Shown piece after piece: positions 1 to 52,086 of a stretch of 52,086 nt of DNA. The notes beneath the pieces were generated by a model, which had not been told where the DNA came from, did not search any database, and saw only the letters and a list, made by a program, of their open reading frames with translations. Numbering within the stretch: position 1 is the first letter of the stretch; every line of letters begins with the position of its first letter. The position numbers were made by a program, and so were the translations under genes. Origin of the DNA: Girardia tigrina (taxonomy: Eukaryota); NCBI GenBank assembly GCA_001938485.1, contig MQRK01237347.1, positions 1 to 52,086 on the forward strand, written 5' to 3'.

Positions 1-2
1 TA

Positions 3-40
<38 letters not shown>

Positions 41-699
41 ACATCAAATTTTCTAACCTGATTGTAAAACAAACGATTATGAACGTTTCATCACGTTAGC
101 CATTGTTTTAAACTCTGATTTTCTGGTAAATAGTGTTTTTATCAAAAACGATATTATTTGACTTTTTAATAAAAAAAGAAAGACATATTGAATCAAAGTT
201 TAGGTGTCTCTGGTTTGTGGACGATTGAGAGACGGTGTGTTTGTGTTGTGAAAAAAAATTCATGAGTTGCTATTCATCGACTAAAAATGAATCCTTAAGT
301 CATGAAATTCTCGAATACATATCACATTCATCGAGTCCGAGTTTCCATTAAATCCATGAGTGCCTCTGCTACCACCGTCCGGTCTTCGTGGAAACTCGAG
401 ATTGATGAAGTTCTATTTTTGCAACATATGCAGTGATCAAGAACCTTACTCAATTCCTAATGTGAGACGTTGTGTTGTGAATCATTACTAATAAGATGAT
501 AAAACCCGTTGATTAACATGTTAAAAAATTTTCTTGGGCACAAAATCCTAACAGTGATATTATAATATTAAGTTATTTAATTTACATTTAAATAATTATT
601 TTTATGCTTTTTAATAATTTATTTTTCAATAACGTTTTTTTTCTTAAATTTAATTTTCAAAAGCAAAAGCAACCAATGAATTAATTATCTTGAAATTAG

Positions 700-811
700 A
701 GATCCAAAGCAATTGTAATTGAAGAATTCCTAGAAAAAATGTTGGCAGATCCAGGCCCACAATGTTTGCTGTGGCTTACGATATTTCACCGGCTTGCTAA
801 TATTGAGAATG
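700..811 (+). CDS. dyb: Dystrobrevin exon (end of EF-hand region)
   Basis: ttag| RSKAIVIEEFLEKMLADPGPQCLLWLTIFHRLANIEN+G |gtaata; resembles vertebrate DTN '[28 protein letters not shown]'. Confidence 0.93.
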
Positions 812-864
812 GTAATATTTTTTAATTTATTCAGATTGAGCTTGAAATTTTAATTGAATTTTAG

Positions 865-1034
865 TACGGCATAATGTCAGATGCGAAGGCTGTCACAGAG
901 AAGTTATCATCGGATTTAGATACAAGTGCCAGAGATGTCACCACTACAATTTATGCCAAGACTGTTTTTGGACGGGAGTGACCACCGGCAACCACAGCAA
1001 TACCCACGATGTGAAGGAATACACATCATCTTCA
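865..1034 (+). CDS. dyb: Dystrobrevin exon (ZZ-type zinc finger)
   Basis: Follows a 53-bp GT-AG intron (812-864). Encodes VRHNVRCEGCHREVIIGFRYKCQRCHHYNLCQDCFWTGVTTGQHSNTHDVKEYTSSS |gttggt. Confidence 0.96.
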
Positions 1035-1789
1035 GTTGGTTATTATAATAAATATTTTATATTGTTATTGGGACATATTCAAATTTAGTTAACAGATATT
1101 CAGAATTTCTTTGCCTATTTTGATGAAGAGATTTTGGTTTCAAAGAAAAATAAATATTTTTTTTCAAAATTTAATTTGAATAATTATTAGAAGTTTAGGT
1201 TATTAATTATAAAAAAATATTTTTCTTCGTTTAGCCTTCCCGGCTATAAGGATAGCATAACTGTTTTTAGATATGTATATATGTGATATTGGATCGCAGA
1301 TTTTGTATCAACTAGAAACCAAAAACAATATATAACTGATGTTCTCACATGGCTTCTTATGTGGAAATATTTCAGTGTAGGGGAAGTCATCGGGCAACCT
1401 CTGAAGAACTACCTATCGAGCTAGCCCGCCATTTTTAGTATGGAGACAATGATCCATTTGATTTTGCCACTTTTACTTTGCTTTTTTTCTACTTCATCAA
1501 TTGAATAATACTAATAGATTTTTTTATTATTTCTTTAAATTACGTAAATTTCCATAAAGCTCATTTCAAAAACGAGTTTTGAATCTTCTCTGAGAAAGTA
1601 AACCTTTTTATAAAGAACTACATCTAATGAATAAAACTCAAAGATTTACTAGCACTAATTATAAGATGTTAATTATGCACAGAATGTTTATAAAGTCTCT
1701 CAGGATTTAATATGTTAACAGCTTTTTAGAAATGTAAGACAAACAGGTTGAAGATAATGTAATTTATTCTCAGATAATATGCGATTGTA

Positions 1790-3054
1790 TTAGGTGTATA
1801 ACTTAGTTTTTTGGATTTTCTAAGAAATGGTGTAACCTTTGTAATAAGCATTATTTTATAGTCGTACGTACAGATTTTTAAAGTGCTGAAATCGAGGCAT
1901 TGACCTTAAATGCGTCATAAACATTTTTAATCACGTTTTAGTATGACAATTTTCATACCAACAAAACAGCATTTGCGGGATGCACTACTGTTTTGCTTTA
2001 ATCAAAAGAAAAAAGCTGCAGACAGTTTTCGTCTTCTTGAAGAAACTTATGGTCAACATGCACCAACTCAACAGACTTGCGAGAACTGGTATAAACGTTT
2101 AAAAAGTGGAGATTTCGACGTAAGTGACAAAGAGCGTTCCGGTCAACTAAAAAGATTCGAAGATGAAGATTTGGAATCATTACTGAAGGAATATTCTACT
2201 CAAACAGAGAAAGAGTTTGTAAAACAGTTAAATGTTACTCAAGCAGCCATAAGTAAACGTCTACATACTATGAAAATGATTCAAAAAGAAGGAAAATGGA
2301 TACCACATGAATTGAATCAAGCCAACATTGAAAGTCGATTACTGATATTCAATTCATTGCTTACAAGACAACGAAGATGGTCGTTTTTGCATAATATTGT
2401 GACTGGAGATGAAAAATGGATTCATTATGTTAACTCTAAACGCAAGAAATCGTTGGTTCATCGCGGCGAACCGTCCACGTCAACAGCAAACAGAAACATT
2501 CATGGAAGCAAGGTTATGTTGTGCATTTGGTGGGATCAGAAAGGTGTACTGTACTATGAGTTGCTGAATTCGAATGAAACTGTTAATGCAGAACGTCACC
2601 AACAAGAGTTAATGAAATTGAACGATGCATTGAAGGAAAAACGTCATATTCCAGCCAACAAACAGTGCACAGTGATTTTGCTCCATGACAATGCTCGGCC
2701 ACATGTCGCAAAACAAGTAAAAAACACGTTGGAAGCACTTAAATGGGAAATTCTACCGCATGCTGCCTATTCACCAGATTGTGTCCCATCAGATTATCAT
2801 CTGTTCCGATCAATGCAAAGCGCTCTTCAGGATCAGCACTTCAGAAACCAGGAACATATCAAAAAATGGCTGGAACAATGGATCGCATCAAAAGACCGAA
2901 ACTTTTTTCGATGGAATTCATAATTTGCCTGAAAGATGATCGAAAGTCATAATTAACGTTGGAAAATATTTTGATTAGAATAAAACTTATTATGTCATAT
3001 AAATAAACTTGTCTGTTCTGCAAAAAAATCCAAAAAACTAAGTTATACACCTAA
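1790..3054 (+). mobile_element. Full-length mariner (DD34D) transposon, 1265 bp
   Basis: Perfect 30-bp TIRs TTAGGTGTATAACTTAGTTTTTTGGATTTT; TA TSD at 1788-1789 and 3055-3056; contains the transposase ORF. Confidence 0.97.
1943..2923 (+). CDS. Mariner transposase, near-intact but with a disrupted C-terminus
   Basis: WIPHEL, TGDEKW, HDNARPH and YSPDCVPSDYHLF motifs. The normal tail (FFDGIHNLPER*SKVIINVGKYFD*) continues in another frame to ~2977, with a frameshift and a TGG>TGA stop. Confidence 0.93.
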   Translation: MTIFIPTKQHLRDALLFCFNQKKKAADSFRLLEETYGQHAPTQQTCENWYKRLKSGDFDVSDKERSGQLKRFEDEDLESLLKEYSTQTEKEFVKQLNVTQAAISKRLHTMKMIQKEGKWIPHELNQANIESRLLIFNSLLTRQRRWSFLHNIVTGDEKWIHYVNSKRKKSLVHRGEPSTSTANRNIHGSKVMLCIWWDQKGVLYYELLNSNETVNAERHQQELMKLNDALKEKRHIPANKQCTVILLHDNARPHVAKQVKNTLEALKWEILPHAAYSPDCVPSDYHLFRSMQSALQDQHFRNQEHIKKWLEQWIASKDRNFFRWNS

Positions 3055-3089
3055 TATTATAATAATAAGTTTTCAAAAACTTTCAATTT

Positions 3090-3920
3090 ACTTTAATTAT
3101 ACAGTGTAAATGAAATATTACGCGTTATTTTAACACGCGGCTTAGTACAGTCTTGCTGAAATAGTGTTCTTGAGAATAACCTTTTCTTTTTAAGATTAAG
3201 AATAACGTGATATTTTAGCATCAGAAGGTATCTAACACCATTAACAATATCATGTGCGAAATATAGAAGACAGCATTTGGAATTGAAACCTGTCCACACA
3301 GTCACCTATTGAGGATCCAATGATATTGGTGTTGTCTTTGGAGGATTGATATCATATAATATCACACAATTACGGACGAATATGCTGCTATCTAGGTAAG
3401 CAATGAGCCTTGTCTGTCCAGAAAAGAAAAGTTTGATCTTCATTCAATCTTTCCTAAAAGTGTCATGGGACTTCTAATCGACATATATTAGCTCTTGGAT
3501 GCAATCGATATCATATGGTTTTTAGCTCGTGTGCTTTTCTAATGTAGGTTTCAAATTTTCAAAAGTTTTTCTTCAGTAAAACTTGGTCAACCAGATCGTT
3601 GAAAGTCATCAACTCGATCAATTTTCTAAAAACGATCAATAAGTCTTAAAACACTTGTTGAAGTGCAGGGCTGTATTATGTTTTGATTCTTTAAACAATC
3701 GAGATGTAATGCAGTAATGGGAGATTTATTGCTGAGGAAACTAGTTTGAAGCGTTGTTATAGATATATCATAGTATTTCATATGGTACAGAAATAATGAA
3801 ATGCAGTTGTTCGTAAATCAAACTCATGCGTAAATGGCATAAAAAATCGAAACGATTCTTCGACATCATTGGTTTTTATGAATATTCTGTTGAGTTATTA
3901 ACATTTTAGACCCTGCGTAA
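3090..3920 (-). mobile_element. Degraded Tc1/mariner (rosa/DD41D-like) transposase relic
   Basis: Minus-strand remnants VLRLIDRF..IDRVDDFQRSG and PQ*VTVWTGF...VNGVRYLLML...FQQDCTKP (cf. KVTVWCG..VNGERY..FQQDGA); many stops; boundaries approximate. Confidence 0.7.
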
Positions 3921-4474
3921 CTTCATAAACTATATTATATGATTTAAATCTAAGTAATCTAAGTTATCTTAAACTTTTCAACAATTTATTGAAATAGTGA
4001 ATTCCATTTGTTTTATATTCTTCATTCTAAATTTAAGATACTATAATTTTTACTTTTGCAAATTGTCTGATTAAATGACCTCAACACTTTGTTTAAGAAT
4101 TATTTTTTATTACTCATGAACACTTCTATCGTTAAATAATTTGATTTAACAGTGATGAACTCTGAATGGAACAATAAAACTCAATCAGTTTTTAAATTTG
4201 TACGAATACTGGGAAAATAAGTTTTTTTTCACTAAATTTTGGAAATATTTATGTTATAAATTTAGGAACAAGTAGATATAGAAGCAATAAACACAATGAA
4301 AAAATTCAACTCCGTTTAACTATAAATTTACACACATTTGAGCCAAATCTTTCAGACCCTAGAGATATTTGAACCGAATTTATTATTTTATGAAGTTTAA
4401 CATATTTGTAAAACCAGTTATAACGTGTTACAATTATTTTGAAATTATAAACAAATAATTAATATATTAATCAG

Positions 4475-4749
4475 AAATCGCATTCCCGCCAATTCGGCCA
4501 TGCCCTTCGTAAGTCATGGGACAGACAAAACAATTCTACTGTTGCTTGTACAGGAAAACCAGCAAAAGACTATCAGCAAAATCCACCAAATGCAAGGAAT
4601 AATGAAAATAATCAAAGGTTAATGAAAGCTCCAGCAGGCCAGGCCAGTCCTTGTTTGCCATACAGAAACACTGTTTCAAGAATTCAGGCTGTTGACAATG
4701 GCCAATTTAGGGCATCACCGAATCAGACGATGATGCACAATGATCAAAA
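4475..4749 (+). CDS. dyb: Dystrobrevin exon (post-ZZ helix and linker)
   Basis: tcag| KSHSRQFGHALRKSWDRQNNST...QTMMHNDQ+AA |gttagt; phase 0 in, phase 2 out; start resembles DTN 'KSPAKKLTNALSKSL'. Confidence 0.9.
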
Positions 4750-6559
4750 GTTAGTAAAATATCATTTGTTTTTATTTAAATATTAATTTTAAATTGTTTC
4801 TAAAAAGCAAAATTGACAAAATATAGAAACGATATTTATATATTACATTTTTCATATAAATTTGAATTTGACAACTATGTATAATTAAAATTCAGAATCT
4901 ATTAAAATGTTATTAAACATATTAAATATATACACTTATTATTTTAATTTGAATATTTTTATTACAAGTGCAGTGACAAGTCACGAACACAGACACACAC
5001 ACACACATATATATATATATAATATAATAAATTCTTAAAAGTTATAACTTATATAAAGATTTAAAAAAATACATCGATAAAAAATCGATTCATGGATTTG
5101 AGAAATTAATGATGAATTTCATTTGCTAAATGCTTTGCATTTTACCGTAAATCATCTATTCAATTTCAATCTCTAGCCATATTGGGTCACTTACATCATT
5201 TATAATCCAATTCTATCAAATTATATTTCCAACAACAATTGAATTCCTTTCCCAAACAAAAAAATAAAAAATTTGTTTTGAAATCGAGAAAATTCCTCTA
5301 CAATCAACTTCTCAATTGAAATAAACCTTCAAAATTGATATTTACATTTTCCTCAAAACAATTCAGTAGTTTTGTCTGAGACTCCCCGATAAAGTAACAA
5401 TTATTTATTTGAACCAATCTTAACATTAAAATTTCTTGTTATCTTAAATTTTTTATTTTCCATTTTGTAAAGTTCTATTTATTAATATATTTCTTTTGTT
5501 AAAACGAAATAATAAAAAATAAACATGCCCTATACGTTTATTAACTCGTTTTGCAACAAGTATAAATAGTAAATAGTTATTAAAATTATAATTATTTCGA
5601 CTATTAAAATGATAATGTGTTAGATCAAATCTTAGGTTAGGGAAAAGAATGATCGTTTATATCTCGACTACTGTTTTTAATAATTTAATGGATGTGGTAA
5701 ATTTAAGAATAGAAAATTATTAAATATAAAGTAATTTAAGATACTTATACTTAGTACCTAATTGCACCCAAAGGTATAATAAGTAAAACATAATAATGAA
5801 AGTAACTTGTTAATAAAATTTTAATAATTAAACTCTTAATTGATCTCGATGTCGAATAAAATCTTTTTTATTAAATATATCCCGCTACATCTATTTGTCA
5901 ATATAATTATATAATTACTCCCATTTTCCTCTTTTATTTTTACGTTAATTAGTTTTTTTCTATTTAGTCTTATAAGACGAATTATATTTGATGTGAAACG
6001 TTATAGACTCCATTTACAAACTTACTTAAATTATTTACAGCATTGGTTTTGAAATTCTTGTAGGAGCCCCGACATGTAATGCCTATTTCGGTATTTAGGT
6101 GATCCGATGCTTTGGTAATATTATATTTTCTAAAATATCATTTTGAAGTAGACTTTCAGTAGAAAACACTGTTAATTTAAATTTATTTATACTTATAAGA
6201 AAATTTTAATTTCTATTATTAGTTTATTTTAATTTATTTTTCTTACGAAAGTAAAACGTTTCATGGGGAACTTCTACAATAAATATATTTATTACACTGA
6301 CATTTCTAAGATTTTAAGTATGATTAAGGAATTTTTTATTTTTCATTTCTTTCGGTTCAATTTATTTTCAAGTTTTAAAATAATTTCCCATTTATCTATA
6401 TTAAAAATATTTACATCGAAAAAAAATTTTAAAAAATTAATCTTCTAATCAAATGGGCGCTTAACACAGCGTGATTTAGAAATGTAATATTTTCTCTCTC
6501 ATCCAAATTATTTTGTACAAATCCTTGAAAATAAAATTTCTTTCATTAAATGAAAAAGT

Positions 6560-7745
6560 ATTTGATATCCGACACTTTTTAACGATGAATGCTACGTCCA
6601 AAAAGATGAAGTCACAATGGATTTCCCATTAAGATCAACATTGGCATCAATTTTTGTGAAGTCACTTGAGGATAAAATTCATACATACCTTGAGTAAACC
6701 CTGTACTGAACAAATGATATGTTGATGACATACTTCTTGTTTTCAGAAACCAAGCTCTAATAGAACCATTATTAACATTCTTGAATGGTCTTCATCTTAA
6801 TATTAAATTTACTATAAAATCAGAAGTAAATAACAAATTTCTTTGTCTTGACATTCTTGTCATTAGGGTGAATGAGAAATATCATATTGAATTATACACA
6901 AATATAACAAATACATATCTCTACGCACCTCCATCTAAACAAAAATATCATATATATCACAATATTACGGTTACATTGGACAAATTATGTACGTAAACAG
7001 AGGTTAGAAAAGGATTAAACGAAGAAAAATTGAAGAGCACAAACAAATAGTAAAAATACCATATTCTAAAGGTTTTAAATCTTTTAAGAAGAGTATTTAC
7101 GATAATATAATTAAAGTCAAAGTGGTTTCAATGTCATCCAAATTTCAATGCTTCCTCTCTAAAAAATCCTAAATGATTTGTGGATTGTAAGCTTATCTGG
7201 TTTATAAATTTGATTGTCAAGGATGTAAAAACTCATTATTCCTTATTATTGGAGAGATAAATTAGTTAGCATTCCAAAAAAGTCGATCGTGTAAGATTCT
7301 TTATCATTCGTTAATTTGTAAAAATAAAATCTCTACTGTTTCAAAAGATAATGTGTTAGAAAAGGGCTTAGCCTCACATTATGAGCGGTCGTTCTGTGTG
7401 TAAGAGACACTATCAATACGATACTACAACAAAAGATGGTACTATTAATAAACATTCAAAATGGACTAATTAAGCCGTAACAAATCTAAAAAGCTTTATT
7501 TTAATTAAGAAGACATTTTTCAATTATTATCCTATAAGTTTTTAATAATGAAAATAAATAAAAATAAAATAATAATAATAAATAATACAAAATAATAAAA
7601 ATAAATAAATAAATTATTTGCTTAAAACGTTTTTTATAAATCTAACATTAAAACATACAAATATTAAATTATAATTGCTGGTGATGGGAAACGAAATTCC
7701 GAAACATGTTCAATAATTAATTGCTTATAAAAGCTTTAACAAAAT
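6560..7745 (+). mobile_element. Degraded Penelope-like retroelement (RT, GIY-YIG remnant and 3' end with hammerhead)
   Basis: YVQKDEVTMDFPLRSTLASIF (cf. YxQxDGVAMGSPLGPxLA), YVDDILLVF, LNGLHLNIKFT..CLDILV, LVYKFDCQGC; hammerhead-like motif at 7674-7714. Confidence 0.85.
7674..7714 (+). ncRNA. Minimal hammerhead ribozyme, core-mutated (CUGGUGA)
   Basis: ATTG-CTGGTGA-T-GGGAAACGAAATTCC-GAAAC-ATGT-T-CAAT: stem I ATTG/CAAT, stem II, palindromic stem III ACATGT; A6>G in the core. Confidence 0.7.
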
Positions 7746-8116
7746 CATTCTTCAAAAAAATCGAATAACCTATATAGATGTCCGTATTTGTTGAATTGGT
7801 TGAATACATTTGTACTTTAATGTCAATATTTTAAAAAAAGATCTTTTACCATATTATTTAAAACTTATTGTATGCAAATTTCCCTGAAAATTTGATGTGA
7901 ACCTTTTAAAAAATTTAAATAAATTTTTATTTTAAAAATGAGAGAATTAGATTTAATAAATATTTTTTAAAACGCTGATGAAAAATTTGAAATATATTAT
8001 CTAAGAATTATCTTGTCAAAAATGCTATTTATTGCAATCCAACAAAATAAAAAAGAAAGACAAAATGATTTTTGATGAAATCAAGCAATAATCTAGATGT
8101 CATTTTTACCGAAATA

Positions 8117-9276
8117 CAGTGTGGGCCAGAAGTTAGAGGACAATACCAAAAATGTTGGCTTAAGTATTTGTTCAGTTTCTTTAAGGTATTATACATATGC
8201 ACAAAAATTTATTGAATAAGCAGGGATACTTTTATTTTAAAACTATCCAATTGTCTACCATTTACTTCGATACACTTCAAAACTCTATTTTTTATCGATG
8301 AAAAAACCTTGTGACTAAGCTCCAGAGTAATTAAATGAAAGGGTGTGTTATTCTTTCTTTCAATTCTTCCAATGAACTTAGTTTAGTACAGTACACAGTT
8401 TTTTTATAACTCCCCGGAAGACGTCAGGTAGAGTATGATCGGATGATTTTGGGGGACCACTTTAAATTACCCAAAGTATCAGTCAGCATTTTATAAGCCG
8501 TTTCCATAATGCGCTTTGACGCCTTCATGCAGAAACCATCTTTCTTGAATATCGAACCAATCTGACACAACTAGGTAAATCCTTAGTCTCAAAATTATGA
8601 TTTACGACTCGTTTGTGACATTGCCAAGAACGAAAAATTGTTCAATAAACGATTACAACAAATAGTGGCCAAGGCGGTTACGTCTGAAGCAGTAACATCA
8701 CATTCAATTTCTTATTATGGATTTTCTGTTACCAAAAATGGTATTATGTTTGTTGACATCTCAATTTAGTTTGAAAAGTGCTTCATCATCCCAAAACACT
8801 TTCGTGATAAATGAAGGATCTTCTAGAAATTTTTTTAAGAAAGCTTCTCCAAATTCAATTCCACGGTCTTGGTCAACTTCTGATATGGTAATGCACGATA
8901 TGTGAACAATATGCACTCAATTCTAATTGACTAAGCAATCGACAAACAGATGTTCACGAAATATTAAATTGCATTGATACACATCTTGTCAAATTTTTAG
9001 GACTTTAAAAAATCACCTTCAATAATTTCACAATTTTTCGGGCAACTGAGGGTGACAAGCTATTCAGGTCTTGAGAACTCATTTGTTGAACATGTATATT
9101 AAATCCGCCTAATAAGCTTAAAAACATTGTCACGTTTGATGTTCCTTTGGTAATTCCGGTTTAAATAAACAGTTGTTTCATTTCTGAATTCCAGAAACAA
9201 TTGATGATATTAAGTGAAATTTTGTGGAAAAACAGATTTTTGTCGAAAAATGTTACATGTTGACAAAAGAAAAGTG

Positions 9277-9313
<37 letters not shown>

Positions 9314-9761
9314 GTATTGTAGTGCAGAAATATTGTAATTATTGTCTAATCTTGCATTTATTATAGTTTTTTGATTGTAAGAAAAGAAACTGGAAATGAT
9401 AGATAATGTTTATTGTACAAGTGTTTAGCAACGAAGAAACATTTTCAGATTGGAAATTTTTCGTTGATTTAGAAATTCAGATTGTCGAAATACGAATAGT
9501 ATTTCTAGTAAATAAAACCAAATAAAAGAAAAAAATAATCGCCCAAAGTGGGGGTCGAACCCATGACTATGAGTTTAAGAGTCTCATGCTCTATCGACTG
9601 ACTTAGTGGGCTTGATATTTGTCAATTAACACTCCATTTCTGCTTTATATGTTTTTCATTCCAAATTTTATAAAACGTTTTAGACTTTTTGATCTTTGTT
9701 CATTTGCAAAGTTTTTTCTTCCATTCTTAATGTAAGAGTTGAAATACAATGACCTACCCTG
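8117..9761 (-). mobile_element. Degraded Tc1/mariner (rosa-like) element
   Basis: Minus-strand remnants VFWDDEALFKLN and W/PPKSSDHTLPDVF (cf. FSDEAHF, WPPRSPDLTPLDFF). Imperfect ends TA|CAGTGTGGGCCA and TA|CAGGGTAGGTCA (9/12 match). Confidence 0.65.
9540..9611 (-). tRNA. tRNA-Lys(CTT), probable pseudogene
   Basis: GCCCACTAAGTCAGTCGATAGAGCATGAGACTCTTAAACTCATAGTCATGGGTTCGACCCCCACTTTGGGCG closely follows the metazoan tRNA-Lys-CTT pattern. It has acceptor-stem and D-arm mutations and a T-run terminator just downstream. Confidence 0.85.
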
Positions 9762-11649
9762 TATTTTGTAAAAAAAAATATATTTTGCTAAATTTATAAC
9801 AGAAGATTATAGTTTTCTTGGATTAAATTAGCTTCAAGAGGGACATTCAAAAATTATTATAATTTTAAGTGATTTTAATGATAAGATAACTTTATTGCAT
9901 CTGATTTAATTGTTATGTACATTAAATGTAATAAACAATTTAAGTACGGCGATTTGCATATTACCTTTTACTTTAGAATTATAAATTTCCTTTACATTTA
10001 TAATTTACATTATATAGTACAAGTTTAGTTACGTATGAATGTTTTTCGGAGACAACATACACAAACTTTCGTCACTTCAGTATTTGTTATATAAAATTTG
10101 ATAAAAATATAATTTTTTACTTTTTAGTTTTTCAAAATGAAAAATTTTTTAAAAAGCATTTTTTCATTATTAAAACTTGTTCTAGTAAATGTATCTAAAA
10201 AGTATTAATTTTTAAAATTGACAAAAATACTTATTAATTACAAAAACCAAATTTTGTTCCAATTTAAATCATATTATTCAATGAAAAAAATTTCTTTTTT
10301 AACTGATATTTTTATTAAAAAAATTGAGGATAAATCAAAAATTTTATTTTGGCGGCACATTGATTTTTTTAGAAAACAATTTTTTCATGATTTATTTTGT
10401 ATTTATATTTAACAATAATAAAACTGTAATATATTTTCCATTAAAAAAATGTTAATTTTCCGAATAAATTTTAATAAAAAATAATAATATTTTTTAAACT
10501 AAGTATTAAAAATGGTTCACTTTGTATTACAATAAATTAGTGTTTTCATATACTTGATTTATTTATTCTATATTTAATTAATTATCGAATTTCTTGGAGT
10601 TTGAACACATTTTCGAAACAAGAAAGATGATATTATTTCCCCAATAAAATAATAAAAAAAGAGAATATTTATTAAATCTTTATCCATAAAATTAATTCTA
10701 TTGTAAAATAATTTTACTATTGACTTACCGGTTATTTCAAATACCTTATTCAATTATATTAAACTTCTATCTCTAATAAATTATTGATGCTTGTTGTTTC
10801 CTTTCCCCTTTTAATTAAATAATCTGTCAATTATATAGTTTCTATAAACAGGTTTTCATTTACTTTAATGTGGAGTACAAAAACTTTTAGAGTTTTAAAC
10901 AATAATTTTTTCAATGAATTTTTATTAAAATGAGAAAATAGAAAATCTTTCTTTTTTGAAAACTTTTAAATAATACGCACAAATTGTACACACAAATAAA
11001 AGAATATATGTAAATTAACTATAATTTTAAACTTTTAATTATGATTTTCAAATGGTTTTTTACGCCGAATTTTTATTAATTTTTAATGAATTACAGACGT
11101 TGAAAGTAGAAATTTTGATTTCATTATAATATAAAAAAATTTTTAAGATTTATATAAAAATACTTTTGGATACATGAAACATATTCAAAGATGAATTGCT
11201 ATTTAAATATTCACTTGAATTAAAATGACCTGTGAATATTTTAGCCTGAAAATAAATAGCCTGAAATATTTTAAATATGATCTGGATCTCTTTTCTCCAA
11301 TTAAAAAATGCTCGTTTTCTAAAAATTTGAATTAAAATTTAATTTTTATTAACTGTTGAATAATATATTGCTTATTATCTAAAAATTATTACTTTTTTTT
11401 GCGTAAGGAAAAAAAGATAAACTTGAAATAAGAGTGTGTTTATTTTCAGCAATTGAATAAAATGATTCTAAAACCGGTATTTTACATATTAAATACATTA
11501 AATTAATTTAATTATTATATTTCAATTGATTTTGGAAAGAACGAACAATATTTGTAAAAAAGAATGACTCTTAAATAACTAAAATTGTTTTGGTTGATTT
11601 AAATGAGAAAGAAACATGTACATATTTGGAGAATATTCTGTTATTTTCT

Positions 11650-11970
11650 ATAGACGTTGAAAAGCATTGGAGAAAATAAAGGATTTACATTCAAATCTAC
11701 AAATAAATCTAAAGAAATTGCATTTTAAGTAGAAAAATCCATGGTTTTGGAATATGCGAGCAGGAAAGACGATAGACTTATAATAATTACGCAAATGAAC
11801 TTCCATCACGCATTAAAATTTAAGATTAGATCAATCAGTTCAAGAAAATATTTCAATCAATGTGTCATCAACAAAGGTCAACTGGTAATCAGGAATGGGT
11901 ACCCCATTCTGCATGTTCCAGGAATTAGAAACTTAGCTGTCCTTAATTCCATCGAAAATGTGTGACAATT
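11650..11970 (+). mobile_element. Highly degraded IS630/Tc1-like transposase relic
   Basis: KDDRLIII (cf. GxRLII) and GYPILHVPGIRNLAVLNSIENV* (cf. GHxVLRLPPYHxELNPIExVW). Confidence 0.4.
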
Positions 11971-13300
11971 TACTTCTATTATCAAAATTAAAATCACCAC
12001 TTGATTTCTACTTCTTTCACACCTTTAGAAGCATTTACTTCAAGAAATCTTGGAAACTAAAGATTATTGACATTGCAAACATTTTCGTAAAAATAAATTT
12101 TTTAAATTAGTTGAACTCTGAAAGACAAAAGAAAGAACAGCGGCTTTCCAGTTGATCAATAATGCTTCCGTTCCCAGATTATCATTTTTTTGTTATTTTT
12201 TTTGGTGTAGTCAGAATACATATTATATGAGCCATAGTGTATATATATATATATATATATATATACTCAATACTTTATTTTAATAATAAATAATATTAAT
12301 AATAAAACTACTTTTTTCAAAGAATATTGACATTTGAAGATAAGTTAAATTTTTAGCTTACCGTATTTAAAAAGTAATAAACAACAATGACATTACTGAA
12401 GTATATTATATTGATATCACAAAATATCCAGGAATACATATTGCTTGTCATCGCGATCCAATATCTGATAAACAATATTATTATTTTGAACCAAATAAAA
12501 ATTAAAAAATTTATTTTGAGTGTATGAAAATATCTTTATTCTTTTACAAGATCAAACCCATTTACATTTAAAAATCTACAAAATACAGTTATCTTATTTA
12601 CTTTTGAGTATTGCTAGAAATCTTGAAATTTTTAAGTCCTTGAAGTCTCGTTAAAAATTAATGAAAATCGAAAAAAATCCCTAGATTAATTGCTTTTCCT
12701 TTCTTGAAAGTTTATTTATTATAAAAAACAATAAATATTACAAAACATATTATTTTATTTAACAAACATTTTTATTATCAAAACAATCGCCAATTTTATG
12801 AGACCAATGTAACACATATTTAATTAATAATTGATTTCGAAAAAAATATAATTATCTTCCATTGGAATGTCTTTCATTGATATAAAAAATACTTTTGGAT
12901 ACATGAAAGTTTAAACCAGAATATTTATTACAAATCTATAATTAATTCTTATGTAAAAATTAATACGTGAAATAAATAAATACGTAATTAATTAATTTTA
13001 GTTGTATATTTCTTTATTTGTGTAGAACAATAAAAATAACCGATAACAACAATTTATTATAAATAATTATTACGATTGATTAATTAATTTTTTATTAATT
13101 ATATTTCATAAGATGAGAATTCATTGAATTTAAAGTAATGGGAAACCGAATTTCAGCTGCTTAATTAATTTCATTTTCAATTAATATTTATTAGTTGTCT
13201 GTTGAAATTAAATAAATTGTTCTCTCACTGTTCTTGATTTAATTTGCTTTTCAAATCTATTTTATACAATTATCTAAATGAATATGTTATTAAAACTAAA

Positions 13301-13338
<38 letters not shown>

Positions 13339-14348
13339 AAAAATTTTTTTAAAAATACAAAATAAAACCAAAAAGCAGTCTGTATCTGTGTTTGATACTT
13401 ATCGTATAAAATTATACAGAAAGATAACATATACATGTCTTCACACAACTTCATAGACCTTTTGTCTGGAAAAATATAGAGAGGGTATGATAAAGGTTCA
13501 CAGCGTTTAGGATTAGTTTTCGAAATTTAAAAATGCAGATCACGGTTTAAATGTTCTTAGAGGACGCTTAAGGGAGACATATATTGAAGTATGTTACATA
13601 TATCCCACTATCAATGATATTCATTTGCATAAGCCTCACAAACATCCATAGTCTTTGGACAATTTCGAAGTTCTGGAACCAATGTCAATCGCTTAGGATT
13701 ATTATGAAATTGTCTATGGGCTTTATAAATATTACTAAGTGTCACTTCAACAACAAAAGTGTCATGCACCAATAAAAACAATTTTCGAAATGTTTTTACG
13801 GATTTTCCGCTTAATTTTAACGGAATGATAAAGACAACCTTTAGTAGGTTGGGAATTTTTTATTTTTTATCCAAATATTCCCAAAATTATTTTTGATACA
13901 ACCTTATGTAACTTAGATACTTTGCGAAATGAATTTGAATTTCTATTTAATATAATTCAATATTAAATTGTGATAATGATTTGCTTATCCTAAATTTTAG
14001 GATTTTATCCCGTGGATTATTTAATAAAATCTAGTTAATGAAATGCAATAAACATAAATAAAAGAAACATTAATTTTGAATATATTTATTTAATTTCAAT
14101 CTTTACTATTATTATTATTCATTACTTTCATATTATTATGAAAAAAAACTAAGGATATTTTAAATAATAAATAAATACAAATATAATACAATATATTAGT
14201 TTACTGTCAAATGGCTGGTAAACAAATTTGGTACAATATTTATCTGATAATTATCCAAACTAATAAAAAATATTTTTAGTCAAATTTAAAAAATTATTTT
14301 ATTTATTACAATACAATTTTAATATATAATAATAGGTTATAATATGGT

Positions 14349-14384
<36 letters not shown>

Positions 14385-14994
14385 AATATATTATATTACA
14401 TAAAATTATATATAATTTTTTAATTATTGATTTAATTTATATTTCATGAAATTATTCACTAAATAAAATTTATCATATCAATATTCATTTTCTGAAGAGA
14501 ATCTCACTCTTGCCGACTGCATATCATACAGCTTGCAATATACTTAGAATGAAAGATAATCAGTAAAACAAATGTACAGAATAGTTAAAATTCTTCAACA
14601 ATTTTATTCTTTCAAATTTATTTCTAGCAATAATATTTTTAACTAGAAGATTATATATGTAGATATACTTTTCTGTTATTGTTATATTATGACAATAATA
14701 TTAATAATATGATAACCAAAATTCAATAAATGTAATTGACGATTAATTTATATATTTGCCAAATACCACATTACATCGATTATTAAAACAAATTCTCAAT
14801 AATAATTAATCATGCTTTTTTAATTATTCACTTTAATATCACATTCCCCTCTTTGAAAATCATTTGTATACTAGTGTTGGGTTTCTCGTACTTCCATCGG
14901 TTCTTATCATATCTCTCTTTATCTTTTTTGTTCTGTTCTCGTGCATTTTTCTCAATGTTTTCGTGTATAATTTTTATCTTCCGTCTCATTTCAT

Positions 14995-15600
14995 TCACGT
15001 ATTCCTCTGTGCTGTGATATTCCGTGTCTGTGAAGGATTCTGGATAATTGAAATCGATCCGAAAAGTACTTCATATGGAGAGTACTTCGTCGTTTTTTGT
15101 TTTGTCGTTCGTATTCCCAGTTCTACGAACGGTAGTGCTTCACTCCAGTCTAAAATTTTTCTTTCTTCCATTACTGCACTGATCATAGGTTTTATAGTCT
15201 TAAACAATCTTTCTGTTAATCCATTACTTTGTTGGTAGTAAGGTGAGGTATGCGTTTTTTCGATTCCCAGTGCTCGGCAGTGTTCAACAAATAAATTCGC
15301 GGTAAAATTAGTACCCCTGTCGGAATGTATTCTTTCCATGATACCGAATTTGGATATCCAGTGGATCCATAATTTTTTAATCACCTCTGATGTCTATATC
15401 ATTAACTTCGAATGGTTTTTTGGTGACCGAGCTCCGCAACGGTGCTCTGATTCTTCCATTTATGTCTTTGTTTCAAATGCAAGGTGTGCACTTGCTCAGT
15501 GTTTCTTTTATGTCATTCGCCATTTTTGGCCAATAATGTTTTCTTGAGATAGTTTCGATAGTTTTTTCTAATCCTAGGGGCCCAATTTTTTTGTGGTGGT
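14995..15600 (-). pseudogene. Gypsy integrase, partial
   Basis: HHCC-domain remnant HKKIGPLGLEKTIETISRKHYWPKMANDIKETLSKCTPC, then core WISKFGIMERIHSDRGTNF...YYQQSNGLTERLFKTIK...SPYEVLFG. Confidence 0.92.
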
Positions 15601-15967
15601 TTCATATAATCTCCATTCTTTTATGTTTTGGAGATGTATCTTCTCACCTCGTCTTTGTTATTTTTTAGGTTTAGTAACTTCCTTAACCCCTCATCATTCT
15701 CCTACTCCTATTCGTTGTAGCTGCTGTCGCCGTGTATTTCATTGACGATTTTTTCCGAATACTCGCTACGAGTTTTGTCACTTGTGTTGTGCACCGAATG
15801 AAATTATTTTACATTTCTTTTTCTTTTTGGGTCTTCGTGTGAAATGGCGCAATTTTTTCCTTTCTTCTCATTGTGATTGTCTACTTGCATAGGCTTAATA
15901 AAATAGTCAGCACCACCCCACGTATTAATATTCTCTGATACGATAATTCTGTATAATTCAGTATTCT

Positions 15968-16028
15968 GAGTCTCTATCCGGCTGTATCCCGCATTCCGAC
16001 TCCTCAACGCGGACCCACTTAGTTTAAA
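15968..16028 (-). promoter_or_regulatory. Candidate -1 programmed ribosomal frameshift signal (slippery heptamer and pseudoknot)
   Basis: T TTA AAC immediately before the protease stop codon; then stem 1 CCGCGTT/AATGCGG, with loop GAGTC able to pair with downstream GACTC; the -1 frame stays open to 15804. Confidence 0.75.
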
Positions 16029-17470
16029 CTCTCTGCTGTGATCGTCTTCGAAATAAATGGTATCTTCCTATTCTGTATTTCAATACAGTCCTCTCCTGTA
16101 TTTACCTTTGTCTCATATTTCTTCATACTTCTCAATCCGATGAAAATATGTGGAAATATCTTTGGAATAATATTGAAAACATGAGCTGTAATATGTGGTC
16201 CGATTGTCACATTTATTTGAACTTTTCCTATGTACTCTTCCGTAGTACCATTTGCACATGTGATTTTAGTTCTTGAGTCGTAAATTTTTACTCCTGGATT
16301 CCGTTCTCGAATCTTATCAAACAACTCCTGGCGAATGACATTAAGATCACCACCTGTGTCAAACATAACCTTCACTGACATATTCGCTGTGTTGTACCGC
16401 AAGATTGATTTGTTTCTAGCTTTCTCTGGTCTAGATTTCGATATTAATTTAGGTTCGTATTTATATAAATTTTTTCTTGGATGTGCTCCGCGGTTGTTAA
16501 TGTAATTGCTATATGCTTCCTCCAACGTTGGCTTTTTGTTGAAAATCATCTTCGATTTTTCTTTACTACATCCCGATCCGTGAATAATCTTAATCTGTTT
16601 GTCTTCTGATACGACATTTTCCGTCTCCGGTGGCCCATCGCTCAAAATCTCTTCTTCTTCTTGGAAATATCTTAATCGTTTGATGCTACAATCTTAATGA
16701 ACGTGATTTGTCGATCCGCACCCTTAGCATTTTCGTTCCTTGCAGAATTTAGCGATATGTCCTATCTTCTTGCAGTTAAAACACGTTTTATTCTCCCATT
16801 AATATGGTTGTATGTCTTTAGTTGCGTATCTAGACTCGTATTGTTTGTATTGCGGTTTATTTCTTGTTCCCGCTATTATCGCCTTTAGTCGAATGATCTC
16901 GTTCTTCAGTTTCTCGTTTTCGAGTTTTAACTNNNNNNNNNNNNNNNNNNNNNNNNNNNNNNNNNNNNNNNNNNNNNNGTCATCGACGAGTCTTGTTGGC
17001 TCTTGTTCATCTTTGATAAGATCGATTGCTTCTTCAAGTGATTTTGGTTTAAAAAGACGGACGATCGTTGCCATTGTCCTATATGTCAAACCTTCCAAAA
17101 AAGGCTTCAATCATTATGTCTTCTTTCATTTCCTTTATTTACGGACTTCCAATGCGTATTCTTTTGGTATAGTCACTGATGCTTTCGTTTTTTGCTTGGG
17201 TAATTTGGAACAAAGGTCTAATGTTGCTTATTTTGGACTCTTTCTTCTCCAACATTTTTAAAAGTCGAGTATAGTCCTCGATATTCTCCGATTCGTGATT
17301 GTAGGATGGATCACTTTGAATTTCTTTGTTAATTTCCTCATCGAAATATTTCTTGAATAATTGCAATTCCTCCTTCCTTTCATTTTCACCGAATGTGAAT
17401 AACTTAACAAACTCTTGAACGTTTCTTACATGCTCCTTGATTGCAGTTGAACTTGCAGAATGTTTTTTGT
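16019..17470 (-). pseudogene. Gypsy gag-protease, disrupted
   Basis: Gag pieces (LFQITQAKNESISDYTKRI; FLEGL..KPKSLEEAIDLIKDE); zinc knuckles CFNCKKIGHIAKFC and C*GCGSTNHVH*DC near 16690-16785; aspartic protease VKVMFDTGGDLNVI in ORF 16019-16645. Confidence 0.9.
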
Positions 17471-17940
17471 AAACGAAAAGTTTTGTTTCTTTTTACCTAA
17501 AGAGAAATTCGTCCAAAAAATTATTTTACCTGCTCGTGACCTCATGTTATATTAGGACAATAATATTAATAATATGATAACCAATATTCAATAAATGTAA
17601 TTGACGATTAATTTATATATTTGCCAAATACCACATTACATCGATTATTAAAACAAATATTCAATTATAATTAATCATGCTTTTTTAATTATTCCTTTTA
17701 ATATCACAGTTATATAGTTCATAGTACTATCTCTGAGTTCAACTTACTTATTCTTCTGCAACTTTCATTACCAAAAACATGACTAAATGCTGTAAAGACT
17801 TACATTTTTTCCCGAATTTCAGTTATAACTGTTAAGAGAACTCACATATTTATAACAAAATTTATTGCTATCATAATTTGGATTATCTTTATGACAATCC
17901 GTATTAATACCTTCGCTGAAATTCATCTATCATTGTTTAC

Positions 17941-18282
17941 TACTTCTCATCCAAAATTTAAACTAACTTGAAAAATTATTTTATTTAAAGTATTTACTTT
18001 AAATTTCAATGATTAAAATAAAATTACTTTTAAAATTATTTAAAAACATTAATTTGATTTAATAATTTAAAAATGCACATAAATAAAATTATTTAAAATG
18101 CACAATAATAATAAATTAATAATTTGAATATTAAATCTAAATTTGAATAAATTAGTTTCAGATTATAAGAATTGAAATATTTATCATCTATTTGATTAGG
18201 AGAAACACAATCCCAAATCAACACATAACATTCAAACATTCAAACAATACACCAAACATCAACATTCCAAATATTCATCACA
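17941..18282. repeat. Solo terminal fragment of the long-TIR (Ginger-like) family
   Basis: Similar to 25550-25865 and to the reverse complement of 26870-27180; ends ...AATATTCATCACA. Confidence 0.75.
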
Positions 18283-20017
18283 ATAAGAATATTTTTCTTT
18301 TACAGAAGTCCTTCCGTTTCGGAATAATTTTAAAATCTGCTACCACAGTCACAGGAGTAAGCAAAAATTAACCATGTAATCATGGATATTCCTTTTTCGA
18401 TATTTTTTGATTACATTATTTGAAGGCAGGTCGAAAATTTCTAATATGATGTAAAAAAAAGAAATTGAAAATGAAAATTTTATTTTTTAATGTGATCTTG
18501 TACATTTATTGTACCATATAGGTAGTTTTTTTAAATAATATATTCATCTTTTATAAAATGGGAATCAACGTTATCTGAATCATCGCTTTTAAATTTCCTC
18601 CCATCTCAATTTGGACTTCAGATTTAAGAATAAGTTACAGTTGTTGGAAACAAATTTTGTACAGTAGGGTATATGAGATATTTCTTAAATACACATTCAT
18701 TCACAGCGGTCTTGATAACAACGCTTGTAAAGACTTTGGTGTTGTCATGGATGATATTAACATCAAATGTCAGGCTGGGAACCTGTGATTATAAGTTTGG
18801 TTCCTATTTTGCTTGTTCTTTGACTAAAACATGAGTTATTATTATTCTTTTACAAAAAGTAATTTGATTTTATTAAATCTCATGGTAACATTACTTTTAT
18901 GTTGACATATTCTATATTTTTATATGTTAATCAATTTATTATAGTATCTATTAAGTAAAGTCTATCGAATGTATTTTTTTAATAGATTCCTCAACTAATA
19001 AATAATAAGATAGTTAATTTGCTAAATGTAAAATATATATAATTAAACAATAACAATAATCCAATAAATGACAAAAGTAGTTTATTGTGTCTTCACAAAT
19101 TCACTTGTTTGAAATGTTTTGGTAGATGGCAAATATTTTAGCGATAATAGTAAGATAGAGTATGAAATTCTTTCGATTATATCGGAGTTTCAGAATATAG
19201 ATGGCAATGAATTCTTTTAAAAAATATTTGCCTGTAAAATTTATAATGTACTTGATATAGATAGATCGATAATAAAGACTTTCTTGATACACTCTCTAAG
19301 AGATGATTGAAACGGTCTTGGTTAAACTTCTGGCGTAGATTAAACTTTTGAAAAGTTTAGTTGAATTATTTGTGTGGTTATCGTTATTTGTCATTCGATT
19401 TAAACAATTCGCTTCTTTTAATTAACATTTTTTCTGGTATTTAATATAAATCTCGAATGTCAAAAATTTTCTGTGGGAATTTAAATCTGGATTTTCCAAA
19501 AATTTTTAATCTGAAGAAATTCGCCATACTCGCAAATATACAAGTAAGTAATATTAATATCGATTAAATATCGATAATATTAATATCATATATATTAAAT
19601 ATATGGTCCTAACAATATCTGATTACAATTAATTAACAGTACAACATCTCATAATGTGAGTCAAATTAAGTTTGAAGAATGTAAAACTAATCTTTCGAAA
19701 TAGAGGTAATGATACAAAACTTTACTGTATCGACAATGATGTAAATGTTTACTAATCTGTGTTCTGGGTTATCAGACAAAATTATAACTCAGAAGATCAG
19801 GGAAAAGACAAGTGAAGCGTTCTTGAATCATAAAAGTAACATTTTTTTAAGAATTTAAAAATTTTAGAAACATCATTTATTAAAATATTGACAATATTAG
19901 AATAGTGTAATTAACCTCCTATATGAGATTCTTCCTTACAGTAAAATCAAATCTTGTAATTCTAATCTTGTATAAAAAGTTAATTGTCAAAGGTGTCATA
20001 ATTGTTACTATGGAGAG

Positions 20018-20432
20018 CAGAAATCAACTGTGCGGCCAGTGGGCATACTTCTACGTAGTATCCCTGAGAAACTAGATTGGGTTCGATTCCGTCTCTAGGC
20101 TAAAGTGCCCGAAGCTAGCCTTTCATTGCGGAACAGCTGGAAATGTATCGTATTCAGGAATGGGCCAGCAATCCATTCACTAGGCTACGCTTTTACAATA
20201 TGGGTGTGAAGGCTGTGGGGAGTAGTGACCCCACTGTCGATGGTTGGATTGCATCTTCATGATCTGGGATGAATCAATCCCGGTGAAGGGTGTCGTAATG
20301 ACGTCGTTGCATCTTCGGACAGGCGGAACAAAGGCATGGATCCCAACATTGGGGGAGTGCCCGTTGAAAACCATCAGCGTCCCAGGCCTCCTATAAAGCC
20401 TCAGGCTTAATACTCGAAAGGAGTTGAGGTGC
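20018..20432 (+). mobile_element. Putative tRNA-derived SINE (~415 bp)
   Basis: GC-rich island; A-box-like TGCGGCCAGTGG (~20031), B-box GGTTCGATTCC (20080-20090); flanking direct repeat ACTATGGAGAG at 20007-20017 and 20433-20443. Confidence 0.7.
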
Positions 20433-20652
20433 ACTATGGAGAGACAAATAGCCATTTCAAAACCCTTCAAAAATATAAGATAGAATAATGTTATCATTTA
20501 AATAATTATATTTATAATATTATATTTAATGTACTATAAATTCGTGTGAAATGAAAATAATATCTTTTAAACTGATTTTTTCACTTTAAAAATTTTAAAT
20601 CAATGATTTTACTCAATAATATAATCTTTTTGAATTGATAAATGCTTTCCAG

Positions 20653-20838
20653 TTTCACTGGAAATGACAATTGGAACAAAATGTTGCTCTTCTCTCAACA
20701 ACATTCACTTGATGCTTCTACAAAACCTTTAAACGATGCCTCCAATCCGGGACTCATGTCATCAAACAGTCAACCCGTTATTATGACTCAAGGAATTAAT
20801 AAGCTTGATAGACATTTCAATACTGCTTCTCCATCGAG
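20653..20838 (+). CDS. dyb: Dystrobrevin exon (low-complexity linker)
   Basis: ttccag| phase-2 entry, open FTGNDNWNKMLLFSQQHSLDAST...HFNTASPS+AG |gttggt. Phase-compatible with both neighbours but has no conserved motif; a second donor GTAAGT lies at 20843. Confidence 0.7.
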
Positions 20839-21491
20839 GTTGGTAAGTTTCAAAGAACAAAAATACAAAAAATTGTTCAGTATAAATTAAATGTAAATTG
20901 TCAATATTTTGTTGTTTAGCAATTTCACAACCATTTTATGAATGTATTTGAAAAATTAACCTTTTTTTCTCTTTCCTCAGTTATGAATTTATTAAAATAT
21001 TTGTAGGACCCAAGATTCGTATTAAGTAGAGAGATAACGAGGAGTTCATAATGCACGAGTGTTTTCACTTATATTTTTACTAATTATTTTTTTATATTTA
21101 TATAATTATTAAATAGTTTTACTTACTTTAACACTTTACTAATTGGAGATTAGAAGATTTCGTGATAATTATTTTTTACTTTATTTTAATAAACTATTGC
21201 AATAATCATTTCAGCTTTCAAATACGAGACTTAAGATTCTATCTGTTGATTAAATACCTTGTTGTGAAAATAATTAAATATAATTATTTGAACATTTTAA
21301 AGAAAGTTTTTTTTACCGAATAACAAACTCAGAATCGCATTTTAATATTTTCTGTAATCTATGGTTTTGGTTATTTAGTTTTAGTTTCACAAAGATTTTT
21401 TCATTTGATTTAATATATGCATCACAATTTCAATACAAATGAGGTTTTTGTTAATGTTCAAATATAAAATGGAAACTTGAAATGTTTTGCT

Positions 21492-21532
<41 letters not shown>

Positions 21533-23807
21533 TTAATAACAGCCAATTTTCTGTTTTTGGATACTGTTTGTTTCTAAAAGAATATAATTTATATTATAAG
21601 ATAATCAAAAATAATGTTGAGCAACATTCAAAAAAATTTTATTACCATTCTATGTCTCATTTCTTCAATCATAAGAACAGTTTGTTAAATAAAATTACTA
21701 CTCTTTAGCTATAAATTCGAAATTTACACTGAAGAAATCTTGTTGAGACAAGTTTCGAGAAAAGGACAAACAATTGAACTACTTTGCCGGATTTATATAT
21801 TTTCTCCGTATATATCATTAATATATATATAATCACAGACATTTTGAACTCAAGAGCCTGATATTTTATATTTTTCTTTAACATTTCTAAAGTGGTTCAT
21901 TCAATCATTTAGTAATATTTATTTTAAAATAATATATTAATTTATTTTAAGAAAATAAATATTTTCAATCATTAATTGTTTTTAAAAAAATTTAGCTTTC
22001 GATCTCGTTTAAATTTAACATTTCCTTTACATAGAAAATTGATTTAAAGAACACTCAAAAATAAATAAAATGCAAATATTTATTATTATATTTTTATGAA
22101 TGTATTTCTAAAAATAAATTATTTTTAAATGATAAAACATTTTTTATTTTAATTTTTTTCACATTGTGTTTTATATAATTTAAAAATTATATTGAAAAAA
22201 ATAAAAAATAAATATTTAGCTTTTTTAGTAATACAAAAAATTTCAATTTTTTCTAAGTTTTAAATTAAAATCGATTTTTTTTCAGAAAGTAAAAAAATAT
22301 TTTTCAGATTTTTATTTTTATTGATTTAGAATAAAAAATATTTTTAAAAACAAATATTATTTTTTAACATGGATTTTTCCTCATTATTTTTATCGCCTTA
22401 TTTCCAGCAATCATCAGAAAATATTGAAAAGGTAAATGAATTTTATTGTTAAAAACGAATTTTATTTTCGCTTTTGTTATTTTTTATAAAATTTGTTTTT
22501 TATATTATGTCGCGCTTTTTTTGTTTTAAAACTTTTATTTTGTAAAAACAAATTAATATTTTTCCTATATATTATAGAAATTATATGAATGTCACTGTAG
22601 TTTTTTATTGATTTATTTCAATGTTTTGTATGTTTAAATTGATTTTTAATTTAATAAATAATAAAATTTGTTATTATTTCTTTTTTAAAAAATGCTTGAC
22701 TTATTTGCTTAATGTTGAGTAAAATAAAATAAAATTGTATTTGGTATTGAATATTATTTTGAGTAACCTCATTATATTTTAAACAGGAGAATCTCCTTTT
22801 ATTTTTATTAGTTGGTTGGTTCTCACTTGTCTCCATTTCATCGTGTCTCTAAGAGGGGAATTAAAAAATGTAAGTTGTTGAAGTATGAGTTAATTTTATT
22901 TCGAAAAAAATATAGGATTAAAACACATTTAAATATGTTATTCTCCATCTTTAAGACTTAAAAATAAGAATTAAGTTAAAAACTTGAATTGTTTTTTTTA
23001 ATTTAAGCAGTTTTCTCGATTTGTTTTTAATAAGTTTTTTGCGTTTTTAAATATTTGCATATTTCCTTTTATAAAATAAACTTCTTTGAATTAAAATATT
23101 CATCTTTTTTAGGAATTTGTGTGATTAATTCGTCTATCAAAATCAAAAAGAATATCCCCTATATCATAAAAAGTTCAACCTCCAAATTTGGTCAAAAATG
23201 AGGAACGCCAAAACAGAGTTGTTAACATCTCCATTTTCATTTTCTCCAGTTTCATATTCCAATAAAGTCTTACTTTCACTATAGGTAATCAAAAAAATCA
23301 TTTTGCACCGAAACCTCTTGAATATCTGCTTTAAAATCTTAAAATTTTAAGAGAGTTTCCATTGACTTTTAATAGATTGGTTCTAAAAGTGGCCTAAATG
23401 AGAAGTTAACCAAATCTAGAGATTAGACTGTATCTACGAGATACATTTTTGGGTTTGTTTTGTTTTTGTCGAATTTTCCGGCAAAAGTTTCTGAATGTGA
23501 CTTATTCGAATTTAACTTTGATAAGTTAAATAGCATTTTCAATTCATTTTATTTATAATTAAAATATGATTTAATTTTGCAATTATTTTTTAAAATTCCT
23601 AATAAATTTCTGAACATAGAAATGATAAGAAAGAGACTTTAAGGCTGTTTTTTGTTGTGGGACTTATTGCCATATCCATCAGCTTTTTGGAAAATTAATT
23701 TTTTACTTATATATTCAATACGAAAATTCTAGCTGAAATTTGTAAAAGTCTTTGTTCCAAAGGTTTCATGTAATATTTAAAATGTTATTGAATTCTTCGA
23801 TTAAATA

Positions 23808-25865
23808 TTTGAGGAATATTTTGAATGTTTGATGTTTTGTGTGTTTGAATGTTTTATGTTGATATGGAAATGTGTCTCTCCTACCTAGATGGATGATTAA
23901 TATTTGAATTCTTATTATTTAAAAATATATAATGTTTATATTTATTTCTAATTTAGAATGATTGTAAAATTTTAAATAAGTTAATTAATTTAATTTAAAA
24001 ATTTAAAATTATTAAATTGAATTAATATTTTTTAAATAATTAATAATCATTTAAATTTTAACCAATAAAATTTTGAATTAATATTTTAATATATTTCATT
24101 TAATTCTCCATTTGCTAAGAATATTAGATTAAAGTGATTAATCAATTAGTTAGAATGCAATCATACGGAAGTTTTGACAAACAATGTCTTGAAGACGATC
24201 AAACGTGTTATGTAATTAAAAATATTAAAAGTCAAATTGCTGTTCTTAATAAAATAGAAGCATTTATTTTCACTATCTGTTTTTGTGGTAGTTTGAATCA
24301 TACTTAGTCATTAAAACTTTTTTAAAAGAAACACTAAACTTATAAAATTGTAAAAATAAGTTCACAAAAAAGAAAACTGTTATTTGCATTTATCCTTTTT
24401 AATACAATCTCAATTTAAATTTCTGGTTTTTTAATTTTTGTTTTCGTTACGTCATCTTTTTTTACTCTTAAAGGTGGTTTTTTCATTTGTTTAATCATTC
24501 TCAAGCCACATTTAGAACTTCAAGTTGACCCGTTGAATGGATCCAAAGTTCTTAAGTTAATTTCTCCAAATTAAACTTTTACAAGGCGATTCTAATTACC
24601 GATTTTTGTGTTACCTTATTTATTTTTTATAAAAGAAATGTACAATAATCCCTTGTTTCGTTAGTTGAGTTTTTATGACCAAAGTTAAAGACGGCCTTGG
24701 TAAACAATATTTTAGTTCCAGTTAAATTTTGTTAAAAAGAAATAGTTTTAGCAAAGTGGAGCGTTGTTTCCAAGAACGGTAACCGCCGCACGGGGTTTTT
24801 ATAATTTTTAATGATGCATGTATGCATTTTATTTATTTTTGAAAAGTAATTTTGTTAAAACCTTTTTAAAGAAATTGATTATTGGACATGTTTTGAAGTT
24901 TCATTTATATGAAGTTATATTTATATGTTAGTTTTTAAAAATTTATGTTTTCATGTAAAATATTTACAACATCTGAAAGCTTATGTGAGAACAAATATAA
25001 AAATGGTTTAGTTCACAGAGTTTGAAATGTGTCTTCAATTTTGAAAACTGCAGGTCATGAATTTAAAATTGTTAGAAGATGGTTGAAGGACATATTCATT
25101 AGAGAAATAGTCAGAATCTCATCGAATCAATCAGAGCATAGCAACCAAATCAGCAACTCGATTGATAATGTGGACGAAAATACCAAAGATATTCCGGAAA
25201 TTCAAAGTCATTTAGATTCGAAACCTCATAATATCTCGACGGTGGTCAAACAAATGACCAGTGCAGAAGAAACACATCTCTCTTTTAGATTCACAGACTT
25301 ATCTGCGAGAGAAAAGTTTAGAAGTTTTTTTTGTGGGGATTGAAGCGATCGGACCCAATATTGGGCCTTTAGTGGGGTTGTTAAATAATCTTTAGTTTGA
25401 TGGGATCTTCCACGCCTAAAGATTTAATACTATTAAGAATACAAATTTGACTTTTTATATTTTTATTTAAACCACAATTTTGATTGTCCTTAAGACAATC
25501 GTTGTCAAAACTTTCGTACATTTACATTCTAAACGAAATTGATTAATGAATTAATTCTCATTATTTTTTTAGCAAATGGGGAAATAAATATTTTATTAAA
25601 ATATTTACTCAAAACTGGATAATAATTAAAATGATTATCAATTATTTAAAAAATATTAATTTAATTTATTTATTAAATATTATAAAAATTAATTAACTTA
25701 TTTAAAATTTTAAAATTATTTGAAATTAAAAATAAATTTAAACATTACATATTTTCAGATAATAAGAATTAAAATATTAATCATCCATCTGGGTAGGAGA
25801 GACACATTTCCAAATCAACATACACATTTAAACACAAAACATCAAACATTCAAATATTCCTCACA
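23808..25865. mobile_element. Non-autonomous DNA transposon with ~440-bp imperfect TIRs (Ginger-like)
   Basis: 23808-~24250 is an imperfect reverse complement of ~25435-25865; termini T(G/T)TGAGG...CCTCACA; 4-bp TSD AATA at 23804-23807 and 25866-25869. Confidence 0.75.
25030..25435 (+). mobile_element. Degraded 3' fragment of the same LINE family as 41190-42685
   Basis: ISTVVKQMTSAEETHLSFRFTDLSAREKFRSFFCG aligns to ISTAVEEAIGTEETHLTFRIADLTERGEFKCPFRG (ORF 42313-42678). Confidence 0.8.
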
Positions 25866-25869
25866 AATA

Positions 25870-26310
25870 CAATTGATAGTGGATAGACAAATCGCCATCT
25901 GAAATAGTGACCATTCACAATCAAATCGATCAAGGTCATTGGTTGTATTGTAAAAATAAAATCTATTTTGTTTTTCAAAAATGAGTTTTCTGTTTTATAG
26001 AAGGACTTTGATTCACAATTTAAGAAACCGTTCTGTGAATCATTATTGAAACAACAACCTATATTTTGACATTCAAAATGGACAAAGTAAATCCGTGTCA
26101 AATCCTTTAATCTTTAATTAAATTAAAAAAATCCATTATTATTCAATAACATCCTAAATAATTCAAATAAATAAAATAATTCCATGAAAACTTAATTTTT
26201 TTAAATAAGCTTTCAAACTATCCAATGTTAAATTATAATTGCAAGTGATGGAATACAAAATTCCAACATATGTACAATAATCAATTTATTAAAGAAGCTT
26301 TAACAATTTT
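25870..26310 (+). mobile_element. Penelope-like element 3' end, same family as 6560-7745, with a decayed hammerhead
   Basis: G*TNRHLK GIY-YIG remnant; nucleotide similarity to ~7260-7745; ATTG-CAAGTGA-T-GGAATACAAAATTCC-AACATATGTA-CAAT at 26238-26278. Confidence 0.75.
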
Positions 26311-26869
26311 TTTATATATCAAATTAGCGTGTACAAGACTCGATATTGTATTTATTGTATATTATCTTTACATACGTAAACTCTGTTCGTATACAAAGCA
26401 AACCAAATAAAACAATTTCTTCCATTCGAATAATCACAATAATAAATATTTTGAGAACAATTTCGAAATCTATATTTGCTACAACAATTGTGTACAAGTA
26501 AACAAAAGAAAATAGACAATTATCCTTCTACTAGCCCGATGTCTTTTTAAATAGATCAGATTAAGTTTTATTCGACTCCTGAAAATAAAAATAATGATGA
26601 ATATTTGATTAAAAAAAGAAAATAAGACCAAAGTAGATCCAGTATTTCATAACACCGAATGCGATTCTTTCCATGAATTCAACTTAAATCTGGACCACAA
26701 TTTTATGAAGTGTTTAACAATCTAAGGACCAAAATTCTGGTGATTTGTAGAGTAAATAATAAAAACAAATAATTATATAAATATGATATAAAAATGAATT
26801 TTGAAAATTTTCAATAATTATTATCATTCAAAAAATATAGAAATTGTAGATATTTTATAATATTCCTCG

Positions 26870-27180
26870 TGTGAGGAATATTTGGAATGTTTATCTCTGT
26901 GTGTTGTTTAAATGTTTAAATGTTGTGTGTTGATTTGGAATTGTGTCTCTCCTAATCAGACGGATGATTAATACTTTAATTATTATTATCGGAAACTAAT
27001 TTAGATTTACAACTCCAAATTTTAATTTATTATTATTTTAAATTTGTAAATATTTAAATCAAATTAGTATTTTTTAAATGTTGAATAGTAATTTTATTTT
27101 AACCAATAACATTTGTTACAAAATTTTTAAATAGAATTTATAGCTTCAAGTTAGTTCAGATTTTGGATGAGAAGTATTAA
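26870..27180. repeat. Solo terminal fragment of the long-TIR (Ginger-like) family
   Basis: Starts TGTGAGGAATATTTGGAATG; reverse complement of 17941-18282. Confidence 0.75.
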
Positions 27181-27882
27181 TTATTGATTAATAAATACAA
27201 GCGAAAGCTCATAACAACTAGAAACCAAATTTAAAAGACAAGTTTTGGTCTTCGAACAATGATTACAAGCTTTCTTCATTAGTTGGAGAAAATTTTTCAA
27301 TCAATACAGTTCAACCATATCTTACCATTTTTAACAAACCAAAAAGAAGTAACTCAAGTATATTTCATACTTTTTGTTGAACTTTTTAAACACTAATTTC
27401 TATTTGTAATATTTCGCCTTTTATAATTTTTATTAGTTTATTATTGACATTATACTGTTTGTAAATTAACTAATTTATATTATATATATATATATATATA
27501 TAAATTATAAGATTTTAATTTTTCAGTTTCATTAATCTTAGACTCCTCTATATTTATTTAACTGATATTCACAATTCATATAATAATTAGTTTACCAAAA
27601 TTTTATCATTTAAATACAATTTAGACAGATACATTATTAGTTTCTTTAAAAAATATTAATAAAATTTTTAAAATAATTATTTTTTGTTTAGATTGCATTA
27701 AGTTCAAAGTTTTTCATCGTTTGTATTTTATAATTAAATAAAAGAATTAAAATCAAGATCTTCAAATTTTTCTTCTTAATTTTCTGAGCTCTTTGTTGAA
27801 TTAAAATGGCTCTTTTTATTTCGAAAACAGTTTCAAATACCTTTCTCTCAAAACCTAATTAAGCTTAGCACATTTTTTAATC

Positions 27883-28370
27883 CCAAAGAAATCCATCTCA
27901 AGAGCAGATTAAAGATCACTAAGGCTATTATCTGGGAAACATTTCTCTAAGGATGCGAGAGTTGGACAATAAATCAGAAGAGCATGGATAGACTTAAAGC
28001 GTTTGAAATGAAGTGCCACAAGAGAATGCTGAAAATCACGTGCAAAAAAAAGAAGACAAACGACTTTGTCTGGAGGAGAGTGACAGAAATACTAGGTAAA
28101 AGGCTGAAATCAATAGAAAAGACCATCAAAAGAAGGATGCTGAAATTCTACGGACATCAAATAAGAAAACATGCACTATCAAAAGTTATGATTGATAGAA
28201 GGAGAAAGACCTAGACGAAGACCAAAGAGACAATGGATAGACGATTTAAAAGAATGGAGTAGATTGAGTATGGAATGCCTGAGAAAAGAAGCTGCAAATA
28301 GAGAGATGTCGCAAAGGCTTATTTATAACTGGGTGCGCCCACGGCCCAATGGCTAAGATCAAAAAGAAGA
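27883..28370 (+). mobile_element. 5'-truncated RTE (BovB-like) LINE 3' end
   Basis: RLKITKAIIWETFL*GCESWTINQKSMDRLKAFEMKCHKRMLKIT..TNDFV..IKRRMLKFYGH..RPKRQWIDDLKEW; short AAGA-rich tail. Confidence 0.88.
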
Positions 28371-29869
28371 CCTTATTATCTCTTATGATTCGGGTTTAGG
28401 ATTATCATATCTAGCTTATTTCAAATAATCATTTTAAAAGTTATTTAAATTCTAAAAATTTTCGTGTTGTTAAATAACAAGTTATTTTAAAATATTTGTT
28501 TAGCAATAATGCCTTCATTTTGAGAATAATATTTTACAATTATATTATTTGGATAAATGATCTAAACCCATTAACTGTTATACAATAGCTACAACTAAGA
28601 TATCTGGAAACATCAGTAGGAAGAAAAAAATTCCTTTGATGTTTTTAATGGCTACATAATAAACAAATGAATCATTTGAATACATCGTATTCCATTCTTG
28701 AACCTGAACCGATTTTGGATGGGGAAGCATCCCAATCCACCCCAATTTTCCTTCACGCCCATATCAAGATTACTCAGTACTCAAACAGCGGTGACTCACT
28801 TTACTGTTTATGAAGCATAAAAGCCGTGTCAAAGAGAAAATTAGAAATCTGAGTAGCATTAACAGTGCAAATATACGTAATAAAATAAAACATCATTAGT
28901 TTTGCATTTTTAATGAAAATTAAAACTCAAAAATAATTTCAGTCTCTTGAGGTCTCTGTTAATATTTCTTATTTGTTTTTGTGAAAAACGCATATTTATC
29001 TATTTTTCTTTTCTTTTGTATTTTTTTTCATTTAACAAAAATGCTAATTACAAAATTAATTGAAAAAAAAATCTAAAAAATGTTTGAGATTTATAAAATC
29101 ATTTTTCTAATGTGTTTTTTTGAGAAATAAAAAATAAAACTCTTTTTGCAAAAAAATCACTATTAGTCTTTTGATTGTATTTTACAAACATTTATCATTA
29201 CTTAAAAAGTTATTTTATTAAAACTGATTCCATAAGGATCAATGATTATGGTAAAATATCTGTAAAACGAAGGGGAAAGGATGTTTCTTGATTACAAATT
29301 TAGAAATGTGAAATCAGTCATGGATCAATTTGTGAAATAAAATGTCCATGGTCATCTTCATGGTTTAAATAAATTTAAGAAAAAGATAACTTAAGAAAGC
29401 TCACAAAGGACATTCTTGGAGCATTTGTTTTATGACGACGCAGACATGTCGTATATATTGACATATAAGGCGACTTTGTAAAAGATGAGAGTCAACATTC
29501 CGCCCATAAATTAATGCATTTTACGCTAACTGGATGGAAGAGATGTGTGGTAAACAATTGGTAGGTACAAATGTAAGTGAATTAGAAAACAGTCGGCATA
29601 AAAACATGTAAATGTTTTTCCTCTATGTTAGTATTTTAATAAATAACACTAAATATTCTATCAATAATGCATTTTAATTGAATATCTCGGCAATACAAAT
29701 GTTACTGAATTACCAATTTTGTACTTCATTTATTTAATTATGATTAATTACTTTCAATAGATTTTAATAAAGCTTATTGTACATTATTTGCATTATAAAT
29801 ACCAACTGGTCTACTTTTCTCTATATTAATTGAATTTTCCTATTGCGATAATATTAAAGTAATGGAACT

Positions 29870-30110
29870 ATTAAAACGAAAATGATGAAGCGAGTTAAAA
29901 GCGTTTGAAATAGCAAATGCCGCTGCTAGCAAGTTTGACACAACTGAGATAACACTGAAGAACTGGAGAAAATTGAAATATTTTAGGAAAGATGTCACTG
30001 AAAAAATATGTCGAGACCAGAAATTACTAGATGGCCGAGACGTGAATATTAAATCGCAGAATGGTTGCAGAAACCTTGACAAAATGGTTTTATCATCACT
30101 AGATAAATGA
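29870..30110 (+). mobile_element. Possible pogo/Tigger N-terminal HTH relic
   Basis: ANAAASKFDTTEITLKNWRK resembles the pogo 'NRAAARKFGVSExxVRxWRK' HTH; weak. Confidence 0.35.
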
Positions 30111-30119
30111 TACAGATAA

Positions 30120-30760
30120 ATTATAATCTTATTCATGGCACAACAGACTGAAATATTCTTAGATCTCATACCTGCCACAATATAACAAGCAGGTGTTCCT
30201 TTCAATGAGCGCCCAATCTTATTCCTCATTATCGCATTAAAACCCACTTCATCAATGAATATTATATTCTTCGGATCTGATTGAGTGATTATTTCATAAA
30301 AACTTTCTATATATCTTTGTCTTTGATCAAAAACCTCAGGATTAATTCTTCGTGTAGGTATAAGTGTCACTCTTTTTAAAGTGTATAAGTCTTTCATATA
30401 TATACCAATAGTTTTTTCACTTAAAGTTTTATTATATTTTTCGGTAATTTTTCGCTTTAATTCTTTTAAGGTGATGCTGCAGTCATCATCAAGACATGTC
30501 TTAATAATGGCTGCTTGCTCTGGCTTATTAAAAATATTTGCAATCGATTTAATAGATTTGCCTGAATCGTAAGCATCCACCATTAATTTTCTCATTTCGT
30601 TTGATATTGCCACTAAGGATGTCTAAAATGTAACAAAAAACTTTACTTTAATTTTGTAAAATAATTTTTATGCATATAAAATAGTTTTTATAATCTTTAT
30701 TTTAGAAATTGTATAACTTTTTTATTACGAAATGAAGGTTCCTCGATTACGAAATGATAG
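30120..30760 (-). mobile_element. IS630/Tc1-like transposase, 3'-truncated
   Basis: ORF from 30613: HTH MAISNEMRKLMVDAYDSGKSIKSIANIF, SITLKELK, YTLKRV, IIFIDEVGFN, RSKNISVCCAM. Similarity stops at ~30125; the rest of the ORF is read-through. Confidence 0.85.
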
Positions 30761-30766
30761 GTAAAA

Positions 30767-31250
30767 CCCTTTGAGAGCATATGCGCTGAAGTGGTCAAAA
30801 TAAAATTAAAAATATGGTGAAGATTTTCAAGTGACTTCTGAATGGCGCATTCTTTTCTTGGAAATGAAAAACCTGGTATTTCAAAAAAATCCTAAATTTG
30901 CCAAGAAAGTACCTGCAAATTTCGACCACAAAGTTACAGATTTCCATTGATTACATATTAATTTGAGGAAATACCATTCATTACCGTTACTAGATGAAAT
31001 GGACTCGGTGACTAGGAGAATCCCAATATAACCCATGAAAGACCTTGTATGGTGTAGATCATGGCTTCCTCCCTTTATTCGCTTGTATGCTTTGATAGCA
31101 GGTGCATCGAATAAATTTTTTTGGTATAGTATAAAATTACCAATGTAGTTATAAGTGTAGAGCCATACTATCGTTGGTGGTAAAGCATCAGAATGTGTCA
31201 TGGAGGCCGATAGTTAGACTGTGACTGAAGCAGGTGGTTGAAAATGATCG
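30767..31250 (-). mobile_element. Degraded piggyBac transposase C-terminal relic
   Basis: DAPAIKAYKRIKGGSHDLH...EWYFLKL resembles 'PxxxKxYNxxMGGVDLxD...KWY'; CCCTTT end-like sequence at 30767. Confidence 0.5.
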
Positions 31251-32075
31251 TTTAAAAACGCTGAAACTCTACCGAGTCAACAGGTGGAGTGGAATTTTGA
31301 ATAAATTTGCTCGGCTCAACAATAAATGAGCCTAGAACGAGAGGCACTTAGATCGATGGCAATTAACCTCCTTGCCGGGAAATCTCGTGAATGCACTGTG
31401 TTCAATTCACATTCGGGGGGCCCATATGGAAGTTAACCCCAAAAATTATATTTCAAAAAAATTCCTGAAAAATGAGAAATTGAAAAAGAAAATATCTAAT
31501 ATCGAATGTGAACTATTAAAAAAAAAGAACAAACAAAGCCAATCCAACGATTACGAAAACAAATCGAATTTCCACCAATAACAAACCTTTCGATAATCAA
31601 AATTTCTGATCAATTGAAAAATGGAACGAAAATATTCGTCAAAAACTCAAAATTTTGGAGAAGATTTATTTTTATTTTTTATATTTACCGCGTTAACTCA
31701 AATGGAATCACATGAAAGAATGCTAATTTATGAAGATCAAGCGATGATTCGAGTAATTCGTGCATGATTTGACGTAAGAGATAACATTTAAAAACCTCAA
31801 ACAAGAAACCGTTCTAATNNNNNNNNNNNNNNNNNNNNNNNNNNNNNNNNNNNNNNNNNNNNNNAGATCGATGAATGTGAAATGATAAATTAAAAACAAT
31901 TTTTATCGATTATATTTCATTTGTTTATTTATGTTTGTAAAGATTCGAGTTTTTTTTATATTTTGAAATTGTTTGAGAGTGAATTTGCCGCAATTAACTT
32001 TTGTTAGTTTGTTTATTCGAATTAAATAAAATATGGTTTTCCTGCGCGAATTTTGATTTTTGCTTAATGTAAAAA

Positions 32076-32494
32076 ATGAATATGGAAGATTTGGCCGCAA
32101 ACGACCTAAAACAATTAATTATGATGAATATTTGGAGTCGGTTAAACGATGTGGCTTTGAATGTTTTGCGATGTGAAGATGTATCGAAATCNCAATGGAA
32201 TTCCAGTTTTAGTGATGTGTATGAAGTGTGTTTCGCAAAGAAAGATGGAACTGAAGTTTATGCCGAATCTTTATATTTGGACTCATTTACTTTAATCGAA
32301 AAATTTATCGATGAAATTCAAAAGCAATTGATTATGGTCGATATAATGATTTTCTACCGGCATATGTGAAGAGATGGGAAATTCTATACAAAGGCCTGGA
32401 ATATTTGCATAGTTTGTATATTTACGTCAAAAACCGAAGACCAACCGAATCTGACATTTGCTATTCACAAACCGTACAATCACAGACCAGTGAG
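32076..32494 (+). pseudogene. cul-2: Cullin-2 N-terminal fragment (frameshifted) inside a dystrobrevin intron
   Basis: WSRLNDVALNVLRCEDVSKxQWNSSFSDVYEVC...AESLY...IEKFIDEIQKQL / AYVKRWEILYKGLEYLHSLYIYVKNRRPTESDICY aligns to CUL2 '[69 protein letters not shown]'. Frameshift near 32328; possible GT donor at 32495. Confidence 0.85.
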
Positions 32495-32884
32495 GTTATT
32501 GTTTTGAGCCCCCCGCGTCCCGCGACCCACCCACCATCGCCAACCCGCCGCGGCCACAATGCCGCGCTCGCTCTCGCATCGCCCACAGTTAAAATACTAT
32601 TTGCGTTTGATCACAATTTATTTTATTAATTCATTTTCCACAGTGCGTTATAATTTCAATATATTTATTCAGTGTCACGCTTGTTTTTACAACATAAAAA
32701 TCTTAAATAAATTTAACATGTTCTGAATAGATTGCAGCTTGAAGTGAAATGTTGTGAATTAATAAACAAATTATTCAAGTGATGTTTTTTCAAGTTCCGT
32801 TTGTTGCAAGATGTTATATGGGTGAATAAAGTGTGAAAATTCCTTTGAGATTTGGAGCGGTGCCGACAAAATCTTATATAAATA

Positions 32885-34118
32885 CAGGGTGCGGAAGATA
32901 TTTGAGAACAAAATGAAATAAAGTTCAAAAAATGAATATACAACAGAAAAATAACATTTATTACAATTTAAAATTTTACATATATTAACACGTACATAAA
33001 GGACTACATCATTCAATNNNNNNNNNNNNNNNNNNNNNNNNNNNNNNNNNNNNNNNNNNNNNNNNNNNNNNNNNNNNNNNNNNNNNNNNNNNNNNNNNNN
33101 NNNNNNNNNNNNNNNNNNNNNNNNNNNNNNNNNNNNNNNNNNNNNNNNNNNNNNNNNNNNNNNNNNNNNNNNNNNNNNNNNNNNNNNNNNNNNNNNNNNN
33201 NNNNNNNNNNNNNNNNNNNNNNNNNNNNNNNNNNNNNNNNNNNNNNNNNNNNNNNNNNNNNNNNNNNNNNNNNNNNNNNNNNNNNNNNNNNNNNNNNNNN
33301 NNNNNNNNNNNNNNNNNNNNNNNNNNNNNNNNNNNNNNNNNNNNNNNNNNNNNNNNNNNNNNNNNNNNNNNNNNNNNNNNNNNNNNNNNNNNNNNNNNNN
33401 NNNNNNNNNNNNNNNNNNNNNNNNNNNNNNNNNNNNNNNNNNNNNNNNNNNNNNNNNNNNNNNNNNNNNNNNNNNNNNNNNNNNNNNNNNNNNNNNNNNN
33501 NNNNNNNNNNNNNNNNNNNNNNNNNNNNNNNNNNNNNNNNNNNNNNNNNNNNNNNNNNNNNNNNNNNNNNNNNNNNNNNNNNNNNNNNNNNNNNNNNNNN
33601 NNNNNNNNNNNNNNNNNNNNNNNNNNNNNNNNNNNNNNNNNNNNNNNNNNNNNNNNNNNNNNNNNNNNNNNNNNNNNNNNNNNNNNNNNNNNNNNNNNNN
33701 NNNNNNNNNNNNNNNNNNNNNNNNNNNNNNNNNNNNNNNNNNNNNNNNNNNNNNNNNNNNNNNNNNNNNNNNNNNNNNNNNNNNNNNNNNNNNNNNNNNN
33801 NNNNNNNNNNNNNNNNNNNNNNNNNNNNNNNNNNNNNNNNNNNNNNNNNNNNNNNNNNNNNNNNNNNNNNNNNNNNNNNNNNNNNNNNNNNNNNNNNNNN
33901 NNNNNNNNNNNNNNNNNNNNNNNNNNNNNNNNNNNNNNNNNNNNNNNNNNNNNNNNNNNNNNNNNNNNNNNNNNNNNNNNNNNNNNNNNNNNNNNNNNNN
34001 NNNNNNNNGTAAGAGTAGCTTCTGCCATGTCTACCAGCAAAAATAAAATTATGTAATTATAACACACAAAAAGATATGGTGTCTATATTACGTGTTCTCA
34101 AATAGCTGCCGCACCCTG
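32885..34118 (-). mobile_element. Tc1/mariner element spanning the assembly gap 33018-34008
   Basis: TIRs CAGGGTGCGGAAGATATTTGAGAAC and CAGGGTGCGGCAGCTATTTGAGAAC, both flanked by TA. Interior is mostly N; minus-strand MAEATL at ~34029 may be the transposase start. Confidence 0.85.
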
Positions 34119-34458
34119 TATCATAGATGTTTTTCAAATGAAATTACTTGTACGAATTATTTTATAAAAGCAGTTCAATCACGTTGAGCGATTTATAAGA
34201 CGTTTGAAATTTTGAAGGAGTTCAGTTTATTTTCACACTAAAAATGAATACTTAAAATTCGAAACATCTTTGTTTAATAAATGTATAAAAAATACATTGT
34301 ATGGTGTTCCTTAATTTTAATAATTAATTGATATGCAATAAAAATGACTTCTTGATCCACATTTGTCACAACATTTAATATTGATAGTGTATTAAAAAAA
34401 GTAAAATTAAGAATTTTTAAAAAAAAATTTTAAGTAAATAGAGAAAGTTTGTAAAATA

Positions 34459-34790
34459 TTCGGTTGCCTGGAAAGTTTGTGCCAATTTTTAATAAAAATT
34501 CAGAAGCAAAATTTTTATGTATAGACATGTATTTTATCAACAATGTATACATCATGTTTTCCACAATCTTTCGCCATGGTGCTTGAACTGGGAAATTCCA
34601 TCCTTCTAAAACTTATCTGGTTTCTCGGTGAAAAATCTTTCAAGATGAGTTTTCAGGACATCCTGAAAGGTTTCGCATCGTCTTGATTCAACACAACACC
34701 ATTCTTGTTCCCTAAATCTGGAAGTTTTTCCGTGATTGCTGTTTTAATTCATCTAGTTTGGAATCAGTACTTGACTGAATTATTAGTCTG
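34459..34790 (-). mobile_element. Mariner 3'-end remnant
   Basis: TA|TTCGGTTGCCTGGAAAG end; minus-strand KTHLERFFTEKPDKF*KDGI (cf. KNHLxQFFAxKxxKFYEDGI). Confidence 0.65.
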
Positions 34791-35835
34791 GTTGTGAAAA
34801 TAAATAAGTGTAAATAGTTGTTTAAATAAATTTTATTTTTCCATAAGATTAAAATTTTTGTGCAATGAATTTTATGTATTTTAAATTTTTAATTTGAGTT
34901 TTGAAAAGTTAATAGAAATAAAAGTTCGACTCACTAAATTAGATCTTCATTTAATTGATTTTTTGGTTGAAGGAAATCTCAAAATTTAATCATTTAAACA
35001 GTTTGTTTGTTCTTTATCCTTCCTAAAATCTTATAGTAATGACTCTAATTTGCAAACTCGTTAAGTGAAAATTATTATTATTACAAATTTTCGGAAATTG
35101 TACCAGTGATGTTTTTAAATGAATTTTATTACTTATTTTCATCTTTATTGTTTCAATTAGAAATAGCATTTTATAATATTTGCCTTTTGTAATGTAACAA
35201 AAGTAAGATGTCATTATATGAACTTGAGAACATTCGTTATTTAAGAAAATTTTCTTATTATTCATAACATTTTATAAAAATAATAAAGTAGCAAACGAAA
35301 TAATCTGTCTCTATCCGGATCCGTTAAAACATTTACATTGTGCCTCACGCGTGGCTCAGTATAACTTACGGTATCCATTTCGCAACAATCTCCAGCTCGT
35401 ACGTCGAGCAAAATAAATGCAGGTCCGTGACCGGCATTATACTGACATAGAAACTTGTTGATTCAATCATTTTTGTAGCACCGAAGCCAGTCCATCGAAT
35501 CTCCATCGGGATCTCGGTTTCAGTGTTTATCAAAACTTATATACCGCCTATAGAGAATATTGTAGAAGCTTATTGAAACAAGCGTGACACTGAATAAATC
35601 AGAGACTTATTAATAAAATTGTGATTAAACCTAAATCAAATATTTTTAAGTGTAAATATTTTTAATTTGTAAAAAATTTCTCGTGTTAAATTCCTTTTCA
35701 AAAAAGAATGTTTTCTTTAATATTAATATGGTAAATTATTTTTTAATAAGATTTATTTTAAATATTTAATTTTCTCACTTTGTACCACTGTTAAGATCAC
35801 AATTACAATTACTATGCAAACCTTTATTATTATTA

Positions 35836-36504
35836 CAGTGAAAGCCGCTTAATAGGACCACTGGTTAATAGGACCACTGGTTAATAGGACCAGCCGCTTA
35901 ATATGACCAGTAAAAGTTGGTTAATGGGACCACTCATAAAACTGTTTGACCCTTCAAACAACATGAAAGTCATGAAAAACGTGTTTTTAGCGTATGTCAT
36001 ACACCCACCCCAATCAACATACACATACACACGGAACAAAGAAGCAGGTCTTGGCTGAATTTGTATTTACTGAATTTGTATGATTGAAAAGCCAAAATTA
36101 TACACATTGTAAACCAAAAGTTTAAACCGTAAAATCCAGTACAGTACAGTATTACAAGTGTGAATACCTAAAGGCTGAATGCAACCATGACAACTGTCAT
36201 TCATTTTAAAATACAGTAAAGTAGTACAGAACTGTATCGCCCAATACTGTACATAGTTAAAGCGTTTAACGTACTGTTTATACGAAGAGTGTGTACTTCA
36301 GAGCTCTCAAACTGTTTAGACCATCGCAATCGATTGGCAGACAGTTTTAAACCGATGGCGACATTTAAAAACGCGCAAAATGTTATAGCAACTCGAAAAG
36401 TGTACTTTGTCAAAAAATAACACCACTTCGCTTAATGGGACCAGTCGGTTAATATGACCAGTTGGACTTGGGACAAATGTGGTCCTATTAAGCGGCTTAC
36501 ACTG
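35836..36504. mobile_element. pogo/Tigger-type MITE, 669 bp
   Basis: 26-bp TIRs CAGTG(A/T)AAGCCGCTTAATAGGACCAC; TA TSD; multiple subterminal TTAAT(A/G)(G/T)GACCA repeats at both ends. Confidence 0.92.
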
Positions 36505-36829
36505 TATTACATTTAGTATCCCCACAACTATCGGAAATTCTTTCATCATTTGTCATCGTTTTAATTAGTGTTGTTTCTGAATTTTTAATAATGATTATTC
36601 GAACCTATTTCCTAACATTTTTTATTCTTTTAACTTTGAAATATTTCATAAAATTATAAAAAAAATAATAAAACAAATTTTAAAATTATACAAACCTCTA
36701 AATTATTTTTTTTAATTTTGATTTTATCAATGTGAGTAGGAATAGTTACGTAATAAATATTGCTTGTTACTACCTGAAATAACTAAGATTACTTACGTAA
36801 TAATTATTGTGTGATTGCTGATAACGGTG

Positions 36830-37400
36830 TGATATTAACGAACAATTATCTGAGTTGGTTGATCGTGCTGAAGCCGTTGCTTAGCTCCACTAGAATTACG
36901 AAAGAAAATCCTCTTCTTATGTTCTGTAATAATTCGCTTCCACAAACAGCTGTCTTTGGGGTTATTGAGTAGTTCGTGGCAAAGATCAATTTGACGCTGG
37001 GTTTGAATTTTTGTCAATTTTGGGGGAACTGGGAGTGGATTTTTGTTTACAAAACCCAAGTTATTCAGATGATGAACAATGGTTCTTTGAGAATAACCAA
37101 GCACTCTGAACAGCCTGCTGGTGCTAGTACAGGGCTGCTGCTCCACCAGGCCACGAAACTCTTCTTTGTTCACCACTGATGGTCGACCTAAACTTTCCTG
37201 ATCTTCGAGACTGGTATCTCTCTAATGAAAACAATGAAACCACCACTGAGTTTTGTTTTCCTTGACCATATCCTTGCCTTCCAGGTTGCAGGTTTCTTGA
37301 GTCATGGATGCTATCCGACCTTTTTTTCCAATAATGTAGTAATAAGACACAAATTACTGTTTTTCTTCAATTATTCTATAATGTAAAAAATAAGGCAATG
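36830..37400 (-). mobile_element. Degraded mariner transposase N-terminal half
   Basis: LVEQQPCTSTSRL..SQRTIVHHLNNLGFVNK..VPPKLT..LWKRIITEHKKRIFFRN (cf. WVPHEL, RIVTGDEKW). Confidence 0.8.
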
Positions 37401-37873
37401 AAGTAAAAAGGTTTAACTTCTAAGGTGAAGTCTGATTCACCTTTTTATGGGCTACATACCAAATGTTCCATATAAATTTTGGAATTAAAAGATCTGGTAA
37501 AACAAAAACTTTAATTCACTAAAAAACATGACTCAGCCTGGTAACCTCATCGAATTAAAAAAATAAAATGGTAAAAAGTTCTGTTACAGTTACATGTTGT
37601 TGGACATTAATTGAGTTGAGGACCACTTTATAAAAAACGTAATAAAAATTCATTAAATATTTTCTATTATAGAAGTGGTTTGAATATAATGGATATCTTG
37701 TTGAAATGTATGGGGAAAATTTTAATATACTTCTATTTTAAAAGATTTTGTATTATTTTTTCAGTTGTTAAAGATGATTTATTATGGAAATAAGGAAAAT
37801 ACACAGAATGATAATACATTGAATTAAAAGTATATTATAATCAATTAAATTTTGGGGTTAAATAAAAATTTTA

Positions 37874-37920
37874 TTAGGTTATGGTTAGGGTTAGGGTTAG
37901 GGTTAGGGTTAATGTTAGGA
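37874..37920 (+). repeat. Interstitial telomere-type repeat (TTAGGG)4 with degenerate flanks
   Basis: Four perfect TTAGGG units at 37885-37908. Confidence 0.85.
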
Positions 37921-38081
37921 TTTAATTTATCTTCTTTCTACTCTTTTAATGGTTATTAATTCTCTCGTCAACTGTATTCTTATTTCGTGGAAGAATTCCT
38001 TTTCAAAAAGATTCATCATTACCTCATCAAAGGATTTTTTTATTTTTATAACTTATTGCTTTTCATTTCGATACTCTAATA

Positions 38082-38788
38082 CAGAGGTGCACAAACTATT
38101 TTGTTGTACAACTCCTCATTCTGTATAAAATTTTGGTAAACGAGGGACATTTTTTTCAATCAACAATGTAGTTACAGTGAAATAAAACACAATTTTTTTA
38201 AGAACTATTTTATATATGTATATAGTGATATCAATAGAACTAAGTATATTTTTATATTTAAGCATGTATTTAATGAACAACTTTTCATAACAATATCAAT
38301 TAATGAGACGGACAAGCTTGGAAAGTACTTTTTAATTGCGTTTATATTTAAGCATTAATTGAACCGTTAATTGCGTTTATATTTATATTTGAAATCGCAC
38401 GCCGTAGGTCGTCTTCTGGGTCCAATTGAGATTGGTATTTTGTTTTAATTGTCATTAATTTATAAAATCCAGCTTTGCATAAGTAGGGTGATGCAAATTG
38501 GATCAAAATTTTTATCGTTTTCTTTAAATCGGTGTATTCATTTCCAATTGTAAACCAAAATTTTTGGCAAGTCAAAGACTTAAATTGAACTCGTAATATT
38601 TCGTCGTCTTTTTCAGTTAAAGTGATATTGGAATTTTAAATATCAAACTAAAATGAGTTGCAAATCCAACCTAATTCTTTTTTTGGAAATTTTTCAAATC
38701 TTTTCGAAAATTTTTCTGTAATTTTTGTAAGATTTTTGTAATGATAAATAAATTTCGCGGGTCGCGGCCCCTAGTTAGCGCACCACTG
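38082..38788 (-). mobile_element. Non-autonomous hAT (Buster/Charlie-like) element
   Basis: TIRs CAGAGGTGCACAAACTA and CAGTGGTGCGCTAACTA; TSD CTCTAATA/CTCTAATG; hAT dimerization-domain remnant ILIQFASPYLCKAGFYKLMTIKTKYQSQLDPEDDLRRAIS. Confidence 0.92.
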
Positions 38789-39430
38789 CTCTAATGGTTT
38801 AATTCCTCTAAGATCCTCAGTTTACTAATTAAATGTTGAGATTAAAATTCGTTGATTGAAACTGAAATTCGTTCTCAAAAATCTTTGAAATTCGATAAAT
38901 GGAAACTTATTTTCATGATGACCAATTTCGAGGATCGTAAACCTTTATAAATTATCTTTACCTTTAATTCACATATTTAAATAATTGATAATAAATTATT
39001 CATCATTCTAATATACAATTTTAAAAATAAAATACTTTTTTTTCAAATTTTCTTTACTAATTTTACAACTAAAATGCTAAATGCAATTTAAGAATTAAAT
39101 ATAAATGAATTAAAAATATCGTGTGAAATAAATTCATTTGGGATAAAAATTAATTTTACAATTAATTATTTTTTTTAAAAAAAAGAGAAATAATAATTAA
39201 TTATTTTACGAACACATTATTCAGAAGTTTTGCTTTGGAATTATAACCATAAAATAATTTTAAGTAATGATTCTTTGAGTTGTCTTTTATTTTTGGTTTA
39301 AATGTTTAGTTTCTTTCTACTAACTCAGCGTTATGTTTGTTGTTTTATTTGTATCTTCCCGCTTTCTTTTTAATTTTAATGGAAATAAAACAAATAAACA
39401 TTTATTTAAAAAATATTTTTATTTATTCAG

Positions 39431-39671
39431 TATCAATTTTTCCGGTGTAAGTCAAGTTTCAACAATGAACCATGCCTGTAGTAATGTAACCGCCAATGTT
39501 AATTGGGATTCATCTTTAAAGCATTCCCATCAACCAACAAAGGACTGGCGTCAGTTTTATCATGATGATGAACACAGATTAATTGCCCGTTACGCAAGCA
39601 CTCTCGTAGCCAGTCGATCTACTCATTCCGGCCTTGATATGCCCCATACATCCATCAACCAAGAAAATACT
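39431..39671 (+). CDS. dyb: Dystrobrevin exon (syntrophin-binding region)
   Basis: ttcag| INFSGVSQ...FYHDDEHRLIARYASTLVASRST...NQENT |gtaagt; DDEHRLIARYA matches DTN DEEHRLIARYA. Confidence 0.92.
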
Positions 39672-40222
39672 GTAAGTACTACTAGTCTTCTATTTAATCT
39701 TTGAATTTTTGAAAAAGGTATACTTAAATTACTTTTGAAATAATGGATAAGCTTTGATAAAAACGAAACATCTGTTTCTTAAACATTAAGACTTTAGGGA
39801 TCTTGTTCAATATAAATTAACTTATATTATGGCTTACAAAGTCAGTATTACATCCACCGCCGGTGGACCACCGGTTCCTTTCGAATTGTGAAATTATATT
39901 AATATTTAATGATTTATTTCTTCACAAACCGTGAATCGTCTTTAAAGAAAGAATGAACACTTTTTCATTGGAAATATATTGCCGTCGTAATTTATATATA
40001 AGATTAGTTCTTCTACGAGATAATTGAATTAAATGATTAATCTTTGAATTCTTGAGAAGTTGTTGTTCTGTTCTTTCATAACTTTTCATCTTTCTGTCTA
40101 ATATGTCTGTAATAATTAATAGATTGTGTACAAGTTTTTAGAATATAACAACAATAATTACTCCTTATAATACCCAATTTTGATCATGTAAAGTAGTATA
40201 TATAGTTTTTATTGGTTTATAT

Positions 40223-41063
40223 CAGGGGCGGGCAAACGGTCGATCGCAGACGTTTTTTTCAGAATATATATTTAATAAATATTTAACAATAGATTTATCT
40301 CAGTAAAAAGAATCGTAAAAATAACATGGAAATACACAAATTTTCTTTAAGATTTTAAATTAAAACTCATAATTCAACGTTTAAAATTAAAATATACTTA
40401 AAGTTTAAATTCATGGCAATTTAAATGATATTTGATTTTGTTTGAATATTCAAAATTTGCTATTGATTCGTGTATTAAAATTAACCGCTCAGCATCTTAT
40501 ACTTCGAAAGTCTTCGAGACAATCTAAGTTAGCCACTGAAGCATTCTATGTGATCCCCTATGTTTTGGGAAAACATAAAAAGTCTTATCGTGACGGTGAA
40601 GTTTTCGTGATGGAAACTTTCCTTGAGAGCAGTGAAAAATTATTTAACAACTTTAAAAATAAAAACAAAATTCTTAATGCAATTAAAGATTTGCACCTTT
40701 CTTACCGAACTATAACTCGACGTAATAAAAATATGATTGGTAATGTAACTCAAAAGTTGGAAGATCACATACAAAACTACAGCTTCTTTTTATTACAGTT
40801 GGACGAATCAACTGATGAAATTGATACTGCACGATTAATTATGTTTATAAGAATGATATTCTCCAATATTTCGAGAAAAGAGGAATTTTTACCAATTCTT
40901 CCGATGAAAGGTACGACGCGAGAAGAAGACATTTATTACATTTACATTATAATAAAATTAATAAATATATTATGTTATATTTTCTCATTTCTGAAAGAGT
41001 TGATCGCAGTTAAATATTAAAAATTTTAGTCAATCCTACAACGTTTAAGTGTGCCCACCCTTG
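40223..41063 (+). mobile_element. Internally deleted hAT (Buster/SPIN-like) element
   Basis: TIRs CAGGGGCGGGCAAAC and CAAGGGTGGGCACAC; perfect 8-bp TSD GTTTATAT (40215-40222, 41064-41071); transposase remnant KKSYRDGE..LSYRTITRR..LQLDESTD..LIMFIR..EEFL..MKGTTREEDI. Confidence 0.94.
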
Positions 41064-41189
41064 GTTTATATAGTGTGTTCCTAATATTATTTAGGTTTTT
41101 TTTATTTTTTGTGACTCAGAAAATTCATATCACAAAAACTTTAAGTACACACAATCATCGGTATCAAATTATGTACATACTTACAAATA

Positions 41190-42685
41190 ATTTGAACATT
41201 TTAAATGCATCCTTTTTAGATTTAGGTTTCAAAATTAACATCGGTAAAACCAAAGTTTTGAACCTAAACGGAGATACTCGGATCCTTACTGCTGGGCACC
41301 AGCTTGAGGCCGGTATTGAGTGGGTCTCTAGCCTTTGTTACCTAGGATCCACGATCTCTTCAGTGGGAAATGTGGACGCGGAAGTGAAAGAAAGAATTAA
41401 AAAAGGAACCCAGAAGATCCGGGATTGAGACCAGTGCTGAAGAGCTCCAAACTGAGTATGAAGAATACGAACTAAGTAATCAACGCATGCATATTCTCCG
41501 TAGTCTACTACGGCTGTGTAAACTAGAGAACTGCGGACAAGAACATGAGGAAATTGCATGCCCTTCATAACCTATGCACGCGCATAATTAGGAAGAAACA
41601 CAAAATTGAAAAGATCCGTATCTTTGAACATCTTGGACATTAGACTCCCACATCCCATGGACATTATCGCGAGTAAACGGCTTACTTTCCACAGTAAGAC
41701 GGAAACTTCAGAGGAGTACGAGACAATCAAACGAATCTGGAAGGGAGAAATACAAATGGGGAAAAAGATCAGTGGGAGAAAGAAGCAATCAATTTCAGAA
41801 TGTCTTCGAGTGGACATACAGTGGCTATTTGGGAATGATGCGGTGTATGGAGATTTCATTAACCACATCATTCACAGAGATCCTACTGTATCGAGGGAAA
41901 CACACATAAATTCCTTTTTTCGATCAGGAAGACTCAATAGGACAAAAACAACTGTACCGAAGCTGATCAACGAGAGAGACAAACGTCACCAATGTCCAGT
42001 AGAAAGCTGCTACATGGAGTTTGCCGAAAAGAAGGAGTTGAACAGACACATGAAAAGGGACCATGCGGTGTCCGCTTCCGCTAATCCTGATCAGTTCAAT
42101 GAGATACAACAACAGCAATTGCCATTCCCATGTACACTATTCAAAAAGTCGTACAAAGCGAAGGGGTGGCTGACCAGGCACCTCTACCGGGATCATAATT
42201 TGGAGGAGACAGAAGAAATTGGAGAACCGACAATGACACCGGCGCAAACCAGTACAACTACAGAAGAAAGAGTCGTAGAAAACCTAAAAATTCCAGCAAC
42301 CAGATTCAATCCGTGACAGATCCCCCGACTATCTCGACGGCGGTAGAAGAAGCGATAGGTACTGAAGAAACACATCTGACTTTTAGGATTGCAGACCTAA
42401 CTGAAAGGGGGGAGTTCAAATGTCCCTTTCGCGGCTGTACGAAGTCCACGAATACAACCAAAGGTATGCAGAACCATGGATATACAACCCATGGGTGGTC
42501 ATTTCTCACAGGGAACTCGAAAAGATCTCGGAGACCGAAACTATCCGATCCCGTAGGAGGCCTATCGGGGGCTACTAGTGATTCTTTAGTTTGGGTGGAC
42601 CCTCTAAAGAGCCTAGAGACTCAATACCATTCGAAAGAGATGGGAGACCCACACAATTACATATTCATTTCAGATTAGAAAAAAA
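41190..42685 (+). mobile_element. 5'-truncated RTE-like LINE with three C-terminal C2H2 zinc fingers
   Basis: RT C-terminus LGFKINIGKTKVL..CYLGSTIS..DAEVKERIKKG, VYYGC; fingers CPVESCYMEFAEKKELNRHMKRDH, CTLFKKSYKAKGWLTRHLYRDH, CPFRGCTKSTNTTKGMQNHGYTTH; frameshifts present. Confidence 0.85.
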
Positions 42686-42799
42686 CTTTTCTTTATTTTA
42701 AGTTGATTTCTTTTTCTTTATTAATATTAATTATTTGTTATGAAAGATGATTCTTTATGAAATGAATGTTTCGATTTTTAAAAAGTTTTAGGATTCTTA

Positions 42800-43571
42800 T
42801 CTTAGGATTCTCTTCTGAATTTTCGTCAGTAGGGGCTTCTTAATCTATGACGCAGAATAAAGTCCTTGCGTTTTTAAACTTCGCCTTAACGTATCAATGC
42901 TTATTTTTAGTTCAGGATGTAATTTCAACACATCCGTGGAGGTTGTGGCATTTCCTGTTTGAATATCACGCTTTATCATACGATGCTCCCTTTCATTAAG
43001 AAGCCTCGGGCGACCATTCGAATTGCTTTTGAAAGATAAATTTGCCTCCTTTTTTATCTGNNNNNNNNNNNNNNNNNNNNNNNNNNNNNNNNNNNNNNNN
43101 NNNNNNNNNNACACTATATTTCTTTGCTATCTCTGACAACGATAAACACTGTTCAATATCCATAATCAATTTTTTCCAGTCTGAAATTGATAACTTTGTC
43201 ATATCTAAAAATAAATTGAAAAAATATGTTAAAAAACTAAATATAATATTAAATATTATTCAATTTAAAATAAAACATGATAAATAACAACATTTTAATG
43301 AAATTGTTACATTTAAACAAATAATATTGTAATTAAAAGGGATTTCTGTAAATCATTGAAAAAGCCGCAAAACTGTATAGTTTTGAATAAATGTTGTAAC
43401 TGTTACTGTTCTTAAACTAGTTTCACATTTAAAAAGCCATAACATGGGTATGGTAGAGAAGTAAAATTGCTTCAAAATGATATATAACACTTGACATAAT
43501 ATTTAAAATCCAAGACATGACTGCACATTTACCAAAATGCCAAAAAAACTATACAGTTTTGCTGGTCACTG
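42800..43571 (-). mobile_element. Tc1 element 5' portion (paired-like HTH; catalytic domain missing)
   Basis: TA|CAGTGACCAGCAAAACTGTATAG end at 43571; MTKLS..LSLSEIAKKY, GRPRLLNEREHRMIKR..ISIDTLRRSLKTQGL..KKPLLT. Confidence 0.85.
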
Positions 43572-43871
43572 TATATTACCAAAAAAATATTTGAAATAAT
43601 TGCTGTTTAAATATTCTTTATTTTCATTGCATGTTGGGAAGAGCGTACATATTGAGAAATAACGATCAATTTTATCCACATTATTATTCATTAATTCCAA
43701 TTCAAATGATCAATCGTATCGAATTCGTATCCAGATTTTTATTATCAAATCGAAGGCTATTCACCTTGCAAATATAGTGATTTGTGACTAATAATTCTAT
43801 CGTTGTATTATAAATAAATTTTAGATTAGATGGATTTATTTGTTCTTTCTGGCGGTGTACCCACCGATATA

Positions 43872-43873
<2 letters not shown>

Positions 43874-43917
<44 letters not shown>
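43874..43917. repeat. (TA)n microsatellite, the longest of many (others near 1, 12240, 13305, 14352, 21496, 27480, 51207)
   Basis: Directly visible dinucleotide runs. Confidence 0.95.
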
Positions 43918-43922
<5 letters not shown>

Positions 43923-45188
43923 TTAATTTTCTTTTTTTCATAAATATATATTTTTATATAACTTCTGGTGAATCCGGAACAATATATCTTTTATAATAAT
44001 ATATGTATCCGGTTTTACTATCATCTTCATATCACTGATTGTTAGCTTTTTTACTGATTATATATGTGAAGTGGATGATTATGGGATTTAATACGTAAAA
44101 TTAATCGAAAGCTCTTAACAAATTTGTTGAGAGTGCCGTTTGAACATTAATTTTAGGATCACAAAATTATATTAACAAAGCCTCATATGACACTTTCTCT
44201 AAACAATTGTTAAAATGCTTGCACAGAATTTTGAAATTTTTTATACTCAAGTTACATTTATAAGTTTTCCTATGCTCAGCATTATGACTCCTACTGCCCT
44301 CTTAAAACGTGCTCTTGGACTCGTTTGCAGGGTACAGTGACACACACATATTTATATATGTGTGTGTACGTGTGAAAATTTGAATTAAACAACTATTTTA
44401 ATATCAAGATAGTTATCTTTTGGTTTTTATCTTCCTTGGTTTTATCTTTTTTATAAATCATTATAAAAATAAATTTATAAAATTTATAAATCAACAAAAA
44501 TTTCTCGGGAAATTTGATTAAAAAAAAATTTTCCGTTTTAGTAAAATAAAACAAACATCTAAAATTTCCTGCTTATTTATTCGTTAATCTCATTGATTTA
44601 TTAAAATAAAAAAGAATTATAAATTAAAGATTAAATAAAATTATAATTAAGTTAGTAATAATTTTTCGTTTAAAATTAGTTAAATAATATTTTAAACAAC
44701 ATAAAAAAAGAAATTTAGACAGATTTTTTGTTTTTTAAAAACGTATTTGTCGTTTAGGTTTTCCATTTTGTAATGAGTTTCTAGTGAACTTTGAAAGCAT
44801 TATTTCGGTAAAGCTCGAGATTCGTTTGATTCCAGAAAGAAATGAAGAATGTTTTTTCTTTTTTTTCTAAGTTGCTTTTATCAATAAAAAGACATTCAGA
44901 CTTATCCATCTAGAAAATTGGTTTTGATAATGATTTAGCTAATGATTATGCTAATATCTTTCTTCTCTTCCTTTAGTTTATAACCAGAAGAATTCATTTT
45001 TTTCAATTTAACTTGTATGTCATTTAAAATGGATTTTATTTTATTAAAAATAATGCAATTATTGTTGTCTTTTTCTTTTTCCTTGGTTACTTTAAATGAA
45101 ATAAATCCCAATTTTTACCGAACAAGTAAAGTATCCTTGTTGTTGTTTTAATGTTTTTTCCTTAATAAACGATCTTTTTGTTTTTCAG

Positions 45189-45298
45189 GACGCTCCCAAA
45201 ATCGAAGTACATTTACGATCAGACCTCTTCAACCAGAATATGCCTACTTCAGCCAAATCACAGAAAGAACTCATTGCAAAATTAGAAGCTAAAAATAA
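45189..45298 (+). CDS. dyb: Dystrobrevin exon (start of coiled coil 1); absent from the ORF track
   Basis: tttttcag| DAPKIEVHLRSDLFNQNMPTSAKSQKELIAKLEAKN+AA |gtaat; resembles DTN 'QQRQLIAELENKN'. Confidence 0.92.
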
Positions 45299-45426
45299 GT
45301 AATAATACTTTTCAAATATTAAATTATATTATTTATATTATACATTAATGATCTCAGTCCTAGATCTGTTTTTTAGGTGTATGTAATTTAGATGACGAAA
45401 ATGGAGAACATTTTTTTTTATTTTAA

Positions 45427-45658
45427 CCCTTTCGCAGCTGCTGGGACACATATGTCCCAGTGAATGTTTAAAAAGGCTGTTGGGACATATATGACCCATC
45501 ATAAAAGACGAATGGGATATATTTGTCCCAACCTCCCCAGCCCGCCCCCTGAATAAATTTCCAAAAAAAACTTAAATAATAAATTTCAGACCGGAATAAA
45601 CATTATATATTTAACAAAAATTATCTATAACTTAAAACGGAAAGCCGCTGCGAAAGGG
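45427..45658. mobile_element. piggyBac-type MITE, 232 bp
   Basis: Perfect 12-bp TIR CCCTTTCGCAGC; TTAA TSD at 45423-45426 and 45659-45662; three internal GGGACA(C/T)ATATGTCCC-like palindromes. Confidence 0.93.
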
Positions 45659-45809
45659 TTAAGGAAAAGTTTATACTTTTGGATTGTAAGTATACTATTA
45701 GAATGCTTTTTAAGGAAAAAGTTTTTAAGAAAAAGTTTTTTAAGAAAAAGTTTTTTTTAAGGAAAAGTTTATGCTTTTGGATTGTAAGTATACTATTAGA
45801 ATGCTTTTT
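45659..45809 (+). repeat. Local ~52-bp duplication separated by short TTAAGAAAAAGTTTTT tandem units
   Basis: TTAAGGAAAAGTTTAT(A/G)CTTTTGGATTGTAAGTATACTATTAGAATGCTTTTT occurs at 45659 and 45757. Confidence 0.9.
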
Positions 45810-48154
45810 GATTTCTAGTTAAAAGTAGTCGTGGCCTAAAGGGTTACATACGACAATAATTTTATTTATTTAATATTAGTAGCTATTTAGTGATTTTTGG
45901 TATTGGTAGATTTAATTTGGTGTAACTGCGCCCATGAATGTTTTCTTTTACAAGTAGCAATCAGGGAATTTCCAAGCCTAAACCTGTGTGACAATAATAA
46001 TGTCCGGAAGAATCTTCTCCGGACTATACAATACATTATTGTAAATAATTTTTATTAAGGTTATGGTAAGGTAAGGTTTGTGCTTTGATTATAAGTAGGT
46101 TTAGGATTAACAGTTTTATGGTTAAAATAGAGGTTTTAGTTAGGATTAAATTTAAGATGATATTTAGAGTTCCAAATATAATATACGGAAAACTAAAGAA
46201 AAAATATTTATTTTAATGAGTTCAATATATAAATCTGTTTGAACAATTGTGGCCTGATAAACCATCTACGAAAAAATAAGTATGGTGAATCGTCATTTAA
46301 AAAGTAAGCGGGAATACCAAGGTTCTGAGAGTAAATTATAAATGCGACTAATTGGAGATCTTTAGATCTTATGTTAATTCATCAACGCAAATATATTCTC
46401 ATTAGTTACTATCGTCTGGCTTTTCGAGACTTGAATTCGAATCAAAGCAAGAACTTTCCTCATGGATTCACGATTCTAGAACAGTTTTATGTAGTTAAGT
46501 GAAAAACAGAAAAAAATATGTTTTCTTTGGCACTGACAGTAGTTTCAAATTATACTTAACTGCATTTGAAGAAGTTTATATCGTCTTCTTAAAACAAGTA
46601 ATAATTATGACATAGAAGTTTTTAACAAGTTTGTACACGCGCCATAAAATATGAGTTTATAAATTGTTTTTTTGTTGTTATTTGATACATCATTTAAGTT
46701 TCTTATTTTCAGAAATTCCCATTTTTTTATAATATATCATTGTCTTCCGAAGACATCCTCAAGATATCAAAACCTAATAGAGGTTAGGTGCAGGTTAACT
46801 AACCTGTACTATAAGAAAGTGAAAAGATGGATCATTAAGGACTGAAAAACTTATATTAATTAATTGCATTTTTTAAATGAAGAAGTGACAATTTAATCAT
46901 ATTAAATATGAACGATTTTTTTTAATTTAAATTTTATATAACCCATTTTAAATGAAATTTATAAAACATATTACAATTCTACGAAATTTTTCATTTATGT
47001 TTGCAGAATAATTAAATTTTGGGAAAAGAAAATGCATTTAAGAGAGTGTTGAATATTTGATGTAGAAATTTTTCTTTACTCTTTTATACAAATATCTTTC
47101 AATTTTCAAATTATTTCCAAAGGACGCATAATGTATGATATGACAGACACTTGCTAGGGATCTTGACCTCTGATGTTACAACATTGTTTATTTGCAAGTA
47201 CTGTTGAACTTCATTAATGAATTGTTTGTATATGGAAATAAGATTTTTATAATCTGAATTTTCTTTAATATTTAGTCTGTAAATTTTTTAAGGTTATAAA
47301 AAGTTTTTTTTATCAGAAGACCTTCTTAAAAATAAATTTTCTTTAGATTCATATATTTGTAGAAATATTTGGTCCTAAGAATTGTTTGATTACCATTGAA
47401 ATTTATTAATTGAAAAGTTTAATGTTACAAGCAATGTTATGTTTCATCATAACAAGTTCAAGGGTATCTTCCATTCTTTACTTCCAAATTCTCTACAGTT
47501 GTATAGTTTTTAATATAAAACTGAAATTGAAAAACACTTATTTTATTAAAAAGAGTAATTCGACCAATAATTTAATTTTTAATTAATATTTTTTTATCTA
47601 ATTTAAAAAAGAAAATTGTACATTTTCGGGAACAAAAATAATTATTATCGTTGGGTAAATATTATCTAAAAGCCTTTCTGGGATATTCTGTCAACGAAAT
47701 CAGACAGAATTATTTGAAATAATAATTATTAAAATCAGACATACGGAAGTGTTGGTCTGAAACCTGAGAATGACCGAGATGAAAGCAATCGAAATTGACG
47801 AACTGAAAATGAATAGAATACACAAAAGAATACTTTAAATTTGTAAAAAAATATATTTAAAAAGAATTTACTCGTAAATATATTTTATTCCATCAACTCG
47901 GCAATAGTGAATATAGAAGTAATAAATTACACTTAGAGATGATTTGTTAAGTCTTTCTTAAAGTATTCTTTTATTTTATATATATATATATATATATAAC
48001 ATTTACTAGGGTACATTGAAAATTTTACAGAATTATTATCTTTCATAATTTCTTCTTTGTTTTTTTTAATAATCTCCTTCTATTTCATTAAAAAGTTTCA
48101 AAATCATTATATTAGAGCAATTATTAGAACAATTATTCAAGTCTTCTTAAATGG

Positions 48155-48330
48155 TTATTGAGATTTGTGTTTACTTCTTTTTCTATGAAAATTATTTCCG
48201 TAAGACGTTTTTTGTTGTAGAAATAGAGGGAAGTCGGAAGAAGCCAAATCAGTCAAATTATGGTAGAGGTTGCAATAGTCCGTTGTTTCGGGTAATTTAA
48301 TTTTCCCATAATATCTTGAAGAATTTATCA
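48155..48330 (-). mobile_element. Mariner C-terminal relic
   Basis: DLASSDFPLF (cf. YSPDLAPSDFHLF); otherwise decayed. Confidence 0.4.
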
Positions 48331-49031
48331 TCTTTGTACTCAAACCAGATATATTTGTATGAATTTGTAAATCCAATTGACCTCAAAGTTTAGTATATTA
48401 TTAATTGTAAATGGTTTCCATTAATAGTAAACAATAATTAATTTTCCATTAGCAAAAAATCTGACTGACTCCAAAACCTTTCTAATTATTTTACATAGAC
48501 ATTGACTTGTTGGGTTGTTAGAACTCTTATGCTTTTATTTTTTTATTTATATATGGCACTAGGCGTAGAATATATAACCCATGTTTTATCTATAGTAACA
48601 TATCGTAGACAGAAATCGATTTATTTGAGTTAAAATGATCATGAGTCCTTTGAGAAATTCTAATTCTCTAAAGATTTCAATCAATTTTCAAAATACATTG
48701 CATCATATTTGGAAAATGCTTTTCCATTCCAAATTACACAGTGAGCATATAAACTGTTCTTTGATTTGAAATACACATTCTCTTAGTTCTTTTGGAGACC
48801 TTAGAATCAACAATCTTCCATAACTTTATCGGGGATATTTTGAGGTGATTCCACGCGTTATGAAAGTTTAGGCTCTAAGGACTATTTAAAATTTGGTCAC
48901 CCACTTAATGCAAAGTTGTAAAAATTATATACTTAAATTTACAATTAAAATTAATTAAACAGTATAATACTTAAAGATACATATTTGTATAAAACAAGAT
49001 AAAATTCTAAAAAATATATAATTGTTTTCAG

Positions 49032-49233
49032 AGAAATTTTGCGAGAAATTCAAAGATTGCGTCTTGAACAGCAACAAAACGCGTCTGCCGTAAATGCGGC
49101 TACAGATAAAACGAATAGTGCAATAAATAATGATTCCGTTACAGGAATCGTCAGTAACCCAAATCTGCTTGTAGAACTGAGGAATCTTCGACATCGAAAA
49201 GATGAGTTGGAGAACCGTATGACAAGTTTGCAA
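49032..49233 (+). CDS. dyb: Dystrobrevin exon (dystrophin-binding coiled coils)
   Basis: ttttcag| [15 protein letters not shown]...[26 protein letters not shown] |gtacaa; resembles DTN '[13 protein letters not shown]...[26 protein letters not shown]'. Confidence 0.95.
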
Positions 49234-50344
49234 GTACAATTTTTTATATGTTTGTAATTCAAAAGACATTGTTATACAGATTATCATTACATACGAATTT
49301 CCATTTTCTGTTCAAAGTCCTTAAATTTATAATACAAATACAGTTCAATTAAATTTAATGAAAATAATATTTTAATCTTAAATAAAATAATTGTTAGATT
49401 TTGATAATTACTACAATATACTTAGAATTTTTAATGGTACATTAATAATGGCTGTCCTGAAATCCTTACAAAGATTTTAATATTATAAATATTATTGTTT
49501 TTAGCTCCAGAAACTTATTAAGTGTTTCATACATCTTAATACTTATTTTTTGGTTGTCTCGGTTTAAATAATCTCTTTACTGATGAAATTAAAAAAAATA
49601 TTTTTCTATTTGAAATTCCTATTTTTCTTTATTTATTACTAAATTTTGTCATTTTATTCACTGAAAGAGGACTTTTAATTTTTGAAGATATTCTTTCTGG
49701 ATGTTTTCAAGGAGGAAAACGTATACCAATTAAAATCCCTGAAACATTCTCCTTTAATTTTTGAAATGTTATTGAAGCCAAAGTCATTCTTATTAGATTC
49801 GAAATCATCAATTGAAGTCATAACAAGTTAAAATATATTTTTATAAGAATAAAGATTTTTAAAACCATTTTTCGAGGAACTATTTTCTTATTTTGTTAGA
49901 ATCAGAGATAAATAAATATAAATATAAATATGATTTTATAATCACCATAAATTTATGTAAACATTTTTTTTATTAAAAACTTTATCTCAACCTATTAATT
50001 TTAGTATTATTAATACTTATTATTAATTAAATTCTTATTTTTTTATTAAAATCGTGTCGTAAATTATTAAATTCAAATCCTTTATATTTTTATTAAAACT
50101 TTTTTGCAACTTATTAATTTTAAGTTCTTATTTCTTATTAAAACGTTATTTTATGTTTATTAAAATTTTAAAATCTCTATCTTATAACATTATTTTTTAA
50201 CTTATTATATATTTATTAGATAATAATTTATTTTAATAAATTATTTGTTCATCGTTATTAACACTTTTAAATAATTTATATTTTATGCTATTTTAAAATT
50301 TTAAAAATCTATAAGTTCGCTAGCCCTAACAATTCTAAAAAGCA

Positions 50345-50530
50345 ATTTTTTTCAGAAATCAGGACGTTTCTTTGTTGAAAATGGTTTTTTATTTTTCAAC
50401 TCTTCTTCTAACTCAACTTGATAGTATGAATTTCCAAATTAATGGTACTTAAATATTTTTCTCCATTCAATGTATTAACATATCATCCCCATTTGTCATT
50501 GAAAATTTTCCAAGAGTTGATTTATTTTAA
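50345..50530 (-). mobile_element. Gypsy reverse transcriptase relic
   Basis: Across frameshifts: DDML-TLNGEKYLSTINL-GNSYYQVELEEELKNKKPFST (cf. DDxLDxLxGAKYFSTIDLGNAYYQVxLxEESKxKTAFST). Confidence 0.7.
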
Positions 50531-51198
50531 CATTTGTGTACCAGTGAGGACAAGGGAACATTAGTTCCTTGTCAGGCTCCTCGGAAACATTGCTCGTGAA
50601 TCTTGTTGTCTGATGTCATTGATATAAGAGAATGTTGGCATTAAATATGTTCTTCAGTGAAATATTTTTCAATGAAAGTAATATCAATTTTTGAAAAATG
50701 AATAATCACATTGTCTCAATACTGTTCCTACTATGGTCAAATAATCATTTATATAATTATGCTCAGTACTTGAAATGTTAAATAACAACAATAATAACAA
50801 AAGTAATTATGTTTTAAATGGTATAATTTATAAATTTCTTTAGCCAAATGTCAGTAATAAATTCTTTAATTTGGAAAATCAGGAACTAGATTCACATGAA
50901 AGTGACTGAACATCTAAATAGTATTTCGGTAGATAAATACTAAAATGGTTGTTAATTACTTTTAAAAATAGTTTGGCTTTAATCTGATTTTGGTCAAAAA
51001 AACAATAAGGATATATTATATTTGATTAAAAAAAATTCACCTAATATTAAAGTAAAAAAAATCTGTTCGACAATAAATTATATGTTGTTAAAAATTTAAT
51101 TTTGCTGAAATTGATAAATAAAATTTCTTGTTGACTTAAATTTCTTTTACTGATTATTTTGAAAAAAAATATTTTAAATATATTTCATCGATCTGTTT

Positions 51199-51232
<34 letters not shown>

Positions 51233-51293
51233 CAAATAATTTAAATTTCAACCGGGTTAATAAAATAAAAAAAACATTTTTCGAGACATTTAT

Positions 51294-51330
51294 TCAAAAC
51301 TAGTTTCGCCATATTGGCATCTTCAGTTGA
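51294..51330 (-). ncRNA. Minimal type I hammerhead ribozyme, intact core
   Basis: TCAA-CTGAAGA-T-GCCAATATGGC-GAAAC-TA-GT-T-TTGA: stem I TCAA/TTGA, stem II GCCA/TGGC, palindromic stem III ACTAGT, GUU cleavage triplet. Confidence 0.88.
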
Positions 51331-52012
51331 CTGATTGTAATTTCAGATTATGGTCCTTTTATATGGCGGTAGACTGTTGCGCAATAATACTCAATTTAAG
51401 TCTTTTTTTTATTTATTTCAATTTAAAAATTAACAAGAATAAAAAAAAATTCTAAAACATCAATGATAGAAATTTAAAAATTCAAGAAAAAAAAGAAAAA
51501 ACAGCTAAATCATTTTATTGTTATTATTAATTTAAAAGAAAAACGAAAGACAAAAAAACTAAGAATTAAAATATTTGAATATAATTTGAGTAATTAACAA
51601 TACTTCTAGGATATTATCCTCTCCTTATAATTATCGATATTTTTACATAAAACTTTAAATTCCCTATCACTCTCCATATTTTCTTGATCCCTACAATTCA
51701 ATTGAATTATATTGAATATGAACATATATATGAGAATGGAACTGTTTCGACTCGATTGAGTATGTTCAGCAATTCTAGTTCGAAGATGACGGTTTGTCTC
51801 TCCAATGTACAAGGCTTCGCACTTGTGACATTTAAACTGATATACTAGATTTGCCTCCACACTCAATGGAGTTTTTAGTTTATTAGAAAAGTAACTTGTT
51901 AATTTATCCCTGTTAATTTTTAAAATGTAAATGAAAAAAGCCTTAAAATTGAGTATTATTGCGTAACAGTCTACCGCCATATAAAATGACTTAAATCTGA
52001 AATTACAATCAG

Positions 52013-52049
52013 TCAACTGAAGATACCAATATGACGAAACTATTTTTAA
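52013..52049 (+). ncRNA. Hammerhead ribozyme copy, mutated in all three stems
   Basis: TCAA-CTGAAGA-T-ACCAATATGAC-GAAAC-TA-TT-T-TTAA; four substitutions relative to the 51294-51330 copy. Confidence 0.75.
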
Positions 52050-52086
52050 ATAAATATTTCGAAAAACGACTTTTTATATATATATA

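What the first reader, a model, noticed from the sequence alone, without database searches (positions are those of the whole stretch)
51240..52075. Penelope element with inverted terminal repeats carrying one intact and one broken hammerhead ribozyme
Seen: a GIY-YIG remnant lies between ~180-bp inverted repeats, with (TA)n tracts on both sides. The minus-strand repeat has a complete minimal hammerhead (CUGAAGA..GAAA, palindromic stem III ACUAGU, GUU site). The plus-strand copy has 4 substitutions hitting stems I, II and III. Established: PLE pseudo-LTRs carry minimal hammerheads thought to act as dimers, and 5'-truncated PLEs can have inverted pLTRs. Inference: the spliced-out intron could fold back into a ~180-bp duplex, a possible dsRNA or editing substrate.
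Basis: partly seen in the sequence, partly recalled or inferred. Interest (0 to 1): 0.7.

Follow-up and report, generated by a model that had tools for sequence, protein, structure and literature searches.

The report
Decayed Penelope stub in dystrobrevin intron
This is an ordinary, old, truncated copy of an abundant Penelope-type jumping gene with back-to-back ends, lying in an intron of a dystrobrevin-like gene; one of its two self-cutting RNA motifs has likely just decayed by mutation, a pattern that is common among copies of this family.

Summary
An ~840-bp 5'-truncated Penelope/Poseidon-type element (GIY-YIG stub, minus strand) has ~180-bp inverted arms (86% alike) and TA tracts at both ends. 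It carries an intact minimal hammerhead (51330-51294, minus) and a copy with four lesions (52013-52049, plus). The asymmetry is not special. The intact 36-mer occurs 37 times in the genome. Of 16 outward-facing hammerhead pairs, 7 have exactly one broken motif, as independent decay predicts. Opposite-strand minimal hammerheads 100-700 bp apart and inverted 5'-truncated copies are in print (PMC4209133, PMC8557442). New here: spliced contigs show the element lies in an intron of a plus-strand dystrobrevin-like gene. The pre-mRNA therefore carries the broken motif in sense and the intact one only as antisense. A ~150-bp fold-back is predicted; editing or small RNAs were not testable. Selective loss of the host-sense ribozyme is not excluded, but the signal is weak (p 0.02-0.08, post hoc). 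One other locus shares the exact inversion junction, perhaps by ectopic recombination. The scan found this kind before on other DNA (844 notes). Low interest.

The parts
45189..45298 (+). exon of the dystrobrevin-like host gene
   Evidence: contigs of runs X1-X3 splice 45298 to 49032 with GT..AG ends
49032..49233 (+). exon of the dystrobrevin-like host gene (coiled-coil part), ends at a GT donor
   Evidence: PDB 9c3c_V dystrobrevin, E 4e-6; boundaries
49234..52086 (+). intron that holds the element and runs off the contig end; the next exon is on other contigs
   Evidence: loose end at 49234 in X1, X3, X6 maps behind an AG acceptor on C101081/C124132/C191762; no such exon in 49236-52086
51206..51232 (.). 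(TA)n tract, likely the target
   Evidence: sequence; family ends abut TA runs far above background
51233..51259 (-). degenerate ~27-nt one-sided 3' tail
   Evidence: aligns to the tail of other copies and is absent from the inverted arm
51260..51443 (-). 3' terminal (direct) pLTR arm
51294..51330 (-). intact minimal type I hammerhead; predicted cut 51298/51297; antisense to the host gene
51600..51895 (-). GIY-YIG endonuclease remnant, broken by a 21-nt insertion, a 37-nt deletion and a premature stop; no RT left
51895..51896 (.). head-to-head inversion junction, identical to the base at locus C211351
51896..52075 (+). inverted 5' arm (second, shorter 5'-truncated copy of the 3' end)
52013..52049 (+). 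broken hammerhead (4 substitutions: 52025, 52034, 52043, 52048); sense to the host gene
52075..52086 (.). (TA)6 running into the contig end

Best explanation
This is a 5'-truncated, head-to-head insertion of an endonuclease-bearing Penelope/Poseidon-type retrotransposon between TA tracts in an intron of a dystrobrevin-like gene, and its second hammerhead was likely broken by neutral mutation after insertion. Shown: anatomy, family, intron position, strand and lesions. Inferred: the element's RT/endonuclease, supplied in trans or by the parent copy, cut a (TA)n site and copied the RNA's 3' end from both DNA strands. One cDNA reached the endonuclease gene and kept the tail; the other stopped after ~180 nt without a tail; the two were joined head to head. 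Both arms would have started with the family's intact hammerhead, which serves the parent element (likely as a dimer through the stem III palindrome), not this stub. The host pre-mRNA would fold the arms into a ~150-bp imperfect duplex; this is predicted to be a by-product, like inverted repeats in any intron.
For: The family is abundant: 101 matches from 40 scored of 3913 first-look candidates, plus 143 RT matches. Longer copies carry RT (RVT_1 E 7e-10) with DKG and YVDD, then GIY-YIG with CCHH and no Cys linker. The intact 36-mer has 37 exact copies, control 0, and is the majority base at every position in 91 distinct rows. Among 68 rows not picked only by that exact pattern, 37 are intact and 3 have 4 or more substitutions. 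G and C sites change as often inside the motif as outside it (G 0.067 vs 0.065; C 0.057 vs 0.062). 16 outward pairs in 78 segments: 7 both intact, 7 one broken, 2 both broken; independence predicts 6.9/7.2/1.9 (my arithmetic). The copy is old: end branch 0.046 against a median of 0.018, outside the main young clade. Junctions of other inverted copies are scattered (33 distinct rows, 2 of them TA-run artefacts). TA adjacency: 28 of 46 untailed and 35 of 40 tailed ends, background 3.2%. In print: inverted 5'-truncated copies with a one-sided tail (PMC8557442; PMC3846280); a PLE protein cuts and extends both strands in vitro (PMC11167929).
Against: All 4 hammerhead lesions fall in the arm that is sense to the host gene. 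Polarised counts are 4 inside / 2 outside for that arm and 0 / 7 for the other (binomial p 0.079, Fisher p 0.021; about 0.06 by my arithmetic if three adjacent changes are one event). A and T sites change less inside the motif than outside (A 0.017 vs 0.028; T 0.016 vs 0.043), which may be subfamily or alignment noise or some constraint. The two-strand mechanism is inferred: junction microhomology was not enriched in 23 other junctions (P 0.25), and arms within a locus were on average no more alike than random pairs (0.906 vs 0.897). The exact junction shared with C211351 shows that this copy's history may involve more than one event. The locus sample is biased by my queries.
Confidence: 0.82

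Rival explanations
1. Selection disabled the hammerhead on the host's transcribed strand, because a sense ribozyme would cut the dystrobrevin-like pre-mRNA; the antisense copy was free to stay intact.
For: The broken motif is the host-sense one. Lesions cluster in the motif in that arm only (Fisher p 0.021). Only 3 of 68 family motifs carry 4 or more substitutions.
Against: Single locus, post hoc; p 0.079 within the arm. The motif is GC-rich, and G/C sites mutate faster than A/T sites. One lesion would suffice. Single minimal hammerheads showed no cleavage in vitro (PMC4209133). In the pre-mRNA the motif is predicted to be paired with the other arm (34 of 37 positions in a window offset by 4 nt).
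Confidence: 0.07
2. The unit is a re-mobilised non-autonomous fold-back derivative (a small family of its own), not a one-off insertion.
For: C211351 has the same junction to the base and shares 3 of this copy's 5 body variants near it. The two are sisters in the body tree at 91/74, not starred. pLTRs can mobilise enclosed DNA in trans (PMC3846280).
Against: Only one other independent locus was found: the third hit, C58711, is a rearranged version of the C211351 locus (40 of 285 candidates scored). The 3' arm at C211351 is of another subtype. There the unit sits right behind the 5' part of a longer copy that ends 43 bp past the same position, separated by 234 bp of another repeat; this fits ectopic recombination or conversion better. 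A local 13-of-14-nt similarity between the antisense 3' UTR and the ORF (read) could also make this junction recur; C237500 and C104859 join close by.
Confidence: 0.08
3. The intronic duplex has been co-opted as a functional dsRNA (A-to-I editing substrate, siRNA source or splicing modulator) for the dystrobrevin-like gene.
For: Intron position shown. Host-sense fold: -251.7 kcal/mol, 151 long-range pairs, longest stack 41 bp. Three of the four lesions are G>A and would form A-C mismatches, which ADAR favours (recalled knowledge).
Against: The arms have drifted to 86% and nothing shows compensation. Any inverted repeat folds this way. The duplex starts 2 kb from the donor site and far from the acceptor.
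Confidence: 0.03

Closest known systems
Dual opposite-strand minimal hammerheads of truncated metazoan PLEs (Cervera and de la Pena 2014, PMC4209133; parts 1-2 of 4 of the text read)
   Same: Minimal type I motif with an extra nucleotide between A9 and G10.1, a G10.1-C11.1 pair, short stem I and a palindromic stem III; two motifs on opposite strands 100-700 bp apart (here about 680).
   Different: Stem II is only 3 bp here (7-8 bp in the Schistosoma families; 6 bp in D. virilis). This family's motif was not assayed.
EN+ PLE insertions with an inverted 5'-truncated copy, one-sided 30-40 bp tail and (TA)n bias (Craig et al. 2021, PMC8557442, passages; Arkhipova et al. 2013, PMC3846280, passages; PMC8969392, passages)
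   Same: Head-to-head inverted arms, tail at one end only, 5' truncation, microsatellite neighbours.
   Different: No RT, no direct upstream pLTR and no visible TSD (contig end). Craig et al. tie (TA)n targeting to the Zn-finger linker, which this family lacks.
Penelope/Poseidon clade, e.g. PAc of Anolis (Frangieh et al. 2024, PMC11167929, passages)
   Same: RT then C-terminal GIY-YIG with CCHH, no CX2-5CxxC linker, hammerhead in the pLTR, tail.
   Different: No RT tree against reference clades was built here; PAc's ribozyme cleavage was shown, this one's was not.
Non-LTR retrozymes (bioRxiv 10.64898/2026.07.22.740005, part 1 of 5 read)
   Same: Type I hammerheads of PLE origin in non-coding units.
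   Different: Retrozymes are head-to-tail tandem repeats with same-strand ribozymes; this is a single inverted pair around coding DNA.

Membership tests
EN+ Penelope-like element | single ORF with RT followed by C-terminal GIY-YIG | tested here: met
   met by longer family copies (RVT_1 E 7e-10, GIY-YIG E 8e-7; DKG, YVDD and EN motifs in one frame of L093); this copy keeps only the EN stub
EN+ Penelope-like element | pLTRs in direct or inverted orientation | tested here: met
   inverted arms; 16 outward and 2 direct pairs in the family sample
EN+ Penelope-like element | optional 30-40 nt tail at one end | tested here: met
   degenerate 27-nt tail on the direct arm only
EN+ Penelope-like element | target-site duplication | not testable with these tools
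   the contig ends inside the right TA tract
Penelope/Poseidon clade | CCHH motif in the endonuclease | tested here: met
   L093 and L101; the last His is lost in the window copy
Penelope/Poseidon clade | no CX2-5CxxC linker, DKG motif unmodified | tested here: met
   linker translations hold no Cys; DKG in L093 and L096; criteria from PMC8557442
Penelope/Poseidon clade | RT phylogeny places it in the clade | not tested
minimal type I hammerhead (left copy) | CUGANGA and GAAA core, NUH site, stems I and II, extra nucleotide after A9 | tested here: met
   H17 is U, A or C in 91 of 91 rows, never G
minimal type I hammerhead (left copy) | palindromic stem III allowing dimers | tested here: met
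   ACUAGU; 84 of 93 motifs in the fetched loci have a palindromic hexamer, of four different sequences, with a pattern that did not ask for it
minimal type I hammerhead (left copy) | self-cleavage as a dimer | not testable with these tools
   needs an in vitro assay; the monomer's predicted fold is not unusually stable (z -0.72)
minimal type I hammerhead (right copy) | stems I-III paired and palindrome kept | tested here: not met
   pairs kept: 3 of 4 in stem I, 1 of 3 in stem II, 1 of 2 in stem III; hexamer not self-complementary
Rfam hammerhead families | covariance-model match | tested here: not met
   no hammerhead hit at E<=10 in 48000-52086
non-LTR retrozyme | tandem same-strand units, each with a hammerhead | tested here: not met
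   the two motifs are on opposite strands; no such tandem at the locus
non-autonomous fold-back (MITE-like) family | many copies with the same ends and junction | tested here: inconclusive
   one other independent locus with the same junction but a different 3' arm subtype; only the best 40 candidates were scored

The most novel reading that the evidence does not exclude
Hosts purge hammerheads that land in sense inside introns. Of the two ribozymes delivered by this one insertion, only the one on the dystrobrevin-like gene's transcribed strand was knocked out. Inverted Penelope insertions would then be built-in paired tests showing that minimal hammerheads do cut pre-mRNA in vivo.
Probability: 0.07. 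Interest if true: 0.55.

Novelty: new member of a known kind. Interest (0 to 1): 0.17.

Why it matters
As a locus it matters little: it is one of many decayed copies with a published architecture. The family has some use as material. Each inverted insertion delivers one hammerhead on each strand at the same time and place, so with a gene annotation the set would test whether minimal PLE hammerheads cut host RNA in vivo, which PMC4209133 left open. Its head-to-head junctions also record how PLEs join two cDNAs.

Tried and rejected
Rfam scan: no hammerhead. Homologue search with the host exon against longer proteins: 109 candidates, none at E<=0.001. PDB searches with two other exons found no dystrobrevin; their assignment rests on splicing or, for the ~39450-39670 exon, on the loose end before 45189 and my recall of the dystrobrevin motif. 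Run search: no listed holder is on record as RNA. The four runs laid are contigs with guessed RNA status; over the element they show only other family copies with 3-8 differences, which says nothing on whether this copy is expressed or edited. A second lay, on a longer family copy, returned nothing, so whether family RNA runs through the cut site is open. Microhomology as a general rule at inversion junctions: rejected (23 junctions used of 33; mean score 3.87 vs 3.71, P 0.25). Ten rows were left out: 4 picked by my own query, 2 TA artefacts, 4 with gaps over 20 nt. The reference handles the poly-A/T 3' UTR poorly. Arms of one locus being closest relatives: true for few pairs only; no mean difference. 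C211351 as the continuation or allele of the host intron: a 103-nt match proved to be an LTR-like repeat with 357 candidates; rejected. The 234 bp beside the C211351 arm as this copy's missing flank: it is another repeat (40 matches); not traceable. A fossil of A-to-I editing as the cause of the lesions: they are G>A and G>T, not A>G; rejected. Segmental duplication: the left flank is single-copy. The organism was not determined; a paper search with a guessed group name gave nothing useful. No claim is made that anything is absent from print. Supplements of the papers were not opened, and they may list this family's motif.

Full report
Observation. Two qualifiers apply. The right TA tract is only six units, because the window is a whole contig and ends there. 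Rfam does not score the motif. A descriptor for the minimal hammerhead, written with the motif in view, matches once against 0.01 expected. Better evidence that the motif is real comes from its relatives: H17 varies among U, A and C but is never G in 91 rows, and related motifs in the fetched loci keep a palindromic stem III through four different sequences (84 of 93).

The family. The 846-bp query had 3913 first-look candidates in the 1.43-Gb assembly; 40 were scored, giving 101 matches. An RT piece from one relative gave 143 matches. Longer copies have RT with DKG and YVDD, a Cys-free linker and a GIY-YIG domain with CCHH. By the criteria in PMC8557442 (passages) this fits Penelope/Poseidon; no reference tree was built. 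Family ends abut TA runs (28 of 46 untailed ends, 35 of 40 tailed ends, 10 more not scorable; background 3.2%; the element's own last bases add to the tailed count). The window copy keeps about 660 bp of the 3' end on the minus strand, with a degenerate tail, plus a ~180-nt inverted copy of the same end without a tail. It is among the older copies (end branch 0.046, median 0.018, 65 rows).

One intact and one broken. The intact motif is simply the family's common state: 37 exact copies of the 36-mer, control 0. From 98 aligned arms I dropped 2 of another family and 5 duplicates. Among the 68 rows not picked only by the exact pattern, 37 are intact, and 24/20/14/7/3 carry 0/1/2/3/4-or-more substitutions. 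G and C sites change at the same rate inside and outside the motif; A and T sites change less inside. Of 16 outward-facing pairs in 78 segments, 7 are both intact, 7 have one broken and 2 have both broken, matching independent decay (6.9/7.2/1.9 by my arithmetic). One of these pairs joins arms only 69% alike, and the sample is biased by my queries. The arrangement is published: dual minimal hammerheads 100-700 bp apart on opposite strands (PMC4209133) and inverted 5'-truncated copies with one-sided tails (PMC8557442; PMC3846280).

Host context. The frame at 49032-49233 matches dystrobrevin (E 4e-6) and ends at a GT donor. Contigs of runs with guessed RNA status splice 45298 to 49032 (X1-X3). 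They continue from 49234 into sequence absent from the window (X1, X3, X6; two studies), which lies behind an AG acceptor on three other, identical contigs. The element is therefore intronic and antisense to the gene. The pre-mRNA would hold the broken motif in sense and the intact one only as its complement. The two motifs cannot form a ribozyme dimer with each other, being on opposite strands. The host-sense strand is predicted to fold into 151 long-range pairs (-251.7 kcal/mol, longest stack 41); the other strand gives 163 pairs, with 35 of 36 hammerhead bases locked in the duplex (z -22.5). No data on editing or small RNAs could be had.

Is the sense copy broken on purpose? Polarised against six related arms, the host-sense arm has 4 changes inside and 2 outside the motif, and the other arm has 0 and 7 (37 and 82 columns; binomial p 0.079; Fisher p 0.021). 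Three of the seven are adjacent, the test is post hoc, G sites are the fastest to change, and single minimal hammerheads did not cleave in vitro (PMC4209133). I give selection 7%.

The junction. Other inverted copies join at scattered places (33 rows), and microhomology is not enriched there (23 used, P 0.25). C211351 has the same junction as this copy, shares 3 of its 5 nearby variants and is its weakly supported sister; C58711 is a version of that same locus. At C211351 the 3' arm is of another subtype, and the unit follows the 5' part of a longer copy that overlaps it by 43 bp. Ectopic recombination or a recurrent junction explains this at least as well as re-transposition of a fold-back unit. 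It is unresolved.

Mechanism. Most likely the element's enzyme cut a TA tract and primed reverse transcription of the RNA's 3' end from both strands, and the two truncated cDNAs were joined head to head. This is an inference, helped by the report that a PLE protein cuts and extends both strands (PMC11167929, passages). Self-priming on an antisense template is the published alternative (PMC3846280). The stub has since decayed, and the fold-back is a by-product.

Verdict. A new member of a known kind; interest 0.17.

Noticed in passing
window 1931-2923 (+): Nearly whole mariner/Mos1-type transposase frame of 330 aa (PF01359, PF17906).
   Followed up: no
window 14995-17492 (-): Pieces of an LTR retroelement: integrase core and aspartyl protease.
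   Followed up: no
window 29843-30622 (-) and 41030-42675 (+): A DDE_3-type transposase remnant, and a retroelement-like 3' piece with C2H2 fingers.
   Followed up: no
window 44170-44337 and 6718-6996: Further short decayed pieces that read like a PLE endonuclease end and an RT; judged by eye, and the 6718 piece had no Pfam hit.
   Followed up: no
L111-L113 (C101081, C124132, C191762): The next dystrobrevin-like exon lies on three contigs identical over 2.2 kb, so the assembly is partly redundant.
   Followed up: partly
L002:878-2350 (C211351) and L117 (C58711): Chimeric locus: 5' part of a long copy, 234 bp of another repeat, a TA tract, then an inverted unit with the same junction as the window's; a rearranged version lies on C58711.
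   Followed up: partly
fetched loci, e.g. L010, L063, L093: Several other minimal-hammerhead families with stem III palindromes ACAUGU, ACGCGU and AUAUAU and longer stem II sit beside copies of this family.
   Followed up: partly
family-wide: A family without the Zn-finger linker still ends at (TA)n in most copies, although PMC8557442 associates TA targeting with that linker.
   Followed up: partly
family arms: On the sense strand G>A (116 over 21 G columns) and C>T (78 over 17 C columns) are the commonest changes; no strand test was run.
   Followed up: no
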